NCBI GenBank assembly: GCA_016189025.1 | Contig: JACPGS010000029.1 | Span: 15,911-79,910 of the forward strand | Origin: Candidatus Magasanikiibacteriota bacterium | GTDB taxonomy: Bacteria; Patescibacteriota; Patescibacteriia; Magasanikbacterales; GWA2-37-8 | Length of the DNA: 64,000 bases | Direction: 5' to 3' | Part shown: positions 1-64,000 of the stretch, piece by piece | How positions within the stretch are numbered: the stretch's first letter is position 1 | How the letters are laid out: every line of letters begins with the position of its first letter | Notes under the pieces: generated by a model | Database searches by the model: none | What the model was told of the DNA's origin: nothing | The model's input: only the letters and a program-made list of their open reading frames with translations | Position numbers and translations under genes: made by a program

Positions 1-420
1 GAAAAAAATAGATATGGGAATTAACCCAGAAGATTTGCACTGGCACGAGCAGGGCCAAAACACGGGCGCGCCAGCGCCCCGTTAAATATCCGTCCAGGAT
101 GGTGGCATAAAGCGCCAGCGAAAGGTAGCTGAAAATTTCCGGCCGGATTTCGGTGCGCTCGGCGAGGAGCGGCACGGCCACGATGGTAAGCAGCGTCGCC
201 AGCCGGAACCCCCCGCGCTGTACGGCTAGGCGGAAGAAGAGAAAAAAGGTGGCAAGATTTACCAGGAGGTGGAATAATCCCAGCCCAGGGAATCCCCCCA
301 ATTTGAAAACAGCAAAAAAAACAACCCCGGTGAGCCAGTGATGATTGACAAACGGCGCTTCCGGGGTAGCCGAGGAGTAAAAATTAGTATGGAGAAGCGC
401 TGCACGGTTCGCCGGTTCAG
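1..420 (-). CDS. partial integral membrane protein, 3' end off window, no ATG in window
   Basis: Hand translation of minus strand gives an uninterrupted hydrophobic ORF (…EAPFVNHHWLTGVVFFAVFKLGGFPGLGLFHLLVNLATFF…ILDGYLTGRWRARVLALLVPVQIFWVNSHIYFF) preceded by an in-frame stop at 421-423. Absent from the ORF track, probably because it has no ATG start and is partial. Confidence 0.3.
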
Positions 421-575
421 TTAAAAAAATCCGGCCGTTGGTAAGGTGGCGGCCAAGATCGGCCGGAATTAAATCAATCGGATGCCAAAAAAAGAAGCCG
501 AACCAAGCGGCGAGCAAAATCAGGAGTAAGGCAGGCAGGAGACGCGGAATTAACCCCCCGCGCTCGCGGGACGGT

Positions 576-1628
576 TTAGTTGTGGGAGAGATCGGAGCGG
601 TAGTTCTCCTCATACATCTCCCAAAAAGCAAGGAAGAGGGCAGCGACAATCGGGCCGATAATGAACCCCGAGATGCCGAATAGGGCAAGACCCCCGAGGG
701 TGGAGAACAGAATCAAGAGCGGATGCATTTGCAAGTCTTTGCCCACTAGAATCGGGCGCAGCAGGTTGTCTACCGTACTGATAATAAGCGCCCCTACTAA
801 AAGAATAATAATGCCGGCCGACAGTTTGCCGATGAGGAGCAGCGCTAGGCCGACCGGCAGCCAGACCACCGCGGCGCCGACCCCCGGAATCATGGCGAGC
901 AGCGTCATGAGGATGGCGAGCAGAAGCGCCCCGGGCACGCCAGTTAAGGAGAATACCAGGCCGCCGAGCGCCCCCTGAATGGTGCCGATTAAAATAGTGC
1001 CTTTAATGGCGGCGCGCGCCGCGGTCGTAAATTTTTTGTAAAGCAGCCGCTCTTGCTTGTCGCCGAGCGGCATCAGGAACATCAGTTTTTGCAAAATGCG
1101 TTCCCCGTCGCGCAGAAAGAAAAACAGCGTGTAAAGCATGATGACGAACTGGGCGATAAAGACGACTGAATTCTGGGTCAGGGCGCGCAGTTGCTGGAAA
1201 GTAAAATTAGCTACCAGCCCGCCGGCTTCGCTCATCCGTTCCAATACGGCCTGGCGAGTAACGCCGAGGGCAGCGAGCGTCGGGTTAGCCTCCAGGGCAG
1301 CGGCGAGCGACTGGAGAAAGCCGCCGATCTGGCCGCGATTGTCGCGCAGCGCCGCGTAGAGGTCTAAAGTTTCCGCGGTTAAGAATACGGCCAGGATGGC
1401 GAGCGGCACCAGAATTATCACCGCCACCAGCATGAGCGTCAGAATAGAGGACAGACTGCCGTGCTTCAGGCGGTTATTTAAGCCGCGGTAGACCGGGTAA
1501 AACAGGCCGGCCACAATGGCCGCCCAGAGCAGCGGGTAAGCAAAAGGTTTTAAGAGAAACAGAAAAAGCACGGTTACCACGCCGAGTAGCCCGAGGAAGA
1601 GGTAATTGCGGATTTTGGAGAAGTCCAT
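576..1628 (-). CDS. AI-2E family transporter (PerM/YhhT-like permease)
   Basis: 350 aa, about 8 TM segments, characteristic AI-2E/UPF0118 composition. Confidence 0.8.
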   Translation of the reverse strand: MDFSKIRNYLFLGLLGVVTVLFLFLLKPFAYPLLWAAIVAGLFYPVYRGLNNRLKHGSLSSILTLMLVAVIILVPLAILAVFLTAETLDLYAALRDNRGQIGGFLQSLAAALEANPTLAALGVTRQAVLERMSEAGGLVANFTFQQLRALTQNSVVFIAQFVIMLYTLFFFLRDGERILQKLMFLMPLGDKQERLLYKKFTTAARAAIKGTILIGTIQGALGGLVFSLTGVPGALLLAILMTLLAMIPGVGAAVVWLPVGLALLLIGKLSAGIIILLVGALIISTVDNLLRPILVGKDLQMHPLLILFSTLGGLALFGISGFIIGPIVAALFLAFWEMYEENYRSDLSHN

Positions 1629-2020
1629 ACGCAGATTACACAGATTTAATTTGATTACACGGATGCCGTACTTTGGTACTAACGTTCCAGCATAACAGAA
1701 GTTGCGAAGTGAGCGTGGTGATAAAATTTTTGCGGAGCAAACCGCCTAAGCGAACGAGCAATTTGGGTGAGGCTCTGTAAGAGCCGAACCTGTTATGCTG
1801 TGTTAGCTTATGCTGTGTTAGCCGACCCGAGCCCGCAGGGCGAGAGCGCAGCGTGGTCGGAGGGAGCGAAGCGACCGACGAAGTACATTTTTACTATTCC
1901 CGATGCTGCGACTGCTTTTCACTCATTTGATTTAAAGGGCGAATTGGTTCCATTTTGGCGAGGGCAAGAGGGGTCGGGGGTGCATTGCCCAAGCCAAAAC
2001 ACTTATTGTTCGGTCCTTAG

Positions 2021-3163
2021 CTACTCTGCTCGTTCTATGTATGCTTTATAATAGCGATCCAAGGAGTATCTTTTTAGGCTAGAATTTTGTTGATATGCTT
2101 GCAGCAATTCTTTTTCGAATGTAGGAGTAAGTAAATCAATTCTTCCCATGAATACCCGCTTAGTCTCAGTTGGCTTAGGAGAAATCTTAAGGGGTAGTAA
2201 TTCATTTGTTTTTTGTTCTGGCACAATCCAAAAGATGCGTAGACCAGGATGTTTAAAGTAGCTTTGTTCCCAGGTAGCAAGCATAGCTTTAGCTTCTTTT
2301 TTATATAATCCTCCATCCATAAGCGCTCGTTCAAAGATAGCAAAGTCTGCCTTAGCGGGCGATTGAACGCCGAAATTAATTTTTTGCTCAGTGCCATTTT
2401 TCATTTCGCCATTCCACCAGATATACTCAGATCCATCTGTTTTCTTTTCGTAGACGAAGACCTGCGACAATGTATGTGGGCCATTATTTTTGATCACTAG
2501 TTCGTTGTCATTGGTAAATTTAGTTTCCACAGGAATGTCGAAATTAGCAACACCACGATAGAAAATGAATTTTTCCACCTCTCTCTTATGTGATTTAATC
2601 AGGTTGGCATCCGTCACTCGCGGACTGGTCCAAATTTTCGTTTCTTCTTCCTCTGGAGGCGTTAGTTTTTGGGTGGAATTAGGAGGTAATATGCGCACCT
2701 TCCATTTCATCCCTCCCTTATATGGTTTGGTAAAATCCCAATTGTCGTGCATTTTGTTGCCACTGGTATTTTGCGGGTACCATTGACTAATTATCCCTTG
2801 TGGAAAATCCACCTGCACTGTGGCATTTTGGGCTTTCTTGCTATAGAAATAAATGACAGGCGTTTCCATTTTTACTGTAACATTTTTTGGTTCGTTGGTA
2901 GGTGAAATGTCGAATCCTTTCGCGTTGTAAACTGCCTCTGCGCGTTTTGTAAAATCACCATGCTGATAGGTAAAGCGTGGCAATTGCTCCTCGTCGAAAT
3001 AGAGGCCAGAGAGGCGTGTGCCGTCGGTCGCGTGTAGCGTTGTAAACGTGCCCCACTCATGTACCACCATACCTTTAGTGGTGGCAGCAGCACTAGCTTG
3101 AATCATGGCATAACCAACTCCGGCTAACAAAATAAGGCCAAAGATAAGGAATTTAACTTTCAT
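2021..3163 (-). CDS. secreted hypothetical protein with N-terminal signal peptide
   Basis: 380 aa; MKVKFLIFGLILLAGVGYA signal peptide; AT-rich (about 40% GC) compared with neighbours. Confidence 0.55.
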   Translation of the reverse strand: MKVKFLIFGLILLAGVGYAMIQASAAATTKGMVVHEWGTFTTLHATDGTRLSGLYFDEEQLPRFTYQHGDFTKRAEAVYNAKGFDISPTNEPKNVTVKMETPVIYFYSKKAQNATVQVDFPQGIISQWYPQNTSGNKMHDNWDFTKPYKGGMKWKVRILPPNSTQKLTPPEEEETKIWTSPRVTDANLIKSHKREVEKFIFYRGVANFDIPVETKFTNDNELVIKNNGPHTLSQVFVYEKKTDGSEYIWWNGEMKNGTEQKINFGVQSPAKADFAIFERALMDGGLYKKEAKAMLATWEQSYFKHPGLRIFWIVPEQKTNELLPLKISPKPTETKRVFMGRIDLLTPTFEKELLQAYQQNSSLKRYSLDRYYKAYIERAE

Positions 3164-3407
3164 ACATTTATTGTTAAATTTGAATTAACCGCATATTCAC
3201 ATTATCACAATCTAGATTGATTTTCAAGTGACAGAAAGGAGCGAAAAAATACTTGCTGGCTGCCGAAAGCAGACAGCCCCCTCTTACAAAAAAAAGAATC
3301 AATTCGCCCCTCCTTATTAAAAATCCGAAAAGCGGAGCGGCAAAAAGGGAATGGTAAAAATGTATTTCGCCTAACTAGTTTTATGATTCTTTTACAGTCT
3401 TATTATA

Positions 3408-4841
3408 TCAGGCATTATTAGGCGGCGCAATGGCGGCGGGGGCGAAGACTTCCCGGAGGGTGGCAGGAGAAATTGTCCGTAAAAGCAGCGCCAGCAAGCC
3501 GTAAAGTAAGCCGCCGAGCCCCAGGGAAAGAATAAGGGGGAGCGGCTGGAGGGCGTAGATTGCCCCGCCCATGGCCCCGCTCGCCAGGATAATTTTAAGG
3601 AGAGTCGTAAGGCGGGGCCGCCAGCCACTGGCGCGGGCACAGAGTAGAGCAAGGCCGGCCCCGGCATAGAGTTCCGAGCCAATCGTTACCCCGATCGCGC
3701 CAGCGACGCCGTAGCGGGGGATGAAAATAAAATAGCCGATGAGAGACAGCAGCGCGTCGCTCCCGTAGATCAGGAGCGCGGTGGTTTGCCGGCCGATCGC
3801 CAAAGCGTAGTGGCCAAAGATCATGCCACCCGCCACTCCTAACAGCGACAGCGACAGTCCCTGCAGCATCCAGGCACCGGGGGCGAATTCTTTGCCGGCC
3901 ACGAAGGTCAGGACGCCGGGGGCAATGGCGATTAAACCAGCTACGGCCGGCCACAGCAATAAATTGATTAAATCAAACCCCAGTTGGGCGCGGCGCTGGA
4001 ATTCGGCAGTCAGATGCCGGCTCCAGGCGTGGGCGACGAGCGGCATTACCGTTCCCATAATCATCGCGGCGAGCTGAATGACAACCTCCACAATGCGATA
4101 ACTGGCGCCATATAGCCCCACAGTAGTCTGATCGGCAAACAAGGGCAGAATCACCCGGTCGCCCTGCAGGTAGACGGCGGTGGCAACAACGGCAAGAGCA
4201 GTGGGCCACATTTTGTGCCACAAGGCGCGCGAAATACTGCGGTCAAAGCAAAAGCGCAGGGGCCGGGCGCAGTAAGCTAGTATTAAAGCAGAGCCGAGGG
4301 CCGCGACCGTAACGGCGACCATAATGGCGGTAAATTGCTGACGGGCGACGAGGGAAAAGGCAATGCCGAGGAGCAGCAGGAGCCGGCCCAAAATTTCCGC
4401 TCCCATCACAATTTTCAATTTTAGCTGCTCCCGGAAATAGCCGATGAATACCTGGGACAGGGCAATGGCAAAAAATGCCAGGGTCAAAATTGCTACTGCT
4501 TGTTTCACTTCCTTAGGGTAAGGGAAAGCGAGAATCAGTAGCGGCGCTGCCCCCTGGAAAACAGTAGCCGAAATCAGCCGCCAGCTAAAGCAAGTATTAA
4601 GTACGCGGCGGCGGTCAAAGGTCGGTTCCGCGAGCAGCGCCGAGGTGGTGATAGTGAATCCGCCATCAGCCACCAGTCCCACAAATTGGAGGAAACCGGT
4701 GGCGGTTACATACCAGCCAAATTGTTCCACGCCCAAATAGCGCGTCATCAGGGCGATGGCAGCCAGCCCCAGCAGGGTGGAGACTAATTTACCCCCGAGT
4801 TGGATTAAGGTAGAGTGCGCCAGAGCGCGGGTGAGAGACAT
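3408..4841 (-). CDS. polysaccharide biosynthesis / oligosaccharide flippase (Wzx/MurJ-like MOP superfamily)
   Basis: 477 aa polytopic membrane protein with the N-terminal motif of Wzx-type flippases. Confidence 0.7.
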   Translation of the reverse strand: MSLTRALAHSTLIQLGGKLVSTLLGLAAIALMTRYLGVEQFGWYVTATGFLQFVGLVADGGFTITTSALLAEPTFDRRRVLNTCFSWRLISATVFQGAAPLLILAFPYPKEVKQAVAILTLAFFAIALSQVFIGYFREQLKLKIVMGAEILGRLLLLLGIAFSLVARQQFTAIMVAVTVAALGSALILAYCARPLRFCFDRSISRALWHKMWPTALAVVATAVYLQGDRVILPLFADQTTVGLYGASYRIVEVVIQLAAMIMGTVMPLVAHAWSRHLTAEFQRRAQLGFDLINLLLWPAVAGLIAIAPGVLTFVAGKEFAPGAWMLQGLSLSLLGVAGGMIFGHYALAIGRQTTALLIYGSDALLSLIGYFIFIPRYGVAGAIGVTIGSELYAGAGLALLCARASGWRPRLTTLLKIILASGAMGGAIYALQPLPLILSLGLGGLLYGLLALLLRTISPATLREVFAPAAIAPPNNA

Positions 4842-4947
4842 ATTTTAAGCTAACCAGCAATCAGCTAGCCAGCAGATTCAGCTAGTGGATGATAAGATGA
4901 TGAGAGTATAGCACGGAGGGCCGGACTCTGCTATACTTGAAGATTGT

Positions 4948-5952
4948 ATGCTTTGGCTGATTAAAAATATCTGGCGTGGGGGGGCGAGTGCTTTGATTTT
5001 ATTGGCTATTTTTGCGCAAACCGTTTCGGTATTAGCGGCGGAGGAAAGGGAAACAGCCGAGACGCCGACGGCGTCGGCCGTGGTTGAGGAAACGTTTAAA
5101 AAAGGCCCGGCCGTGCGGGTGTTAATAGCAGAACAAGGGAAGCCGGTAACAATGCGCTCCGAAGTGCCGGTTGCCGTGTATACTGGCGTGATATTGCGTT
5201 TAGAACTTCCTCCGGAAACATTGATTACGATTCGCCGCGAGCGCCAGGCTTTAACGATTGAGAGCGAAGGAGTTAGTTTTGGCACCGAGGAGCCAGTGCG
5301 GATAATGGCTGAAGATCCGCTGGCGGTTTTTACCCTGCCTGGTTTTGCCCGCAAATTATCGGGCTGGAAGCAGGATTTTAATCAGTATCGGGGAATTTTG
5401 GAACTGCGTTTGGCGAAAGACAAGAATCTGCTGTTAATAAACGAGCTGCCGCTGGAGGCGTATGTAGCCGCCATAGTGGAAACTAATGAGCGCGATCCGG
5501 AAGAATATACCAAGGCGGTGCTCGTGGCGGCGCGCACTTATGCGGTGGTTTGGCGGGAGGAGGCGCGCCGGCGCGGTCGGGCATTTGATCTGCGCGGGAG
5601 CACTCACGACCAGCTTTATTTAGGATACCAGGCTGAATTAGCCCAGCCCCAGGTGCGGCAGTGGGCAGGGGAGACTGCCGGAGAAGTGGTAACCTATGAA
5701 GGATCGCCCGCCGCCACGCTTTACTTTGGTCACTCCACCGGCAAAACCAAATCCTGGCCCAAGCGCCTGGGCGAGCGGCCATGGCTTACGAGCGTCGCCG
5801 CGCCTTATGATAAAAAGTTTAAACGACTGTATGGCCACGGCTACGGCATGAGCATGAACGACGCCCGCGAGCGCGCGCGGCGAGACAACGCCACCTACCA
5901 GGAACTGCTTGCCTATTATTACACCGGCACCCAGGTGGAGGTACGATATTGA
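4948..5952 (+). CDS. SpoIID/LytB domain protein
   Basis: 334 aa; signal/TM N-terminus; conserved LEAYVAAIVETNE…AVLVAARTYAV block of the SpoIID amidase-enhancer domain. Confidence 0.7.
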   Translation: MLWLIKNIWRGGASALILLAIFAQTVSVLAAEERETAETPTASAVVEETFKKGPAVRVLIAEQGKPVTMRSEVPVAVYTGVILRLELPPETLITIRRERQALTIESEGVSFGTEEPVRIMAEDPLAVFTLPGFARKLSGWKQDFNQYRGILELRLAKDKNLLLINELPLEAYVAAIVETNERDPEEYTKAVLVAARTYAVVWREEARRRGRAFDLRGSTHDQLYLGYQAELAQPQVRQWAGETAGEVVTYEGSPAATLYFGHSTGKTKSWPKRLGERPWLTSVAAPYDKKFKRLYGHGYGMSMNDARERARRDNATYQELLAYYYTGTQVEVRY

Positions 5953-6091
5953 AATTTTTACCTATGAACGAGCGGAGAAAAGATTGGGGGAACGACGGGG
6001 GTATTGAAGTTTTTGCGGCGTCACCGCCCTCTATTGACAATGTACTGACAATGTCATATAATGACAGCAGCTTATCCTTAGTCATTTTTTT

Positions 6092-6379
6092 ATGAACAGC
6101 ACCGTGCAATTGCGAGTAGACGCCAAAACCAAACGCGCCGTTTCTACGGTTTTTCGTAATCTGGGGTTAGATTTAAGCACCGGCGTAAAAATGTATTTTC
6201 AGCAGGTAATTCGTGAGCGCGGTATACCATTTCCCCTCATCACCGAGAACGGCTATACGGCCGAACAAGAAAAGAAGCTCCTGGCGATTGCCAAACAAAC
6301 GGAGAGCGACTATCGGCGCGGTCGCCGCCGCACCCAAACCTCGGTTAAAGCAATGGTTAAAGAGATTATGGCATCATAG
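6092..6379 (+). CDS. dinJ: type II antitoxin, RelB/DinJ family
   Basis: 95 aa, immediately upstream of a YafQ-like toxin, DinJ-like sequence. Confidence 0.75.
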   Translation: MNSTVQLRVDAKTKRAVSTVFRNLGLDLSTGVKMYFQQVIRERGIPFPLITENGYTAEQEKKLLAIAKQTESDYRRGRRRTQTSVKAMVKEIMAS

Positions 6380-6390
6380 GGTGACCCGAT

Positions 6391-6675
6391 ATGCAATACA
6401 CCCTGCGCTATTCTCGACAGTTTAAGCGTCAATATAAAAAACTAGAGCGATCCGGGAGGCCTGGCTTAGCGGGGAAACTGGACGCAATTATGAATATTCT
6501 TGCTAGCGGCCAAACGCTACCCGCCCGTTGTTTGAACCACCGGCTAGCCGGTCAATTGAATGGGCTGTGGGAATGTCATGTGGCGCCCGACTGGCTGTTA
6601 ATCTATCGCCTTCATCAAGATGTTCTAGTATTGGAATTTTTCGCCACCGGCACGCATACCCAGTTGTTTGATTAA
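6391..6675 (+). CDS. yafQ: type II toxin YafQ (RelE superfamily mRNA interferase)
   Basis: 94 aa; HVAPDWLLIYRL…ATGTHTQLF closely parallels E. coli YafQ HVEPDWILIYKL…RTGTHAALF. Confidence 0.8.
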   Translation: MQYTLRYSRQFKRQYKKLERSGRPGLAGKLDAIMNILASGQTLPARCLNHRLAGQLNGLWECHVAPDWLLIYRLHQDVLVLEFFATGTHTQLFD

Positions 6676-6715
6676 CCTGCGGATTAAACACGGGTATTGA
6701 CAAGTAAAAGCTAAC

Positions 6716-6744
6716 ATCTCCCCTGGGGCGGGGAGATTTTTTTA
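6716..6744 (+). terminator. rho-independent terminator after yafQ
   Basis: Hairpin tctcccc/ggggaga with loop tggggc followed by a T-run. Confidence 0.6.
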
Positions 6745-6758
6745 GCGTAAGATTATGG

Positions 6759-7313
6759 TTAGGCGGCCGGAGCGCTGCCGCCTTGATGATAACGCTTGTC
6801 CGCCTCCGAGAGGTCTAAAATCAAACGGCGCAGGCCGTGGGGGTCGGGCACGCGGCGGCCGACCTTTTTTGGCTGGGCGCCGGCGGTTTCAATAATCAGA
6901 TCGCCGTAGTGGAGTAGCGACGGCAGGGCGCCTTTTACTTCAGAAGTGGCGTTTTGAATCTGGTAAAGGTCAACCTCAAACACGCTGCGGGCGAATAGGC
7001 CGTGCTGTTCAATGCGAATCAGCCGATCGTTGGTGATGACCAAGAGATCCAGATAAAAATCGACAAAATAGGCGAAAGTCAGGAGCACCATAATCAGCAG
7101 ATAAATGCTGCCGGAAAGAATTAAGAGAGGCGAAATAACCGGATGATTTAACAGCGCCGGGAAGGCGCTAGCAATAAACAGATAAAGTCCGAGCGGCACG
7201 GCGAGCAATATTATCAGCAATAATAAAGGCAGCGCCAGGGTGGCCGGGCTGTGGCGCACCCGCGCCACAATATGCTCATAGGATTTTTGGCGGATGAAGT
7301 AAGAGAGCAGCAT
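6759..7313 (-). CDS. membrane protein with bacterial PH domain (YdbS/YdbT-like)
   Basis: 184 aa; two TM helices then a PH-like segment (LITNDRLIRIEQ…). Confidence 0.5.
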   Translation of the reverse strand: MLLSYFIRQKSYEHIVARVRHSPATLALPLLLLIILLAVPLGLYLFIASAFPALLNHPVISPLLILSGSIYLLIMVLLTFAYFVDFYLDLLVITNDRLIRIEQHGLFARSVFEVDLYQIQNATSEVKGALPSLLHYGDLIIETAGAQPKKVGRRVPDPHGLRRLILDLSEADKRYHQGGSAPAA

Positions 7314-7326
7314 GTTTCAGGTTAAA

Positions 7327-7620
7327 TTATCGTAAAGAGTCAAACGGCGAAAAAATTTCCTGGCTGGGAAAAACGTTGCCGAGCCAGGCGTTGTTCCAGA
7401 TAGGGAGCGGCTGTTGCCAATCGACTCCCTGCAGCAGCCACCAGGTGGACCAAAGAATAATCGCCGTTGCCGCGAGCAATAGGAAAGTCGCCAAAAAACT
7501 CCCCAGGGTAAAGGTGCCAGTGTGAGAAAAGTGGCCGACGTTGATGGCAAAAAAGACGGCAAAAAACAGCAGGAAGCCAAGGTAGACGAAGAGAAAAATA
7601 TAGAGCGGGAGGGTAATCAT
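7327..7620 (-). CDS. small hypothetical membrane protein
   Basis: ORF track 7327..7710 trimmed to the internal Met (MITLPLYIFL…) to avoid overlap with the upstream gene; hydrophobic. Confidence 0.4.
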   Translation of the reverse strand: MITLPLYIFLFVYLGFLLFFAVFFAINVGHFSHTGTFTLGSFLATFLLLAATAIILWSTWWLLQGVDWQQPLPIWNNAWLGNVFPSQEIFSPFDSLR

Positions 7621-7660
7621 GGTTTTTACTATAGCAGGTATTAGATATGAACTCAAACTC

Positions 7661-8275
7661 TCAATTCCGCACGTAATACCACACCGTCGCCAGGCCCCAG
7701 CCCAGGGCAAATTTGTCGGTATGAAAGCAGGTCAGGAAGGGCGCGTCTAAAGTGGCGGTAACGGAAATAATGCGGCTGCCGGGCTTTAGTTGTTGGCAGC
7801 GCTCGGTGAGTTGGGTTAAAAGATTTTCGCTAAAACAGGTGGCTTGAACAAAAATTACGTCCGCCTCGCTCCAGTCTTCGGTAAAAATATCGCCCGACCG
7901 GAAATTGATGTCTGGTTCGGGATAGCTCTGGGGCAGCGCCGGGCGGAGGCGTTGGTTAAATTTTTCCCGTACCGCCGCGGCGGTCTGGTAAAGTTCCGGG
8001 ATCAGCTCAATGCCGACTAAGCGGCGGAAATTCCCCAGGAGGGCGGCGAGTATCACCGCTTTGCCGGTGCCGCTCCCCAAATCATAAAAAGTGCCGCCGG
8101 GGGGTGCGTCGGCGGCGGCGAGCAGCGCCGGGAAGCTGGCAAAGTTAACTTCGCCGTAAGTGAGCTCTTTGGGCGGCGTTTGGCCCCAGTGTTGTTTTCC
8201 GGCGGCGGAGAGCCGGTAGCCGTCAATATCAGCATAAAGGAGGTTGAAGTAACGTTCGGCCAGACCCAGATTCAT
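7661..8275 (-). CDS. class I SAM-dependent methyltransferase
   Basis: YDLGSGTGKAVILAAL Rossmann SAM motif. ORF-track start 8368 lies inside a repeat element, so the likely true start is MNLGLAERY at 8275. Confidence 0.6.
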   Translation of the reverse strand: MNLGLAERYFNLLYADIDGYRLSAAGKQHWGQTPPKELTYGEVNFASFPALLAAADAPPGGTFYDLGSGTGKAVILAALLGNFRRLVGIELIPELYQTAAAVREKFNQRLRPALPQSYPEPDINFRSGDIFTEDWSEADVIFVQATCFSENLLTQLTERCQQLKPGSRIISVTATLDAPFLTCFHTDKFALGWGLATVWYYVRN

Positions 8276-8285
8276 ATTGTAAGAC

Positions 8286-8464
8286 TGTAGAAGAATGCTA
8301 ACTTTATCAGTATCCGCCTGGTCGCTATCGCTATTGCTAAGTTTAACCTGGTTGGTCGCGGCAGACACTCTTTGGGTGCTCCCCCGACTTTAGATCGGGG
8401 TGCGCGCCCAAAGACACTCGTCTGCCGCACCCTGATGCTAACTAGTTTTTCCCATTCTTCTACA
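8286..8464 (+). mobile_element. MITE-like repeat copy 1 (terminal inverted repeats tgtagaagaat/attcttctaca, internal long hairpin 8358..8428)
   Basis: About 88% identical to 45560..45739; 11-bp terminal inverted repeats; fills the whole intergenic space between the VKOR stop and the methyltransferase start. Confidence 0.65.
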
Positions 8465-8473
8465 ACCTCGTTG

Positions 8474-8944
8474 TTATAGGTTTTTTTCGTCTAGCGGCAG
8501 AGGCGTTTTTTTATTGTTGGCAGCGGATTTTTTGAAGTAGTAGAGAATCTGTATACCTAATACGAACAGTAGGGTAGAAGTAGCGGCGGAAACCAGGCAA
8601 TAGAGGCAATACGCGCCGATGACGAAAGCCTGGAGATAAAAAAACCAGAGGGTGGCGAGGAATCCCAAAACTGTTAGGCGAGCGAGCCAGCGCAGAATTA
8701 CTTCGCGACGGGTGTCCAGATAAGCCACGGCGCCCAAGAAGACGGCGAGATAATAGAGCGCTCCGAGGAGCGCCACCGGAATCTGATAGATCGTAGCGTA
8801 GCGGCTGGTGGTAACTACCTCGCAGCCCGCTAAGATTGAACAAGTCGGCGGCTCTCCTTGGTAGTGTTTAAGGGTAAGGTAACTGGCATCAACAAAACCC
8901 ACCAGACTGATTACCAGAAGGGCAAGGGCAAGCGGGCGAAGCAT
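8474..8944 (-). CDS. vitamin K epoxide reductase (VKOR) family protein
   Basis: 156 aa membrane protein with CSILAGC and CLYC motifs; adjacent DsbA-like gene. Confidence 0.7.
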   Translation of the reverse strand: MLRPLALALLVISLVGFVDASYLTLKHYQGEPPTCSILAGCEVVTTSRYATIYQIPVALLGALYYLAVFLGAVAYLDTRREVILRWLARLTVLGFLATLWFFYLQAFVIGAYCLYCLVSAATSTLLFVLGIQILYYFKKSAANNKKTPLPLDEKNL

Positions 8945-8956
8945 AGCGGAGCGCAG

Positions 8957-9673
8957 TTATTTTACGGCGGCGGCTACGGCATCGCGCAGAGCAGCAAAAT
9001 TGCCGGTGTGCCGCACGCCGTTTAAGAAGAAAGTGGGGGTGGCGTTCACGCCGGCGCCCCAGCCGCTCTCCTGGTCGGCGCGGATTTTATCGTCAGCCTC
9101 GGCCGCTTCCAGTTCAGCCGGGAATTTATTCAGGTCCAGCCCGAGGTCGCGGGCGTACCCCAAAAATAGCTCGCGCGCGCCGCCCTGGTCGCTCCATTCG
9201 CGCTGGCGTTCAAACAGCCGGTCGTGCATTTCCCAGAATTTATTCTGTTTGCCCGCGGCTTCGGCGGCGGCGGCGGCCAGTTTAGCTTGTTTGTGCTGCG
9301 GGAGCGGGAAGTGGCGATAAACAAAGCGGACGCGATCGCCAAGCTCGCGCATAATTTCTTGCACCGCCGGGAAAGCGGCCCCGCAAGCCGGGCACTGGAA
9401 GTCGCTGTATTCAATCAGCGTTACCCTGGCTTCGCGGTTGCCCTTAATCCAATCCCGCTCGGTGACAGTGGCCGGCGTGCCGACCGGACCAGCCGGCGCT
9501 TTATTAGTCAGGCGCGAGAGGCCGAAGACTACCAGCGCCAGAATCAAGATACTCCCGCCCCAAATAAGGAAACGACGCCTGGTTTGCGAGCGTCCGGCAC
9601 TGGCTGCCGCGGCGGCCCGTTCCTGCCGGCGCAATTGCCGCCGTTCGCGCTTGGTAAGCATTGGTTGTTCCAT
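8957..9673 (-). CDS. DsbA-family thiol:disulfide oxidoreductase (thioredoxin fold)
   Basis: FQCPAC active site, N-terminal TM anchor, next to VKOR. Confidence 0.8.
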   Translation of the reverse strand: MEQPMLTKRERRQLRRQERAAAAASAGRSQTRRRFLIWGGSILILALVVFGLSRLTNKAPAGPVGTPATVTERDWIKGNREARVTLIEYSDFQCPACGAAFPAVQEIMRELGDRVRFVYRHFPLPQHKQAKLAAAAAEAAGKQNKFWEMHDRLFERQREWSDQGGARELFLGYARDLGLDLNKFPAELEAAEADDKIRADQESGWGAGVNATPTFFLNGVRHTGNFAALRDAVAAAVK

Positions 9674-9694
9674 AAAAGGAGAGATGAATTATTA

Positions 9695-10342
9695 TTAGAT
9701 TTTGGTTAGCTGTTTTACTTCTTGGATAAAGAATCGTTTTACTGCCGGCCAAGAAATTTTGGTAAACATCTTGGGCATTGCTTGGGCGTCAGCTTCGGTA
9801 AAATAGGTGAGCGATTTATACAGATGATAGGGGTCGTAAGATACACCGGAGAATTGTTTCTGCAAAAAATTTAGCAACTGTTTCAAGGCGATTTGTTCTC
9901 GTTGCAAACAAAGATATAAATCGAGGAAATCCTTTTTGGTATTGCGTCCGGTAATCGCGCCGAGCTTCATCAGGGCAATATCGAGGGGGGTGGCCAAACG
10001 AATCCAGCCCCGGAAGCGAACCGGTTGCTGCCGGAGAGGATAGGGGAAAGTAATGAAGCTTACTTTCACGCCCGCCAGGATGCCTTCTACGGTGTTGGCC
10101 TCTTGATTAGTTAATTCAAAACGAGCCGTCTGTTTTAGTTGTTTTAGGAGCGGCGGGGCGGCAATATTTTTCGCGGTAAAAAAGTCCAAGTCCACCGATT
10201 GCCGGTGACCATAGTGCAGGGCGAGCGCCGTGCCGCCGGCCAAATAAAAATGCTGTAGCCAGCGTTTTCTGCTTAATTTGTTTAACAGACTAGCGGTGGC
10301 GGGGGCGAGCGTGCGGGCAAACATAGTTAGGCGATCTGCCAA
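9695..10342 (-). CDS. nucleotidyltransferase AbiEii/AbiGii toxin family protein
   Basis: AGGTALALHYGHRQSVDLDFF, the DUF1814/AbiEii N-terminal motif. Confidence 0.6.
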   Translation of the reverse strand: MADRLTMFARTLAPATASLLNKLSRKRWLQHFYLAGGTALALHYGHRQSVDLDFFTAKNIAAPPLLKQLKQTARFELTNQEANTVEGILAGVKVSFITFPYPLRQQPVRFRGWIRLATPLDIALMKLGAITGRNTKKDFLDLYLCLQREQIALKQLLNFLQKQFSGVSYDPYHLYKSLTYFTEADAQAMPKMFTKISWPAVKRFFIQEVKQLTKI

Positions 10343-10551
10343 AAATTTTTGGTTCGCCGCGAAGTGTTTTTACTGTGAGCGACAATCTGTTTAATGGCCG
10401 AGACGCCATACTGTTTTTTTAGCCACTGCACTGCCCGCCAGTCGCCTTTTTCGGTGAGGCGGGAAATAATAAAAGCGCGGTGTGCCGTTAAGCTAAGCTC
10501 TTGCTGGTCAACATCCCACATAAATTTTTTTACGGGGGCAGGCAGTGTCAT
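10327..10551 (-). CDS. small protein, putative cognate partner/antitoxin of the AbiEii-like gene
   Basis: 74 aa, overlaps the downstream AbiEii-like gene by 16 nt (operon). Confidence 0.4.
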   Translation of the reverse strand: MTLPAPVKKFMWDVDQQELSLTAHRAFIISRLTEKGDWRAVQWLKKQYGVSAIKQIVAHSKNTSRRTKNFWQIA

Positions 10552-10646
10552 ATTTAAGATATTGATACCATTATAACATATTTGATAACTAAATCAAACT
10601 GGGGATCAGGCGTTTAAAAAACGCTAGGGGGGCGGGGTTTTCGGCA

Positions 10647-10694
10647 AAGGGAGTATCAAAAATCCCGCATTGCCGCGGGATTTTTGATACTCCC
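10647..10694. promoter_or_regulatory. 21-bp perfect inverted repeat (agggagtatcaaaaatcccgc / gcgggatttttgatactccct, 6-bp spacer), followed by a second palindrome tgaaccgcgccgggttca
   Basis: Read directly from sequence; lies between the zinc-ribbon gene stop and the AbiEii-like operon start. Confidence 0.5.
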
Positions 10695-10775
10695 TGAACC
10701 GCGCCGGGTTCAGGGATACTCTTTTGTAGCTACCAAAGAGAGGTGCCCCTTTGACGTGTGGGGCGCACGGGAGTG

Positions 10776-11348
10776 CTAGTGGCCGGCGGAAGGCGGAGGG
10801 AGCCGGCGCTGCCGGCGATCGTCCAGCTGGTTGATGCGGCGCAGGAGGCCAATGAGCCAGCGCCAGAAGCGGTGTCGCCAGGAGCGCTGCCGCTTCTTGG
10901 CGAGCCAGGCATCGCGTTGGGCGCGGAACTCTTCCCAGAGACGTTCTTCCATATTGTCTCCGAGATTGAACTCGGCGATGACCTCTTCTCGCTCGCCGCC
11001 GCATTGGCTGCAGAACTTCTCATTCGGGTAGAACCAGGCAGTGAAGGCCGGCATGAAGTATTTGATTCCATCGAAGTATTCGATTCCATGCTCGTTAAAC
11101 CAGTCTGCCTGGAAGCATGACTTTTCGTGATTGTCGTTATACTTATGCTCAGAGCTACTATTCGTGTACACCCACTGCTCGAAACAGGCCTGGCAGTAGG
11201 GCGGGTAGAATCGCCGGAATTCATGACCGCACTCCGGGCATGCCCGCTCGCTATCCCCTTTCTCGCGCTTGCAGCCCGCACAATAGTCGTGAAAGGTGGT
11301 GTACTTCTGTTCGTCGAGCGTGTAATTCCAGTATTGCAGCCTTCCCAT
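10776..11348 (-). CDS. hypothetical double zinc-ribbon protein (four CxxC motifs)
   Basis: 190 aa with CAGC…CPEC and CQAC…CSQC; balanced composition, unlike the overlapping S/A/R-rich frames. Confidence 0.45.
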   Translation of the reverse strand: MGRLQYWNYTLDEQKYTTFHDYCAGCKREKGDSERACPECGHEFRRFYPPYCQACFEQWVYTNSSSEHKYNDNHEKSCFQADWFNEHGIEYFDGIKYFMPAFTAWFYPNEKFCSQCGGEREEVIAEFNLGDNMEERLWEEFRAQRDAWLAKKRQRSWRHRFWRWLIGLLRRINQLDDRRQRRLPPPSAGH

Positions 11349-11350
11349 GA

Positions 11351-11599
11351 TTACCTCCTTTTTTTCTTGTTTCGCCTTGGCTTCAAGCCGCCACGAAACA
11401 CTGACATTCCGTCGCCCCAGCCACCGCCGCCCACAAAAGGAGAGGCCAAGCCGCAGTCGAGGTCGGGGTGATTCATTTCCGTTTTGACAACGAGGTGCCG
11501 CCCGTTGCGTCCAGCCGGCGCTGTGGTGATCGTGACGATCACTTGCCCATTTTCAAATGGGATGGTGTTTTTTTTCTCCACCGGCAAACTCCTTTTCAA
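11351..11599 (-). CDS. hypothetical protein
   Basis: 82 aa, ends 3 nt before the next gene start (operon). Confidence 0.3.
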   Translation of the reverse strand: MKRSLPVEKKNTIPFENGQVIVTITTAPAGRNGRHLVVKTEMNHPDLDCGLASPFVGGGGWGDGMSVFRGGLKPRRNKKKRR

Positions 11600-11723
11600 A
11601 GAACCATGTTCTCCAACCGGCCCATTCCGATTGTTGAACAGAGTAGTATATCAGCTTTTGGCTAATTTGTCAATATTCTTGTCTATTTTTGACAATTAAA
11701 ATGTCTATAAAATATATTTATGC

Positions 11724-11752
11724 TTGACACAGATAAAAATTGATGCTATAAT
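11724..11752 (+). promoter_or_regulatory. sigma70-like promoter (TTGACA-17-TATAAT) for the TrmB-family regulator
   Basis: Perfect consensus hexamers with 17-nt spacing; the surrounding region carries repeated ATGTCTAT/ATAGACAT motifs. Confidence 0.5.
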
Positions 11753-11775
11753 ATAGACATAAAAATTGTCTATTT

Positions 11776-12534
11776 ATGAAACTTGACCAATTCTTATCGC
11801 ACATTGGCTTCAAAAATAATGAAGCCACAGTGTATCTTGCCACCCTGGAGAGAGGACCAATTTCACCGCCCCAGTTAGCGCGGGAAACCGGCCTGCCGCG
11901 TACCACGGTAAATTTGATTTTACGGCATTTAGTAGAGCGCGGCGTGGTGGGGAAAACGACCGTAAAAAAACGTGTCCGCTATCTTGCCGAACCGCCTGAT
12001 ACGTTGGTGAACAATCTCAAATCATTGATAAAATATGGAGAGGGATTGCTGCCGGAACTGGAGGCGCGTTACAACAAAAATGAGCGCAAGCCCCGCATTG
12101 TTTTTTACGAAGGTGAGACGGCGGTCCAAAAAGTATATGATGATACGCTCTTGGTGAAGCCGCCAGAAATTTTAGAATGGAACACGGATGCATATTTTGA
12201 TTTTGATCAGCACAAGGTAGACCCACATTATATTGATAAGCGAGTTAAGCTCGGCATTAAAGCCAAGCGTATCGCGGGCGCCGGCTCGCGCTGGCAAACT
12301 AAACATCAGCGCTATGACGCGGGTGAACTCGCTGAAACATTGATTGTTCCCAAAAATATCTTTTGGCCGGAGGTAGAAGTAAATGTTTATGGCAGTAAAG
12401 TTGCGTTTCTGAATTATGCCGAAGAGATGTCGCTGATTGTAGAAAGCAAAGCCATTGCCGACGCTATGCGGCAGGCCTATCAGTTAAGCTGGATCGGGGC
12501 GAAGAGTTTGGAGGTGAAGGACGAGGTTAATTAA
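11776..12534 (+). CDS. TrmB-family transcriptional regulator
   Basis: 252 aa, N-terminal winged HTH of TrmB type (…ATVYLATLERGPISPPQLARETGLPRTTVNLILRHLVERGVV…). Confidence 0.55.
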   Translation: MKLDQFLSHIGFKNNEATVYLATLERGPISPPQLARETGLPRTTVNLILRHLVERGVVGKTTVKKRVRYLAEPPDTLVNNLKSLIKYGEGLLPELEARYNKNERKPRIVFYEGETAVQKVYDDTLLVKPPEILEWNTDAYFDFDQHKVDPHYIDKRVKLGIKAKRIAGAGSRWQTKHQRYDAGELAETLIVPKNIFWPEVEVNVYGSKVAFLNYAEEMSLIVESKAIADAMRQAYQLSWIGAKSLEVKDEVN

Positions 12535-12622
12535 TTGAATATCCCAGCCAGCTTGTTAAGCGTAAGTTCATTGGAAAAACAAAAACCCCGACTGAATCGG
12601 AGTTTTTGTTTGGTCAAGCTAA

Positions 12623-12850
12623 TCAAGGCGCGGTAGCCAAGGCACCCAAGTGTTGTACCGAAAACTGGAACAAGTCAGCCGGTTTTAGACGTCGGGAAAC
12701 TTCAAGAATTTCAATGCCGATCACTTGTCGTCGTTTGTTCAAATCTAAAATTACACCAGTTTCTACTTCACGGCTTTTCCATACTTTTTCGCGACGGGTT
12801 TGCAAATGCAGGTACACTGCATCAGCTTCTCGGTCGTATTCTATCTTCAT
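12623..12850 (-). CDS. DUF2283 domain protein (putative antitoxin)
   Basis: MKIEYDREADAVYLHL… signature; paired with DUF4258. Confidence 0.6.
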   Translation of the reverse strand: MKIEYDREADAVYLHLQTRREKVWKSREVETGVILDLNKRRQVIGIEILEVSRRLKPADLFQFSVQHLGALATAP

Positions 12851-12865
12851 ATATTTAATGACCAG

Positions 12866-13087
12866 CTAATTATTCCTATCTGCCACTGATATTACCACAT
12901 ACCGGCCCGCCTCGACAACTAGAGTAACCCGTATATACTGTTTCCCCCAATGACGATAATGGTGGTAGCGATCTGGGCCGATAATCTCTCGTCGTTCTGG
13001 GAGATGTATTGTTTCTATTACATTTGTTTGCGGTATCCCCCGCCAGCGCATTCTATTTTTGGCATGGCGAGTGAAATAGATTTTCAT
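12866..13087 (-). CDS. DUF4258 domain protein (putative toxin)
   Basis: MKIYFTRHAKNRMRWRGI… signature. Confidence 0.6.
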   Translation of the reverse strand: MKIYFTRHAKNRMRWRGIPQTNVIETIHLPERREIIGPDRYHHYRHWGKQYIRVTLVVEAGRYVVISVADRNN

Positions 13088-13089
13088 AA

Positions 13090-14169
13090 TTATTCCGCCA
13101 GGGCGGGAGCCGGCGCTTCGGAAAGCGCCGCGGCCGGGGCTTCTTCCTCGGGCGGCTCGCCCCGCTCAATCACCTCCCACACCCGGTCGCGGATGGCATT
13201 CATCAATTTAGGATTTTCTTTCAGGAAGCGTTTGGCGGTTTCGCGGCCGACCCCCAGTTTTTCTTCGCCAGATAAATAGGAATTGCCTTTTTTCTCCACT
13301 ACCCGGTAGACCACCGCCGTATCCAGCAGGTCGCCGGCGAGGGAGATGCCCTCGTTATACATAATGTCAAATTCGGTGGTGCGGAAAGGCGCCGCCACCT
13401 TGTTTTTAACTACCTTTACTTTTACCCGATTGCCGATGATTTTATCGCCTTGTTTAATTTGGGCGGCGCGGCGGATTTCCAGGCGCACCGACGAGTAGAA
13501 TTTAAGGGCCACGCCGCCGGGAGTGGTTTCCGGATTGCCGAAGACGATGCCGATCTTCATGCGGGTCTGGTTGATGAAGATGACGATAGTTTTGCTTTTG
13601 CTGACGATGGCGGTAAGCTTGCGCAGAGCCTGGCTCATCAGGCGCGCCTGGAGCCCCATATGCTGCTGGCCCATCTCGCCTTCAATTTCCGCTTTGGGCA
13701 CCAGCGCCGCCACGGAATCTATCACAATTATGTCCACCGCATTGGAGCGCACCAGGGTTTCCACAATTTCCAGCGCCTGCTCGCCGGTGTCGGGCTGGGA
13801 GATTAGCAATTCATCTACTTTTACGCCAATGCGGCGCGCGTAATCCGGGTCGAGCGCGTGTTCCGCGTCCACAAAGGCCGCCAGACCGCCCCCGCGCTGC
13901 ACCTCGGCCACAATATGCTGGGCGAGGGTGGTTTTGCCGCTCGCTTCCGGGCCGTAAATTTCAATAATCCGGCCGCGCGGCACGCCGCGCACCCCCAGGG
14001 CAATGTCTACCGACAGACACCCGGTGGAAACCGTTTCCACCTGCATTCGTTTGGCCTCGCCAAACTTCATAATGGCGCCCTCGCCGAACCGGCTGCGGAT
14101 TTGCTCGATGGCGCTTTCCGCGGCCTTGAATTTTTCCCCGACTGCCTCCTTTAATCCTGGTTTTGCCAT
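13090..14169 (-). CDS. recA: recombinase RecA
   Basis: [10 protein letters not shown] Walker A, full-length RecA similarity. Confidence 0.97.
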
Positions 14170-14216
14170 ATTCAGGCAGTTAATTAATACGCGTTCCCCG
14201 TCCGCGGGTTAGTAAA

Positions 14217-14894
14217 TTAGTAAGCAGGTTTGCCAGGCCGGACAATGATATGGCGAACAACCGTAGTAGCCGCCCCGTGTTTGCGGCTCGCGGCTACGGT
14301 GACGGTATTTAGGCCCGGGGTCGCTGTCAGCGCAGACTCAAAAGTGCCTTGTTCGGTAACCACCGTAGCCTGCCCGTTGATGGTGAGTTTGGCTTCCGGT
14401 TCAGTTTTGCCCTGCACCAACAGGGTGCCCGGGGAAACCACTTCTCCCTCGCGCGGGGCAAAGAGGTTTAGCATCGGCGGCGCGATGGTGCTCTGCACCT
14501 GTTTGGTAAGAAAGAACAGAAACAAGGCAATGATACTGAAGATCGCAGCCCAGCGCAATAAGTGCCCCCAGGAAGCGAATCGAGAGAAATGGACGGGCCG
14601 GAACGGATGAACCGCAGTACTTTCCCCGGCGGCTAAACGCGACAGTTCCCACACGCATAGTCCGGCATCTAGCCCTAGGAATTCGGCGTAGCTGCGCAAA
14701 TAGGCGGCGCGGAATCCCCAGGAGCGCGGGAGTTCGGCGTAGCGTCCGGCCTCCAGGGCCGCCAGGTATTTGGCCGGTACCCGCGCCGCCACCGACGCGG
14801 CGGCGAGCGATAAAGACGCCGCTTCCCGGGCGGCGCGCAGACGCTCGGACAAGAGGGTGGGTTGGGGCAGCGCGGTGCGGCAGAGAACGGCCAT
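14217..14894 (-). CDS. helix-turn-helix (RodZ-like) membrane protein
   Basis: N-terminal XRE/RodZ-type HTH, one TM segment, C-terminal domain. Confidence 0.45.
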   Translation of the reverse strand: MAVLCRTALPQPTLLSERLRAAREAASLSLAAASVAARVPAKYLAALEAGRYAELPRSWGFRAAYLRSYAEFLGLDAGLCVWELSRLAAGESTAVHPFRPVHFSRFASWGHLLRWAAIFSIIALFLFFLTKQVQSTIAPPMLNLFAPREGEVVSPGTLLVQGKTEPEAKLTINGQATVVTEQGTFESALTATPGLNTVTVAASRKHGAATTVVRHIIVRPGKPAY

Positions 14895-14918
14895 ATTTTT
14901 TGTTTGGCGTGATTTAAT

Positions 14919-17213
14919 TTACGGCTCTTTTTCTTCCCTCGGTTCTGCCTCTTCCTGCGCTGTTTCGTCAAACACCGAACCGCCGGCGTCTAAGGTATCT
15001 GGCCCCTCGGCCAAAGCATCGGGTACGGCATCCGCTGCCGCTTCAGCGCCCATCAGCACTTCGCGCGGTTTAGCGCCATCAGCCGGCCCTACTATACCAG
15101 CTTCTTCCAGTTCGTCAAGCAGGCGGGCGGCTCGGGCATAGCCCACTTTCAGCCGGCGCTGCAAAAGCGAGGCCGAGGCCTTGCCCGATTCAGTAATCAC
15201 CTGCCGGGCATCATTAAACAGCGGATCCTGGTCATCGCTTAACCCGCCGAACAGGTTAAGCGTGCCACTGCTGCCCCCCGGGAGGCGCTGGGTAATGGCG
15301 TCATCATAAACCGGCGCCGCATCGCCCCGCAGATGTTCTACCACCGCCTTCATTTCGCTCTCGACCACAAAAGCGCCCTGGAGGCGTTTGGGTTTGGATA
15401 GTTCGGCTGTTAATAGCAATAAATCTCCGCGCCCTAGTAATTTTTCCGCTCCCGGCGTATCCAGAATGGTGCGCGAGTCAATTAGGGAAGCGACCGAAAA
15501 GGCGATGCGCGCCGGGATGTTGGCTTTCATTAGGCCGGTAATTACCTCTACGCTGGGTCGCTGGGTGGCTACCACCAGGTGAAGCCCGACGGCCCGCGCC
15601 ATCTGGGCCAGACGAATGATGCCGGCTTCCACTTCGGCCGGTGCCGCGGCCATCAGGTCGGCTAATTCATCCACTACAATTACAATATAGGGGAGCGGCG
15701 CGGCGGCGGTGCGGTTGTACGAAGCAAGATCGCGCGTGTGCGACTCGGCGAGTATGGTAAAGCGCCGCTCCATTTCGTTAATTGCCCAGCGCAGAGCATT
15801 GACGGTTTTGGTAGCGTCGGTTACGACCGGCGTCAACAGATGCGGAATGCCGTTATACAGAGTCAATTCCACCCGTTTGGGGTCAATCATTAAAAAGCGC
15901 AGAGTATCCGGCGTATGCTGGAATAGCAAAGAAAGGATAACCGCATTCAGGCAGACGGTTTTGCCCGATCCGGTGGCGCCAGCCACCAACAGGTGAGGCA
16001 AAGCTGCCAGATCCAGGCACCAGACCCGGCCGGCCACATCTTTACCCAAAGCCACGGTCAGTTCGCCGCGCCGCTCGCGGTATTCTTTGCTTTCCAAAAG
16101 TTCGCGCAGGGTTACCAGCGCTACCCGTTCATTGGGCACTTCCACCCCTACCAGGGGTTGGCCCGGGATCGGCGCTTCCATGCGGATAGGGTGAGCGGCC
16201 AGCGCCAGCGCCAGGTCATTGGTCAGGCCGGTTAGGCGCGAGAGCTTGACGCCTTTGGCAGGCTTTAAGGAATATTGGGTTACCGTGGGTCCCACTCGCA
16301 CCTCGCCCATCTCCACGTCAATGCCGAAGTGGTGAAAAGTTTCGCGGATAATTTCCGCGTTGGCTTTAATGTCGCCGGCGGTGGGTTTGCCGACGCCTTT
16401 GGTTAAGAGGGATAAAGGCGGCAGGCGATAAGACCGCCGCGGGAGCGATACGGTAGTGAGAGTTGGCGCCGCTTCCCCTGGCGCCGCGGTGGCGGGCGCT
16501 GTTGTTGCGGCGGCGGTCTCCGGCACCTCGGCGTCTTCCAGGGGGCGGCGGCGGAAGCGGCGAGCCTCTGACGCAGTTTCTTCTTCCCCGTCAGGTTCGG
16601 GCGGCAGTCGTTCGGAATAGCGACTCCAGTCAGATTCTTGCCGGGGGCGGCCAGCAGTCAGGCGCGACACTAAATTGGCAAGCGCCGACCAGGCCGCCCG
16701 CCCGGCGATACGGAGCGCCGGCCAAAAATTAGGCGAGCCGGAAAAGAAAATTAACAATCCGGCGACGAGCAGCGCCGCCAAAATAATTACAGCGCCCCAC
16801 AGTTCCAGAAATCCGGTGAGCAGCCAGGCCGTAAGGAGCCCCAGGAAGCCGCCCCCGGCGCGCCCTTCGCTAGCCGCCGCTAACATGAGGGTGCGGGCGT
16901 TTTGCAGGTGGAGCAGCCCGGCGGCGCCAGTGGCGAGCAAGATGATGCCAAGCAGCTGATGCCGGTTGCCGGAGGGCCGGCGGCGCACCAGGCGCCAGGC
17001 CGATACCAAAAGCAGTACCGGTACGGCATAGCGCAGCTCGCCCAGGCCAAGCGTCAAAAGCGCCGTTAAAAATTCGCCGGCCAGACCGGCGCGCTGATAA
17101 AAACCCAGCAGGGTAATAATGCCGGCGATAACCAGAAACAAGGCCAGCAGATTATTGCCGGTTTCCGGACGGCGCGCGGGGGCCGGAGTACGGGAGCGGG
17201 CAGGGCGGTACAT
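14919..17213 (-). CDS. ftsK: DNA translocase FtsK/SpoIIIE
   Basis: 764 aa; N-terminal TM segments, linker, GATGSGKTV Walker A motor domain, C-terminal gamma wHTH. Confidence 0.9.
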   Translation of the reverse strand: MYRPARSRTPAPARRPETGNNLLALFLVIAGIITLLGFYQRAGLAGEFLTALLTLGLGELRYAVPVLLLVSAWRLVRRRPSGNRHQLLGIILLATGAAGLLHLQNARTLMLAAASEGRAGGGFLGLLTAWLLTGFLELWGAVIILAALLVAGLLIFFSGSPNFWPALRIAGRAAWSALANLVSRLTAGRPRQESDWSRYSERLPPEPDGEEETASEARRFRRRPLEDAEVPETAAATTAPATAAPGEAAPTLTTVSLPRRSYRLPPLSLLTKGVGKPTAGDIKANAEIIRETFHHFGIDVEMGEVRVGPTVTQYSLKPAKGVKLSRLTGLTNDLALALAAHPIRMEAPIPGQPLVGVEVPNERVALVTLRELLESKEYRERRGELTVALGKDVAGRVWCLDLAALPHLLVAGATGSGKTVCLNAVILSLLFQHTPDTLRFLMIDPKRVELTLYNGIPHLLTPVVTDATKTVNALRWAINEMERRFTILAESHTRDLASYNRTAAAPLPYIVIVVDELADLMAAAPAEVEAGIIRLAQMARAVGLHLVVATQRPSVEVITGLMKANIPARIAFSVASLIDSRTILDTPGAEKLLGRGDLLLLTAELSKPKRLQGAFVVESEMKAVVEHLRGDAAPVYDDAITQRLPGGSSGTLNLFGGLSDDQDPLFNDARQVITESGKASASLLQRRLKVGYARAARLLDELEEAGIVGPADGAKPREVLMGAEAAADAVPDALAEGPDTLDAGGSVFDETAQEEAEPREEKEP

Positions 17214-17283
17214 ACTTACTTACGGTAGTATAGCACAGTCAAACGCTCCGCGCCTCAGAACCACGCGCCCGAGAGTTTGTCTA

Positions 17284-17310
17284 AAAAAATTCCCCGGCCA
17301 AACCGGGGGA
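17284..17310 (-). terminator. terminator-like hairpin followed by a U-run on the minus strand, upstream of ftsK
   Basis: aaaaaaa-tccccgg-ccaaa-ccggggga read on plus; on the minus strand this is a hairpin followed by a T7 run. Confidence 0.35.
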
Positions 17311-17567
17311 ACCAACCAAAGTTATTCTTCTTTCACTGCGAGAAGAGCTGGATGTTGCAAAAGCGCGGAGCGAATTTAGAAAACGGTGCCGGTCGTCGCT
17401 TCAAGCGGCGTGTCCGACAGGAGAGAGTATTGTTTTTAGATTCGCTCCGGTAGAAACATCAACTCTTTCGCAGCGAAAGAGCAGCAACCTTGCTGGCCAG
17501 AGCCATTGTAGAAAGGGGCGAAACATTTGTCAAGTGTATTTGTGCATAACTATCGGTCGGGTTTTCT

Positions 17568-17656
17568 GTGGATAACTTTATCAGATTTAACCTGGGACGA
17601 TTTTTTTTATTTTAACCCAGCCATTTTTCGGCAATTTCCGCAGGCAGTTATCCACC
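17568..17656. promoter_or_regulatory. DnaA-box motifs (TGTGGATAA perfect 9-mer at 17568-17576; TTATCCACC at 17648-17656) flanking an AT-rich tract
   Basis: Exact match to the DnaA box consensus; AT-rich gattttttttattttaac between them. Confidence 0.4.
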
Positions 17657-17665
17657 GCTTTACAT

Positions 17666-17694
17666 TTGACAAATTTTTGGCTTTCCGGTAAAAT
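17666..17694 (+). promoter_or_regulatory. sigma70-like promoter (TTGACA-17-TAAAAT) for rpoB, with a leader of about 230 nt
   Basis: Hexamers and spacing read from sequence. Confidence 0.45.
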
Positions 17695-17926
17695 GGCGCT
17701 ACTTTAATTCAGCTTCTCTCTGGCGTTAGCACTGCCGCAAGCGGAAAACCCTTCCCCGGTCGGCGGTCAATGCAGAGCGCGCTGGCAAAGAGGACGCGGC
17801 GTAACTCACTTTCCATGATGTTAACGTCACCGCCTAACCTCGGCGTGGACCGGCGTACGAAATAGGTTGCGATCAACACTCTTTATCTGACAGAGCGTTT
17901 TTTGTTGTTGTGTTAAATTTATTTTT

Positions 17927-21244
<3,318 letters not shown>

Positions 21245-21286
21245 AAAAAGAGGGTGACCCCACAAAGTAAATAAGCTCGATTTTTT

Positions 21287-21317
21287 TCCTACTGTCCTAC
21301 TTTCCTACTATCCTAAA
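21287..21317. repeat. tandem TCCTACTN octamer (TCCTACTG TCCTACTT TCCTACTA TCCTAAA) in the rpoB-rpoC spacer
   Basis: Seen directly; pyrimidine-rich, no obvious Shine-Dalgarno before rpoC. Confidence 0.8.
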
Positions 21318-21322
21318 TTTGT

Positions 21323-25222
<3,900 letters not shown>

Positions 25223-25234
25223 GTTGTCATTAAG

Positions 25235-25264
25235 AAAAAACGCCTGGCGCCAGGCGTTTTTTTG
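25235..25264 (+). terminator. rho-independent terminator after rpoC
   Basis: aaaaaa-cgcctggcgccaggcg-ttttttt. Confidence 0.75.
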
Positions 25265-25351
25265 TCGCCGTTATTGACTAGGCGCATAGTAAAATAGTAT
25301 AGTGACAATAAGAGTCCCTTGACAACTCACCACCGGCCAGGAGAGGAAATC

Positions 25352-25777
25352 ATGGACACCCGCATTCTTTCCATCGTCGCTGCTTTCGTATGTTTTCCCA
25401 TCAGCGCCAATAGCGTCACGGTGTGCGACAGCGAGATGCTGAACCAGCCGCCGCGTGAAGCAGTCTTCCTTAGTATCGGCGTCTGCACCGCCATTCTGGA
25501 TGAGGCGCTGGCGCCTTGTCCCGACAAGGCGGAGCTTATCCAGCAGTGCTGCCAAGACCAGCGTGGTGAAATGCGTCATGCCTGCGTCATCGGCCATTTG
25601 ACGCCGGCGGCGCTGGCGCGTCTCGGCGAACGGCTGGCCATGAGCCAAGAGAAAGCCCGGCTCGAACGGAGGTTTGGCAGGACATTGATTATCGTTACTG
25701 TCTTTCTGGCGGTGGTAGCCATCGGTATGGGCATCGCGGTCAACCAGTTGGCTAATCGCCGGCCGGGAGGAAGCTGA
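25352..25777 (+). CDS. hypothetical Cys-rich protein with C-terminal TM helix
   Basis: ORF-track start trimmed to the Met preceded by ggagaggaaatc; about 65% GC; shares a 36-nt leader with the next gene. Confidence 0.4.
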   Translation: MDTRILSIVAAFVCFPISANSVTVCDSEMLNQPPREAVFLSIGVCTAILDEALAPCPDKAELIQQCCQDQRGEMRHACVIGHLTPAALARLGERLAMSQEKARLERRFGRTLIIVTVFLAVVAIGMGIAVNQLANRRPGGS

Positions 25778-25889
25778 CCACACCGGACGCGCGCGGACGA
25801 GGGGGCCCGCGCGCGTCCTCTCGTCCAATGCGGAGCGCGGCGTGCTCAACCGCCCCTCGACAACTCATCACCGGCAAGGAGAAGGGATC

Positions 25890-26633
25890 ATGACACAAAA
25901 CGGGTGTGAAGAGAGAATAATCATTGCCCTGGATGTTGCCACGGTGGCAGAGGCAGTTGCCCTTACCCAGGAATTGGCTCCCTGGGTCAGCCGTTTCAAG
26001 GTCGGCCTGGAGCTGTATTCGGTGGCGGGGCCCGAGGCGGTCAGGGCGGTTCAGGCAGCGGGTGCCGAAAAGGTATTTCTGGACCTCAAGCTCCACGATA
26101 TTCCCAATACCGTGCGGAACGCGGCGCGGGCGGCGGCCGCGCTCGGCGTGGAGTTCATCACTGTTCATGCCTCGGGCGGCGTGGAGATGATGCGGGCGGC
26201 GGTCGCGGGTGCCGCTGAAGGAGGGAGCGCCAAGATTCTCGCCGTTACGGTGCTCACTTCGCTTGGCGCTCACAGCGCCTACCATATTTACCGCCGGGAA
26301 ATAAGCGAGGCGGTGTGGCAGTTCGCGGTAGACGCCGGGCAGGCCGGTTGTTGGGGCATTATCTGTTCGCCGCAAGAGCTGGCATTTCTGCCAGAGCGCA
26401 TTCGGGGAGAGGCCGTAGGAGCCAGGGATGTCGCCACTCTCAAGTTCATCACGCCAGGGGTGCGCCCCGCCTGGGCGGCAGCCAATGATCAGCAGCGAGT
26501 GATGACCCCGGGAGAAGCGATCCGGCACGGCGCCTACGCCTTGGTGATCGGCCGGCCGATCACCCGTCCGCCGACGTCTATCGGTTCGCCGGTGGATGCG
26601 GCGCGGCGAATCATCAGCGAGCTCCCGGAATAG
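25890..26633 (+). CDS. pyrF: orotidine 5'-phosphate decarboxylase
   Basis: IIALDV…KVGLELY…DLKLHDIPNTV motifs; start trimmed to the Met after aaggagaaggga. Confidence 0.8.
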   Translation: MTQNGCEERIIIALDVATVAEAVALTQELAPWVSRFKVGLELYSVAGPEAVRAVQAAGAEKVFLDLKLHDIPNTVRNAARAAAALGVEFITVHASGGVEMMRAAVAGAAEGGSAKILAVTVLTSLGAHSAYHIYRREISEAVWQFAVDAGQAGCWGIICSPQELAFLPERIRGEAVGARDVATLKFITPGVRPAWAAANDQQRVMTPGEAIRHGAYALVIGRPITRPPTSIGSPVDAARRIISELPE

Positions 26634-26835
26634 GAGGCCCCGGCAAAACACCGGACAGGCTAGAGCGACCGAGGGGGCGCGCTCGCCTGTCCCCCCGATC
26701 TTTGTCAGTAATTATTTGTTCACAGAGATTGAGGCAGGAGGTGATTCTAGTTTTCTTCACCATTGACGCCGCCGTATTATTTTGATTGAATATAATCAGG
26801 CGTTTGACCAGGGTAAGCCTTAATTACATTAAAGT

Positions 26836-27408
26836 ATGTACCAAGCCAAAAATTTTGACCGCCTGCTCGGCACCCCCGGGTTTAGCGACCAGCTCTTGAA
26901 AAATCATTTTATCCTCTATCAAGGATATGTGACCAACTTTAACAAACTCAACGACATTTTAGTAGCAAGGGAAAAGGAGGGTAAATACGGCACTCCCGAA
27001 TACTCCGAACTCAACCGCCGCTTGGGGTGGGAGTTCAACGGCATGCGCCTCCATGAACTTTATTTTGGTAACATGACCAGAGCTGCCACGGCGCCGGGCG
27101 AGGCATTCAAAAATCGCCTCGCCCCAGAGTGGGGCTCCTACGAGTTGTTTGCCAAAGATTTTAAGGCGATGGGCGCCATGCGCGGCATCGGCTGGGTAAT
27201 TTTGTATCATGACAGAGAGGCCGACCGGCTCTTTAACGTCTGGATCAACGAACACGACGTCGGCCACTTTGCCGGCTGCACCCCGCTTTTGGTTTTGGAC
27301 GTTTTTGAGCACGCCTTTATGCTGGACTACGGCACCAAGCGGGCGGATTATATTGAAGCCTTCATGCAGGCAGTGGATTGGCAGGTGGTTACCAGCAGAT
27401 TAAGTTAG
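26836..27408 (+). CDS. Fe/Mn superoxide dismutase family protein (divergent)
   Basis: PLLVLDVFEHAFMLDY matches the SOD C-terminal DVWEHAYYIDY block; YVTNFNKLN matches YVTNLNNL; N-terminal HH pair degenerate. Confidence 0.65.
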   Translation: MYQAKNFDRLLGTPGFSDQLLKNHFILYQGYVTNFNKLNDILVAREKEGKYGTPEYSELNRRLGWEFNGMRLHELYFGNMTRAATAPGEAFKNRLAPEWGSYELFAKDFKAMGAMRGIGWVILYHDREADRLFNVWINEHDVGHFAGCTPLLVLDVFEHAFMLDYGTKRADYIEAFMQAVDWQVVTSRLS

Positions 27409-27425
27409 ACTATGATTTGCTTTAA

Positions 27426-27450
27426 CCCCCCGACTAAGTCGGGGGGTTTT
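27426..27450 (+). terminator. rho-independent terminator after the SOD-like gene
   Basis: cccccc-gactaagtc-gggggg-tttt. Confidence 0.65.
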
Positions 27451-27510
27451 AAGTAGTCGCTTTGATTGACGGCAGAGTTGTTTTTCGGTAAGCTAAAAGG
27501 AATTTACTTT

Positions 27511-28677
27511 ATGGCTAAACGAATAATGCGGTGGTATCTCGGGATCAGTTTATTTGTCCTCTGTTTTTTTGCGCGCGCCGCGGCAGTAACTCTGGAGACG
27601 GTGGCGGTGTGGGATGCCTTCGCCCCGGGTCAGCAAGTTGCCGGCAGAAAAATTTCTCCTAATGGCGGCTCGGCCAAAACCGATATTAGTCTCCCGAACG
27701 TTCGCCTGGCTGATAATCCCTACGAGCGGTTTTCCCAGGCAGTGGCCGAGGCTAAAATCGCTGACCCCTCGACCATCGCTCTGCAATTCTTTGGCGACGT
27801 GATGCTGGATCGCAACGTGGCCAAAGCCATGGGCGACCAGATGCTGGATTATATTTTCGCCCCCCTCGGCCCCACCCGTCGTTTATTCGGCAGCGCCGAT
27901 TTAACTATTGCTAATTTGGAGGGGCCATTTGCCGAAGCGCGGGTTAAAACCGGCAAAAGCATTGCCTTTCGGTTTGATCCAGTGTTTGCCACCGAATTGC
28001 GTTTCTACGGTTTTAACGCGGTGAATTTGGCCAATAATCATTTGTATGATATGGGCCGCGCCAACGTGGCGTTTACGCGCCAAACCTTGAAGAAAGCTGG
28101 CCTAGGCTATTTCGGCGATGAACTCCAGGAAGGGAAAGATTTTACTTGGATTACCGAGGTGGCCGGGCAGCCGGTCGCTTTTATTGGCTTGCATAATGTT
28201 TACCGCGACTTGAATATGACCAAAGTTAAGGCGGCGCTTAAAGACGCTAAAGAGCGGGCGCGTTACGTTATCATCAATATCCACTGGGGCGATGAGTACC
28301 AAAGAATTTCTAACGCCAAGCAACGCGCCCTGGCGCGCCAGCTGATTGACCTCGGCGCCGACGCTGTCATCGGCCACCATCCCCACGTCATTCAGGAAAT
28401 GGAAATTTATCAGGGCAAACCAATTTTTTACTCGCTTGGCAATTTTATTTTTGACCAGTATTTTTCCGAAGATACTCAGGAAGGGCTAAGTGCGGCATTG
28501 ATTCTGCAGGGAGGCAGCGTGAAAGATGTATATGTGTTACCCTTTTACGGAATTAAGTCGCAGGTATATGTGATGGCCGGCGAGCGGCGGGAGAAGCTGT
28601 TGAGCTGGTTTAGTAAGAATAGCAGATTAGGGAAGAGGAGCATTGAAGATGGCCGTCTGTCATTCCGAGCGCAGTGA
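27511..28677 (+). CDS. CapA family protein (poly-gamma-glutamate synthesis/metallophosphatase-like)
   Basis: Signal/TM N-terminus and CapA/PGA_cap conserved blocks; start trimmed to MAKRIMRW. Confidence 0.75.
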   Translation: MAKRIMRWYLGISLFVLCFFARAAAVTLETVAVWDAFAPGQQVAGRKISPNGGSAKTDISLPNVRLADNPYERFSQAVAEAKIADPSTIALQFFGDVMLDRNVAKAMGDQMLDYIFAPLGPTRRLFGSADLTIANLEGPFAEARVKTGKSIAFRFDPVFATELRFYGFNAVNLANNHLYDMGRANVAFTRQTLKKAGLGYFGDELQEGKDFTWITEVAGQPVAFIGLHNVYRDLNMTKVKAALKDAKERARYVIINIHWGDEYQRISNAKQRALARQLIDLGADAVIGHHPHVIQEMEIYQGKPIFYSLGNFIFDQYFSEDTQEGLSAALILQGGSVKDVYVLPFYGIKSQVYVMAGERREKLLSWFSKNSRLGKRSIEDGRLSFRAQ

Positions 28678-28718
28678 ATTCCGCTTCCAGCGGGATGAAC
28701 GGAGTCAAGGAATCCCTT
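28658..28718 (+). repeat. short dispersed repeat copy A (GTCATTCCGAGCG…GGAATCCCTT), overlapping the capA stop
   Basis: Related copies at 57603..57678 (plus) and 44546..44592 (minus), all immediately at gene 3' ends. Confidence 0.4.
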
Positions 28719-28730
28719 AAGTTTTTCACT

Positions 28731-29450
28731 ATGTCTGGCCACTCAAAATGGCACAATATCCAAATTAGGAAAGGCAAACAAGATGCCAAAAAGGCTAATA
28801 TTTTTACCAAAGGCGCTAAGCTGATTACGGTGGCGGCGCAAAAGGGCGGCGACCCGGCGATGAATTTTTCCCTGCGCCTGGCGATGGATAAAGCCCGCGC
28901 TGCCGGCCTGCCCAAGGAAAACATTGAACGCGCTCTTAAGCGCGGCACGGGTGAGCTCGCGGGAGCGGCGCGAATGGAAGAGATATACTACGAAGCGTAT
29001 GGCCCCGGCGGGGTGGCAATTCTTATTAAAGCGCTGACGGACAACAAAAATCGTACCGTGTCGGACTTAAAACATATTCTCTCGGTAAGTGGCGGTTCTC
29101 TAGGCAATCCGGGGAGCGTAGCGTGGATGTTTGAGCAGGTGGGAGTAATAATAATCAGTAAACAGACAACAGTAAACCGAGACGAATTAGAGCTGGCTCT
29201 GATTGAAGCCGGAGCGGAAGATATTAGTGATACCGAAGAGGAAGTTGAGATTAAGACCAAGATTGAGAATTTGCCGAAGGTTTTGGCCAAGCTCAAAGAG
29301 CTGAATGTTGAGGTTAAAGATTCCCGCTTCCGGTGGATCGCCAAAGACCGCCTGGAGCCGTCCCCGGAACACGAGGATAAGCTGGCGGCGCTTTTTGCCG
29401 AACTAGAAGCGCACGACGACGTGGAGGATTATTATACGAATGCGGAGTAA
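28731..29450 (+). CDS. yebC: YebC/PmpR family DNA-binding transcriptional regulator
   Basis: MSGHSKWHNIQ… N-terminus typical of YebC; start trimmed from ORF-track 28674. Confidence 0.9.
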   Translation: MSGHSKWHNIQIRKGKQDAKKANIFTKGAKLITVAAQKGGDPAMNFSLRLAMDKARAAGLPKENIERALKRGTGELAGAARMEEIYYEAYGPGGVAILIKALTDNKNRTVSDLKHILSVSGGSLGNPGSVAWMFEQVGVIIISKQTTVNRDELELALIEAGAEDISDTEEEVEIKTKIENLPKVLAKLKELNVEVKDSRFRWIAKDRLEPSPEHEDKLAALFAELEAHDDVEDYYTNAE

Positions 29451-29451
29451 T

Positions 29452-30084
29452 ATGTCCCAATCCATTATGTCCTCCCACCAGCCGTCGTTTACCGAATGGT
29501 TTGCGGCGATTGGGGATGAGGAGAAAGCGGCGGCGGTGATGCAAAATATTATCGGCAAATTGAAAGTGGCAGAGACGGCTGTTCGTGAAGCAGTGGCCAG
29601 GCAGTTGCAAACCGAATTTTATAAAGAATACTTAGCCGGTTATTTTGAAGCAACGGTTTTAGATACGAGCGAAGCCTTTTTTATTGATTACAATCGACTG
29701 CTTGGGCAGATGGTGGCATCAGCTAATTTTTCACTACCGTCTGTTAGCGTTGGTCAGGATGTCATCATGCGCGGCGCCACGGCATTTCCTGGCAAAGTAG
29801 TAGGACGGGTGTGCCTAGTGGACGTCGAAAAAAATGCTAAGGTTGACTTTCACGACGGCGACATTCTCGTTTGTGCCAATACCGACGTTCGCTACCTCCC
29901 CTACATGCGCCGGGCGGGAGCAATCGTTACCGACCGTGGCAGTATTTTAAGCCACGCCGCCATTGTCGCTCGCGAGCTGAAAAAGCCCTGTATCGTAAAC
30001 ACGCGCGAAGCAACGAGCGTATTAAAAACAGGGGAGATGGTGGAAGTGGATGCGGTGAGAGGTATTATTAAAAAACCCGAGTAG
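29452..30084 (+). CDS. PEP-utilising enzyme mobile (phosphohistidine swivel) domain protein
   Basis: TDRGSILSHAAIVARELKKPCIV matches the PEP-utilizer phospho-His motif. Confidence 0.7.
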   Translation: MSQSIMSSHQPSFTEWFAAIGDEEKAAAVMQNIIGKLKVAETAVREAVARQLQTEFYKEYLAGYFEATVLDTSEAFFIDYNRLLGQMVASANFSLPSVSVGQDVIMRGATAFPGKVVGRVCLVDVEKNAKVDFHDGDILVCANTDVRYLPYMRRAGAIVTDRGSILSHAAIVARELKKPCIVNTREATSVLKTGEMVEVDAVRGIIKKPE

Positions 30085-30128
30085 TATTTGACATCTTATT
30101 TAGGATATGATACGATTTCATCGTATTT

Positions 30129-30749
30129 ATGAAATATAGAGAAATACTCATCAGTCAGCTCAAATCTTTGCCTTATTTTAGCAAAGAAACGGTCGTATTG
30201 CTTAGCAAACAGTACGATCTGAAGCCCGCTACAGTTGATTCCTACATCAGCCGCTCTTTGGCGCGCAAAGATTTTATTGCCTTTAAAAATGGATTGTATG
30301 TTACGGCTGATTTTTATTACCAGAACGCCGGAGATATCTCGTACACATTTTATTTGGCCAATATAATGTGTCCGCCTTCGTACGTAAGCTCCTGGTCAGC
30401 TCTGCAGTACTATGAACTCGCCACCGAGGCCATTGGCACGGTAACGTCGGTAACGGCCAAAATTACCAGGATCCATAACAATCGGGCCGGGAGTTTTTCC
30501 TATCAGTTTATTAAAAAAAATTTATTTTCCGATTTTACCCTGATCCGGGGGAAGTTCGATTTTTTTATTGCCACGCCCGCTAAAGCGCTGTTTGATCTTA
30601 TCTATTTTAAAACTCACGCGTTCCGCGGCATCCGCGACATCGCCGCCGTAGATGGGATGATTGACAGTTTGCGCATTGATATTGCCGAAATGGAAACAAA
30701 AGAGCGCGATGCCTTTTATACAAAAGTAAAAAAATATTTGAGCATATGA
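30129..30749 (+). CDS. AbiEi-family antitoxin-like protein (type IV TA)
   Basis: 206 aa, N-terminal wHTH-like AbiEi_4 pattern (…IAFKNGLYVT…); overlaps the downstream AbiEii gene by 4 nt; about 38% GC. Confidence 0.55.
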   Translation: MKYREILISQLKSLPYFSKETVVLLSKQYDLKPATVDSYISRSLARKDFIAFKNGLYVTADFYYQNAGDISYTFYLANIMCPPSYVSSWSALQYYELATEAIGTVTSVTAKITRIHNNRAGSFSYQFIKKNLFSDFTLIRGKFDFFIATPAKALFDLIYFKTHAFRGIRDIAAVDGMIDSLRIDIAEMETKERDAFYTKVKKYLSI

Positions 30750-32029
30750 CCGCGACGAATCAGCTTTTTATTGCGCTTAAAACTAAGCTGGACAGTCTGT
30801 CGGCCTATGGTCCGGTGGATGCCGCAGTTAAGCGCAATATTCTGAAAGAAGAATTGCAGTATTATGTTTTGAATTTCCTCTACCACCATTCCGATTATAG
30901 TCAGTGGATTATGTACGGCGGTTCGGCCCTGCGGATTTGCCACGGGCTAAACAGGATGTCGGTAGATTTGGATTTTGAAATTCCGCAGCCGTGCGACGAC
31001 GCGTTTTTGCAGACGCTCGCCAACAGATTGTTGGACTATTTTAAAAATACTTATGCGGTGGAATCAGATTTTTTAACGATTAAAATTACCCGTCGGCGCG
31101 GGTTGACGCTTAAATTTATTGTCGGCGGGGTATTTGATACCGGTCATCCTTCCCCGCAGATACATGTTAAAATTGATCTGAATCATTTTGTGTCTAAAAA
31201 GCTGGTAATTGAGCGAATTCCTATCAATCACGACCAGCTGGCTTTTGTCATTACCACTTACAATATGTCGGCGCTGATGGCCAGTAAAATGGCGGCCATT
31301 TTTTCGCGGTCAAAGCGCGGCGTGGATAAAGAAATTTATGATGAAAAAGGCCGGGATATTTATGACTTGTTATGGTATATGGAAAAAAGAATTATACCCG
31401 ACTTAGATTATTTGAAAGAGAAAGTCCCAGAGATTGCCGATTTCAGGATAATGTTTGACCGGTTGACTGTAAAAATGAATACGGTAAGCGAAAAAAACCT
31501 GCGCGACGATTTAACGCCGCTGTTTGTGGAGCAGTCTTTTATTCAGAATTGGTTAATGAGCTGGCGCAGCAACTTTTTACGGTTAGTAAGGTCTTACGAC
31601 ATTAGAACGATCATAAAATTAGAAAAAATAAGCATCGGTAAAGAATTTCGTGCCGATAATTTTTTCTTTCATTTTATATACGCCACAGATAATGGACGCT
31701 TAACCACTATTAGTTGCTCGATTAGTGATTATTGGTTTTCCTTTCGCGAAGGCGACCTGACCGATTTAATCGCTCCGGTGAATGAAGAAATATTATCGCT
31801 GGTGGAGCACGTGTCCCAGGTGCAGATGAATGACAGAACCAAACAGTACATTGCTTTATTCTATAAAAAAGCAGAGGAATATCTTAAAAAAACGCACAAC
31901 GTTATTTTGGGTGATCGGCTTACCACCAAAACAATTCGGATGACTGCCGATAAGCTGAACCAGGGGGAACAAATAGTATTGAATAAATCGGCCTTACTTT
32001 CGTGCGAGCTGGAGGATTTGTTAAAGTAA
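30746..32029 (+). CDS. nucleotidyltransferase AbiEii/AbiGii toxin family protein with about 150-aa C-terminal extension
   Basis: YGGSALRICHGLNRMSVDLDF N-terminal NTase motif; 427 aa versus the usual 300 or so. Confidence 0.7.
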   Translation: MTATNQLFIALKTKLDSLSAYGPVDAAVKRNILKEELQYYVLNFLYHHSDYSQWIMYGGSALRICHGLNRMSVDLDFEIPQPCDDAFLQTLANRLLDYFKNTYAVESDFLTIKITRRRGLTLKFIVGGVFDTGHPSPQIHVKIDLNHFVSKKLVIERIPINHDQLAFVITTYNMSALMASKMAAIFSRSKRGVDKEIYDEKGRDIYDLLWYMEKRIIPDLDYLKEKVPEIADFRIMFDRLTVKMNTVSEKNLRDDLTPLFVEQSFIQNWLMSWRSNFLRLVRSYDIRTIIKLEKISIGKEFRADNFFFHFIYATDNGRLTTISCSISDYWFSFREGDLTDLIAPVNEEILSLVEHVSQVQMNDRTKQYIALFYKKAEEYLKKTHNVILGDRLTTKTIRMTADKLNQGEQIVLNKSALLSCELEDLLK

Positions 32030-32035
32030 ATTATT

Positions 32036-32551
32036 ATGCAGCGCATCCTCGGCATTGATCCCGGCTTTGGGCGGATGGGCTATGGGGTGATAGAGAAAAA
32101 AGATAATGACTGGCGAGCGGTGGCATACGGTTGTCTGGAAACGTCGGTAAAAAAATCCTTCGTTGAGCGCCTGGCCGAAGTGCATGCCGCCGTCGGCAAA
32201 CTTATTAAAGAATACCAGCCCGGGCGCCTGGCCGTGGAGGAATTGTTTTTTTTCAAAAACGCCAAGACTGCCATGGCGGTGGCGCAGGCGCGAGGGGTGA
32301 TCATTTTGACAGCAGTAGAAAACGGCTTGCCGGTGGACGAGTTTACTCCGTTACAGGTAAAACAAGCCATGACCGGCTATGGCCGGGCCGAGAAGAGGCA
32401 GCTGCAGAAGCTAGTGGCGCTGCTCCTCGGCATTACAGGCAAGATAAAATCCGACGATGCCGCCGATGCCCTGGCCGTGGCGCTCACCGCGGGGCAGAGC
32501 TTATGGGCAAAAAATTATCAGGATATTGGAACAAACGAAAAAAAGTGCTAA
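32036..32551 (+). CDS. ruvC: crossover junction endodeoxyribonuclease RuvC
   Basis: ILGIDPGFGRMGYGVI…, acidic catalytic residues, 171 aa. Confidence 0.9.
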   Translation: MQRILGIDPGFGRMGYGVIEKKDNDWRAVAYGCLETSVKKSFVERLAEVHAAVGKLIKEYQPGRLAVEELFFFKNAKTAMAVAQARGVIILTAVENGLPVDEFTPLQVKQAMTGYGRAEKRQLQKLVALLLGITGKIKSDDAADALAVALTAGQSLWAKNYQDIGTNEKKC

Positions 32552-32562
32552 GATATTCTGGT

Positions 32563-33276
32563 ATGCAATCTACCCTTGCCCTCTTCCGCCGCCTCTACAA
32601 CACGCTGCCACCTTTAATCCCCGAGGCGACTAAACAAAAAATGGCGCACGCAGTGCAGCACCTGGAAGCCGACCCCACGGTGTCGCTTGCCGAAGTAGAA
32701 GACACGATGATTGCGTTTGGCCAGGAAGTATGGCCCTGGAGCCAGGCTTACCGCGAATTTCTGGCGCTGGCCGAGGCGCGGGTAGGCGAACATTTTTTAC
32801 TGCCTAAATTGTCGCCGGCGCTGCAGCATAAATATCATGAATTCCGGTTGTACGGCGGCACGCTCCGCGATTTACATTCGGGTCGTCCCGCCGAGTGGTT
32901 TACGGCCGAGGAACGGGGGGAGCTGTGCGGCGCGCTCGTTGCGGTGCAGCAGGAATTGCGCGAATATGTTAATCGCGCCCTGGTGGGGCTGGAGAAAACC
33001 CGGTATCTGCGCCGCGTTAATGAGTTTACGGAAATTCTTAAATCAATCCGCGGGCAGCTGCAGGCGCTGAACGTACTGGCGGCCTCCGAGCAGCAGCATC
33101 CGACCTTGGCGAGCGAAATCCGCGCCCAGGTGCGGGCGTTTGAGCTGGGGTTATGCTTGTTGGCGCCCGAGCCCGACCATGGCGCGGTCTGCCGCTCGGT
33201 GGATTTCTTTAACAGCCGTCGCGAACATCTGCAGCGCTTAACTACCTTGGGGGTGTTTGCCCCGGCGGGCAATTGA
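32563..33276 (+). CDS. hypothetical protein
   Basis: ORF track 32503..33276 trimmed to MQSTLALF to avoid overlap with ruvC. Confidence 0.4.
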   Translation: MQSTLALFRRLYNTLPPLIPEATKQKMAHAVQHLEADPTVSLAEVEDTMIAFGQEVWPWSQAYREFLALAEARVGEHFLLPKLSPALQHKYHEFRLYGGTLRDLHSGRPAEWFTAEERGELCGALVAVQQELREYVNRALVGLEKTRYLRRVNEFTEILKSIRGQLQALNVLAASEQQHPTLASEIRAQVRAFELGLCLLAPEPDHGAVCRSVDFFNSRREHLQRLTTLGVFAPAGN

Positions 33277-33321
33277 CGATTCACCACCGGCGGTATATCT
33301 TAATCAGCATTATAATGAGAC

Positions 33322-33492
33322 TATAGAAGAATAGAACAACCAGCCAGCATCAGGTCGCGACCGATGAGTTCTCTTTTGGCGCGCAACTTTAGTGAGCACC
33401 AAAAGAGTGTCGGTCGCGACCAACCAGGCAGTTTTCCGCAATAGCGATAGCGACCAGGTTAAAAATGTGGTATAGCCAGCATTCTTTTCCAG
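33322..33492 (-). mobile_element. MITE-like repeat copy 3 (degenerate, inverted relative to copies 1 and 2)
   Basis: Matches the reverse complement of copy 1 in blocks (tagaagaat, agcatcagg, caatagcgatagcgaccagg, agcattctt) with a reorganised central hairpin; overlaps the predicted start of the arginine decarboxylase gene. Confidence 0.55.
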
Positions 33493-34892
33493 TCTTAATT
33501 TATTACTCAACAGCATCAGTTGTGTCCAAAAAGAACTTCAAAAAATTCTGGAAACTGGGCCGCCGGGATTTTAGCACCGAACATTTTGACATTAACCCCG
33601 ACGGCGAGCTCGTCATCCGCGAAGGCAACTATCAGTATAATGTTTTGGATTTGGTGCGCAAATTCGGCTCGCCCACTGAAGTTTTTTTGCCTTTTGTGCT
33701 GGAGGAGCGCCTGGAGCGCCTGTTCGACGTGGCCGAGCAAGAGATGAAGCGCCATCATTATCGCGGCAAGTTTTTTTATCACTACCCGATGAAGGTGAAC
33801 CAGAACCGGGAATTCGTACTGCCCTTAGTTTCCGAAGGGGCGCACTTGGAAGTGGGTTCACCCAACGAGCTGTGGCTGGTGAAAAAGCTTTGGGAGGGAG
33901 AAAATTTCCACGCTAAAATCCGGGTGCTCTGCAACGGCCCCAAAACGCCGCGCTACATTAACCTCATCACCGGCCTGCAATCCCAGGGGCTGGCGATTGT
34001 GCCGATTATTGAAGATGCCGAAGAATTGCGTTTGTTAAAAGATTTTCGCGGCGAACTGGGCGTGCGCATTAATCTGCAGTCAAAAGTGCAGTCGCACTGG
34101 GACAAAAAGATTGATCGCTTCGGCTTGTTGGAGGAGGAAATTTTAAGTTTGGGAAAAATTCGCAACCTCAAAATTCTCCATTATCACATTGGCTCACAGG
34201 TAGAACGCGAGAACGACCTATTGGCGGTGCTGAAAGAAGCGTTGCGCGCTTATGTCAAGGTGCGCGCGCAAAACCCTTCGCTTGATACCCTGGACGTCGG
34301 CGGGGGGTTTGCCGTGCCCTACGAGAAAAAGCCGATGTATACCGTGGAGTCGGTGTTGCGGCGAATGTTTTCGGCGCTGGCAAACGCCTCGGCCGCGGCC
34401 GGCATCCCGCACCCCAATTTGATTGTGGAATGGGGCCGGCACCTGGCCGCGCCAGCGCAAATTTCGGTTTTTAAAGTAGTGGCCACCAAGGTAATCCCTA
34501 AAGGCATTGCTAAGTTCTGGTACGTGATTGATGGGAGTTTCATGACGGATTTGCTGGATACCTGGTCGATCCATCAAAAGTGGCATATTGTTCCGGTTGG
34601 CCACGCGGGCGCGGAAAAACGCCACCGCGTTTGGCTGGGCGGTTTGACCTGCGATTCCGACGACAAATACGCTGATGCCGAAGGATATGTGCTCTTGCCC
34701 CGGATAGAGGATTTGGGGCCAGGCGAGGATTTGTACTTGGCGATTTTTGACACCGGCGCCTACCAGGATTCCTTTGCCATGCATCATTGCCTGATTTCTA
34801 GTCCGGCCAAGATTGTGCTGCAGAATGGCCTGGTTACCATGGCGCGCAAGCGCGAATCGCCGGAAGAGATCGGCAAGATGTTTGGGTGGTAG
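33465..34892 (+). CDS. speA: arginine decarboxylase (Orn/DAP/Arg decarboxylase family 2, SpeA-like); start uncertain
   Basis: YPMKVNQN PLP-lysine motif, LEVGSPNEL block; first 28 nt lie inside repeat copy 3. Confidence 0.7.
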   Translation: MWYSQHSFPVLIYYSTASVVSKKNFKKFWKLGRRDFSTEHFDINPDGELVIREGNYQYNVLDLVRKFGSPTEVFLPFVLEERLERLFDVAEQEMKRHHYRGKFFYHYPMKVNQNREFVLPLVSEGAHLEVGSPNELWLVKKLWEGENFHAKIRVLCNGPKTPRYINLITGLQSQGLAIVPIIEDAEELRLLKDFRGELGVRINLQSKVQSHWDKKIDRFGLLEEEILSLGKIRNLKILHYHIGSQVERENDLLAVLKEALRAYVKVRAQNPSLDTLDVGGGFAVPYEKKPMYTVESVLRRMFSALANASAAAGIPHPNLIVEWGRHLAAPAQISVFKVVATKVIPKGIAKFWYVIDGSFMTDLLDTWSIHQKWHIVPVGHAGAEKRHRVWLGGLTCDSDDKYADAEGYVLLPRIEDLGPGEDLYLAIFDTGAYQDSFAMHHCLISSPAKIVLQNGLVTMARKRESPEEIGKMFGW

Positions 34893-34954
34893 AGGCGCAG
34901 CTGGTAGCTGGTAGGAAGTAGCTGGTAGGCGAACGGCAAAAATTTGTATGCTAT

Positions 34955-35839
34955 ATGATTTTAACTTTAAAGAATAACCCGGGGGCGGCTCTTTTTGGGC
35001 TGGCGTTGAGTTTGATTTTGGCTTCAACTGCCGCAGCGCAAACAAATGTTTCAGGTAGTGGAGTAGGCAGGTCTAAAGTACCGGTGAGCCAGGCCGGTGA
35101 AACGTGCTATACCAATACAAAAGCCAGTGCTGTTAAGAACAGCCGGATATCGGTATTAACCTACATGCAAAGTGCGGCGAAAAATTCTAAAGACGTACAG
35201 CCGTATTTGGAATCTTGGCGAAAAATGTTTTTATTAAAAAACCGCATGAGCAATACATATTTTAAAGAACATGTTATTTACCCAACCTTTGTGAGGAAAG
35301 AACAGAAAAAAGTGAAGGGGGCGGATTATGTGGTGTTTAGAGTATTTTTACAGCTTAAGTTTGGCGACTATTATATAAGCGAAGTGCACCCGAAAGATGA
35401 CAGGATTTCATTATTAACAGGTACCGGCAAAGAGAAACGGAATGAGTTTGTTAACAGCAACGAATTTTTGGTCCGGATGGTTAAAGGCAAACCGCTGCCC
35501 GCCGCGCTTGTCCTGCAGAGGTATAAAGCGCGCTATATTGCCAAGACTCTTAAACCCGGCCATAAAAATTATGATGATGTAATCGCTAATGTTGGTAGTA
35601 TCAGAATTAATGGTAAATTGCCAGCGGTGTTGGCAGGTTGTGGAATGGCCATCGAGAGCGCTCTGGATTGCCCCGGTATACAGTATTTGCCTGCTTTAAC
35701 TTATGACGCACGGAATAATAAAGTAGCGTTGTTAGGGAGCGGAGAAAATGGTGATCAATGCTATTCGTCAGAAGTTAATTTAATCACGGGCAAGGCAGCG
35801 TGCCAGGGGCCGTTTGCTTGTATGAAAATTGGTTTGTAA
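34955..35839 (+). CDS. secreted hypothetical protein (signal peptide, Cys-rich C-terminus)
   Basis: 294 aa, AT-rich, interrupts the polyamine operon. Confidence 0.5.
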   Translation: MILTLKNNPGAALFGLALSLILASTAAAQTNVSGSGVGRSKVPVSQAGETCYTNTKASAVKNSRISVLTYMQSAAKNSKDVQPYLESWRKMFLLKNRMSNTYFKEHVIYPTFVRKEQKKVKGADYVVFRVFLQLKFGDYYISEVHPKDDRISLLTGTGKEKRNEFVNSNEFLVRMVKGKPLPAALVLQRYKARYIAKTLKPGHKNYDDVIANVGSIRINGKLPAVLAGCGMAIESALDCPGIQYLPALTYDARNNKVALLGSGENGDQCYSSEVNLITGKAACQGPFACMKIGL

Positions 35840-35850
35840 GCAAGTAGGTT

Positions 35851-36963
35851 TTGCAATTGTTTATGCAAAATTCTAAATTTGCCAAACTTTCTCCCAGCCT
35901 GCGCCAGCTTATTGTATTGGAAGCAAAGCAGTCTAGAACAGGGGCCATTAGTCCGTATGTATCGGCGAGCAAAACTCCGGTATCGGCCTATGCCCAGGAA
36001 ACGCTCCAGCACTGCAATGCCGTGGCCACGCTCCAGGCTGCCTTATGGCTCAAAAACCATTTAGACCACGGCGGCAAGCTGGTGGTAACGCTCGCCGGCG
36101 CTTTGAGTTCATTTCAAATTGGCGTGATGCTGGCGGAACTTATCCGTAAAAATAAGGTGCATTTAATTTCCGCTACGGCTGCCAATCACGAAGAATCGTA
36201 TTATCGCTACGTGGCGCATTCCCATTACGCTTACATTCCACGCTATACCGAGCTTACCCCGGCGCAAGAGGCGGAACTGCGCGATGCGGGCTTGCGCCGG
36301 ATTACCGACACGTTTTTGCCGGAAGACCAGAGTGTGCGCATTATGGAACCGCACCTGCTCCGGATGTGGAAGCGGGCGCAAAAGAAGGGCGAACGGTATT
36401 TTCCGCACGAATACTTCGGGCGGTTGTTTGAGCAGAAATTAATTAAGCCTGACCTCCAGGCTAACCCCTACGACTGCTGGGCCTATGCTGCCTGGCAGAA
36501 GAAAGTGCCGATTGTCGTGCCCGGGTTTGAAGACTCCACTATGGGCAATATCTTTGCCAGTTATTGCTACGCCGGTAAATATCGGCAGGATAAAGGCCCG
36601 CGGCTTAATCCCCAGATTATGAAAACCGGGCTGGAGTATTTTGGTTTCCTCTACGACTGGTACCTGGATACTGCCAAAAAATCATCCATTGCTTTTTTGC
36701 AACTAGGCGGCGGCATTGCGGCGGATTTTCCTATCTGTGTAGTCCCTTCGTTGAAACATGACCTGCGCCTTAAAAACGTGCGCCCCTGGGCCGGGTTTAT
36801 AGAAATCGGCTCCAGCCCCATGTCCTACGGCTCTTACTCCGGCGCCGGCGGCAAAGAAAAAATCACCTGGGATAAACTAGACCCTGCGAGCTATTACCAA
36901 ATTATTCAGAGCGACGTAACCGTAGTGTTCCCCTGGATCGCGGCGGTGTTATTGGGGTTATAA
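35851..36963 (+). CDS. deoxyhypusine synthase-like protein (probable homospermidine synthase)
   Basis: 370 aa, DHS family blocks (…TLAGALSSFQIGVMLAELIRKNKVHLISATAANHEES…). Confidence 0.65.
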   Translation: MQLFMQNSKFAKLSPSLRQLIVLEAKQSRTGAISPYVSASKTPVSAYAQETLQHCNAVATLQAALWLKNHLDHGGKLVVTLAGALSSFQIGVMLAELIRKNKVHLISATAANHEESYYRYVAHSHYAYIPRYTELTPAQEAELRDAGLRRITDTFLPEDQSVRIMEPHLLRMWKRAQKKGERYFPHEYFGRLFEQKLIKPDLQANPYDCWAYAAWQKKVPIVVPGFEDSTMGNIFASYCYAGKYRQDKGPRLNPQIMKTGLEYFGFLYDWYLDTAKKSSIAFLQLGGGIAADFPICVVPSLKHDLRLKNVRPWAGFIEIGSSPMSYGSYSGAGGKEKITWDKLDPASYYQIIQSDVTVVFPWIAAVLLGL

Positions 36964-36968
36964 TTATT

Positions 36969-37376
36969 ATGCTTTTAGTAAAAACTAAAATTGGGCCGAG
37001 TAAAATTCATGGTATCGGATTGTTTGCGGATGAATTTATTCCTAAAGGCAAACTGATGTGGCGGGTGGAGCATGATTTTGATCTTGAGTTTGAGGCCAGT
37101 CAGCTGGTCAATTTATCCGCTCCGTCCCGAGCGCAGTTTTTGAAATATTCTTACCGACATCCGAAGACGGGGAAGTACGTTCTGCCTTTTGACGATGCTC
37201 GTTTTTTTAATCACGCTGATCATCCGAACATTAACAGCGTCTATCCCAACGGTAATAACGGCGAATGTGATGTAGGTATTGCGGCGCAAGATATTATGGC
37301 TGGCGAAGAATTGACGTGCAATTATCGGGAGTTTGATGCCGATAGCGTTGTAAAATTAGAGTTTGAAGCCGGTTAA
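36969..37376 (+). CDS. SET domain protein (putative lysine methyltransferase)
   Basis: GIGLFA…, FFNHADHPN, GEELTCNY SET motifs; 135 aa. Confidence 0.75.
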   Translation: MLLVKTKIGPSKIHGIGLFADEFIPKGKLMWRVEHDFDLEFEASQLVNLSAPSRAQFLKYSYRHPKTGKYVLPFDDARFFNHADHPNINSVYPNGNNGECDVGIAAQDIMAGEELTCNYREFDADSVVKLEFEAG

Positions 37377-37378
37377 TT

Positions 37379-38455
37379 ATGAGCGGTGTTGTTAAAAATT
37401 CTAAATTGCAAAAAATCTCCTCTTACGATCCCGGCGGTATTTACACCAATGGTCAATTATTCGGCTTACCGTTTACCAACCAGGAATCCGAAGTAGTGAT
37501 TGTGCCGATGCCGTGGGAAGTTACCACGTCGTACCGCGACGGCACGGCGCAGGGGCCGCGGACAGTGCTCAAAGCATCGTATCAGGTAGACTTGTACGAC
37601 CTGGATGCTCCCGAAGCTTGGGAATTAGGTATCGGGATTCAGCCGATTTCCTCTGCTTGGAGCCGGCAGAATACTGTATTGCGGCGCCAAGCAAAAAAAT
37701 ATCTGGATTATCTGTATAATGGCGGCGACACCAGAGTAAAGTGGGTGCGCCAGACGCTGGCGGAAATTAACCAAGCCGGGGCCGAGCTAAATGGCTGGAT
37801 GAAAAAGGAAACTGCCAAATTGCTAAAACAAAATAAATTAGTGGGGGTATTAGGCGGGGAGCATAGCGTATCGCTTGGATTTATGCAGGCGCTGGCGGAG
37901 CAATATCCCCGGTATTCCATATTGCACCTTGATGCCCACGCTGACTATCGCGCGGCTTATGAAGGGTTTGAATTTTCTCACGCCTCTATCCAGTATAACG
38001 CGGGGAAGATTAAGCAGGTGGACCGGCAGGTGCTGGTCGGCATCCGCGATTATTCGCACGCCGAGGCGCAGCGCATCGCCGAATCGCACGGCCGAATTGC
38101 GGCGTTTCCGGATAGAGAAATAAAGCGCGGCGCCTACGCGGGAAAAACGTGGCAAGCGCAATGCGGCGAAATTATTAAGCCGCTCTCTAAAGAAGTTTAT
38201 ATCAGTTTTGATATTGATATCCTAGACCCCTCGCTGTGTCCGCATACCGGCACGCCGGTGCCGGGCGGCCTGGAGTTTGAACAGGTATTTTATCTGATTG
38301 AAGCCGTCATCAAGAGCGGGCGTAAAATTATCGGTTTCGATCTGTGCGAGGTGGCGCCAGGCGTTGGCAATAACGGCGAATGGGATGCCATCGTCGGGGC
38401 GCGGGTGCTGTATCGCCTGGCTATTTTAATGGCTAAATCACAGCGGCGAATATAG
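37379..38455 (+). CDS. speB: agmatinase / arginase-family ureohydrolase
   Basis: HLDAHADY, SFDIDILDP manganese-binding motifs; adjacent to speA-like gene. Confidence 0.75.
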   Translation: MSGVVKNSKLQKISSYDPGGIYTNGQLFGLPFTNQESEVVIVPMPWEVTTSYRDGTAQGPRTVLKASYQVDLYDLDAPEAWELGIGIQPISSAWSRQNTVLRRQAKKYLDYLYNGGDTRVKWVRQTLAEINQAGAELNGWMKKETAKLLKQNKLVGVLGGEHSVSLGFMQALAEQYPRYSILHLDAHADYRAAYEGFEFSHASIQYNAGKIKQVDRQVLVGIRDYSHAEAQRIAESHGRIAAFPDREIKRGAYAGKTWQAQCGEIIKPLSKEVYISFDIDILDPSLCPHTGTPVPGGLEFEQVFYLIEAVIKSGRKIIGFDLCEVAPGVGNNGEWDAIVGARVLYRLAILMAKSQRRI

Positions 38456-38492
38456 TTTGAATACGCAAGTAGTCTAATTTAGTCGCTCGGTC

Positions 38493-38559
38493 GTGGTAGA
38501 CACCCTCCGTGCTCCCCCCGCCTACGCGGGGGTGCGCGCGCAGGGAACCCGTCTACCAC
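38493..38559. repeat. palindromic structured element related to the MITE core (gtggtagac…gtgctcccccc-hairpin-gggggtgcgcgc…gtctaccac)
   Basis: Same architecture and partial sequence as 8358..8428 and 45633..45703, but without MITE arms. Confidence 0.55.
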
Positions 38560-38593
38560 TCCCTCACTCGTTGCAATATTTACAGTAATTTTT

Positions 38594-39112
38594 ATGGTCA
38601 AAGTTTTACTGATCATCGCCCACGACGGCTTCCAGCCCGTGGAGTATGGCGAACCAAAACGTATTCTCACGGAGGCAGGGATTACGGTGGTAACGGCCAG
38701 CAATATGTCGGGAATGGCGACTGCTGCCCATACCGGCGAGCAGGTAGCGATTGATTGTACGCTTGATCATGTCCAGGCGGGCGATTACGACGGCATATTT
38801 TTTGTCGGCGGCCCGGGCGCTCTAGAACATTTGGATAATGAACAATCCTACGAAATCGCGCGCGCGGCCGCGGCCCTGGGCAAGCCCTGGGGAGCAATTT
38901 GCATCTCCACGCGGATTTTGGCGCACGCGGGCGTGCTCAAAAACAAAACCGCCACCGGGTGGGATGGCGACAATGAACTGGGCGGAATTTTAGCGGCCGC
39001 TGGCGCCACGTATTTACGCGAGCCAGTCGCGGTAGACGGCCTGCTGATTACCGCCGCCGGCCCGACCGCGGCCCTGGCCTGGAGCCAAAAAATTCTGGCG
39101 GCGTTGCGCTAG
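38594..39112 (+). CDS. DJ-1/PfpI family protein
   Basis: 172 aa class-I glutamine amidotransferase-like fold, GAICIS nucleophile-elbow region. Confidence 0.7.
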   Translation: MVKVLLIIAHDGFQPVEYGEPKRILTEAGITVVTASNMSGMATAAHTGEQVAIDCTLDHVQAGDYDGIFFVGGPGALEHLDNEQSYEIARAAAALGKPWGAICISTRILAHAGVLKNKTATGWDGDNELGGILAAAGATYLREPVAVDGLLITAAGPTAALAWSQKILAALR

Positions 39113-40098
39113 GGAATTAGTACCGGTTTAATGGTCGGGAATTGCCCGATCATTTTTTTAATTCCGGCTTCATCCAGCAGTCCCTGGTGCGGGCCGTGGG
39201 CTTGGATGACGGCGCAGGAGTTGGCCACTCCCCACTGTAGGGCATGACCGATGTCGTGGCGATTCCAGCGCGCGGTAAGGTAAGCGCTGGTGAAAGCATC
39301 GCCGGCGCCGGTTTTGGCGACCACCGCCACCGGAAAGCTCTCCAGGCGCCAAATTTCATCTATGCTCCCGGCCCAGGCGCCGCGGGGGCCGTCAGTGAGC
39401 GCCACTTCTTTGGCTCCGGCCGCGGCGAGGGCGCGCACCAGTCCGGGCGTGTCTTTTTTCGCGGCGGCAGAATCTCCTGTCAGCGCCTCGGCTTCTTCTT
39501 TATTAACTATCAGGAGGTCAGCGCGAAACGCCACTTCTTGCAGTGGGGGTCGGGCGTATTTCATCAGATACGATCCCGGATTAACAGCCAGGCGCACCGT
39601 GGGGTGTTTTGTTAGATACTGCAGTAGCGCTTGGTGCACGGTCTCAAACCCAGCCGAAAGACCGGTATAATAGATCCAGTCGGTTTCCGGAAAGGGTTTA
39701 GGCCATTGATACTGCTTGCGGTCGGAAAAAGACAGGATCGTGCGCTCGGCTTTATAATTAAGCACAATAGAATAACGAGTTTTGGCTGCGGCGTCGTAGG
39801 TTACATAATCAGTGCTGACGCCAAATTTTTGTAATGCTTCGGCAGCCATCTTGCCGTTGATATCCTCGCCCAGCGTGGCTACCACCGCAGTGCGCAGCCC
39901 TAGTTTAACCGCCCCCACCGCGACATTCGGCGCATTGCCGCCCAGCGCCTGAAAGCCGTCCAAAATGGGTATTTTGCCGCCGTACTCAAAGCAGAGGTGC
40001 GTGGTGTGCGCGGTAAGCGGCCGGCATTCAGCGCAGTCGTCGGCCAGTTGCACGTGAGTATCAATTACCGGGTCGCCGATGCAGATAAGGTGATACAT
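39109..40098 (-). CDS. PfkB-family carbohydrate kinase
   Basis: KTGAGDAF motif, ribokinase-like. Confidence 0.8.
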   Translation of the reverse strand: MYHLICIGDPVIDTHVQLADDCAECRPLTAHTTHLCFEYGGKIPILDGFQALGGNAPNVAVGAVKLGLRTAVVATLGEDINGKMAAEALQKFGVSTDYVTYDAAAKTRYSIVLNYKAERTILSFSDRKQYQWPKPFPETDWIYYTGLSAGFETVHQALLQYLTKHPTVRLAVNPGSYLMKYARPPLQEVAFRADLLIVNKEEAEALTGDSAAAKKDTPGLVRALAAAGAKEVALTDGPRGAWAGSIDEIWRLESFPVAVVAKTGAGDAFTSAYLTARWNRHDIGHALQWGVANSCAVIQAHGPHQGLLDEAGIKKMIGQFPTIKPVLIP

Positions 40099-40099
40099 A

Positions 40100-40393
40100 T
40101 TAGCGCTGATTGTTTTCGGTAGTATGTTGATGTTTCCCCCGCATAATTTGAATTAATTCTCGCCCTGCCACCGCTAACAACAGCCCAAAAGCAAAAATAA
40201 AAATGACGTTATTGATCCAAAGGGCGTAGACTAATAAACAGGCCGACCCAATGACAAACACCGCGTCCTGGCGCCGCTCCGCCTCCAGATAAACACCATA
40301 GGCAAGCAGTATACCACCGAGCAGCCCCACTATTTGTACCAACGTTTCCACTAGTGGCTGGGGAAGACCGGGCAGAAAGTTAGCTAAAGGCAT
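40100..40393 (-). CDS. small membrane protein, paralog of 43888..44133
   Basis: 97 aa; ILLAYGVYLEAERRQDAVFVIGSACLLVYAL aligns with LLITYGIYIKNEIKQDWIFVLGGLCLLAYSI. Confidence 0.5.
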   Translation of the reverse strand: MPLANFLPGLPQPLVETLVQIVGLLGGILLAYGVYLEAERRQDAVFVIGSACLLVYALWINNVIFIFAFGLLLAVAGRELIQIMRGKHQHTTENNQR

Positions 40394-40394
40394 A

Positions 40395-43300
40395 TTAAAT
40401 TTCTACTACCGGATGTTCTCCTTCTGGATTCCAATTGGCGTAGCCATTAAAATTGGTTACTGGTTCTTTTATCAAAGTGACCTTAGGCTGTTCCTTAAAA
40501 TGCTGCTCATAATATCGTGCCACCTCGGGACGATTAGTGCTTGATCGTGATGTCTGATCAAGCGGTACTACGGTATGGGGAATGTTGCGTTGTGCTGCTA
40601 TCTGGCGTAGCGCGGCAAGAGTTTGCGCTATTAGTGTATCAGGCACTACCTGACTAAGCAATCCCTCTTGCGGGTTATTAGCTCGCACCAAGAGCACCAG
40701 CTCACCTTGAGGCGTTTTAGTTTCAATGGCGAGGACCGAGCCCCGCAGGCGTTCCTGGGGAGTATGGCGACCCGTAACAAAGATCAAGGGAGTAATGGTG
40801 CGATATTCACCGCGGGCGAACGCTCGGTGGTGGCTAGTAAAACAAGCATCGCCAATGTCACCAGCATAGATTCGTAAGATACCGCGCACCGGCACCAAGG
40901 TAACCTCTACAGTTTTCCCGCCCGCCTTTACTAGCGGAGTTTCTGTCTGCTGCAAAGCAGACAATTGTTCGGCGGCGATCACCAAAGGGTGCTTTTGCAG
41001 TTTGGGTTTTATCCCCCACACTAACTGTAGTTCTTTCAATAAGGTACTGGAAAACGGTTGGTGTCCGGTACGATGCTCTTCCTGTTTATTATTTAGATAA
41101 TGCTCGTTAAGGTATTCCCCTAAATGGTTATACCAGAGCTCCACTTGGGTGGCAGAAGATACCTCGGTGTTCTCTTCCAGAGCACGTTCTATTACTGATT
41201 GTCGGCCGTCCGGCATTACCAGTAGTGAGTGGTAAGCGCTGATGATCTGCAATAGTCGATCACGATCAATTACCTTTTTCGGCAGCAGCATCAGGATAGC
41301 TTCCAACCAGCTGATTAGTTCCCGGTCGCGTGCCCCCCGGTCAGGGGAAAGAGTTGGAGCTTCCAGGCGTTCCAGTGTTGCCCGGGTTTCCACCAGCGTT
41401 TGACGTTGTCTGGTCAGTGCTTTGCGATTAACGGGTTTCTCGGTTTCCCAAGCAGTAGCTAGTTCATCCAACCTGGCAATTTGTTGATCAATCTCCAATA
41501 CCAGGCGCTGGTGTTCTTCCGCCCACCAGTGAGGGAGTTGGTCAATGTTCCGGGCAGTCCGGTAGGCAACGTCAAGTTTTTTTACCCACCCCCGTAGGTC
41601 GGGGTTAGTGAGAATTTCTTGTTCGCGTGCTGCCTGCGCCTGGGGAATTTGTTCTCGGCTGCTTGCCACTGATGGCAACTTAAAGGTTACTTCTTGGTAT
41701 CCCGCGGGGAGGGCAGCTTGGTCGGGATTAGCAGCGACGGTGGTTTGCCAAAGCTGAATATTTTTTCGGGGGTCATCATTTTTTTGTTCCCAACTAGTAG
41801 CTCCTTTAATTGCATGAAAAAACTCTAAACCGAGGTCGGTATTTAGTTCCGGTGGGACTTGATCAGCCAGTAAGGCAGTTTGCAGGCGGCGCCCGAATTT
41901 TTTAATCTCGTTGATAATAAATCCTTTATTGGGTAATTCTTCCAGCCGGATGCCGAGAGTACTGGTTAATTCTTGTCGTACTTCGGCGGGCAGGTCAGTG
42001 ATTTTTTCGGACCGAGAAATGGCCACATGCCAGCGGAGGAGGGTAGGCAAATTATACATGCCGTAGGTATGCACAAAATCTTTCAACAGTTCTGCATCTT
42101 CGGCACTGTCACGTCGCAGTACTCCCCGCGTCAGTGCCTGCTCTACCAGCGGGTCTAGGTCAGTTTTCCAAGGATCATATTTTTCCCGTGCCGCGCGGGG
42201 GTGGCTTTTTAACAATTTTCCATATATGGGCTGCCAGGAAAAATTTTCGGCCAAAGAGTTTAGAGTTTCGGGGGGCAGCAGCGCCTGGAGGATCGCCGGA
42301 TATTTCAGAAATTCCGTGGGACAAAAAAAGGAAGGGGGTAGCTCGACAAAGGCTTGGCGGAGATTGGCTTGGGTTTCGGCAGGGTAGGCCATCGTCAGTT
42401 CGGTTATTTTTTTTTGGTAAAAGCCGTCGTGCAACAATTCAAGGTTAAGGGTAGGGAGACGTTGAATAATAGTATGGATAATTTCTCGTCTTTCTTCCAG
42501 CGAGAGGGGGAAGGCGGAGTACTTTAGGCGTTCCCAAGGGTTTTCGCGGCATAAGCGCAGTTTTACGGCGGAGATTTCCTCTGGGGATAGTTGAAGTTTT
42601 GCCAGAACCCCTTCATCAAGAAGATGAAAAACATGCCGACCAACCAATATATCAATAATACTATCGCGCTCGGGACGGGTAAACTCAACAGGAATTATGG
42701 GTAGGGAACTGGTTTCATGGTCAGCCACTTCGGTCAACCACTTTAAGCGTTGTTCCGGGGTGAGGGGAATTATGGGGTAAAAACGAGTCAGGTAATTATA
42801 ATAAATAGGAATAGCAGCATCTATTATTTTTGCTTGTTCGGCCTCGGGTAAAGCAAGGAAGAGGGGTTCAAATTCATCAAAATCCCGGATAATCGTAGCG
42901 GGGTTGTATTTTTGGCGCGCCGCAAAAATAGCGGGTGCGGCTGCGGTGCGATGTTCGGGGGGAAAGTCACGGAGAGAGAAACGTTGCAGCATTGACGGTT
43001 TAGTTCCTTGCGTCTGCAGTTGGGAAAAAATTTCATAACGCACTGCCGGAGTCCATTCTTGGCTGTCCCGATAGTAACCAGTTGCCACCGAAGCTAAGAC
43101 GTCCGGAAGATTGCCAAGCCTTTCCTTTATACAAGGGAGGATTTCGGTGCTGGTCTGGCAGGATTTCCTGGCCAGTTCATATAATTCATTAGCAGCGCTG
43201 TCGACCCCAGGAGTTTCGTCCGGCAGTTGGCGATAGAAAGCAATTGTCGGTTCTAACCCTTCGGCCAATTTTTCCTGTAGTCGCTTATCTACCATCTTGG

Positions 43301-43871
43301 CAATTTTGTCCTCTACTCCATACCAGTTAACTCGTGGCAATTCCCGGGCGGAAAGATATAGTTGAATGGCGGCCAAGAGGTCAGAATCCAGCAGTTTTTG
43401 AATTTTTGCCAACGCTTCATCGCCCCGCTTCCAGGCCAGACTATTATGCATTCTTTCCACCTCTTCTTTAATTTTGTCTTCCCTTATCCCAGCCTCTCCC
43501 GCATAGCGGGTATAGAGGGGGAAAGCGATAGCATCGCCGGCATGTAGTGCTAGTCGCCGGGTCGCCATTTCCAGAAACTCCAGTCGTGCCTTGGGATGAT
43601 GCAACTGGCGGCTCGCTTCTAGGGCAAGGCGCGGGTCTGGGTTAATCCACTGGGTTTCAAATTCTTCCGCGACCGTTTTTACCCTATCTAGTTCTTCTCC
43701 CGGGGCATCAACTTCTTTGGGATCACGGTCCTGGTTTTCTCCTGATAAGTAAGTGTCAGTGAAGGTGTTGATGGTGGCGATAATTTCTTTGAGTCGAGGC
43801 GGCAACTCCATGGTTTCTGGCGGTGATAAAGTTTCTGGTGGCGGGCCGGTGGTTTCCGGATTTCTGATCAT
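40395..43871 (-). CDS. large hypothetical protein (1158 aa, no recognisable domain)
   Basis: Long uninterrupted ORF, alpha-helical/Pro-rich composition, no TM, no Walker motif; tightly packed between two paralogous small membrane genes. Confidence 0.6.
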   Translation of the reverse strand: MIRNPETTGPPPETLSPPETMELPPRLKEIIATINTFTDTYLSGENQDRDPKEVDAPGEELDRVKTVAEEFETQWINPDPRLALEASRQLHHPKARLEFLEMATRRLALHAGDAIAFPLYTRYAGEAGIREDKIKEEVERMHNSLAWKRGDEALAKIQKLLDSDLLAAIQLYLSARELPRVNWYGVEDKIAKMVDKRLQEKLAEGLEPTIAFYRQLPDETPGVDSAANELYELARKSCQTSTEILPCIKERLGNLPDVLASVATGYYRDSQEWTPAVRYEIFSQLQTQGTKPSMLQRFSLRDFPPEHRTAAAPAIFAARQKYNPATIIRDFDEFEPLFLALPEAEQAKIIDAAIPIYYNYLTRFYPIIPLTPEQRLKWLTEVADHETSSLPIIPVEFTRPERDSIIDILVGRHVFHLLDEGVLAKLQLSPEEISAVKLRLCRENPWERLKYSAFPLSLEERREIIHTIIQRLPTLNLELLHDGFYQKKITELTMAYPAETQANLRQAFVELPPSFFCPTEFLKYPAILQALLPPETLNSLAENFSWQPIYGKLLKSHPRAAREKYDPWKTDLDPLVEQALTRGVLRRDSAEDAELLKDFVHTYGMYNLPTLLRWHVAISRSEKITDLPAEVRQELTSTLGIRLEELPNKGFIINEIKKFGRRLQTALLADQVPPELNTDLGLEFFHAIKGATSWEQKNDDPRKNIQLWQTTVAANPDQAALPAGYQEVTFKLPSVASSREQIPQAQAAREQEILTNPDLRGWVKKLDVAYRTARNIDQLPHWWAEEHQRLVLEIDQQIARLDELATAWETEKPVNRKALTRQRQTLVETRATLERLEAPTLSPDRGARDRELISWLEAILMLLPKKVIDRDRLLQIISAYHSLLVMPDGRQSVIERALEENTEVSSATQVELWYNHLGEYLNEHYLNNKQEEHRTGHQPFSSTLLKELQLVWGIKPKLQKHPLVIAAEQLSALQQTETPLVKAGGKTVEVTLVPVRGILRIYAGDIGDACFTSHHRAFARGEYRTITPLIFVTGRHTPQERLRGSVLAIETKTPQGELVLLVRANNPQEGLLSQVVPDTLIAQTLAALRQIAAQRNIPHTVVPLDQTSRSSTNRPEVARYYEQHFKEQPKVTLIKEPVTNFNGYANWNPEGEHPVVEI

Positions 43872-43887
43872 AATATTATAACGGAAT

Positions 43888-44133
43888 TCAATGGTTCCTA
43901 TTTACCGATCGTTGTTTAGATTTGATCCGGTAAATTTCATATCCACTGGCAGTGGTAAAAATTATCTGCAGGGGAATAAAAATCGGGTCGCGCAGATAAA
44001 TGCTGTAGGCAAGCAGGCACAATCCGCCGAGCACAAAAATCCAGTCCTGTTTAATCTCGTTTTTGATGTAAATGCCGTAGGTAATCAGCAGCACGCCGAT
44101 TACTCCTAGGATTTTGAACAAGAGGTTAACCAC
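43888..44133 (-). CDS. small membrane protein, paralog of 40100..40393
   Basis: 81 aa, AT-rich copy. Confidence 0.5.
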   Translation of the reverse strand: MVNLLFKILGVIGVLLITYGIYIKNEIKQDWIFVLGGLCLLAYSIYLRDPIFIPLQIIFTTASGYEIYRIKSKQRSVNRNH

Positions 44134-44138
44134 AAATA

Positions 44139-44498
44139 TTAAACTTTAATCTCATCCTCGGCCCGCCAGGCCGGGTCAACCAGGCAAAGGAATTCTAAAT
44201 CTTCGTTGCCGGTGTTAGCAATCCATTGTACGGCGCGGGGCGGAATATAGACGGTGTCGTAAAGTTCTACGGCGGCGGTTTCCTCGCCAATGTGCATGGT
44301 GCCGCGTCCTTTGATGATAAAGTAAACTTCAGAAGCAGCCAGAGCATGCGGAGAAGTTTTATTGCCTGGGGCTACCTTGGCATGGGCTAGACTGTAGCGG
44401 CTGTTGACCGCGTCGTGATGAGGACTAAGGGTTTCCCGCAGTCGCGCGCCGTCGGCGGCAGTAATTTCCGCGCAGTCAGCGAATTTTTTGATGAGCAT
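44139..44498 (-). CDS. cupin domain protein
   Basis: 119 aa, cupin beta-barrel motifs (…HAKVAPGNKTSPHALAASEVYFIIKGRGTMHIG…). Confidence 0.65.
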   Translation of the reverse strand: MLIKKFADCAEITAADGARLRETLSPHHDAVNSRYSLAHAKVAPGNKTSPHALAASEVYFIIKGRGTMHIGEETAAVELYDTVYIPPRAVQWIANTGNEDLEFLCLVDPAWRAEDEIKV

Positions 44499-44545
44499 AA
44501 ACCTATTTAATCTTGTACAATTGGAGGAATTCTTGAGATTAACGA

Positions 44546-44592
44546 AAGGGATTCCTCGGTCGCCTAAGGCGACCTCGGAATGACAACGAGAG
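44546..44592 (-). repeat. short dispersed repeat copy C (GTCATTCCGAG…GGAATCCC) downstream of trxB
   Basis: Reverse complement carries gtcattccgaggtcgccttaggcgaccgaggaatccc. Confidence 0.35.
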
Positions 44593-44600
44593 CGACCGCC

Positions 44601-45545
44601 TCATTTTAATTTGTTTAGATAATCAATCGCCGTGAGCGCGGCGGTTACTCCCTGGCCGGCGGCAATGGCGATTTGTTTGTAGGGAATATTGGTAACGTCG
44701 CCGGCGGCGAAAATTCCCGGGCAGCTGGTGCGGCCGAGCAGGTCCACTTCAATTTCGCCCTGGGCATTTTTTTTGACGCAGTCAATAAACTGCGAATTGG
44801 GAATCATGCCGACGTGCACCATCACCCCCTGCACGGCAATTTGCTGGACTTGGCCGGCCGCATCTTGATACTTCAGCCCCGTTACCACCTTGTCACCCAC
44901 AATTTCCGTGGTGTTGGCCTCGTAAATAATTTCCACATTTTTTGCCGCTTTTACTTTTTCAATCAAAATCGCCTCGCCCTTGGGGAAGCCGCCCTGGGTA
45001 GCCGGGGTATTGGGGTATTTAGTGAGTAAATATACTTTACTGGCGATTTCCATCATCATCAGCGCCGATTCCAGGGCGCTGTTGCCGGCGCCGATGGTGG
45101 CGGTAACCTTGCCGGTAAATAACGGCCCGTCGCAGACAGTGCAGGAGGTAACGCCGTGGTGCAGTAGCGGTTTTTCTCCCGGTACGCCTAACTCCCGAGG
45201 GTGAATGCCGGTGCCAACAATCACGGTTTTAGTCTGGTAAGTTTTGATTTCGCCGGCGGAATTTTTGGCGGTAACGACGTGATAGTTTTTTTCCGGTTTA
45301 ACTGAAATTACCTCGGCGCCTTCGTCAGCCGCGACGCCATAGGATTTCAAGTGTTCCGCGAATTTTTCCGCCAGGTCAAACCCTTGAATATCAATAATGC
45401 CCGGCCAGTTGTTGACCGCGCCGGAGAGCGCCACTTCGCCGCCCAGGTCTTTGGCAATTATCAGGAAGTTCAGTTTGCGCCGGGCGGCGTAAATACCCGC
45501 AGCCGAGCCGACCGCCGCGCCGCCGATGACAATTAAATCGTACAT
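44601..45545 (-). CDS. trxB: thioredoxin-disulfide reductase
   Basis: GGAAVGSAAGIYAARR FAD motif, SCTVCDG redox-active disulfide. Confidence 0.9.
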   Translation of the reverse strand: MYDLIVIGGAAVGSAAGIYAARRKLNFLIIAKDLGGEVALSGAVNNWPGIIDIQGFDLAEKFAEHLKSYGVAADEGAEVISVKPEKNYHVVTAKNSAGEIKTYQTKTVIVGTGIHPRELGVPGEKPLLHHGVTSCTVCDGPLFTGKVTATIGAGNSALESALMMMEIASKVYLLTKYPNTPATQGGFPKGEAILIEKVKAAKNVEIIYEANTTEIVGDKVVTGLKYQDAAGQVQQIAVQGVMVHVGMIPNSQFIDCVKKNAQGEIEVDLLGRTSCPGIFAAGDVTNIPYKQIAIAAGQGVTAALTAIDYLNKLK

Positions 45546-45559
45546 AATTAAGCTGAGAT

Positions 45560-45739
45560 TGTAGAAGAATGTTGACGATAATCGTTATCTGCCTAGTCGC
45601 TATCGCTATTGCTAAAATTAGCCTGGTTAGTCGCGGCAGACACTCTTTGGGTGCTCCCCCGACTTTAGATCGGGGTGCGCGCCCAAAGATACTCGTCTGC
45701 CGCTCCCTAATGCTGACTGGTATTTTTAATTCTTCTACA
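45560..45739 (+). mobile_element. MITE-like repeat copy 2 (terminal inverted repeats, hairpin 45633..45703)
   Basis: Near-identical to 8286..8464; occupies the rpe-trxB intergenic region and ends 14 nt before the trxB start codon. Confidence 0.65.
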
Positions 45740-45742
45740 GTC

Positions 45743-46381
45743 TCAAGCTACTAACGTCTGCAGTACTGCGTATTCTTGGCGGGGATTATGCGCTTGTAGT
45801 AAGCCGTGCCCCACATTGGCAATCTCCACTCCCAAATCCCGCAGTTCCCTTATATTACTCCTATCCACCGCCCCGTCAACCGCGCACCGGGGTCGGCCCG
45901 GGCGGGCAGTAAAAGCAGCGATTTTGGCTTTAACTTCCGGGTGGAAGGCCTGGCCCTGGGCGCCGGGGGCAACGGTCATGAACTGTAAAACTTTGATTGA
46001 TATTGATGATAAAAAAGGGTCGGCGGCGGAAAGCGGCGTTTTTGGATTTAATACCAGTCCCGCTTCCCAGCCGGCGGTTTGAGCGGCAGCGACGCCCGCC
46101 GCCGGATTATTGGCTTCAACCTGCACCAGGGCGCGGAACACGCCGCGCACCCCTTGCCAGCGTTTAATTTCCGCCGCGGGGTCGGCCACCATCAGGTGCA
46201 GTTCGGAGCGATCAGGGAGCGGCAGTTCGTTCAAGCGTTCGCGCTCGGGAAAAGTTCGGTGCGGCACAAACACGCCATCCATCACATCCAGGTGGAGATA
46301 AGGGGCGAGACCCCCCACTCGTTCTAGGGCGGCAGTAAACTCATCAAAAGTCAGCGCTAAAATAGCTGGGATAATCAGCAT
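45743..46381 (-). CDS. rpe: ribulose-phosphate 3-epimerase
   Basis: HLDVMDGVFVP and VAPGAQGQAF blocks. Confidence 0.8.
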   Translation of the reverse strand: MLIIPAILALTFDEFTAALERVGGLAPYLHLDVMDGVFVPHRTFPERERLNELPLPDRSELHLMVADPAAEIKRWQGVRGVFRALVQVEANNPAAGVAAAQTAGWEAGLVLNPKTPLSAADPFLSSISIKVLQFMTVAPGAQGQAFHPEVKAKIAAFTARPGRPRCAVDGAVDRSNIRELRDLGVEIANVGHGLLQAHNPRQEYAVLQTLVA

Positions 46382-46384
46382 AGG

Positions 46385-46828
46385 CTAGGCGTCAATTGCT
46401 TCCACTTCTTTTAGCCGGCGCAGATACCGTGCGGTGCGTTCAAATTCGGTGGCCAGGAATTTTTTGACAATCGCGGCCGCGTGCTCGGGCGTTAAAAAGC
46501 GGCCGGCCAGGCAGAGCACGTTTAAGTTATCTTCTTTACGTCCCCGCTCGGCCGCTTCAATGTTATAGCCAACCCCGGCGCGAACCCCCCGCACCTTATT
46601 CGCCACTAGGCACACGCCGTGGCCCGTGCCGCAAATTAAAATGCCGCGATGTTCGCGCTTGCCGGCTACCCGTTTAGCCAGCTTTTGGGCGATTAGGGGG
46701 TAATCGTCCTCGGGATCATAACGGCTCGGCCCCAAATCCACTACCTTTATCTTAAGTTGGGTAGTCAAGTAGCGTTTGAGGTATTTTTTCAGCTGATACC
46801 CGGCGTGGTCAGAGGCGAGATAGAGCAT
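46385..46828 (-). CDS. rpiB: ribose-5-phosphate isomerase B
   Basis: MLYLASDHAG…ICGTGHGVCLVANK; start trimmed to Met17. Confidence 0.85.
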   Translation of the reverse strand: MLYLASDHAGYQLKKYLKRYLTTQLKIKVVDLGPSRYDPEDDYPLIAQKLAKRVAGKREHRGILICGTGHGVCLVANKVRGVRAGVGYNIEAAERGRKEDNLNVLCLAGRFLTPEHAAAIVKKFLATEFERTARYLRRLKEVEAIDA

Positions 46829-46921
46829 ATTGGTAGAGGCGGATTTACGCTGAAAGCTGCGCGGCTGTACACGCAAGAATAAAGCATAACAATAAGATAA
46901 TTATAGGGTACCGGGCGCCTA

Positions 46922-46950
46922 TTGACAAGAGCGCTATTTTGTGCTATTCT
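46922..46950 (+). promoter_or_regulatory. sigma70-like promoter (TTGACA-17-TATTCT) upstream of the DGR target gene
   Basis: Read from sequence; followed by a 16-codon uORF and a leader of about 160 nt. Confidence 0.45.
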
Positions 46951-47117
46951 ATACCGTTATGATGGTAATGAAAAGTCGCTCTTTAATTAGTGTCTTCAGC
47001 TTTCTTTAGCCTTATTTTATCAAAAGTAAGCCCAAAAGAAGGCTGGTAAACCAGCACTTCCTCTTTGCCACGTGGCAAGGAGTAAGCCCTTTACGAAAAG
47101 GGCAGAAAGGGATCGCT

Positions 47118-47588
47118 ATGAGCGATCTCCGCGCGTTGGCACACCTGGAAGAGCAGCTTGGCGAGGCCCGTTGGCAAGCTCTGATCAGCTCGGGTAACAC
47201 CGGGAAGATCAAGGAGTTCCTGGACACCCTCCCCGAGTGCGCCATCCCCACCGAGATGATCCTCGGCGGGGTCGCCTACGACATCCTCTCGTTCCTCCGG
47301 GGTGAGCAGTCGGTGAAGGGCGACCTCATGGTCGAGCGGGCCAAGGAGATGGGCGCTCACCAGGGTAAGAAGGAGCGCGAGCATCTCCTTGCTTACCAGG
47401 ATGAGATCCCCGTCGCGCTCCGCGGCAAGGTCGTCTTCGTCTTCACCGACGACCGGCGCCCGGGCGGCCCCGAGTACGTCTGCTGCGTCTGCTGGGACGA
47501 CGACCGCTGGGTCTCGCGCTGGGACTGGCTCGACGGCGGCTTCTTCGGCCGCTGCCGGGTTCTCCGCCGCAAGTCCGCGCAGCCCTAG
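47118..47588 (+). CDS. DGR target (variable) protein, C-terminal variable repeat
   Basis: 156 aa, about 65% GC; last 39 codons form a VR matching the downstream TR except at TR adenines. Confidence 0.7.
   Translation: MSDLRALAHLEEQLGEARWQALISSGNTGKIKEFLDTLPECAIPTEMILGGVAYDILSFLRGEQSVKGDLMVERAKEMGAHQGKKEREHLLAYQDEIPVALRGKVVFVFTDDRRPGGPEYVCCVCWDDDRWVSRWDWLDGGFFGRCRVLRRKSAQP
47454..47570 (+). repeat. DGR variable repeat (VR)
   Basis: 117 bp aligned to 47956..48072; 20 mismatches, all at TR adenine positions; identical GC-rich 3' block ccgggttctccgccgc. Confidence 0.8.
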
Positions 47589-47660
47589 GATCCTTGGAAT
47601 CTCAGCACTGTCACAAACGGTGTCGGGGTCACTCGGTCCCTTCGGCTCGCGCCGCAACAA

Positions 47661-47695
47661 GCCCGCCCTAAACACTAGGGCGGGCGTATCATTTT
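47661..47695 (+). terminator. hairpin plus T-run downstream of VR (terminator / DGR-associated stem-loop)
   Basis: gcccgccc-taaacacta-gggcgggc followed by gtatcattttt. Confidence 0.55.
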
Positions 47696-47955
47696 TGTGG
47701 TATACTGTACCCTGGATAGTAAACGAAACAGTCCACGGTGGCGGTCGCTCAAGGCGACCAAAGCTTTGGGCGGTTGAACTCTGGATACACCAACCGGCCA
47801 GAATAGTTTGGCGCATGTCGCCAGCTAGCGTGCCATTGGTATACCCTAAAAATGATGATACTTGGTGCAAAATGCTGGTGAGATCAAGTCTCCAAATAAA
47901 ATACAGCCCTGAGAGTATTCAAAGGGTAGTGATACAGATGGCAATTTGCATAAAG

Positions 47956-48072
47956 CGGCACCCGGACGACCCCGAGAACGTCTACTACGTCTACTGGAAC
48001 GACGACCGCTGGGTCACGAACTGGAACTGGCTCGACAACGACTTCAACGGCAACTACCGGGTTCTCCGCCGC
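47956..48072 (+). repeat. DGR template repeat (TR)
   Basis: Non-coding copy of VR, enriched in AAC codons in the VR frame (N-N-N-N corresponding to D/G/C in VR). Confidence 0.8.
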
Positions 48073-48113
48073 CAGTCTTCTCATTCTCCCGTCCATGTGG
48101 CGGGAGTTTCATT

Positions 48114-48536
48114 TTATGACGATTCGAGTTTCCGTATCCACCCCCCAAGCATAATACCGGCCTCAGTCAACTTTCCTGCTAGTTGTGAGTATTGGTTTGT
48201 CTCAAGCCCCTTGGCCTCCCACAAAATTGTTATGAAAAATTTAAGGTGATCAAGTTTTTGCGCAAGTTGGGTAAGTACCGCTAATTTCTGTTCACGTTTA
48301 GCATACTGCGCTGTCAATGTCACAGCAACCAAATCCGTAAATAAAATATCTATTTTTACGCCCAGCGTATAGCGCGTGAGGCGAGGAAGGTGTTGTAAAA
48401 AATTATGCCACAACAAATAACTCTCTTTGAGCAAAGACAAAATGGGAATTTCAGTACTGCCCTGCCCGTGAGCAAATTTGCCGTGGGGGGGGGGGGGCTT
48501 GATAGCCGCGTCGGTGGAAAAATTCAATTGGCTCAT
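48114..48536 (-). CDS. accessory variability determinant (Avd)-like four-helix-bundle protein; N-terminus uncertain
   Basis: LPRLTRYTLGVKIDI…LKFFITILWEAKGL…TEAGIMLGGWIRK parallels Bordetella phage Avd (IPRKHG…LRFWLRFLAGIQ…AEVGRILGSWI). Confidence 0.65.
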   Translation of the reverse strand: MSQLNFSTDAAIKPPPPHGKFAHGQGSTEIPILSLLKESYLLWHNFLQHLPRLTRYTLGVKIDILFTDLVAVTLTAQYAKREQKLAVLTQLAQKLDHLKFFITILWEAKGLETNQYSQLAGKLTEAGIMLGGWIRKLESS

Positions 48537-49517
48537 AGTTACGAAAATATTATTTGCTTAGAAAATTTATGCTTAGCGTGGGAAGAATTTATCATCGGCA
48601 AGAAAAAGAAACAAGATGTTATAGATTTTGGTCGTAGCTTGATGGACAATATTGTAGAGCTTCACGAGGCGTTAGTCAATCGCACTTATCGCCACGGCAG
48701 TTACGAAAGTTTTTACATCACCGACCCCAAACGGCGGCATATCCACAAGGCCAGCATGCGCGACCGCTTGCTTCATCACGCAGTGTATAGGATTTTGTAT
48801 CCATTTTTTGACCGTACGTTTATTGGTGACTCTTTTTCTTGCCGAGATAACAAAGGCGTACATAAAGCGCTTAATCGTTTTCGGCGTCTAGCCTGGCGTG
48901 CCAGCCGCAACCATACGCGCAATGTCTGGGTGTTTAAGTGCGACATCCGCAAGTTTTTTGCGCGCGTTGACCACCAGATTTTGTTAGCGATTTTGCATAC
49001 CTATATTCCGGATACGGATATTTTACGGCTGCTGCAAAATATTATTGAGAGCTACCATACCGAAAGCAATCCTGGCATTGGCCTACCGCTTGGTAACCTC
49101 ACCTCACAGCTTTTCGCCAATGTGTATCTAAACCGGCTTGATCACTGGGCCAAGCACGCACTTAAGTCGCATTATTATGTGCGTTATGCCGATGATTTTG
49201 TTTTGCTTTCTCGCGACCGGTTCCAGTTAGCAGAAGCCCTACCAAAAATTCAGGAATTTTTGCAGACTCAACTAAAACTATCCCTGCACCCGGACAAAAT
49301 ATTATTAAAGACAGTAGCCTCGGGCATGGATTTTTTAGGCTGGGTACATTTTTCCAGCCATTGTTTGCTTCGTACCAAAACTAAACAGAGAATGTTACAG
49401 AATATCAGAAACTCAATCAGCGAGGCGGGTCTGACATCATATCTCGGCCTAATCAGCCATGGCAACACCGCCGGATTGCGCGAACGGGTGATGGAGGAGT
49501 ATTGGCTGTGGAATTAA
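48405..49517 (+). CDS. DGR-type reverse transcriptase; true start probably near 48528
   Basis: YENIICLENLCLAWEEFIIGKKKK N-terminal RT0 block, TSQLFANVYLNRLDH, YVRYADDFVLL (YADD) catalytic motif. Confidence 0.85.
   Translation: MPQQITLFEQRQNGNFSTALPVSKFAVGGGGLDSRVGGKIQLAHSYENIICLENLCLAWEEFIIGKKKKQDVIDFGRSLMDNIVELHEALVNRTYRHGSYESFYITDPKRRHIHKASMRDRLLHHAVYRILYPFFDRTFIGDSFSCRDNKGVHKALNRFRRLAWRASRNHTRNVWVFKCDIRKFFARVDHQILLAILHTYIPDTDILRLLQNIIESYHTESNPGIGLPLGNLTSQLFANVYLNRLDHWAKHALKSHYYVRYADDFVLLSRDRFQLAEALPKIQEFLQTQLKLSLHPDKILLKTVASGMDFLGWVHFSSHCLLRTKTKQRMLQNIRNSISEAGLTSYLGLISHGNTAGLRERVMEEYWLWN
48485..48497. repeat. 13-nt poly-G homopolymer at the avd/RT 5' junction
   Basis: Seen directly (ccgt G13 ctt). 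Confidence 0.9.
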
Positions 49518-50692
49518 AGTAACGATTTTGGATCTACTCGGAGAATCTTATCATCCCCGCTCCGGGGTTTGCCGCGACCGTCGGTGTTGGAGGTGGAAAG
49601 GTAGAGGTAACCATCGGGGCCAAGCGCAATTGCGCGCAGCCTGCCGTAATGACCGCGCCAATGGGCGCGCAGTTTTTTTACTTTCCCCGCGGGAGTAATT
49701 TCGGCTTCGTACAACGACTCGCCGCGCAGACCGGTAAAGAAAATCCGATCTTGGTAAAAAACTGCTCCGGCCGGCGCCCAGGTTTCTTTCGGGCCGGAGT
49801 TAATCACAGGCGTTTTCATCTGGGCGCGTTTTTCTTTTCCCTGAATCGTCGGCCAGCCATAATTCGCGCCTGATTCAATCAGATTTAATTCATCTAAACC
49901 CGATAGTATTCCTGACCGGCCATGTTCGGTTTCCCACAGCCGCCCTTGGTTATCCCAGGCCAATCCCTGGGCATTGCGGTGGCCATAGGAATAGACTGCC
50001 GTGCCCAAGGGATTGTTGGCGGGGATGCCTCCGTTATCGGCCAGGCGCAAAGTTTTGCCGGCGAGAGATTTCAGATTTTGCGCTAATTCTGGTTTGCCCG
50101 CATCGCCGGTAGTAATATATAGGAAACCATCCGGCCCAAAGGCGAGGCGTCCGCCGTCGTGGTAGGGCGCGCCGGGGATGTTATCAATAATGATTAAGGG
50201 GTCAGTAAGGAAATTTATCCATTGATCATTAACTAAATCAGCCTCCAAACGATAGCGGGTAATGCGGTTTTTTAAGGTAAAATCCGTGCCGGAAGTTTGG
50301 TAAAGATAAAGCCAGTGGTTGTTGTTATAATTTGGGTGAACTGCTAGGCCGAGCAGCCCTCCTTCGCCGGCCGCCGCGCCTCCATTCGGTACAGTAATAG
50401 TAGTAATTTTGCCGTCCGTAGTAATTTTGCGCAGCGTCCCGGGTCGCTCCGTTACCAGCATATCCCCGCCCGGCAGCCAGGCAATTTCCCAGGGAATGCG
50501 GAGGTTTTGGGCAACTACGGATACGGTGGAGGTAGGCAAGGCGGCCGGGGCGGTAACTTGTTCCAGCGCGCTCCCCGTGGGGCGATAGAGCAGATAGCCC
50601 AAAGGGTGCAGGGAACCTAGCAAGATGCCGAAGGCAGCAGCACCGGCAAACCAAAACATGACTATTGCTTGGTGGCGTCCTGGTATATTCAT
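49514..50692 (-). CDS. PQQ-dependent sugar dehydrogenase (soluble aldose dehydrogenase-like beta-propeller)
   Basis: GLLGLAVHPNY and HGRNAQGLAWD blocks, N-terminal signal/TM. Confidence 0.7.
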   Translation of the reverse strand: MNIPGRHQAIVMFWFAGAAAFGILLGSLHPLGYLLYRPTGSALEQVTAPAALPTSTVSVVAQNLRIPWEIAWLPGGDMLVTERPGTLRKITTDGKITTITVPNGGAAAGEGGLLGLAVHPNYNNNHWLYLYQTSGTDFTLKNRITRYRLEADLVNDQWINFLTDPLIIIDNIPGAPYHDGGRLAFGPDGFLYITTGDAGKPELAQNLKSLAGKTLRLADNGGIPANNPLGTAVYSYGHRNAQGLAWDNQGRLWETEHGRSGILSGLDELNLIESGANYGWPTIQGKEKRAQMKTPVINSGPKETWAPAGAVFYQDRIFFTGLRGESLYEAEITPAGKVKKLRAHWRGHYGRLRAIALGPDGYLYLSTSNTDGRGKPRSGDDKILRVDPKSLL

Positions 50693-50805
50693 ATGGCGCT
50701 ATTGTAGCAAGATTGGGGGTGCCAGGCAACCCGGGGAGTTGACGTTTGGCAGCTAAACCAATACAATTGTCTTGGTTAGTTTGACTAGTCTTTATTCTAT
50801 ATTGT

Positions 50806-51144
50806 ATGCCCAAAAAGAGCTGGGGAGGAGAACCGACAGGAGGATTATGGCGAGAGCCGGCGACGCCGCCTCCAGTGAAGCGCGGACACTGGCGCCGGGC
50901 GCTGGGTAGATATGAGGGATGGATGGGGTTGAACCTGGCCTTAGTAGCCCTTGAGCAGAAATTGAGCGAGCTTGGCCAGACCAGAAATTTTGAACTGATA
51001 GTTCAAATTGAACGCTTAATGACAGAATGCGGCGTTCATTTAAGCGGTGTTAAACAGGTCAGCCCCCCGGTCGCTCAAGAAATTACCGAATATTTGAGCC
51101 AAGTAAAGAGTTATCTGGATGCTCTGGCGGCTAAAATGGAATAA
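50806..51144 (+). CDS. hypothetical small protein (start uncertain)
   Basis: Immediately upstream of the Fic gene. Confidence 0.3.
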   Translation: MPKKSWGGEPTGGLWREPATPPPVKRGHWRRALGRYEGWMGLNLALVALEQKLSELGQTRNFELIVQIERLMTECGVHLSGVKQVSPPVAQEITEYLSQVKSYLDALAAKME

Positions 51145-51238
51145 ATTAATTTTTGGTTTGGTCAATCTCAACTTGCCCGCTTTTCTTAATATGGTATACT
51201 GTAAATACTTAACTAAACCATATTAAGCATGTTTACCT

Positions 51239-52192
51239 ATGTCCTACCTTTCGCCAATAATTAAAACCCGTCTGGAAGAAAAACTCGCCAAACTCAATAA
51301 ACTTCGCCCCCTACCAAAATCAGCCGTCCAAAAACTTCGAGAAAAATTTCAGATCGAGATGACCTACAACTCAAACGCCATTGAAGGCAACTCTTTAACT
51401 TTAAAAGAGACATTTTTGGTTATTAACGAAGGCATCACGGTAAAAGGCAAGCCTCTAAAAGATCATTTAGAGGCGAAAGACCACCATGCGGCGCTGGAAT
51501 ATTTATATGACTTGATAGACAAGGGCAAAAAATACACTGTTTCTGAAATGTTTATTAAAAACTTGCATCAAATTATTGTACAGGAAACCGACAAGGAATG
51601 GGCGGGCCGCTACCGAAACGCTAAGGTGATTATTGGCGGTGCAGATCATACTCCACCAGATGCGTTGCAAGTACCTAATCTGATGAGGGATTTAATTGTT
51701 TGGCTAAATTCACAAAAAAACAAACTGAATATTATTGAACTTTCCGCTTTGCTACATCATAAATTAGTCCACATTCATCCTTTTTTTGACGGCAATGGAC
51801 GAACCGCTCGCCTGACCATGAACCTGCTGCTGATGCAAGCCGGCTACCCGCTAGTTATCATCCTAAAAAATGATCGTAAAAAATACTACGACGTATTGGA
51901 CAAAGCGGATAAAGGCAACCATGAACCATTGGTTAAATTTATCGCTCAATCTATCGAGCGCTCGCTTGATATTTATTTAAAAACTTTAACTCCGGCCACT
52001 ACCAAACGGGAAAAATTTTTGACGCTCGCTGAAATATCCAAAACTACTCCTTTTTCTGCAAAATATTTAAACTTGCTGGCGAGGCAAGGTAAACTAGAGG
52101 CGCACAAAGAAGGCCGGGACTGGTTGACGACCAAAGAAGCGGTTGAGCGATACATAAGTAATAGAACAAGACAGCGAAAAATTTCAAAATAA
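51239..52192 (+). CDS. Fic/DOC family protein with C-terminal wHTH
   Basis: HIHPFFDGNGRTARL Fic motif; AT-rich. Confidence 0.85.
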   Translation: MSYLSPIIKTRLEEKLAKLNKLRPLPKSAVQKLREKFQIEMTYNSNAIEGNSLTLKETFLVINEGITVKGKPLKDHLEAKDHHAALEYLYDLIDKGKKYTVSEMFIKNLHQIIVQETDKEWAGRYRNAKVIIGGADHTPPDALQVPNLMRDLIVWLNSQKNKLNIIELSALLHHKLVHIHPFFDGNGRTARLTMNLLLMQAGYPLVIILKNDRKKYYDVLDKADKGNHEPLVKFIAQSIERSLDIYLKTLTPATTKREKFLTLAEISKTTPFSAKYLNLLARQGKLEAHKEGRDWLTTKEAVERYISNRTRQRKISK

Positions 52193-52287
52193 CGGAGTTT
52201 ATATTTTTGATGGAGCCGCTATTTTATTCACCCAGCTTGCTCCCTTTAGTCACCACTTAGTCACCACATCGCATTCACGCTAACATT

Positions 52288-55200
52288 ATGTATAACGCTA
52301 ATCAAGAAGAGCAAAAGATTTTAGAATTTTGGGAACAGGATAAAACCTTTGAGAAATCCGTTGCCCAGCGTCCGGCCGATAAGCCGTACGTGTTTTACGA
52401 CGGCCCGCCGTTTGCCACGGGGTTGCCGCATTACGGACATTTTCCGGCATCGCTCATGAAAGATGTGGTGCCTCGTTATTGGACCATGAAAGGATATCGG
52501 GTAGAACGGCGCTGGGGGTGGGATTGCCACGGACTCCCGATTGAAAATATCGTTGAAAAAGAACTGGGTACAAAAAGTAAAAAAGAAATTGAAGCCATGG
52601 GCGTAGCTAAATTTAATGAACTCTGCCGCTCCAAAGTTTTGGGCTATGTTGAGGACTGGGAAAAGATAATTAATCGTCTGGGGCGCTGGGTGAATATGGA
52701 AAACGCCTATCGCACCATGGATCGCGATTACATGGAATCAGTCTGGTGGGTATTTAAGCAACTGTGGGACAAGGAATTGATCTACAAGGATTATCGTTCC
52801 ATGCATATCTGTCCGCGATGTGAGACAACGTTGTCACAGCAGGAGGTGAGTGAGGGGTATAAGGAAGTGAAAGATCTTTCGGTTTATATAAAATTTAAAA
52901 TTATTAACGCCAAAGAAAAATTGGGGGTCGATGGTGATGTGTATATGCTGGTGTGGACGACTACCCCATGGACATTGCCGGGGAATGTTTTATTAGCTGT
53001 TAACCCAGGGCAACTCCAATATTTAATTCTAGAGGTTGTCTCGCATGATGTTGAGGGCCTGCCTTTAAAGAAGGGAGACAAGATTATTTTTGGTCAGAAG
53101 TCGGATAAGAGGATTTTTGGGAGTGGAATAGATTTATCAAAGGTATCTTCAGAAGAGATTGCAACAGTTAAGTATTTTGAAAAAGGCAGAATAGTCTTTA
53201 GGATGTATAAAAAAGTATCTAAAAACTTGGTTGATGATGGAGATTTTAACGGTTTGGTTTATGAACCATTATTCCCTTATTATAAAGAAACCTCTAATGC
53301 TTTTAGGGTTGTAGAAGGTGATTTTATTTCTGAAGATGAAGGTACTGGAGTGGTACATATCGCACCGGCTTTTGGCGAAGACGACTTTAAAGTAGGAGAG
53401 CGCGAAAATATTACGCTCGTTCAGCATATTGGTATGGATGGTCGATTCAAGCCCGAAGTAGCGGATTTTGCTGGCCTTGAAGTAAAACCAAAAGATGATC
53501 CAACGAAAACCGACGTGGAGATTATTAAGTGGCTCGCGCACAACGGCAAACTCTTCAGCAAGCAGAAAATTGAGCATAGCTACCCTCACTGCTGGCGTTG
53601 CGATACGCCGCTTTTGAATTACGCCACTTCTTCTTGGTTTGTAAAGGTCACGGCAGTAAAAGATCGGGCGATTGAGTTGGCAAAAAAAATTAATTGGTCG
53701 CCGGAACACATTAAAGAAGGCCGATTTGGCAAGTGGCTAGAGGGTGCTCGTGATTGGTCAATTTCCCGCCAGCGATTTTGGGCTAGCGTAATGCCAGTGT
53801 GGCACTGCGAAAAGTGTAAGGATCATGAGAATTATAAAGTATTTGGATCAGTAGCAGATTTAGAAAAAGCCAGCGGCCAGACTATTACCGATCTGCACAA
53901 GCATATCATGGACGATGTTGCTTTCCCCTGCGAAAAATGTGGCGGCACGATGAAGCGCGTCCCGGACGTGCTCGACACCTGGTTTGACTCCGGCTCCATG
54001 CCCTACGCCCAAGTGCATTATCCCTTTGAGAATAAACAAAAATTTGAAGCCAGTTTTCCGGCCGAGTTTATTGCTGAAGGGCAGGATCAAACGCGCGCCT
54101 GGTTTTATTATCTCCACGTCCTGGCCACCGCGCTGTTAGATAACACCGCTTTTGAAAATGTCATTGTTAACGGCATTGTGCTTGCCGAAGACGGCAAGAA
54201 AATGAGCAAAAAACTCCAGAACTATCCGGATCCGAATCTTATGCTGGAAAAATACGGCGCGGACGCTCTGCGCTATTACCTGTTGACCTCGCCGGTGATG
54301 CAGGCGGAGTCATTAAATTTTTCCGAAGCCGGCGTGCGGGAAATGTATAACAAAGTAGTGAATACGCTGTGGAATGTATTGGAGTTTTATAAAATGTTTG
54401 GGGATAATCAAAAATCTAAAATCATAAATCATCAATCGGGCTATATTCTTGATCGGTGGATTATGGCGAAATTGCACGAGCTGATTAAAGAAGTGACCGA
54501 AGGATTAGAAAATTATAAACTCAATGAAGCCGGCCGGCCGATTGTGGATTTTATTGCGGAATTATCTCAGTGGTACGTGCGGCGCTCCCGCGAGCGCATC
54601 AAAAGCGGCAGCGCCGAGGAGCGCGTGGCGGCGCTGCATACTCTGCGCGAGGTATTGCTGACGCTCGCCAAAGTAATGGCGCCGTTTACCCCGTTTTTGT
54701 CCGAACGGATTTGGCAGGAAGTGAACGGGGCAGAGAGCAACGAGAGTGTGCATTTACAAAGCTGGCCTCATCCGCATGGCTTGCATCACGAATCAGCGCT
54801 GTTGGACGAAATGGCACTGGCGCGTAAAATTGTGGAACTGGGGTTAGCGCTGCGGGCCGAGGCCGGGATTAAAGTGCGCCAGCCGCTCGCGGCGCTGCTC
54901 GTCAATAAAGAAAATTTCAGCCACGAACTGCTCCGGATTATTGCCGACGAGTTGAACGTGACTGAAGTGGCCTATTCGGAATATCCCGAAGGGGCGGGCT
55001 TCGCGGAAAAGCAAGAGGGCGGACTGGCGGTCTGGCTTAATACTACGCTGACGCCGGAATTGAAGCAAGCCGGGCTGGTGCGCGAAATTATTCGCGCCAT
55101 CAACCAAGAGCGCAAGAATCAGGGGTTGACGGTAGCCGACCGGGTGGTGGTGGAATACCAAACTGACGATGCGGAAATGGGGGCGGCGTTGCGGGGGGAG

Positions 55201-55314
55201 GCGGCGGCGATTGCCCGGGCAGTGCTCGCAACCGCCCTTGAGGAGGCAGGGGATAACTCGGCGGCCGCCGTGGACATCGCGGGCAAGCCAGTACGAATTT
55301 CTTTTCGTCGTTGA
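52288..55314 (+). CDS. ileS: isoleucine--tRNA ligase
   Basis: PHYGH (HIGH) and KMSKK motifs, 1008 aa. Confidence 0.9.
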   Translation: MYNANQEEQKILEFWEQDKTFEKSVAQRPADKPYVFYDGPPFATGLPHYGHFPASLMKDVVPRYWTMKGYRVERRWGWDCHGLPIENIVEKELGTKSKKEIEAMGVAKFNELCRSKVLGYVEDWEKIINRLGRWVNMENAYRTMDRDYMESVWWVFKQLWDKELIYKDYRSMHICPRCETTLSQQEVSEGYKEVKDLSVYIKFKIINAKEKLGVDGDVYMLVWTTTPWTLPGNVLLAVNPGQLQYLILEVVSHDVEGLPLKKGDKIIFGQKSDKRIFGSGIDLSKVSSEEIATVKYFEKGRIVFRMYKKVSKNLVDDGDFNGLVYEPLFPYYKETSNAFRVVEGDFISEDEGTGVVHIAPAFGEDDFKVGERENITLVQHIGMDGRFKPEVADFAGLEVKPKDDPTKTDVEIIKWLAHNGKLFSKQKIEHSYPHCWRCDTPLLNYATSSWFVKVTAVKDRAIELAKKINWSPEHIKEGRFGKWLEGARDWSISRQRFWASVMPVWHCEKCKDHENYKVFGSVADLEKASGQTITDLHKHIMDDVAFPCEKCGGTMKRVPDVLDTWFDSGSMPYAQVHYPFENKQKFEASFPAEFIAEGQDQTRAWFYYLHVLATALLDNTAFENVIVNGIVLAEDGKKMSKKLQNYPDPNLMLEKYGADALRYYLLTSPVMQAESLNFSEAGVREMYNKVVNTLWNVLEFYKMFGDNQKSKIINHQSGYILDRWIMAKLHELIKEVTEGLENYKLNEAGRPIVDFIAELSQWYVRRSRERIKSGSAEERVAALHTLREVLLTLAKVMAPFTPFLSERIWQEVNGAESNESVHLQSWPHPHGLHHESALLDEMALARKIVELGLALRAEAGIKVRQPLAALLVNKENFSHELLRIIADELNVTEVAYSEYPEGAGFAEKQEGGLAVWLNTTLTPELKQAGLVREIIRAINQERKNQGLTVADRVVVEYQTDDAEMGAALRGEAAAIARAVLATALEEAGDNSAAAVDIAGKPVRISFRR

Positions 55315-55337
55315 GCTGAAATTAATTAATCTAGACG

Positions 55338-56543
55338 GTGCAAGCTATGACCGGCCGTCAGAAGACGCCAGGGGGAGAGTCAGCCTTGCGGCGTGTTAAG
55401 CGTCAGCTGGGGCCGGTGCAAGTCCTTAAATTATCGGCTCGCTCTCTACCCCAACTTCACGGCGCGCTCGGCCGGGCCGTGCGTCGCCCGGTTCAGGCGC
55501 TGGCGCGGCGGGAGTTACGGAAAATGACGGCCGACGAACGCGGTGAAGCATTGCGTTTTGTTCGGGGGTGTCGGGCGATTACCGAAGCGCGGCAGCAGAT
55601 CATTCAATCAGCGGATGTGCGTTGGGCGCTCGCTAGTTACCTTAAATGTTTAGAATATTGGGCGCGGGGGGCCAAACTCCAGGCGCTTTTAATTTCCCCG
55701 CTCCTGCCGCGGACGCTCGACGGTAAGCCGGTAACGGCGCTCGATTTGGCCTGGTGGCTCCAGAACGATAACCTCGGTTGCCAGAGCGGCCTGGTCAGAA
55801 CGGCGGGCGATCGGATACTGTTTTGGCATACCGAAGAAGACCGGCGGGGCGCCGTGGATCGTCCGCGTTTGCTATCGGCGACGGTGGGCGGCAAACGCTA
55901 TTGGTCTTTTTTGTATCCGCAATTGCTGCCCGGGGGAGCGTTTAGTTGGACCGGCCATCGCTTCCAGGCCGTTGATTCTCTTTACGTGCGCTTAGGAAAA
56001 AACGCTCCCGGCGTGCTGGCCAATGCCGCGGCCTGGATTGCCCTGTGGTTTGGTGAGCGCCTGCCGCTCTCCGCCGTGGCGCGCGCTCTGCGGCCGATGG
56101 CTGACGGGTATGCCATTAATTGGGTAATCCGCGGCGAGAGAGCGGTGCGCGGCGAGCGCGTTGAATTCGGGGGGCGGTCATTGCTCCGCTCCCCGCTACC
56201 CGGGCGGACCGGTAGCGCCTTAATTCAGGCCAACTGCGTTTCGGACCGACACAGTACCTTATGGCGGAAGTTTAATTATGCCACCGCGCGTAAAGATCGG
56301 CTGTTGCGCAATCGGCTGAAGCGTTCCTGGCAATATCTAGGTCGTTGCTTTAGACAGAGCGGTACCCTGACCATCCCCGCGCTCCAGACTCTTTTGGCCT
56401 CGCGGCAGGGCGGCGCCTACGGTTATGCCAATGCCGATGTGAAGGCTTACTGTTTTGGCGAGGCGACGCCGGTCGGGATCTCGGTCTATGTGGGGAGCGG
56501 ACCGGCCTTGGTTTCCGATCAGCCGCCGCGGTTTGGTTGGTAA
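55338..56543 (+). CDS. hypothetical protein (GC-rich, about 63%)
   Basis: 401 aa ORF; no recognisable domain. Confidence 0.35.
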   Translation: MQAMTGRQKTPGGESALRRVKRQLGPVQVLKLSARSLPQLHGALGRAVRRPVQALARRELRKMTADERGEALRFVRGCRAITEARQQIIQSADVRWALASYLKCLEYWARGAKLQALLISPLLPRTLDGKPVTALDLAWWLQNDNLGCQSGLVRTAGDRILFWHTEEDRRGAVDRPRLLSATVGGKRYWSFLYPQLLPGGAFSWTGHRFQAVDSLYVRLGKNAPGVLANAAAWIALWFGERLPLSAVARALRPMADGYAINWVIRGERAVRGERVEFGGRSLLRSPLPGRTGSALIQANCVSDRHSTLWRKFNYATARKDRLLRNRLKRSWQYLGRCFRQSGTLTIPALQTLLASRQGGAYGYANADVKAYCFGEATPVGISVYVGSGPALVSDQPPRFGW

Positions 56544-56549
56544 GCGGCA

Positions 56550-56579
56550 TTGACAGTCGGAGTTAGTTTGCGCTATACT
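56550..56579 (+). promoter_or_regulatory. sigma70-like promoter (TTGACA-18-TATACT)
   Basis: Read from sequence upstream of 56608. Confidence 0.4.
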
Positions 56580-56607
56580 AGGGGCATTATTCTCTTGATG
56601 GCGATTT

Positions 56608-57597
56608 ATGTTGACTATTCGTCAGGTTTTTGAGCTCGGGTTAAAGTTGGCCATTGCCGCTGACCCGCGGGGGCGCGCTGGAGTGTTGCGTCACTTAGCG
56701 CGAGTAAAAAAAGCGTACCAGGATTTGAAGCCAAGCGAGAAGAAATGGTTTGACCAGGAGAAGTTGACTAACCCTTACGCCGACAGCGCCGTGCACGTGG
56801 ACGACGGCAAAACCACGGTGCGCCGGGCGCTCGCCGGCATTGACATTAACGGTCCGGAAATTTTGCTCGCCAGCCAACTGAACGAACGGGGCAAAAAAAT
56901 TGATCTGGTAATTTCCCACCACCCCGAAGGCAAGGGGCTGGCTAATCTGCACGAAGTGATGGAGCTGTTCGTGGATGTTTACGATCGCTACCACGTGCCG
57001 GTGCATATTGCCGAAAAAATTATTGAAGAGCGGATTAAAGAAGTGGGGCGCGGGGTGCACCCCATCAACCACTTCCAGGCGATTGACATTGCCAAGGCGC
57101 TCGGCATCAATTTTATCAGCACCCACACCATTACCGACAATCTGGTGGATAATTTTATGCGCGGATTTTTGGCGCGGAAAAAATCGGCGACGGTGGGCGA
57201 TTTAATGGAAGCGCTGTTGGAGCTTCCCGAATATCAAGCGGCCAAGCGCGCCGGCGCCGGTCCTAAAATTATTTCCGGCGGCCCCGGCCACCGCACCGGC
57301 AAAATCCTCATTGAAATGACCGGCGGCACCAACCCCAGCCCCAAAGTTTACGAGCGGCTGTCGCAATACGGCATCAGCACCATCGTCGGAATGCATATGC
57401 GCGACGAGGCGATGAAGCAGGCCAGCGAATCGCACCTGAACGTAATTATCGCCGGGCACATATCCAGCGATTCTCTCGGCATGAATTTATTCCTTGATGA
57501 ACTGGAGAAGCGCGGGGTGGAGATTGTGCCCTGCGGCGGGCTGATTCGGGTGAGCCGGCTGCCCCAGCCGAAAGCAAAATCTAAAAGGAGCCATTGA
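56608..57597 (+). CDS. NIF3-like dinuclear metal centre protein (GTP cyclohydrolase 1 type 2 family)
   Basis: DLVISHHP and AGHISSD metal-ligand motifs. Confidence 0.55.
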   Translation: MLTIRQVFELGLKLAIAADPRGRAGVLRHLARVKKAYQDLKPSEKKWFDQEKLTNPYADSAVHVDDGKTTVRRALAGIDINGPEILLASQLNERGKKIDLVISHHPEGKGLANLHEVMELFVDVYDRYHVPVHIAEKIIEERIKEVGRGVHPINHFQAIDIAKALGINFISTHTITDNLVDNFMRGFLARKKSATVGDLMEALLELPEYQAAKRAGAGPKIISGGPGHRTGKILIEMTGGTNPSPKVYERLSQYGISTIVGMHMRDEAMKQASESHLNVIIAGHISSDSLGMNLFLDELEKRGVEIVPCGGLIRVSRLPQPKAKSKRSH

Positions 57598-57602
57598 GTA
57601 AT

Positions 57603-57678
57603 TGTCATTTCGAGCGCAACGAGCCGCAGGCGAGTGAAGTCGAGAAATCTCTTTATAGCCAAGATGAGGGATTCCTCC
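57603..57678 (+). repeat. short dispersed repeat copy B (TGTCATTTCGAGCGCAACGAG…GAGGGATTCCTCC)
   Basis: Directly after the stop at 57597; followed by the terminator hairpin acagcctgccccgcgggctgtttt (57686..57715). Confidence 0.35.
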
Positions 57679-57734
57679 GCATTATTTTATTTTACAGCCT
57701 GCCCCGCGGGCTGTTTTAGTTAGGGAGGCATTAT

Positions 57735-58898
57735 ATGAACCTTTACGAATGGGAAGGGAAAAAATTATTTACTAAACACGGCATTGCTACGCCGCGCGGG
57801 GTGGTAGTGCGGCGCGGCGCGGATTTTGCGAAAGCATACAATGATTTAGGCATTAAGGAGGTGGTGGCGAAGGCGCAGGTGTTATCGGGGAAGCGCGGGA
57901 AAAATCAGGGAATTAAGTTTTGCTCTAGCGTTGAGGAAGTAACGCGAGCGTGCGAGGAGTTATTTAATACGAATTTCCGCGGGCAGTATGTGGCCGCGCT
58001 GTTAATTGAAGAGAAATTGGATATCGCCGAGGAACATTATTTGTCTATTACTTACGACACCAACAAAAAACAGCCGGTATTGATTTACAGCCGCCAGGGC
58101 GGGATGGAGATTGAGGAAGTGCCGGAAGCGCAGATTGAAAAAATAGGGTTGGATATTCGTAATGCGAATCTCGGCGTAATGGCAAGCCCAGACCCGTCCT
58201 CCCCCCAGGCATTGTGGCAATGTTTTCTCGCTGAAGATACCCGCCTGGTAGAAATCAATCCCCTAGTAAAAACCCGCGACGGCCGCTGGGTGGCGGCGGA
58301 CGCCAAAGTAGCGCTGGATGACGACGCGTTTTACCGGCATGAAGAATGGAAGCAACTGGAGCCGCGCACGATGCTGGGGCGGTTGCCCACCGAGCGCGAG
58401 GTGGCGGTGCGTAAAATTGACGAAGGCGAAAATTATTATCGCGGCACCGCTGGTAAATATATTGAAATGGACGGCGACATCGCCATTTTATTCTCCGGCG
58501 GGGGCGCCAGCATCGCCAATATGGATGCGTTAATTAAAGCGGGGCTGAAACCGGCAAATTATACCGAATACTCCGGCAACCCGCCGCGCGAAAAAGTTTA
58601 TCAACTGGCCAAAATAGTCTTATCCAAGCCCAACCTCAAAGGGCTCTGGATTGCCGGCGGCGTTGCCAACTTTACCAATATCGCCGAAACCTTCCACGGC
58701 ATTGTAGACGCGCTTGATGAAATTAAACCGACCTATCCGATTGTCGTCCGCCGCGCTGGGCCGTACGAAGAAGAAGGCATGCGTTTAATGCGCGAGTGCG
58801 CCGAGCGTAATCATTTGGATATGAAGCTATACGGCAAGGAAACCAGCATGAGTGAAACCGCAAAAATATTAGCTAAAGCAGTCCCAGTTAAAGTATGA
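57735..58898 (+). CDS. sucC: succinate--CoA ligase (ADP-forming) subunit beta
   Basis: ATP-grasp N-terminus MNLYEWEGKKLF…, EINPLV block. Confidence 0.85.
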   Translation: MNLYEWEGKKLFTKHGIATPRGVVVRRGADFAKAYNDLGIKEVVAKAQVLSGKRGKNQGIKFCSSVEEVTRACEELFNTNFRGQYVAALLIEEKLDIAEEHYLSITYDTNKKQPVLIYSRQGGMEIEEVPEAQIEKIGLDIRNANLGVMASPDPSSPQALWQCFLAEDTRLVEINPLVKTRDGRWVAADAKVALDDDAFYRHEEWKQLEPRTMLGRLPTEREVAVRKIDEGENYYRGTAGKYIEMDGDIAILFSGGGASIANMDALIKAGLKPANYTEYSGNPPREKVYQLAKIVLSKPNLKGLWIAGGVANFTNIAETFHGIVDALDEIKPTYPIVVRRAGPYEEEGMRLMRECAERNHLDMKLYGKETSMSETAKILAKAVPVKV

Positions 58899-59143
58899 GC
58901 AGTAAAATTTTCTCATTTTTTTTGTTTTGCCTGGCCGTTATTTTGTTAGTAAAGGCTGTTGTACCATATCAAAATATAATGAAAGAATGTTATCCGGAGG
59001 TACCGACTCAATATAGAGTAACCGATTGCCCGACCCGGAAAAGTCAGCAACAGCGCCTGAAACAGGATCTTGTTTTTGACGGAGCAGTATGGCTGGCATG
59101 GATGGTAAGCGTATTTTTTGTGGTAAGGAAAAAACAGCAATGA
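58895..59143 (+). CDS. small hypothetical membrane protein between sucC and sucD
   Basis: 82 aa, AT-rich, two hydrophobic segments. Confidence 0.35.
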   Translation: MSSKIFSFFLFCLAVILLVKAVVPYQNIMKECYPEVPTQYRVTDCPTRKSQQQRLKQDLVFDGAVWLAWMVSVFFVVRKKQQ

Positions 59144-59150
59144 ATCTAAT

Positions 59151-60047
59151 ATGTCCATTTTAATTTCCCCAAATACCGAAGTTCTTATCCAGGGAATTAC
59201 CGGCAAAGAAGGCGCCAAGGCGGCTAAGGCGATGTTGGATTACGGCACCAACGTGGTCGGCGGCGTAACGCCCAACAAGGGCGGGCAGGAGGTGGAAGGC
59301 AAGCCGGTGTTTAATTCTATTAAAGAAGCCCTGGCACAATTGCCCGGAGCGAATACTTCTGCCATTTACGTCCCTCCCTTTGCCGCTAAGGCTGCGATCC
59401 TTGAAGCGATAGATAATAACATTCCGCTCATCAATGTTATTGTGGAACGTATCCCTATTAAAGATACGGCCTATTGTTTGGCGGCGGCGAAGGAAAGGGG
59501 GATCCAGATTATCGGCCCCAGTTCGCTCGGCGTAATGTGCCCGGGTATCGGGCGCATCGGGGTAATCGGCGGGCCTCTAGAGCTTACTAAGCAGATTTTC
59601 CAGCCCGGCAGCATTGGCATTATTTCCCGCTCCGGCGGTATGACGAATGAGGTGTCCTGGCAAGTGAGGAAAGCCGGTTTAGGGCAGAGCACGGCGGTGC
59701 ACGTGGGCGGCGATTTGCTGATGGGGACAACGTACGCTGACTTATTGCGTCTATTTCAAAAAGATGACCAGACCAAGGCGGTGATTATTTTTGGCGAGCA
59801 CGGCGGCAGCTATGAGTTTGAGATTGTTGATATAATTAAGAACAAGGAATTCACCAAGCCTTTGGCAATTTATATCGGCGGCAAATTTGCCAGCGCCCTG
59901 CCCGAGGGCATGAATATTGGCCACGCGGGCGCCATTGTGGAGCGCGGCCGGGGCGCTGCGGAAAAAGAGGAGGCCTTGCAAGCAGCGGGAGTGCTGATTG
60001 CCGGTCATTACGAACAATTGGCAGAGTTAATTAAACCCTTGGCGTAA
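59151..60047 (+). CDS. sucD: succinate--CoA ligase subunit alpha
   Basis: MSILISPNTEVLIQGITGKEG…, phospho-His loop SRSGGMTNE. Confidence 0.9.
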   Translation: MSILISPNTEVLIQGITGKEGAKAAKAMLDYGTNVVGGVTPNKGGQEVEGKPVFNSIKEALAQLPGANTSAIYVPPFAAKAAILEAIDNNIPLINVIVERIPIKDTAYCLAAAKERGIQIIGPSSLGVMCPGIGRIGVIGGPLELTKQIFQPGSIGIISRSGGMTNEVSWQVRKAGLGQSTAVHVGGDLLMGTTYADLLRLFQKDDQTKAVIIFGEHGGSYEFEIVDIIKNKEFTKPLAIYIGGKFASALPEGMNIGHAGAIVERGRGAAEKEEALQAAGVLIAGHYEQLAELIKPLA

Positions 60048-60051
60048 AAAT

Positions 60052-60507
60052 ATGCCGCAAAAATTAATTTTTCTCTATCAACGCAAGTGGGTTCTATGGT
60101 TGGTTAGTTTAACGTTGGTAAGCGCCGGAGTAGCAATGTTTATTTTATCCTCCCGGCCAGCCGCCCTCCGCCAAGCAACGGCAACTGGCTCGGCTGAATT
60201 TTGCGCCGGCACCCTGGCGCAGTGCGTAGATAAAATGGTGCGATTCACCGGCACGGTTACTGATTTTGAATGGCAGCGCGTGCCGACGCCGGCCCCAGAT
60301 TATCCGGCGGAAACTTTATTGGATACCGAAAACTACGGCTATTTGGCGATTTACAGCAAAGAGCCGATATCGGCGCCGGTTGGCAGAAACATAATCATTA
60401 CCGGCCAGGCATCGGCGGTGACCATCCCCGGTACGCCCGGGGCAAAAATAGAGGAGCCATTTACCTATTATCGGGTTTTGGTGAGCGAATGGCGGGAAGT
60501 TAAATAA
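60052..60507 (+). CDS. hypothetical membrane-anchored protein
   Basis: 151 aa, one N-terminal TM helix. Confidence 0.4.
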   Translation: MPQKLIFLYQRKWVLWLVSLTLVSAGVAMFILSSRPAALRQATATGSAEFCAGTLAQCVDKMVRFTGTVTDFEWQRVPTPAPDYPAETLLDTENYGYLAIYSKEPISAPVGRNIIITGQASAVTIPGTPGAKIEEPFTYYRVLVSEWREVK

Positions 60508-60539
60508 GACTGGAGAAGCATAGAAAAAACCAGATAAAT

Positions 60540-61457
60540 ATGAAGCGCTTTGTTTACACTTTACTGCTGGCTGTTTACTGCTTACTACCTATTGCAGGGG
60601 CCGCCAGCGTCGGTTTTGCGCCAGCGACTGGCTTGTGGTTTGCCAAGACCGAATTAAAGCCCCAGGAAACGATTGCCATCTACGCGGTGGTGGTTAATAA
60701 TACTTATCCGGCTTTTTCCGGCACCGTGGGTTTTTATGATAATGAAGAGGCAATTGATACTATAGAAATAGATCGGTTGGCTAAAGACGCGGCCCGGTTA
60801 ATTAAAGCCGCCTGGACGCCCGAAACCGGGGAACACCGGCTGGCGGCGCGTTTCCAAAAGGCTTATGCCTGGAGCGAGAGCGGCAATCGCGAGCCGCTGC
60901 CGCTCTCCGAAATTATCGGCGTTACCGGCGCTCCGCTTTCTGTTGCCGGCGGCGCGGTGGCGCCAGCCGGCGCTGCCGCGCTGGCGCTGCCGTCTCCGGT
61001 GACGGTAGCAGTGCGGCAACAGGGGGAGATTTTAGTGATTGCCGCCCCGGGGAGCGATTCAGCAGGCCCGTCCCCGGCTTCCTGGTTTGCCCGGGTTACC
61101 AAGCCGATTGAGGGGTTATTCAGCCGCAATCGCGAGGCGCTTAACCGCGCCGAGGAGATTGCCACGACGGTTACCACCACCGCCGCCAAAGTGTCAGGCG
61201 CGGTGGCTAAAACTCAAGCTACCGTAGAGCAGGGGCGTGCTTTTTACGAACAGGGCAAAAGCCAATTAGCGCGGGTGCGGCCCTACTGGGAGCGCGTCGC
61301 GGCCGTGGGCCGCCGGTTGCAGCCGGCCTGGGAGCGCCTATCGGGCAATAACGACCCCCGGCGCATTGGCTTGCTTATTGGCACGATTATAGTAGGATAT
61401 CTGGTAGCGCGCTGGCGGTGGCGCCGGCGCGATTACGATGAGTTACAAAATTATTAA
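60540..61457 (+). CDS. hypothetical secreted protein with C-terminal TM anchor
   Basis: Signal peptide, Ala/Pro-rich middle, C-terminal hydrophobic helix plus RWRWRRR. Confidence 0.4.
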   Translation: MKRFVYTLLLAVYCLLPIAGAASVGFAPATGLWFAKTELKPQETIAIYAVVVNNTYPAFSGTVGFYDNEEAIDTIEIDRLAKDAARLIKAAWTPETGEHRLAARFQKAYAWSESGNREPLPLSEIIGVTGAPLSVAGGAVAPAGAAALALPSPVTVAVRQQGEILVIAAPGSDSAGPSPASWFARVTKPIEGLFSRNREALNRAEEIATTVTTTAAKVSGAVAKTQATVEQGRAFYEQGKSQLARVRPYWERVAAVGRRLQPAWERLSGNNDPRRIGLLIGTIIVGYLVARWRWRRRDYDELQNY

Positions 61458-61466
61458 GTTTTACCT

Positions 61467-62192
61467 ATGCGCTGGAAAACCTCCCTTACCAAAATAGAGA
61501 ACGAGCAGGAAATCATCCGTGGGCATAATCTGCAGCAACTGGTCCAGACCAAGACTTTTGTTGAGGTGATTTGGCTGCTGCTTAAAGGTCAGTTGCCGAA
61601 CGCCGCCGAGACCCGCCTGGCCAACGCCTTATTTGCCGCGGCGATTGATCATGGCGTTGGGGCGCCGTCGGCCACCGTGGCGCGGATGGTGGCTTCCACC
61701 GGTAATAGTTTACATACGGCAGTCGCTGCCGGCGTGCAGACGCTGGGCGAGCGCCATGGCGGCGCGATTGAGGGGGCGGCTGAATTTTTTCAGGAGAACG
61801 TCAATGTGACCGATGTTACCGGCCTGGTAAAATCTCTTAAAGACAAAAAAAATCGTATTCCCGGATACGGTCATAAAGTGTTGACGCATGATCATCGTGC
61901 CGATACCTTATTTACGATCGCTAAAGAAACCGGTGGTTATGGCAAGCATTGTACGTTTGCCGCGGCGGTCGGTGAGGCGTTAAACAAAATTTCCTCTAAA
62001 CCTCTACCCTTAAACATTGACGGGGCGATGGGCGCCATTATTTCGGACCTGGGTTTTGATTGGTGCCTCGCCCAGGGCTTTTTTATCATCGGTCGCGTGC
62101 CGGGCCTGGTAGCCCAGGTGTACGAAGAACTGACGAGCGGCGCGGGGGTGCGGCGCTTGAGCGAGGAGGAGATTGAGTATATTGGACAGTAA
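61467..62192 (+). CDS. citrate synthase-like short protein (citryl-CoA lyase-like)
   Basis: 241 aa; IPGYGHKVLTHDHRADTL resembles the citrate synthase G-[FY]-G-H-x-V…D-P-R signature; corresponds only to the C-terminal catalytic domain. Confidence 0.55.
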   Translation: MRWKTSLTKIENEQEIIRGHNLQQLVQTKTFVEVIWLLLKGQLPNAAETRLANALFAAAIDHGVGAPSATVARMVASTGNSLHTAVAAGVQTLGERHGGAIEGAAEFFQENVNVTDVTGLVKSLKDKKNRIPGYGHKVLTHDHRADTLFTIAKETGGYGKHCTFAAAVGEALNKISSKPLPLNIDGAMGAIISDLGFDWCLAQGFFIIGRVPGLVAQVYEELTSGAGVRRLSEEEIEYIGQ

Positions 62193-62288
62193 GCGGTAAT
62201 GGCAATAAATGGCCGAACAATCTATTATTAGAAGCCCGCGAATACCCGGCGGCTTGCCGCCGCCGGGTTGGGTTTATTAGGATAGATT

Positions 62289-63569
62289 ATGCTCGAACAA
62301 ATTCTTGATCTGCACATTCACTCCAAATATTCCCGCGCTTGCTCGCCGGCTTTGGAGTTGCCGAATATTGCCCGGGCCTGCCGGCAGAAAGGGATCGATA
62401 TTGTATCCGCCGGCGATTTTACGCACCCGCTGTGGTTTAAGCATCTGGCGGAAAATTTGGCGGAGGAAAATGAGGGAGTATATGTATTAAGATCGGAGAT
62501 CGGAGATCAAAAATCCAAAGTTCGGTTTATTTTGAGTACGGAAATTTCCTGTATTTATAGCCACGGGGGGAAAACGCGGCGCATCCATTTGCTGATTTTT
62601 GCCCCGGCGCTGGCCGCTGCTCAAAAGTTTAATCAAGCATTAGAGAAACGCGGGGTTAATCTTAAAGCGGACGGGCGGCCGATTATGGGGCTCTCGGCCA
62701 AGGAGATTGTCCAGATCTGTCTAGCGATTGACGAACGGATGATGGTGGTGCCGGCGCATGCCTGGACGCCTTGGTTTTCGGTGTTCGGCTCCAAATCCGG
62801 CTATGACTCGCTGGCGGAATGTTTTGAGGAGTTTGTGCCACAGATTCACGCCATTGAAACCGGGCTCTCCAGCGATCCGCCGATGAACCGCCGGTTAAGC
62901 GCTTTGGACAATATCACGCTGATTTCCAATTCCGATGCGCACAGTCTGGATAATCTGGGGCGGGAGGCGAATGTTTTTGCTTTCACGGATTACCCGGATA
63001 TTACGTATGATAGAATTACCCGGATTATTAAAACCGGAAATCGCCAAAAATTTTTATACACCATTGAATTTTTTCCCGAGGAAGGCAAATATCATTACGA
63101 CGGGCATAAAGATTGCCAGGTAGTGTTGTCCCCGGCCGAGAGCAAACGCGAAGGAGGGCGTTGCCCGAAATGTAAAAGGCCGCTGACGATCGGCGTGCTT
63201 AACCGAGTAGAAGAATTAGCCGATCGGGCGGCCGAAGAAATCCCCGCGGGGAGATTCATTCCCCACCGTTCCCTGGTGCCGCTGCGCGAAATTATCGCCG
63301 CGGCGTTTTCCGTGGGAGTCGCCAGTAAACAGGTGGCGGTCGAATATCAGCGTTTGGTTAAAGCGCTCGGCAGCGAATTTGCCATTCTGCTGCATCGTTC
63401 GGCGGCGGAAATTAATCAAATGGCCAGCACCCCGGCAATTGCCGCCGGCATTGAACGGGTGCGGGCCGGCCGGGTAACGGCGCGGCCCGGTTACGACGGC
63501 GTTTTCGGCGTAGTGGATGTTTTAGGCGCAACACGCCCGCCGGCGCCGCGCCAAGCCGCCTTGCTTTAA
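62289..63569 (+). CDS. PHP-domain protein with CxxC zinc finger (endonuclease Q-like)
   Basis: DLHIHSKYSRAC PHP motif, CPKCKR finger, about 420 aa as in EndoQ. Confidence 0.55.
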   Translation: MLEQILDLHIHSKYSRACSPALELPNIARACRQKGIDIVSAGDFTHPLWFKHLAENLAEENEGVYVLRSEIGDQKSKVRFILSTEISCIYSHGGKTRRIHLLIFAPALAAAQKFNQALEKRGVNLKADGRPIMGLSAKEIVQICLAIDERMMVVPAHAWTPWFSVFGSKSGYDSLAECFEEFVPQIHAIETGLSSDPPMNRRLSALDNITLISNSDAHSLDNLGREANVFAFTDYPDITYDRITRIIKTGNRQKFLYTIEFFPEEGKYHYDGHKDCQVVLSPAESKREGGRCPKCKRPLTIGVLNRVEELADRAAEEIPAGRFIPHRSLVPLREIIAAAFSVGVASKQVAVEYQRLVKALGSEFAILLHRSAAEINQMASTPAIAAGIERVRAGRVTARPGYDGVFGVVDVLGATRPPAPRQAALL

Positions 63570-63587
63570 GAGCAAACAGAAACAAAA

Positions 63588-63613
63588 CCCCCCTGACAAA
63601 TCAGGGGGGTTTT
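63588..63613. terminator. bidirectional rho-independent terminator
   Basis: aaaa-cccccctgacaaatcagggggg-tttt. Confidence 0.6.
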
Positions 63614-63622
63614 AACTGTTAA

Positions 63623-63673
63623 CTAACGGCGGCGTTTCTTGCCGCCCTTCTTGGCCTTTTTCTTCTTTGCCAT
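63623..63673 (-). CDS. 16-codon highly basic peptide ORF (MAKKKKAKKGGKKRRR) with consensus RBS
   Basis: GGAGG 8 nt upstream of ATG on the minus strand; too short for the ORF track. Confidence 0.3.
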   Translation of the reverse strand: MAKKKKAKKGGKKRRR

Positions 63674-64000
63674 ATCGTACACCTCCTTTCTTAAATCGCG
63701 CGGCGCCGGAAGCGCCAGGCGCGCGGTGATGCAGTATCGCGTGAGTCGCTATATGTTTAGTGAGAATTCCCTAGGGAGTATTCCCACTCTCCCCGACCCC
63801 GTTTGATTCCGAGGAAAATTTTTTACCCGACAAGCATGGGGGTAAAATTTTCTTTCGACCTGATGAATATATTATAGAGTGTTTTGCAATAAAAATAAAT
63901 AGCGTCAAGCAAAGTTATGCACAGGGGGGGGGAAAATCGGAAAAAATTTATCAGTACGTTTTGTAAAATCAATTTAGAAATTAAAAAACCACCTCTCTTT

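What the first reader, a model, noticed from the sequence alone, without database searches (positions are those of the whole stretch)
46922..49517. Complete diversity-generating retroelement (promoter, target gene with VR, TR, divergent Avd-like gene, RT)
The 3' end of the 156-aa gene at 47118..47588 (VR 47454..47570) and a non-coding copy 500 bp downstream (TR 47956..48072) are 117 bp long. They differ at 20 positions, and at every one the TR carries an adenine while the VR carries G, T or C. No non-adenine position differs. This adenine-specific pattern is the hallmark of DGR mutagenic retrohoming. The TR is AAC-rich in the VR reading frame. Next to it are an Avd-like four-helix-bundle gene (48114..48536, minus strand) and a reverse transcriptase with the DGR-type YADD and NxYLN motifs (48405..49517). 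The target is small, GC-rich (about 65%) and has no signal peptide.
Basis: partly seen in the sequence, partly recalled or inferred. Interest (0 to 1): 0.85.

Follow-up and report, generated by a model that had tools for sequence, protein, structure and literature searches.

The report
CPR retroelement with a slippery G-tract
This is a real, complete diversity-generating retroelement of the type already known from tiny groundwater (CPR) bacteria, but its two enzyme genes are joined head-to-head by an unstable run of G's that looks like an on/off switch for the whole mutagenesis machine.

Summary
VR 47454-47570 and TR 47956-48072 align without gaps, with 20 mismatches, all at TR adenines (P≈5e-17). 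The RT is closest to the Bordetella DGR RT, the minus-strand gene is an Avd, and the 156-aa target models as a C-type-lectin fold.

The layout target–TR–(avd)–RT is the published "B3" architecture that makes up 90% of CPR DGRs. The element itself is therefore a new member of a known kind (Ca. Magasanikbacteria).

1. **G13 tract at 48485-48497.** It lies where the avd and RT 5' ends overlap.
   - 62 of 66 related loci carry a G6-G14, (GA)n or (GT)n repeat at this spot.
   - In 60 of 60 loci an ATG-led leader ORF runs open into it.
   - Four contigs otherwise identical to the window carry G11 or G12 instead of G13.
   - This suggests, but does not prove, phase-variable control of Avd (and here of RT).
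2. **The VR–TR spacer.** It holds a promoter-like −10 box and a ~240-nt structured RNA with strong covariation and no Rfam match. This RNA also pairs with the 3' flank of the TR.
3. **Target gene composition.** The gene is abnormally GC-rich family-wide (GC3 ≈0.9). This is unexplained.

The parts
46922..46950 (+). sigma-70-like promoter candidate for the target gene (TTGACA-17-TATTCT, TG-extended), followed by a ~167-nt 5' UTR
   Evidence: Consensus scan, 10/12 matches. A divergent 11/12 site at 46928-46900 faces rpiB. Consensus match only.
47118..47588 (+). target (variable protein) gene, 156 aa: two N-terminal helices plus a C-type-lectin-like domain; no signal peptide or TM segment
47454..47570 (+). 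variable repeat (VR), codons 113-151
   Evidence: 20/20 mismatches to the TR fall at TR adenines. Family-wide entropy is 2.60 bits at positions whose TR codon has A at position 1/2, against 0.74 at other VR positions.
47555..47575 (+). IMH-like end of the VR: A-free GC-rich CCGGGTTCTCCGCCGC, then A/C difference to the TR at 47571 (TR counterpart 48057-48077)
   Evidence: Direct comparison. Function inferred by analogy with the Bordetella phage IMH/IMH*.
47661..47695 (+). intrinsic terminator of the target gene (10-bp stem, T run)
   Evidence: Terminator scan. Position conserved in related loci.
47698..47706 (+). extended -10 box TGgTATACT, candidate promoter of the TR RNA
   Evidence: Equivalent TATAAT/TAAAAT boxes lie 8-10 nt before the conserved RNA in L002, L008, L017 and L100. 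Inferred, no transcript data.
47712..47955 (+). conserved structured 5' domain of the TR RNA (~240 nt)
   Evidence: nhmmer finds it directly upstream of the TR in about 55 related loci. RNAalifold on 32 sequences: 45 pairs, 37 with compensatory double changes. No Rfam 15 match at E<=1.
47850..47858 (+). AAAUGAUGA segment of the 5' domain that pairs with 48078-48086 (long-range duplex closing the TR into a loop)
   Evidence: In 27 loci 217/243 cells are paired, against a permutation mean of 197.6 (sd 2.4; 0 of 5000 reach the observed value). Compensatory AT->CG/TA and GC->AT changes occur. In the window 7 of 9 pairs form.
47956..48072 (+). template repeat (TR), 27 A, seven AAC codons in the VR frame
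48078..48086 (+). UUCUCAUUC, 3' flank of the TR, partner of 47850-47858; part of the clade-wide CGCAACTCTCTTCA-type motif
48086..48106 (+). stem-loop immediately 3' of the TR (CTCCCGTC-CATGT-GGCGGGAG) followed by TTTCATTTTA; candidate Avd-binding stem-loop and/or terminator of the TR RNA
   Evidence: Fold z-score -5.2, 0/200 shuffles fold as well. Terminator scan. Handa et al. predict Avd-binding stem-loops just 3' of the TR in 207/278 DGRs.
48114..48536 (-). avd (accessory variability determinant), 140-aa long form. The canonical four-helix body starts near residue 30. In-frame TTG codons at 48440 and 48434 could start a short form.
   Evidence: Pfam bAvd 41.7 bits (GA 40). NCBIfam DivGenRetAVD E 2e-16 but below its cut-off. 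GenBank MBI2444613.1 'four helix bundle protein', 140 aa. Alternative starts.
48498..48536 (-). 13-codon leader of avd (MSQLNFSTDAAIK) that runs from the ATG (antisense of the RT His codon) into the G/C tract
   Evidence: The equivalent leader frame is open from ATG to the tract in 60/60 loci, against 10/60 and 16/60 for the other two frames.
48485..48497 (.). G13/C13 homopolymer (simple sequence repeat) shared by the avd 5' coding region (PPPP) and the RT upstream ORF (GGGG); candidate slipped-strand switch
   Evidence: It is the longest homopolymer in the window. 62 of 66 related loci carry a repeat at this position: G6-G14 in 58 (counting L088), (GA)7-8 in 3 and (GT)12 in 1; L030, L044, L067 and L086 carry none. 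Same-strain contigs L113 (G12) and L115-L117 (G11) show 0 mismatches to the window elsewhere. L069 and L075 have G9 and G10 with identical flanks.
48528..49517 (+). DGR reverse transcriptase, 329 aa from TTG 48528 (GenBank call). A 370-aa form from ATG 48405 is in frame only through G13.
   Evidence: RVT_1 E 6e-23. Best PDB hit is bRT 8ub7, E 1e-36. 7998 homologues at E<=1e-40, mostly CPR. Start analysis.

Best explanation
The region is a chromosomal diversity-generating retroelement of the Candidate Phyla Radiation type (architecture B3: target, TR, avd on the opposite strand, RT) in a Candidatus Magasanikbacteria genome.

Proposed mechanism:
1. A separate TR RNA of about 400 nt is transcribed from the TGgTATACT box (inferred).
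2. This RNA has three parts: a conserved structured 5' domain, the 117-nt TR, and a 3' flank. The 3' flank pairs back to the 5' domain and ends in a stem-loop (structure shown by covariation; role inferred).
3. The RT-Avd complex copies the TR into cDNA and misincorporates opposite adenines (inferred from the family; the footprint is shown).
4. The cDNA replaces the VR, guided by the A-free GC-rich 3' end (inferred).
5. The result is re-randomisation of up to 20 codons on the surface of a small cytoplasmic C-type-lectin-fold protein whose ligand is unknown.

On top of this, the 5' ends of avd and RT overlap on opposite strands across a G13/C13 tract. A conserved 13-codon leader ORF enters the tract on the avd strand, and in this lineage an ATG-led ORF enters it on the RT strand. 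Both are in frame at G13. I propose that slipped-strand changes in tract length switch production of full-length Avd (and here of the long RT form) on and off, so the mutagenic element is itself phase-variable. My confidence is about 0.95 for the DGR identity and about 0.5 for the switch.
For: DGR identity:
- 20/20 mismatches fall at TR adenines, P 5e-17.
- The RT is closest to bRT, with the TSQLFANVY and YADD motifs.
- Avd passes the Pfam bAvd gathering score.
- VR variation across 91 homologues tracks TR adenines.
- L002, L003 and L017 carry the same target-TR layout with A-only mismatches; L003 and L017 also carry the minus-strand avd, and L017 the RT.
- B3 is the standard CPR layout, and a Patescibacteria-restricted RT clade is published.

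TR RNA:
- -10 boxes are conserved.
- 37/45 pairs show compensatory changes.
- The long-range duplex shows covariation.
- The 3' stem-loop has z -5.2.

Switch:
- A repeat is present at the same place in 62/66 loci, and its type is interchangeable: G-run, (GA)n or (GT)n.
- 63 G runs of 8 or more occur in 545 kb of related loci, all on the RT strand, one per locus except two in L036 and L049.
- The leader frame is open in 60/60 loci, against 17-27% for the control frames.
- The Avd body is in frame with the leader ATG in about one third of loci.
- Seven loci have no canonical avd start except through the tract.
- L088 has no RT start unless the tract gains one G.
- G13, G12 and G11 occur in otherwise identical same-strain contigs, and G9/G10 in L069/L075.
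- The diverged relatives L109 (G10) and L114 (G7) have the same flank lengths as the window, so their tracts keep the frame.
- Several contigs break exactly at the tract.
Against: - Activity is not shown. The consensus VR is identical in three other assemblies that cover part of it (L115-L117), and no reads were available.
- The GC-rich hairpin expected just 3' of the VR is not significant in the window (z +1.55).
- Avd scores below the NCBIfam equivalog cut-off (60 against 80 bits).
- For the switch, homopolymer length in Illumina assemblies is error-prone, so G11/G12/G13 could be partly technical.
- An in-frame fraction of one third is also what a non-coding tract would give.
- Most loci have TTG or ATG codons after the tract that could start a short Avd, and 45/75 loci have an ATG for the RT downstream of the tract.
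- All three repeat types can also form non-B DNA, so a structural role at the DNA level is possible.
- I could not read Paul et al. 2017 (Nat Microbiol), which may already describe these features.
Confidence: 0.9

Rival explanations
1. The element is a DGR by descent but is currently silent or decaying. The VR was written once and is now just a diverged copy. The G tract is a mutational hotspot that has knocked avd and RT out of frame in most cells.
For: The VR consensus is identical in L115-L117, which carry G11, out of frame. Related loci show decay: L012 keeps only an RT remnant and L003 a truncated avd, and L100 has TGA at the conserved Trp of avd. Five family members with full 5-kb flanks have no TR or RT nearby.
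Against: In the window the RT catalytic motifs, avd and the VR frame are all intact, and not one non-A mismatch has accumulated between VR and TR over 117 nt. A tract that merely decays would not be kept as a pure repeat in 62/66 loci whose RTs are only 50-60% identical, nor would the leader frame stay open in 60/60.
Confidence: 0.15
2. The G tract is a conserved functional element that does not act through length variation. It could be a non-B DNA or protein-binding element in the shared avd/RT control region, or an RNA element in the two 5' UTRs. The observed length differences would then be sequencing or assembly noise or neutral.
For: Poly-G, (GA)n and (GT)n are all non-B-DNA-forming (established knowledge). 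The in-frame fraction is about one third, as expected by chance. Most loci have possible downstream starts. Promoter-like sites for each gene lie inside the other gene, so the tract would sit in both 5' UTRs.
Against: The leader frame is open in 60/60 loci against 10/60 and 16/60 for the other frames, which argues for translation into the tract. Some loci have no start codon other than through the tract. Three independent assemblies agree on G11 while the MAG has G13. Lineages with the same flank lengths have G13, G10 and G7, which differ by whole codons. Pairing of poly-G with the pyrimidine motif 3' of the TR was considered, but that motif pairs with the 5' domain instead, and (GT)n loci cannot form such a pairing.
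Confidence: 0.3
3. This is not a DGR. The RT belongs to a group II intron or retron, as GenBank's name 'group II intron reverse transcriptase domain-containing protein' suggests, and the repeat is an ordinary duplication.
For: The NCBIfam group II RT/maturase model is the best NCBIfam hit (149 bits), and GenBank uses that name.
Against: That hit is far below its cut-off of 300 bits. No group II intron or retron RNA is found by Rfam. bRT is a much better match than any group II RT. Avd is adjacent. The adenine-only mismatch pattern has P 5e-17.
Confidence: 0.01

Closest known systems
CPR/Patescibacteria DGRs: architecture B3 of Wu et al. 2018 (PMC5758913) and DGR clade 2 of Roux et al. 2021 (PMC8144416)
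   Same: The order target-TR-(avd)-RT with avd on the reverse strand. RT relatives are overwhelmingly from CPR genomes. It is chromosomal and cellular rather than viral (no viral-contig relatives). The target has no known domain.
   Different: Nothing in the layout differs. The G/C repeat at the avd-RT junction, the ~240-nt structured RNA 5' of the TR and the GC-rich target are not mentioned in the papers I could read. Paul et al. 2017 could not be read.
Bordetella phage BPP-1 DGR (mtd-avd-TR-brt) and its DGR RNA (Handa et al. 2018, PMC6182149; bioRxiv 10.1101/2023.10.23.563531)
   Same: Adenine-specific TR-to-VR transfer. The RT is homologous to bRT (E 1e-36) with the same TSQLFANVY palm motif. 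An Avd is present. The target has a C-type-lectin fold with a C-terminal VR. A stem-loop lies just 3' of the TR. A duplex between sequences upstream and downstream of the TR loops the TR out.
   Different: avd is inverted and overlaps the RT 5' end. The large structured RNA lies 5' of the TR rather than 3' (Sp), and the upstream strand of the duplex is about 100 nt, not about 10 nt, before the TR. The priming site is unknown. The target is a 156-aa cytoplasmic protein, not a phage tail fibre. The VR-proximal hairpin is weak.
Simple-sequence contingency loci (poly-G/C phase variation in Neisseria, Haemophilus, Campylobacter; poly-C tracts in Bordetella fim promoters) - from general knowledge; see also PMC4965091 and PMC12633550 listed
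   Same: A pure homopolymer of 7-14 G/C near the 5' end of a reading frame. Length differs between otherwise identical sequences. About one third of genomes are in frame. Repeat type is interchangeable between lineages.
   Different: The tract controls a mutagenic retroelement rather than a surface antigen or restriction system. It is read on both strands by two divergent genes. Switching has not been measured.

Membership tests
Diversity-generating retroelement | TR/VR repeat pair whose differences are confined to TR adenines | tested here: met
   20/20 mismatches at TR A, 0 at the 90 non-A positions, P 5e-17
Diversity-generating retroelement | RT of the DGR clade (motif 4 LGxxxSQ rather than the group II QGxxxSP; YxDD) | tested here: met
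   Best PDB hit is bRT 8ub7, E 1e-36, against about 1e-16 for group II and retron-type RTs. LGNLTSQLFANVY and YADD are present. No DGR-specific HMM was available in NCBIfam or Pfam.
Diversity-generating retroelement | VR at the 3' end of an ORF, in frame, with variable adenines at codon positions 1 and 2 (AAC codons) | tested here: met
   All 20 changes fall at position 1 or 2; seven AAC codons in the TR
Diversity-generating retroelement | Accessory protein Avd | tested here: met
   Pfam bAvd 41.7 bits (GA 40). NCBIfam DivGenRetAVD E 2e-16 but 60 bits, below the cut-off of 80.
Diversity-generating retroelement | IMH at the VR 3' end with a non-identical IMH* at the TR end | tested here: met
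   An A-free 16-nt GC-rich identical segment, then an A/C difference at 47571/48073 and loss of homology after 47575. Function not testable.
Diversity-generating retroelement | GC-rich inverted repeat just downstream of the VR | tested here: inconclusive
   Window 47566-47612 folds no better than shuffles (z +1.55). L017 has a clear hairpin (z -2.1).
Diversity-generating retroelement | Ongoing mutagenic homing (VR heterogeneity within a population) | not testable with these tools
   No reads were available. The consensus VR is identical in L115-L117 where they overlap it.
CPR DGR architecture B3 (Wu et al. 2018) | Core order TR-(avd)-RT with avd on the reverse strand | tested here: met
   Window coordinates. 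The same holds in every related locus that has enough upstream sequence. Definition.
C-type-lectin-fold DGR variable proteins | CLec fold with the VR forming its C-terminal part | tested here: met
Simple-sequence-repeat contingency locus | Repeat tract inside a reading frame or promoter | tested here: met
   G13 lies in codons 13-18 of the annotated avd and in the RT upstream ORF. The leader frame is open in 60/60 loci.
Simple-sequence-repeat contingency locus | Tract length polymorphic among otherwise identical genomes | tested here: met
   Window G13, L113 G12, L115/L116/L117 G11, with 0 mismatches over 1.3-1.95 kb. L069 G9 against L075 G10. Caveat: these are short-read assemblies.
Simple-sequence-repeat contingency locus | Length change reversibly switches expression at high frequency | not testable with these tools
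   Only the predicted frame effect is seen: gene calls of 140, 106 and 99 aa for G13, G12 and G11.
Group II intron | Intron RNA domains flanking the RT; RT scoring above the group II model cut-off | tested here: not met
   No Rfam hit at E<=1. TIGR04416 scores 149 bits against a cut-off of 300.

The most novel reading that the evidence does not exclude
In the whole CPR clade of DGRs, the mutagenic machinery is gated by a contingency repeat. A slippery G/C (or GA/GT) tract, read on both strands where avd and RT overlap head-to-head, would stochastically switch Avd (and in some lineages RT) on and off. Targeted hypermutation of the variable protein would then occur only in a subpopulation. Together with a previously undescribed structured RNA domain 5' of the TR, this would be a second-order, heritable but reversible control of a hypermutation system.
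Probability: 0.45. Interest if true: 0.75.

Novelty: new member of a known kind. Interest (0 to 1): 0.55.

Why it matters
The DGR itself adds one more example to a large known clade and corrects a GenBank record that calls the RT a group II intron protein and leaves the target as 'hypothetical'. The interest lies in how DGR activity is controlled, which is largely unknown outside the Bordetella phage. A conserved hypermutable repeat in the avd/RT overlap would give a simple, testable on/off mechanism for an element whose uncontrolled activity is risky in a tiny genome. The ~240-nt covarying RNA and its pairing with the TR 3' flank give a concrete RNA construct (window 47712-48116) for reconstituting a CPR DGR in vitro. 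They also suggest that the RNA scaffold found 3' of the TR in Bordetella is placed 5' of it here. The family-wide GC3 of about 0.9 in the target gene is an unexplained compositional signal that could be used to find such targets.

Tried and rejected
- **Second VR.** I scanned the window for another VR using TR non-A positions and found none.
- **Phage relatives of the target.** 30 pattern matches in viral contigs, none confirmed.
- **Alignment-based locus search.** Two searches failed for lack of conserved stretches before a 14-sequence alignment worked.
- **Poly-G pairing with the pyrimidine motif 3' of the TR.** Rejected. The motif pairs with the 5' domain with covariation, and (GT)n loci cannot form the poly-G pairing.
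- **RT always translated from the upstream ATG through the tract.** Rejected as a general rule. 45/75 loci have an ATG after the tract, and among those lacking one only about a third have an in-frame upstream ATG.
- **Same-protein look-ups to find tract variants.**
  - Look-ups with the long RT proteins of relatives (P0119, P0098) are uninformative, because an identical long protein forces an identical tract.
  - The window's own 370-aa form is not on record.
  - The 291-aa form only re-found L113.
- **Hairpin 3' of the VR.** Not significant in the window.
- **Whole TR RNA single-sequence fold.** z only -1.2. The structure rests on covariation, not on energy.
- **Resources not available.** The afdb50 fold library was unavailable. 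Paul et al. 2017 is not held, and the Wu et al. supplements are not held.
Full report
**1. The observation**

The two 117-nt segments 47454-47570 and 47956-48072 align without gaps.
- They differ at 20 positions. At every one the downstream copy has A and the upstream copy has G (14), T (4) or C (2).
- None of the 90 non-A positions differs, and 20 of the 27 adenines are changed.
- All changes lie at codon position 1 or 2 of the 156-aa ORF 47118-47588.
- The probability that 20 random mismatches all fall on the 27 A positions is 5e-17.
- Homology continues for five more bases, with one non-A difference at 47571/48073. This sits just after an A-free GC-rich 16-mer, as expected for an IMH/IMH* pair.
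- No further VR-like copy exists in the window.

**2. The genes**

*Reverse transcriptase.* The RT has Pfam RVT_1. Its best solved relative is the Bordetella phage DGR RT (8ub7, E 1e-36). Group II intron and retron-type RTs score about 1e-16. The palm motif LGNLTSQLFANVY and the YADD box are conserved. The group II model of NCBIfam is hit far below its cut-off (149 of 300 bits), and Rfam finds no intron or retron RNA.

*Avd.* The minus-strand gene 48114-48536 passes the Pfam bAvd gathering score. It matches the NCBIfam Avd model at E 2e-16, but below that model's cut-off.

*Source.* The sequence is from a Candidatus Magasanikbacteria MAG. GenBank names the three proteins 'hypothetical protein', 'four helix bundle protein' and 'group II intron reverse transcriptase domain-containing protein'.

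**3. How ordinary is it?**

- Wu et al. 2018 define architecture B3 as TR-(avd)-RT with avd on the reverse strand. They report that it accounts for 90% of their CPR set.
- Roux et al. 2021 describe a DGR clade restricted to Patescibacteria.
- All RT relatives I fetched (80 metagenome loci, RT 51-61% identical) that have enough upstream sequence carry a divergent avd directly upstream.
- The RT has 7998 homologues at E<=1e-40.

The element is a new member of a known kind.

**4. The target family**

- 93 homologues of about 155 aa occur in Magasanikbacteria, Falkowbacteria and Parcubacteria.
- Across 91 aligned members, VR positions whose codon in the window's TR has A at position 1/2 have mean entropy 2.60 bits. 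Other VR positions have 0.74 bits and residues 1-112 have 1.32 bits. The whole family therefore bears the DGR footprint on a shared scaffold.
- L002, L003 and L017 have the same target-TR layout with A-only mismatches. L003 and L017 also show avd, and L017 the RT.
- Several contigs end at the VR. Five loci with full 5-kb flanks have no TR or RT nearby.

**5. The G tract**

The window holds a G13 run at 48485-48497, its longest homopolymer. On the minus strand it encodes PPPP in codons 14-17 of the annotated avd. On the plus strand it lies about 30 nt before the annotated RT start (TTG 48528) and inside the long ORF from ATG 48405.

*Conservation of the repeat*
- Among 66 related loci with the junction, 58 have G6-G14 at the same place (mostly G9-G11), three have (GA)7-8 and one has (GT)12. 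Four have none.
- In 545 kb of these loci there are 63 G/C runs of 8 or more. All are G on the RT strand, one per locus except two in L036 and L049.
- Several contigs begin exactly at the run.

*The leader ORF on the avd strand*
- The ATG formed by the antisense of the conserved RT His codon opens a short ORF. This ORF is free of stops all the way into the repeat in 60 of 60 loci. The other two frames over the same interval are open in 10 and 16 of 60.
- The Avd body always reads the tract as prolines.
- The body is in frame with that ATG in only 18-20 of 61 loci.
- In every locus an ATG-led frame enters the tract in one of the three phases.
- Seven loci have no canonical avd start codon except via another tract length.
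- L088 has no RT start unless one G is added.

*Length polymorphism*
- Four Logan contigs from four sequencing runs match the window over 1.27-1.95 kb with zero mismatches and a single gap, which is the tract. They carry G12 (L113) or G11 (L115, L116, L117) against G13 in the window.
- Gene callers then give Avd as 140, 106 or 99 aa for G13, G12 and G11.
- L069 and L075 are identical over 1.2 kb of flanks but have G9 and G10.
- The diverged relatives L109 and L114 have the same flank lengths as the window and carry G10 and G7, so the frame is kept.

*Reading*

I read this as a slipped-strand contingency repeat that gates Avd, and in this lineage the long RT form. I give this about 0.5 probability, for four reasons:
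- Homopolymer length in short-read assemblies is error-prone.
- A one-third in-frame rate is also the chance expectation.
- Downstream start codons exist in most loci.
- A non-B-DNA or UTR role cannot be excluded.

Promoter-like sites for each gene lie inside the other gene (48679-48651 on the minus strand, 48319-48347 on the plus strand). That would place the tract and both upstream ATGs in the mRNAs, but these are consensus matches only. I found no paper in the searchable library linking DGRs with homopolymers, phase variation or contingency loci. Paul et al. 2017 could not be read.

**6. The 'spacer' is an RNA gene**

- After the target's terminator (47661-47695) comes TGgTATACT (47698-47706). 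TATAAT or TAAAAT boxes stand at the same place in relatives.
- A roughly 240-nt segment follows that is conserved at the nucleotide level. A 5-sequence nhmmer profile finds it directly upstream of the TR in about 55 loci.
- RNAalifold on 32 sequences predicts 45 pairs, 37 of them with compensatory double changes. Rfam 15 has no match.
- All loci end the TR with a CGCAACTCTCTTCA-like motif abutting the avd stop codon.
- Nine bases of that motif pair with a conserved single-stranded AAAUGAAGA in the 5' domain.
  - Over 27 loci, 217 of 243 cells are paired, against a permutation mean of 197.6 (sd 2.4; 0 of 5000 reach the observed value).
  - Compensatory changes occur at three positions.
  - In the window, 47850-47858 pairs with 48078-48086 at 7 of 9 positions.
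- A stem-loop follows (48086-48106, z -5.2).

This resembles the Bordetella DGR RNA, where a duplex between sequences upstream and downstream of the TR loops the TR out, and an Avd-binding stem-loop follows the TR. Here, however, the large structured part is 5' of the TR.

**7. Unexplained**

- The target gene is GC-rich over its whole length in every family member: 0.53-0.69 in the non-VR part against 0.39-0.50 for the flanks.
- Pooled third codon positions are A 6%, T 11%, C 49% and G 34%.
- By contrast, avd, the RT and the RNA leader are AT-rich.
- The bias is not strand-asymmetric, so it is not a simple footprint of adenine mutagenesis.

**8. Verdict**

- The element is an ordinary CPR DGR in layout.
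- The conserved unstable repeat at the avd/RT overlap and the structured TR-RNA domain are the parts worth following up.

Noticed in passing
window 48485-48497 (and the same position in L017, L019-L098, L100, L109, L113-L117): A conserved G6-G14 run, or (GA)n/(GT)n, lies at the head-to-head overlap of avd and RT. Its length differs (G13/G12/G11) between the window and four otherwise identical contigs.
   Followed up: yes
window 47698-48106: The VR-TR 'spacer' holds a -10 box, a ~240-nt covarying RNA domain with no Rfam match, a long-range duplex with the TR 3' flank, and a stem-loop after the TR. This is probably a discrete TR RNA.
   Followed up: yes
window 47118-47453 and the homologous genes in L002-L017: The non-VR part of the target gene is 15-25 points more GC-rich than its genome in every family member (GC3 about 0.9 in the window; A at only 6% of third positions). 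The rest of the cassette is AT-rich. No explanation.
   Followed up: partly
window 63924-63932: A second long G run (G9) lies in an AT-rich intergenic stretch at the very end of the window. Its context is cut off, so I cannot tell whether it is another repeat-controlled locus.
   Followed up: no
L007, L009, L010, L014, L016 (target homologue at about 5001-5460): These family members have 5 kb on both sides but no TR, avd or RT nearby, although their C-termini vary at the same positions. The DGR is either elsewhere in the genome or lost. Many other contigs (L005, L006, L008, L011, L018) end at or just after the VR.
   Followed up: partly
L100 2400-2625 (Magasanikbacteria RIFOXYD, RT P0119): avd has TGA in place of the conserved Trp codon of the YLLWH motif in all ten contigs carrying this RT, and the TR-like copy looks A-poor. 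This may be a decaying element.
   Followed up: no
L017 5001-5997; L036 1257-2093 and 3637-4969; L012 5277-5648: L017 has two tandem target paralogues before one TR. L036 has a truncated second avd-RT copy. L012 keeps only a TR-like copy and the last ~65 codons of an RT after its target gene.
   Followed up: no
window 48405-48430 and 48528-48536: There is a mirror-image arrangement. The ATG of the long RT ORF is the antisense of the His codon of Avd's LWH motif, and the ATG of the long avd ORF is the antisense of the His codon of the RT's KIQLxH motif. At G13 both long ORFs are in frame.
   Followed up: partly
window 51239-52192: A Fic/DOC-family protein with a C-terminal HTH_17 domain lies about 1.7 kb downstream of the DGR, after a glucose/sorbosone dehydrogenase gene (49514-50692, minus strand). 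No evident link to the DGR.
   Followed up: no

Follow-up and report, generated by a model that had tools for sequence, protein, structure and literature searches.

In the DGRs for which it has been described, a hairpin or cruciform lies 4-34 bp after the variable repeat (VR) and consists of a GC-rich stem of 7-10 bp with a 4-nt GRNA loop (Guo et al. 2011, PMC3240598). The size and the sequence of this loop are both critical, and two extra loop bases abolished the activity of BPP-1. In the same report, DGR hairpins were noted to resemble terminators, and their distance was described as 'quite flexible'. Putative IMH segments have been predicted in nearly all DGRs, with IMH identical to IMH* in some cases, and architecture B3 was found in 90% of the CPR DGRs surveyed (Wu et al. 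2018, PMC5758913). Just downstream of the template repeat (TR), an Avd-binding stem-loop is predicted in 207 of 278 DGRs, including those of CPR (Handa et al. 2024, bioRxiv 10.1101/2023.10.23.563531).

The locus described here is a complete, ordinary DGR of the CPR type, found in a Candidatus Magasanikbacteria genome within the 64,000-nt stretch of DNA that was analysed as a whole (the window). We consider it likely that the 3' junction of its VR is that of an ordinary CPR DGR, in which an adenine-free block is the equivalent of IMH and IMH* and a hairpin at 47661-47685 is the terminator of the target gene. The cassette is made up of the following genes and repeats:

47118-47588, plus strand: DGR target gene, 156 aa, small C-type-lectin-like fold with the VR at its C-terminus
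47454-47575, plus strand: variable repeat (VR), a 122-nt repeat with 83% identity to the TR
47956-48077, plus strand: template repeat (TR), with 28 adenines against 9 in the VR
48114-48536, minus strand: avd accessory gene (longest ORF taken; true start uncertain)
48405-49517, plus strand: DGR reverse transcriptase (RT; longest ORF taken; RVT_1 match with E 6e-23)

The order and strands of these parts, target (+), TR (+), avd (-) and RT (+), correspond to architecture B3, TR-(avd)-RT, and are identical in every relative with enough sequence. Order, strands and CPR host all agree with the CPR B3 cassettes of Wu et al. 2018 (PMC5758913), and no departure from them was found. The position and strand of avd are likewise the same in all relatives, and its product matches two Avd profiles, NF033474 (E 2e-16, with a score of 60 bits that lies below the curated cutoff of 80) and PF22296 (E 2e-10, with 41.7 bits, above the cutoff of 40). 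The motifs YADD and LGNLTSQ are hallmarks of DGR-type RTs, and both occur in the translation of the RT that adjoins this avd gene. The conserved part of the RT starts from about residue 27, and the RTs of relatives begin at an ATG right behind a G-run (48485-48497 in the window). As a side observation, the divergent avd/RT start region holds a hypervariable poly-G:C tract of 7-13 bp. The target gene ends in a TAG stop codon at 47586-47588, and its protein matches, with 100% identity, a hypothetical protein from a Candidatus Magasanikbacteria MAG; nearly all of its 93 homologues are of about 155 aa, with a C-terminal RVLRRK.

The two repeats are in register at an offset of 502 nt, with the TR downstream. 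Since the downstream copy contains 28 adenines and the copy within the gene only 9, the former is the TR and the latter the VR. They differ at 21 positions, 20 of which are adenines in the TR that are replaced in the VR (14 by G, 4 by T and 2 by C), the most 3' of them at 47554; the sole mismatch of another kind lies at 47571, with A in the VR and C in the TR. An alignment-based scan collected 73 related loci, 15 from genomes and 58 from metagenomes, and an ungapped search that forgave TR adenines recovered 21 VR/TR pairs from 18 of these loci. In all 21 pairs the TR lies 430-620 nt downstream of the VR, and the differences again fall nearly all on TR adenines. About 40 of the related target loci yielded no TR in this ungapped search. 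One of them at least, the remote target L015, has its TR on a different contig; others are short contigs or may be orphan targets. L015 comes from the same MAG as the TR-adjacent target L010, carries the same block, and shows 18 A-to-N changes relative to the TR of L010. The identity of the window locus as a DGR thus follows from 20 of 21 differences falling on TR adenines, from the adjacency of Avd and RT, and from a cassette order shared with the relatives and with B3.

At their 3' ends the two repeats carry the following elements:

47555-47570, plus strand: A-free block CCGGGTTCTCCGCCGC, VR copy, IMH-like; encodes R147-V-L-R-R151, the last beta-strand
47571-47575, plus strand: AAGTC, the final 5 nt of VR/TR homology, with 47571 being A in the VR and C in the TR
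48057-48072, plus strand: A-free block CCGGGTTCTCCGCCGC, TR copy, IMH*-like; the identical 16-mer

An initial annotation of this DNA held that VR and TR end in an identical, IMH-like 16-bp GC-rich block and diverge right after it. The identity is borne out, as 47555-47570 and 48057-48072 are the same 16-mer, composed of 12 G/C and 4 T with no A; even with 2 mismatches allowed, CCGGGTTCTCCGCCGC occurs nowhere else in the window (0.09 copies expected). The divergence is less abrupt than had been proposed. It does begin at 47571 (A versus C), but the following AGTC is still shared and the two repeats are unrelated only from 47576, so that the homology ends at 47575 rather than at 47570. In all 21 related pairs, from 18 loci, the homology is closed by an A-free block (CGN-GTN-CTC-CGY-CGC or a close variant) and AAGT, past which the VR runs into the stop codon and the TR into (C/T)TTT(C/T)(C/T)ATTCTCC. 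A 16-nt run devoid of A is unremarkable by itself in a 122-nt TR with 23% A; what exceeds chance is its location at the 3' end in 21 of 21 related pairs.

The block is also the 3' limit of adenine mutagenesis, both in the window locus and in the 21 related pairs. Family-wide, 283 of the 460 TR adenines lying between -100 and -16 from the block end are mutated in the VR, and none of 35 is at the two adenines of AAGT (+1/+2). The only two adenines found inside any block, both in L024, are unchanged as well. Differences that do not involve a TR adenine persist at +1 (the window, L016 and L060), at -2 (L029) and at -3 (L054), indicating that neither AAGT nor the 3' portion of the block is overwritten from the TR. 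Whatever the coding constraint on the block, natural variation in this uncultivated CPR DGR and its relatives appears to place the point at which information transfer stops at or within these 16 A-free base pairs.

In BPP-1, IMH and IMH* form the 3' end of VR and TR, start with a GC-rich segment, are invariant, mark the limit of mutagenesis, and are followed by divergence. The segments 47555-47575 and 48057-48077 resemble them in all these respects: the one that closes the VR on its 3' side recurs almost unchanged at the same end of the TR, their start is GC-rich, and the boundary of A-to-N mutagenesis and, as predicted, of information transfer falls here. The block differs from the BPP-1 element in being shorter (here 16 A-free bp and a further 4-5 bp, there 14 GC bp and a further stretch of about 21 bp), in being less extreme in composition than the 14-bp G/C run of BPP-1, with its four T, and in overlapping the coding sequence for the last beta-strand. 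VR and TR copies differ at one position in the window (47571) and are identical over 20 nt in most relatives, which suggests that donor and recipient are distinguished by sequence further downstream. As far as sequence comparison reaches, the block with AAGT is therefore supported as the equivalent of IMH/IMH*, and the IMH-like character proposed initially agrees with its 3' position, its GC-rich and A-free composition and its coincidence with the mutagenesis limit. According to this model, block and AAGT would form a shared, non-mutable 3' anchor that ends both VR/TR homology and adenine mutagenesis, and the transfer of cDNA information from the TR into the VR would, as judged from the Bordetella phage element, most likely stop inside the block. 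The block would then be constrained twice, being the equivalent of IMH/IMH* and also encoding the RVLRR strand of the C-type-lectin-like target.

Adenine is also avoided in the codon choice of the block. Codons for R, V or L that contain an A make up 10 of 304 in the block (3.3%) and 211 of 1704 in the upstream non-variable part of the same genes (12.4%; Fisher p = 3e-7), which indicates that adenine avoidance is selected. Such avoidance would follow from protection of the scaffold strand and equally from a cis element that is kept invariant, and the two are inseparable here. The identity of the two copies is in part trivial, because an A-free stretch cannot be mutagenised and encodes the conserved RVLRR strand.

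Between the target gene and the TR lie the following elements:

47661-47685, plus strand: 10-bp GC-rich hairpin, putative intrinsic terminator of the target gene (fold, terminator scan, relatives)
47692-47696, plus strand: T5 run behind the hairpin, starting 6 nt after the stem
47698-47706, plus strand: putative extended -10 promoter-like element TGgTATACT for the TR RNA
47714-47955, plus strand: conserved structured 5' leader of the TR-containing RNA, starting GGAUAGUAAACGA (alignment, covariation)

The hairpin had initially been described as an 8-bp stem with a 9-nt loop, followed by a T-run, 90 nt after the VR. Hairpin and T-run are real, with the dimensions corrected: ViennaRNA and the terminator scan agree on a stem GCCCGCCCTA/TAGGGCGGGC of 10 bp, including 8 G-C pairs, a 5-nt loop AACAC and a tail GTATCATTTTT. 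The distance was nearly right, as the hairpin begins 91 nt past the block end, 85 nt past the end of the homology and 72 nt past the TAG stop. Such hairpins are frequent here: the window contains 8 perfect hairpins of at least 10 bp, where Markov-1 simulations predict 0.55 (a 15-fold enrichment), and 4 of the 7 others sit 13-52 nt behind long plus-strand ORFs, suggesting that the genome uses them at gene ends.

Among the relatives, a crude scan of 63 distinct loci detected a strong hairpin with a T-run, placed between +15 and +154, in 36 of them or more, and many loci with such a hairpin have no TR within 5 kb. The stems differ in sequence (GCCCGCCC, CGCGCACC, CCCCGCAC, GGCCCTCAC and others) and all are followed by T-runs; in one locus (L041) the stem is the same as in the window and lies at +33. 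In TR-bearing relatives the hairpin is succeeded by a T-rich tail, the element TGnTAtAAT, 6-7 nt, and then GGA(A/T)AGTAAACGA; in 17 loci TGnTAtAAT is conserved at this distance of 6-7 nt before the conserved start of the leader. In leader-bearing relatives the distance from VR to hairpin ranges from 14 to 125 nt. Among the 19 of 20 leader-bearing loci in which the -10 element was found, 12 have 8-15 nt between the 3' end of the hairpin and the -10 hexamer of TGnTAtAAT (the window has 15 nt), and 6 with an inserted A-run have 21-25 nt, one locus not having been re-measured. L010 and L015, the two targets of one TR, are alike in the block, in AAGT and in the 73 nt that follow, and differ in their distal hairpins. 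Where targets occur in tandem (L014, L024), the terminator-plus-promoter module stands behind the last gene only, and across tandem and remote targets a hairpin proximal to the VR is kept at each VR, the terminator being different or absent.

On these grounds, namely a sequence and a VR distance that vary, a T-run that is kept, a place before the putative promoter of the TR RNA, and presence without a nearby TR, the hairpin at 47661-47685 is most likely a rho-independent terminator of the target gene. The terminator scan flags it as terminator-like, and in the manner of intrinsic terminators it combines a GC-rich stem-loop with a T-run after a stop codon on the sense strand, is conserved among homologues in structure and free in sequence, and has similar counterparts at other gene ends of the window. 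It differs from them in its weak tail, the T5 run being offset from the stem by 6 nt, and in that the T-rich tail doubles as the spacer or upstream region of the next promoter. The hairpin with its T-run would thus end transcription of the target gene 15 nt upstream of the -10 element and insulate the TR promoter against read-through, rather than serve as the cruciform that characterised DGRs have close to the VR. That hairpin and promoter are so tightly coupled could also reflect regulation instead of plain termination.

Nearer to the VR, a different structure was found:

47577-47652, plus strand: long imperfect hairpin (RNA fold) at the target 3' end and in the 3' UTR, a degenerate copy of the family's NNNCTYGG-unit hairpin

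Most relatives carry, between stop codon and terminator, a tandem array of 3-7 units of 8 nt each, with the pattern NNNCT(T/C)GG (CCTTGGNN). In the 94 nt following the VR of 63 loci the sense strand contains 164 CTYGG motifs, whereas the genome at large has about 0.2 per 94 nt, and the commonest spacing between motifs is 8 nt (53 of 115 intervals). Across 379 kb of related loci, 29 of 30 CTYGG clusters are located at the 3' ends of target genes. The self-complementarity of CCTTGG, the central TT excepted, lets the array fold into a single long hairpin, with segments of about 6 bp separated by 2x2 loops and beginning about 5 nt after AAGT. Its mean z is -3.25 in the 33 loci with at least 3 motifs, and 62% of all loci have a z below -2. 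A structure drawn by hand for this array is 78% paired in an alignment of 15 loci, and 92% in its two central helices. Of its 24 pairs, 10 show compensatory changes, where shuffles give 6.0 +/- 1.5 and slid controls 2-5. The frequent G-U pairs suggest that it forms in sense-strand RNA, most simply the 3' UTR of the mRNA. A second subclass of loci has, instead of the array, a 7-bp hairpin with a 4-nt loop, AAAGCGC-TTYG-GCGCTTT, at +5. Across all loci, 40% have a perfect inverted repeat of 6 bp or more that begins within +34, as do 5% of shuffles. The possibility that the CTYGG motifs form individual C(UUG)G triloop hairpins was rejected, 118 of the 164 having no further flanking pair, the same as with permuted flanks.

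In the window the array is degenerate, with 2 exact motifs plus variants and a z of -2.1, and the locus lacks any perfect stem of 4 bp or more that begins within +34 of the VR. The stop codon here lies inside the 5' arm of the array, and the protein is two residues (Q and P) longer than that of L001, an arrangement explained by a TAG-to-CAG change that extended the protein. Should homing in this clade involve a structure next to the VR, the best candidate would be the long periodic hairpin at 47577-47652.

How far do these observations favour the IMH-equivalent block and the terminator over other readings? One may argue that the block has no cis role at all, its adenine-free codons merely protecting the RVLRR strand and the homology ending because the gene ends. 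The block peptide is indeed nearly invariant in 38 aligned homologues and forms the last strand of the predicted fold, and scaffold-strand protection would fully explain both the lack of A and the identity of the copies that follows from it, so that neither implies a separate cis-acting IMH role. We nevertheless find this unlikely: the homology continues for 4-5 nt past the block into AAGT(C), beyond the last strand and into sequence that is non-coding in the TR, the TR adenines found there are never mutated in the VR (0/35), and VR/TR differences at +1 have stayed unhomogenised in three loci. Moreover, such segments occur in nearly all DGRs (Wu et al. 2018, PMC5758913). The distal hairpin, for its part, had been linked at the outset to target recognition as in characterised DGRs. 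It might help the retroelement to locate the VR, as in phage BPP-1, and perhaps terminate transcription as well, a dual role made possible by the terminator likeness and the flexible distance of the hairpins of Guo et al. 2011 (PMC3240598). Its GC-rich 10-bp stem (8 G-C), an inverted repeat downstream of the VR on the target side, is within their range of 7-10 bp, some hairpin follows most related target genes, and L041 has the same stem at +33. However, its loop is AACAC, of 5 nt, instead of a 4-nt GRNA on the sense strand, in an element type where two extra loop bases abolished BPP-1 activity, and its distance to the block is 91 nt (85 nt to the homology end) instead of 4-34 bp. Unlike the described cruciforms, it is followed by a T-run and a putative promoter, and it keeps its place relative to the next transcription unit and not to the VR, from which its distance ranges from 14 to 125 nt in the relatives. 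The two targets of one TR share their proximal hairpins but not the distal ones, and the distal hairpin is absent from the upstream members of tandem targets. We therefore regard a recognition role as quite improbable, more so even than a block devoid of cis function; the initial annotation had itself named a generic terminator as the outcome that would speak against its proposal, and that is what the hairpin at 47661-47685 resembles.

A better, if still doubtful, case can be made for the VR-proximal periodic hairpin of CCTTGGNN units as this clade's equivalent of the cruciform, which would make the distal hairpin irrelevant to homing. Its motifs cluster at target-gene 3' ends (29 of 30 clusters; 164 motifs over a background of 0.2 per 94 nt), its fold starts about 5 nt after AAGT with a mean z of -3.25, its pairs show compensatory change (10 of 24 versus 6.0 shuffled, with central helices 92% paired), inverted repeats of at least 6 bp within +34 are enriched (40% of loci versus 5% of shuffles), and it is retained at each VR of tandem and remote targets. 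This last point loses some force in that sharing among paralogous targets may come from recent duplication. The copy in the window, moreover, is degenerate (2 exact motifs, z -2.1, no perfect stem of 4 bp or more within +34), the second subclass of active loci has short hairpins in place of the array, and the frequent G-U pairs suggest an RNA structure of the 3' UTR rather than a DNA cruciform.

Downstream of the terminator, the template RNA is probably a stand-alone transcript of about 400 nt, as judged from the arrangement of signals around the TR. A separate promoter would drive an RNA composed of the structured leader, the TR and a 3' hairpin:

48086-48106, plus strand: hairpin 13 nt past the TR block, followed by TTTCATTTT; candidate TR-RNA terminator and/or Avd-binding stem-loop

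In an alignment of 15 loci the leader folds into three helical domains and a long-range helix that joins it to the 5' edge of the TR. Its 54 pairs are 93.7% paired, and 33 of them show compensatory change, against 18.4 +/- 2.3 in shuffles (0/500) and 8-14 in slid controls. An Rfam scan of 46800-49700 with E up to 1 gave no match, which places leader and hairpins outside the curated RNA families. In the hairpin at 48086-48106, compensatory changes occur in 4 of 5 pairs over 18 loci; it looks terminator-like on the plus strand and may also be the counterpart of the Avd-binding stem-loop. The RNA of BPP-1 (Handa et al. 2018, PMC6182149; Handa et al. 2024, bioRxiv 10.1101/2023.10.23.563531) is alike in having a stem-loop downstream of the TR and a structured TR flank, and the long-range helix between leader and TR edge is a further point of likeness. 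In the locus studied here, unlike in BPP-1, the large structured part (about 242 nt) is non-coding and lies upstream of the TR, and only about 40 nt follow downstream before the terminator-like U-run and the antisense avd gene. In addition, the TR here has a hairpin 13 nt downstream, which the IMH* of BPP-1 lacks. RNAduplex found no convincing BPP-1-like TR:Sp priming duplex between the TR block and the downstream or leader RNA. Two candidates, pairing the CUCCGCC of the block with the 3' arm of the TR hairpin (GGCGGGAG) or the block with GCGG...GGCGGUUGA in the leader, were dropped, being short, overlapping helices supported by covariation, and not fitting L010, whose block is CTTGTGCG.

By itself, the finding of the block and the distal hairpin matters little, since almost all DGRs are predicted to have an IMH-like block and the hairpin appears to be a terminator; both are ordinary parts of a known element, and the clade-specific extras are more interesting. 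The rule of a GC hairpin after the VR, drawn from phage DGRs, does not seem to transfer simply to this clade, which differs in having a periodic VR-flanking structure and, as predicted, a separately transcribed, structured template RNA. For the structured leader, the hairpin of 8-nt units and the poly-G:C tract, no description was found in the DGR literature compared, a comparison outside which the CPR survey of Paul et al. 2017 falls. One may speculate, tentatively, that the cis elements of the clade have been rearranged jointly in three ways. The recipient would be marked after the VR by a long hairpin of tandem 8-nt CCTTGGNN units, with 6-bp segments separated by UU/TT 2x2 loops, and not by a short cruciform with a GRNA loop. 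The donor would be a stand-alone non-coding RNA of about 400 nt, with a structured 5' leader of 242 nt, a promoter of its own and a terminator-like 3' hairpin that replaces a long spacer, and the avd/RT pair would be gated by the hypervariable poly-G:C tract (7-13 bp) in its divergent start region. If this is true, the A-free block would be the sole feature in common with the Bordetella paradigm. Such features could guide the reconstitution of CPR DGRs or the engineering of compact cassettes for targeted mutagenesis.

As a minor observation, an inverted repeat of low complexity (47688-47705 / 47839-47856) pairs the promoter/T-run region with an A-rich invariant segment of the leader.

Upstream of the TR of this DGR (47956-48077) lies an RNA element, the leader, that is listed here with its extent:

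47714-47955: leader, ~242 nt, upstream of the TR; conserved structured RNA with covariation support

The leader is preceded by its own putative extended -10 promoter, and Rfam holds no family for it. Taken together with the TR and the hairpin 3' of it (48086-48106), the presence of a leader with its own promoter suggests that the template RNA of the B3-type DGRs of CPR bacteria, whose cassettes read TR-(avd)-RT, is a stand-alone ncRNA.

An A-rich segment that is invariant in the leader (47839-47856, GTATACCCTAAAAATGAT) could pair with the tail of the probable terminator of the target gene, which overlaps the promoter (47688-47705, ATCATTTTTGTGGTATAC): the two form an inverted repeat of 18 nt with 89% complementarity. 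This complementarity is one of low-complexity sequence, and the same leader segment is also complementary to the U-run 3' of the TR hairpin. A short leader hairpin at 47742-47759 (CGGTCGCTCAAGGCGACC) is an insertion otherwise present only in two related loci, L016 and L017, and a second copy, 89% identical, is found 3.2 kb upstream within the window (44557-44574).

Directly 3' of their stop codons, many of the DGR target genes carry tandem 8-nt NNNCTYGG units, which are nearly confined to target-gene 3' ends and which fold into a long hairpin with UU/TT 2x2 internal loops at regular spacing. Such arrays were found at:

window 47577-47652
L065:278-345
L021:957-1025
L031:1076-1145
~40 further related loci

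In the window, the array corresponds to the long imperfect hairpin proximal to the VR. Relatives in the window's subgroup terminate in AAG TCC GCG TAG (compared with L001:760-762). In the window target gene a CAG replaces this TAG and lets reading run on for two extra codons, Q and P, so that the proximal hairpin has the stop codon (47586-47588) in its 5' arm.

Two target loci on different contigs of one MAG (CAYFME01), L010:5341-5471 and L015:5293-5423, can be compared; L015, with 18 A-to-N differences from the L010 TR, is a second, remote target of that TR. From mid-gene through +73, counted from the conserved VR 3' end, the two loci share 93% identity, and they are unrelated past it; the shared unit therefore ends where the proximal hairpin ends.

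A homopolymer tract lies in the divergent start region of avd and RT:

48485-48497: poly-G:C tract of the window; G13 on the + strand, C13 on the avd sense strand

In 11 of 12 related cassettes a tract of 7-13 bp, differing in length from locus to locus, is kept in the stretch that separates the Avd core from the start of RT (at the same place as in the window in L005, L010, L014, L018, L024, L033, L035, L038, L050 and L060). In 10 of 11 loci, the reading frame of the closest open ATG upstream does not match that of the Avd core, and several loci lack a canonical in-frame start past the tract. For the divergent avd/RT pair, the tract may serve as a promoter spacer or as a switch that works by phase variation or slippage; a literature search found nothing connecting DGRs with homopolymer tracts.

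Elsewhere, the window's strongest palindromes lie at 10648-10716, where a perfect 19-bp inverted repeat (AGGGAGTATCAAAAATCCC ... GGGATTTTTGATACTCCCT) is overlapped by a second, 10-bp hairpin.

Follow-up and report, generated by a model that had tools for sequence, protein, structure and literature searches.

A G homopolymer in the 5' region of avd as a candidate slipped-strand switch of a Patescibacteria DGR

The 64-kb window (the whole stretch of DNA that was analysed) contains a complete DGR composed of a VR-bearing target gene, a TR and divergent avd and reverse transcriptase (RT) genes. The target ORF (47118..47588, plus strand) encodes a protein of 156 aa, for which profile searches gave no Pfam or NCBIfam match. 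Its 3' end carries the VR (47454..47575, plus strand), which finishes 13 nt before the stop codon. Comparison of the repeats places the TR at 47956..48077 on the same strand; 20 mismatches oppose an A in the TR to any base in the VR, and a single additional mismatch is C>A. A terminator-like hairpin followed by a T-run (48086..48106, plus strand) begins 9 nt past the end of the TR. The locus thus displays the A-biased TR/VR pair, the VR at the 3' end of the target and the RT with an SQ motif and a YxDD box by which DGRs are defined. It is chromosomal, its neighbours being trxB-, rpe-, rpiB-, GSDH- and Fic-like genes. An Rfam search of 46800-49700 returned no RNA family at E<=1.

The avd gene lies on the minus strand as a long ORF of 140 aa (48114..48536; MBI2444613.1 in its NCBI form) starting at ATG 48536. 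Its product matches the Pfam family bAvd (PF22296; E=1.8e-10, 41.7 bits, above the gathering score of 40) and, under the cut-off of 80 bits, the NCBIfam model DivGenRetAVD (NF033474; E=2e-16, 60.1 bits). A PDB sequence search with Avd gave no match and was uninformative. Position 1 of both the Pfam and NCBIfam profiles extrapolates to approximately residue 30, which delimits a leader of 29 codons (48450..48536, minus strand; MSQLNFSTDAAIK-PPPP-HGKFAHGQGSTE) ahead of the four-helix-bundle domain (48114..48449, minus strand). The latter begins at a conserved [IL]-P-I-[LI] motif, and codon-position entropies of 0.98/0.65/1.40 in the Avd frame give a coding signature. In Bordetella phage BPP-1, where the need of DGR reverse transcriptases for Avd in cDNA synthesis was established, Avd forms a pentameric barrel that binds the RT; the same role is assumed for the present Avd.

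On the plus strand, the RT (48528..49517, MBI2444614.1) is annotated as a protein of 329 aa starting at TTG 48528, a putative start codon. The corresponding open frame begins at ATG 48405 and encodes 370 aa (48405-49517), matching RVT_1 (E=5.6e-23), and the motifs LGNLTSQ and YADD are visible in the translation. Among NCBIfam models, only those for group II intron and Drt proteins were matched, all below threshold. The two divergent ORFs overlap over 48405-48536, as the earlier note had described, and both have profile matches. The same note took ATG 48405 as the RT start, which the comparison with relatives does not support. The 5' part of the upstream extension (48405..48527, plus strand) is a mirror, or shadow, ORF of avd: the codons of MPQQITLFE are exactly antisense to those of LKESYLLWH in Avd, the upstream part of the frame mirrors Avd helix 1 codon for codon, and sequence variation there tracks the Avd frame. 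Moreover, in nine relatives the RT starts downstream of the G tract described below, with ATG or GTG followed by K-I-Q-L, and in four of these nine a stop codon intervenes. ATG 48405 was therefore rejected as the beginning of a true N-terminal extension. In lineages with an unambiguous ATG, the distance from the tract to the RT start is 17-35 nt, which is too long for the G run to serve as a Shine-Dalgarno sequence of the RT. An RT start at an NTG codon adjoining the tract is not supported either, as no more than about 5 of the 13 relevant lineages use that frame. Given the downstream starts in relatives, the tract is not generally RT coding sequence.

The tract itself is a run of 13 G on the plus strand (C13 in the avd sense) at 48485..48497, in the context GCCGT-G13-CTTGATAGCC. 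Direct reading upholds what had been noted of it: the presence of the homopolymer and its translation as PPPP (CCC CCC CCC CCC, residues 14-17) in the avd frame and as GGGG (four GGG codons) in the RT frame. It is the longest homopolymer of the window, the next being G9 at 63924-63932 and T9 at 42407-42415. A 13-nt run produces four overlapping G10 matches, a number reached in none of 100 dinucleotide-preserving shuffles (mean 0.38 matches). CCC represents 32% of the proline codons of the genome, and the sole other PPP among 40 long ORFs is CCGCCACCA. Thus, a pure homopolymer is not explained by coding need. A C6 run at 48142-48147, antisense of Avd GGW codons, was considered as an RNA pairing partner of the tract and discarded, as it is not conserved and relatives use varied GGN codons there.

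A search of related genomes, as the earlier note had advised, located a G run of 7 to 13 nt at the same place in 22 unique CPR lineages with a divergent avd-RT arrangement, whose RTs are 53-74% identical. It sits in the 35-80 nt that separate the RT start from the Avd domain, and its flanks are barely conserved. In all 22 lineages the G are on the RT-sense strand, and the homopolymer is uninterrupted in all but one (L008, GGGGGGGCGG). In loci of the Kerfeldbacteria type, the start codons of avd and the RT adjoin each other in CATATG, the tract occupying avd codons 5-8.

Tract length differs between near-identical assemblies. For the strain of the window, three assemblies have G13 (window), G12 (L046) and G11 (L045), the sequences being otherwise identical over 4.6 kb and 1.95 kb. 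These sister assemblies were reached through members of protein clusters, exact-protein look-ups of the window RT and Avd having been empty. A second lineage has G10 in eight assemblies, G11 in one and G13 in one, and a third has G9 (L058) and G10 (L057). G7 occurs in L059 in the same sequence context, so that lengths of 7, 10 and 13, which keep the avd frame, recur within one context. In seven groups of duplicate assemblies there is one length per group, many of these assemblies possibly deriving from the same reads. All these lengths are assembly consensus values, runs of 10-13 G are error-prone in short-read assemblies, and some of the compared assemblies are short contigs of possibly low coverage. 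The differences nevertheless bear out the suggestion that the tract is a hotspot of slipped-strand events, and slippage is the probable cause of the length changes.

An artefact of sequencing or assembly, such as poly-G noise at read ends, had been envisaged from the outset. Two-colour Illumina machines do produce poly-G artefacts, and one contig (L011) has a C-rich end of low complexity where the tract would be. Yet in 22 independent lineages, from many projects and assemblers, the tract is found inside long contigs at the same position relative to the genes, with unique matching sequence on both flanks. Together with the eight assemblies that agree on G10 and the recurrence of in-frame lengths, this makes an artefactual origin very improbable.

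The consequences of length changes for avd were computed. With G13, G10 or G7, the ORF starting at ATG 48536 remains open, whereas G12 cuts it to 59 aa and G11 to 27 aa. Of the proposal that the tract may switch Avd or RT, the avd part thus agrees with the computed reading frames, and direct frame switching of the RT would be lineage-specific at best, given that the tract is not generally RT coding.

This raises the question of where avd translation begins. On the avd strand, an ATG-initiated open leader runs into the tract in 22/22 lineages, and the other two frames are seldom open. In 16 of the 22, the stretch from the tract to the [IL]PI[LI] motif contains no ATG, GTG or TTG, and synonymous third-position variation indicates that this motif is translated; in three lineages (L006, L009 and L012) a start codon is lacking until more than 15 codons into the Avd domain. 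Translation of avd is therefore predicted to start at the leader ATG (48536 in the window), although no Shine-Dalgarno sequence is found upstream of this codon. In the other six, a start codon follows the tract (ATG in L025; TTG in L005, L015, L022, L031 and L037), so that an Avd without leader is possible there. In the window, TTG 48440 lies within the IPIL motif, and in L046 Prodigal starts avd at this codon, giving a protein of 106 aa. The tract is thus inside both the annotated 140-aa ORF and the conserved leader that follows the predicted start.

The leader faces RT codons on the other strand. ATG 48536 is the antisense of a conserved RT His codon, which is CAT in 19/19 lineages, as the leader ATG requires. 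Likewise, the leader overlaps an RT Leu codon for which 18 lineages use TTG or CTG and none TTA, whereas TTA is the codon in the three lineages without this overlap. The avoidance of TTA can be explained by the TAA that this codon would put in the leader. The conservation of the leader ATG and the openness of the leader are, however, partly confounded by the demands of RT coding on the opposite strand.

Across the tract, leader and Avd domain share a frame in 10 of the 22 lineages; in the other 12 they are offset by one base. The lineage L042, whose avd is degenerate with two frameshifts, was left out of this count. The in-frame fraction does not differ significantly from the one third expected by chance (P=0.16), and a non-coding tract would yield the same distribution. 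It can thus be imagined that the homopolymer has no regulatory role, being a proline or spacer run kept by mutational inertia, with out-of-frame copies reflecting decay or length errors. Besides the seemingly random phases, this possibility is in line with the frameshifts of L042, with a TGA at a conserved Trp in the L003 group and with two contigs (L034 and L011) that terminate at the tract, which suggests assembly trouble. However, an unselected homopolymer should acquire interruptions, and at the RT divergence considered here only the L008 tract has one. Moreover, out-of-frame lineages keep an open and conserved Avd domain, and the in-frame alleles recur in one context. Finally, in the second lineage, two assemblies that both cover the target gene (L052 and L055) have few other differences, mostly located in the VR; as read from these sequences, the VR differences show that this DGR is active. 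Mere inertia is therefore an improbable account of the tract.

The same intact Avd domain, conserved in the 12 lineages that are out of frame at consensus, would also fit a tract that is part of the avd coding sequence and acts through slippage of RNA polymerase or +1 slippage of the ribosome. Some in-frame Avd would then arise whatever the tract length, constitutively and at a low level, and the tract would operate as a rheostat rather than as a heritable switch. At 9-13 nt, the runs found here reach a length at which the polymerase can slip, and ribosomes are known to be prone to +1 shifts at CCC-C. On the other hand, polymerase slippage is best documented for A/T rather than G/C runs, and the length differences between near-identical assemblies exist at the DNA level. 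This mode of action is accordingly considered rather improbable.

A sigma-70-like promoter (TTGACT, 17-nt spacer, TACAAT; 48651..48679, minus strand) lies within RT codons 41-51 and is the probable promoter of avd. Most of 23 lineages retain both hexamers, even across amino-acid changes; in the RT, codon 43 stays NTA and codon 50 ends with C. From the position of this conserved promoter-like site, the avd transcript is predicted to begin near 48644 and to include the tract. A plus-strand promoter for the RT, sought inside avd, was dismissed because its -35 hexamer is not conserved.

These observations bear on the possibility that the tract is not coding and functions as a regulatory element of the RT or of both genes, either as a length-sensitive spacer or in a 5'-UTR, tuning transcription or translation instead of the frame. 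In favor of it, the RT begins a short distance past the tract in the lineages with unambiguous starts, the three tract phases are roughly equal in frequency, the CGTT beside the tract is read in different frames among lineages and a weak TAnnAG motif follows the tract. But the tract has no recognisable flanking -35/-10 pair, as promoter-spacer phase variation would demand, and none of the relatives compared has conserved hexamers at a fixed distance around it. The plus-strand site in avd is not conserved either, and the probable avd promoter is about 150 nt upstream in the avd sense, which leaves the tract outside its spacer. In addition, a non-coding tract would leave unexplained the universal ATG-initiated open leader and the usual lack of any other avd start. 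It is thus regarded as unlikely, although somewhat less so than inertia or a rheostat.

Taken together, the data incline us to the view that the tract is a contingency switch, of the simple-sequence-repeat type, in the 5' coding leader of avd, and that slipped-strand phase variation of Avd probably governs DGR activity. The following mechanism can be proposed. Transcription of avd would start from the promoter-like site within the first ~50 RT codons, and translation from ATG 48536, antisense of the RT His codon. The ribosome would read 13 leader codons, the C13 tract (PPPP) and 12 further codons before entering the four-helix domain. Replication slippage would alter the tract, lengths of 13, 10 and 7 corresponding to an ON state. 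With lengths of 12 or 11, translation would stop after 59 or 27 codons, an OFF state. In this manner, tract length would set the level of Avd protein. Because DGR RTs require Avd, each slip would be expected to toggle DGR activity, turning adenine-directed mutagenesis of the target on or off in the descendants of that cell. Furthermore, the codons of the avd leader lie exactly antisense to those of the upstream RT frame. Where the RT has no start past the tract (L016, L031 and perhaps the window), the sequences suggest that one slip could toggle both proteins. More tentatively, a large family of DGRs from Magasanik-, Uhr-, Kerfeld- and Paceibacteria may possess such a built-in, stochastic ON/OFF homopolymer switch in avd.

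DGRs are especially abundant in CPR bacteria, and little is known of how their activity is controlled. If the proposal is true, targeted hypermutation would itself be phase-variable, a mutable switch governing a mutagenesis machine. Most cells would have a frozen target gene and a minority would be diversifying. Mixtures of tract lengths would be expected within samples, and the frequency of the in-frame allele should track VR diversity. A conserved slippage tract in an essential accessory gene would then provide a heritable, reversible and random control of targeted mutation; among the papers searched on DGRs with homopolymers, phase variation or slipped-strand events, none links them.

The locus also has consequences for annotation. 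Among the Avd homologues of a database search, about 70% have their annotated start not at the leader ATG but at or within helix 1. Gene-caller output comprises 18 long forms with 2-4 leader prolines and 49 forms that begin at or inside helix 1, mostly truncated there. RT annotations carry three different spurious N-terminal extensions. Automated annotation of avd-RT loci is unreliable, and DGR-finding pipelines may consequently score many elements as devoid of an intact Avd.

Like the BPP-1 DGR (mtd-avd-TR-brt), the present element has a target with a C-terminal VR, A-specific TR mismatches, Avd and an RT with LGxxxSQ and YADD motifs. It differs in that avd is divergent from the RT and placed between the TR and the RT, with 5' ends that overlap or abut, and in the terminator-like hairpin after the TR and the homopolymer in the avd 5' region. 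Phasevarions, in which simple sequence repeats control mod methyltransferases, and repeat-controlled mismatch-repair genes are cases of second-order bet-hedging. Here too, a hypermutable repeat would act on a gene that alters many phenotypes or the supply of mutations. However, whereas those systems act by methylation or by mutation across the genome, the effect here would be targeted, RT-driven hypermutation of one ligand-binding gene. Repeats in promoter spacers include the poly-C of Bordetella fim, the poly-G of Neisseria porA and opc and the TA repeats between the divergent H. influenzae genes hifA and hifB. The tract resembles them in its location at or between the 5' ends of divergent genes and departs from them in lacking conserved -35/-10 flanks, the probable avd promoter being elsewhere.

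As in the poly-G/poly-C loci with translational phase variation known from Campylobacter jejuni, Neisseria meningitidis and Haemophilus influenzae, a G/C run of at least 7 nt is located close to the 5' end of an ORF, differs in length among close genomes and shifts the frame when it gains or loses one base. In C. jejuni NCTC11168, 29 polyG/polyC tracts of 7 or more are reported (PMC4965091), and the hmbR and hpuAB ORFs are described as carrying poly-G tracts (PMC3786947). Whereas such contingency loci mostly control surface structures, receptors and restriction-modification genes in host-associated pathogens, the candidate switch concerns an accessory gene of retroelement mutagenesis in uncultured groundwater Patescibacteria. 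Finally, contingency loci are reported in phage genomes, where polymerase-slippage tracts are used for bet-hedging by a mobile or accessory element (PMC12633550); the present locus, by contrast, is chromosomal and would control a DGR.

On the forward strand, GCCGT is followed by a run of 13 guanines (48485-48497) and then by CTTGATAGCC. Direct reading confirms that, as the earlier note had stated, this run lies where two ORFs overlap, one of 140 aa on the minus strand (avd, 48114-48536, ATG at 48536) and the other of 370 aa on the plus strand (RT, 48405-49517); the translations bear out its reading as PPPP in the avd frame and GGGG in the RT frame. A homopolymer scan shows that the tract is the longest of the window, ahead of a G9 and a T9, with C runs all of 6 nt or less, and the four overlapping G10 matches that it yields were found in none of 100 dinucleotide-preserving shuffles. 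Because CCC represents only 32% of the proline codons in this genome and only one other PPP, CCGCCACCA, occurs among 40 long ORFs, coding need does not account for such a pure run. The second-longest G run, a G9 at 63924-63932 in an AT-rich, apparently intergenic region near the window end, may be another slippage-prone site.

The tract belongs to a complete diversity-generating retroelement (DGR), with the order target gene and variable repeat (VR), template repeat (TR), reversed avd and RT. The BPP-1 DGR has a different order of components. The target ORF (47118-47588, 156 aa), closed by the VR (47454-47575), matched no family in Pfam and NCBIfam profile searches. The TR (47956-48077) is 83% identical to the VR; of the mismatches, 20 fall on TR adenines and one is C>A. 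The avd product scores above threshold against bAvd (PF22296) and under the cut-off against DivGenRetAVD. Since position 1 of either profile falls, by extrapolation, near residue 30 of the 140-aa ORF, the first 29 residues, PPPP included, form a leader preceding the Avd domain. The RT ORF matches RVT_1 and carries LGNLTSQ and YADD motifs. In the NCBI annotation, the record is a Candidatus Magasanikbacteria MAG, Avd has its 140-aa form and RT has 329 aa from TTG 48528. At 42-48%, the GC content of the avd-RT cassette (48100-49450) is below the 55-67% of the target gene and of the flanking housekeeping genes, which is consistent with horizontal acquisition of the cassette. Terminator-like hairpins followed by T-runs are found 3' of the TR (48086-48115, GGCGGGAGTTTCATTTT) and 3' of the target gene (47661-47695, GGCGGGCGTATCATTTT), and the two resemble each other. 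Owing to the former, the TR transcript may end ahead of avd and RT, in which case RT would need its own promoter.

The RT start proposed earlier, ATG 48405, is not supported. The MPQQITLFE peptide read from this codon is the exact codon antisense of LKESYLLWH in Avd, so that this stretch is a mirror ORF. Moreover, nine lineages have an RT start downstream of the tract (ATG or GTG, then K-I-Q-L or something similar), and in four of them a stop codon separates the tract from this start. In general, therefore, the tract does not encode part of RT. The window type lacks an ATG after the tract, and its candidate RT start is TTG 48528 or further upstream. Two related loci (L016, L031) have no canonical RT start after the tract; there, RT may therefore read through it.

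An RT-based search of genome and metagenome collections gave 44 loci, and later look-ups 15 more; the lineage set comprises 22 unique lineages (RT identity 53-74%) from Magasanik-, Uhr-, Kerfeld- and Paceibacteria MAGs. Looking for the tract in related genomes, as the earlier note had proposed, revealed a G7-G13 run at the same position in these 22 lineages, within the gap between divergent avd and RT and with G invariably on the RT-sense strand. The gap from Avd domain to RT start measures 35-80 nt, except in L009 (at least 109 nt, with an insertion). The run is interrupted in L008 alone, and its flanks show little conservation beyond a 5' cgtT and a 3' ct. A tract without function is one, less likely, rival explanation. 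The tract is absent from two sublineages: GGAGGAAAG takes its place in L032/L033/L038/L044, and in L039/L040 the avd and RT start codons are just a few nucleotides apart. N-terminal extensions reading through GG(G) occur in 46 of the 120 top-ranking RT homologues and use three distinct upstream frames. In L009, the insertion of about 80 nt lies between tract and RT start and is bordered by an inverted repeat, CCCGTTAGAAAT...ATTTCTAACGGG; compared with the close relative L035, its avd is shifted out of frame by one base. In L027, a G7 tract lies upstream of RT, no avd homologue was detected upstream and the architecture appears rearranged.

The claim that the tract is a slipped-strand hotspot is supported at the level of assembly consensus, by lengths of 13/12/11, 10/11/13 and 9/10 in near-identical assemblies. 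Over 4.6 kb and 1.95 kb, two Logan assemblies from other runs are identical to the window, tract excepted: G13 in the window becomes G12 in L046 (SRR12113425) and G11 in L045 (SRR12113422). In a second lineage (that of P0002; RT 72% identical), the tract is G10 in eight assemblies, G11 in one and G13 in another. A third pair, 96.7% identical, has G9 (L058) and G10 (L057), and a G7 in the same context is found in L059, whose DNA is about 80% identical to that of the window and whose Avd is 92% identical. Within each of seven groups of duplicate assemblies the length is constant, many copies possibly sharing reads. These lengths are consensus rather than read-level values, and long G runs are error-prone in short reads; an artefact is nevertheless an unlikely rival explanation. 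Two assemblies of one lineage have a contig end at the tract, L034 starting with G10 and L011 showing C-rich low-complexity sequence. The single-run assemblies L045 and L046 begin just upstream of the TR (window ~47888-47902), consistent with the VR/TR repeat. In the second lineage, L052 and L055, the two that cover the target gene, show few other differences, mostly in the VR; at 394-423, L052 differs from L051, L053 and L055 at few VR positions, the avd-RT cassette being otherwise nearly identical. Such VR differences between near-identical assemblies are direct evidence that the DGR is active in this lineage.

In the first 20 codons of the Avd domain, the entropies at the three codon positions (0.98/0.65/1.40) are those expected of a sequence coding in the Avd frame, and third codon positions are free in the [IL]-P-I-[LI] motif. 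In every lineage, one frame has an ATG and is then open into the tract, the other two rarely so; this ATG mostly lies 15-44 nt upstream of the tract. The window-type leader ATG is antisense to a conserved RT His codon, CAT in 19/19 lineages. The RT Leu codon overlapped by the leader is TTG or CTG, never TTA, which would put TAA in the avd leader; it is TTA in three Kerfeldbacteria-type loci, beyond reach of the leader. In loci of this type, the start codons of avd and RT directly abut (CATATG), and the tract forms avd codons 5-8. No ATG, GTG or TTG occurs between tract and conserved motif in 16/22 lineages, and in three of these the stretch free of start codons extends past codon 15 of the Avd domain; the other six have a possible Avd start after the tract. 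The 67 Avd homologues retrieved from databases comprise 18 long forms, whose leaders contain 2-4 prolines, and 49 that start at or within helix 1, mostly truncated there. In one Magasanikbacteria lineage (L003, L018, L019, L020), the conserved Trp of helix 1 is replaced by TGA (LLW to LL*), which could be a nonsense mutation, read-through or recoding.

In 10/22 lineages the tract leaves the leader in frame with the Avd domain; in the other 12 it is one base off, six each way. This in-frame share does not significantly exceed the 1/3 that chance would give (P=0.16); it is compatible with unbiased switching and equally with a non-coding tract. A non-coding regulatory element for RT is accordingly a rival explanation, though a less likely one, as is recoding at the RNA or ribosome level. 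The computed avd products are of 140 aa (G13), 59 aa (G12) and 27 aa (G11) in the window strain, and of 148 aa (G10), 149 aa (G13) and 21 aa (G11) in the second lineage.

A sigma-70-like site on the minus strand (48679-48651; TTGACT, 17-nt spacer, TACAAT), within RT codons 41-51, is probably the avd promoter, conserved through constrained RT codon choice. Its -10 hexamer is TAnAAT in about 19/23 lineages, RT codon 43 staying NTA through V/I/L changes (GTA, ATA, TTA, CTA), and its -35 hexamer keeps TTG because RT codon 50 ends in C (about 18/23 lineages). If so, transcription would start near 48644, placing the tract about 150 nt inside the transcript and not in the promoter spacer, and the avd mRNA would have a 5' UTR of about 108 nt antisense to the RT 5' end. 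In the window, an 18-codon upstream ORF (ATG ATA AAT ...) was read by eye in this predicted UTR (~48539-48595, minus strand); its TAA lies 2 nt before the avd ATG 48536, which suggests possible translational coupling.

Judging from these sequences, slippage-driven on/off switching of Avd through the frame of its leader, from a putative start codon, is the most likely explanation. Replication slippage would alter tract length and so bring the leader into register with the Avd domain or take it out again. Avd, and together with it RT-dependent cDNA synthesis and VR mutagenesis, would be switched on or off in a heritable and reversible manner. No paper linking DGRs to a homopolymer switch was found in the literature searched. 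The novelty would be a contingency-type tract on a DGR accessory gene, poly-G/C contingency loci themselves being known. The tract would work like those of Campylobacter, Neisseria and Haemophilus (C. jejuni poly-G/C, PMC4965091; Neisseria hmbR/hpuAB, PMC3786947). However, the controlled gene here encodes a DGR accessory protein and, unlike these bacteria, the host belongs to free-living or episymbiotic groundwater Patescibacteria.
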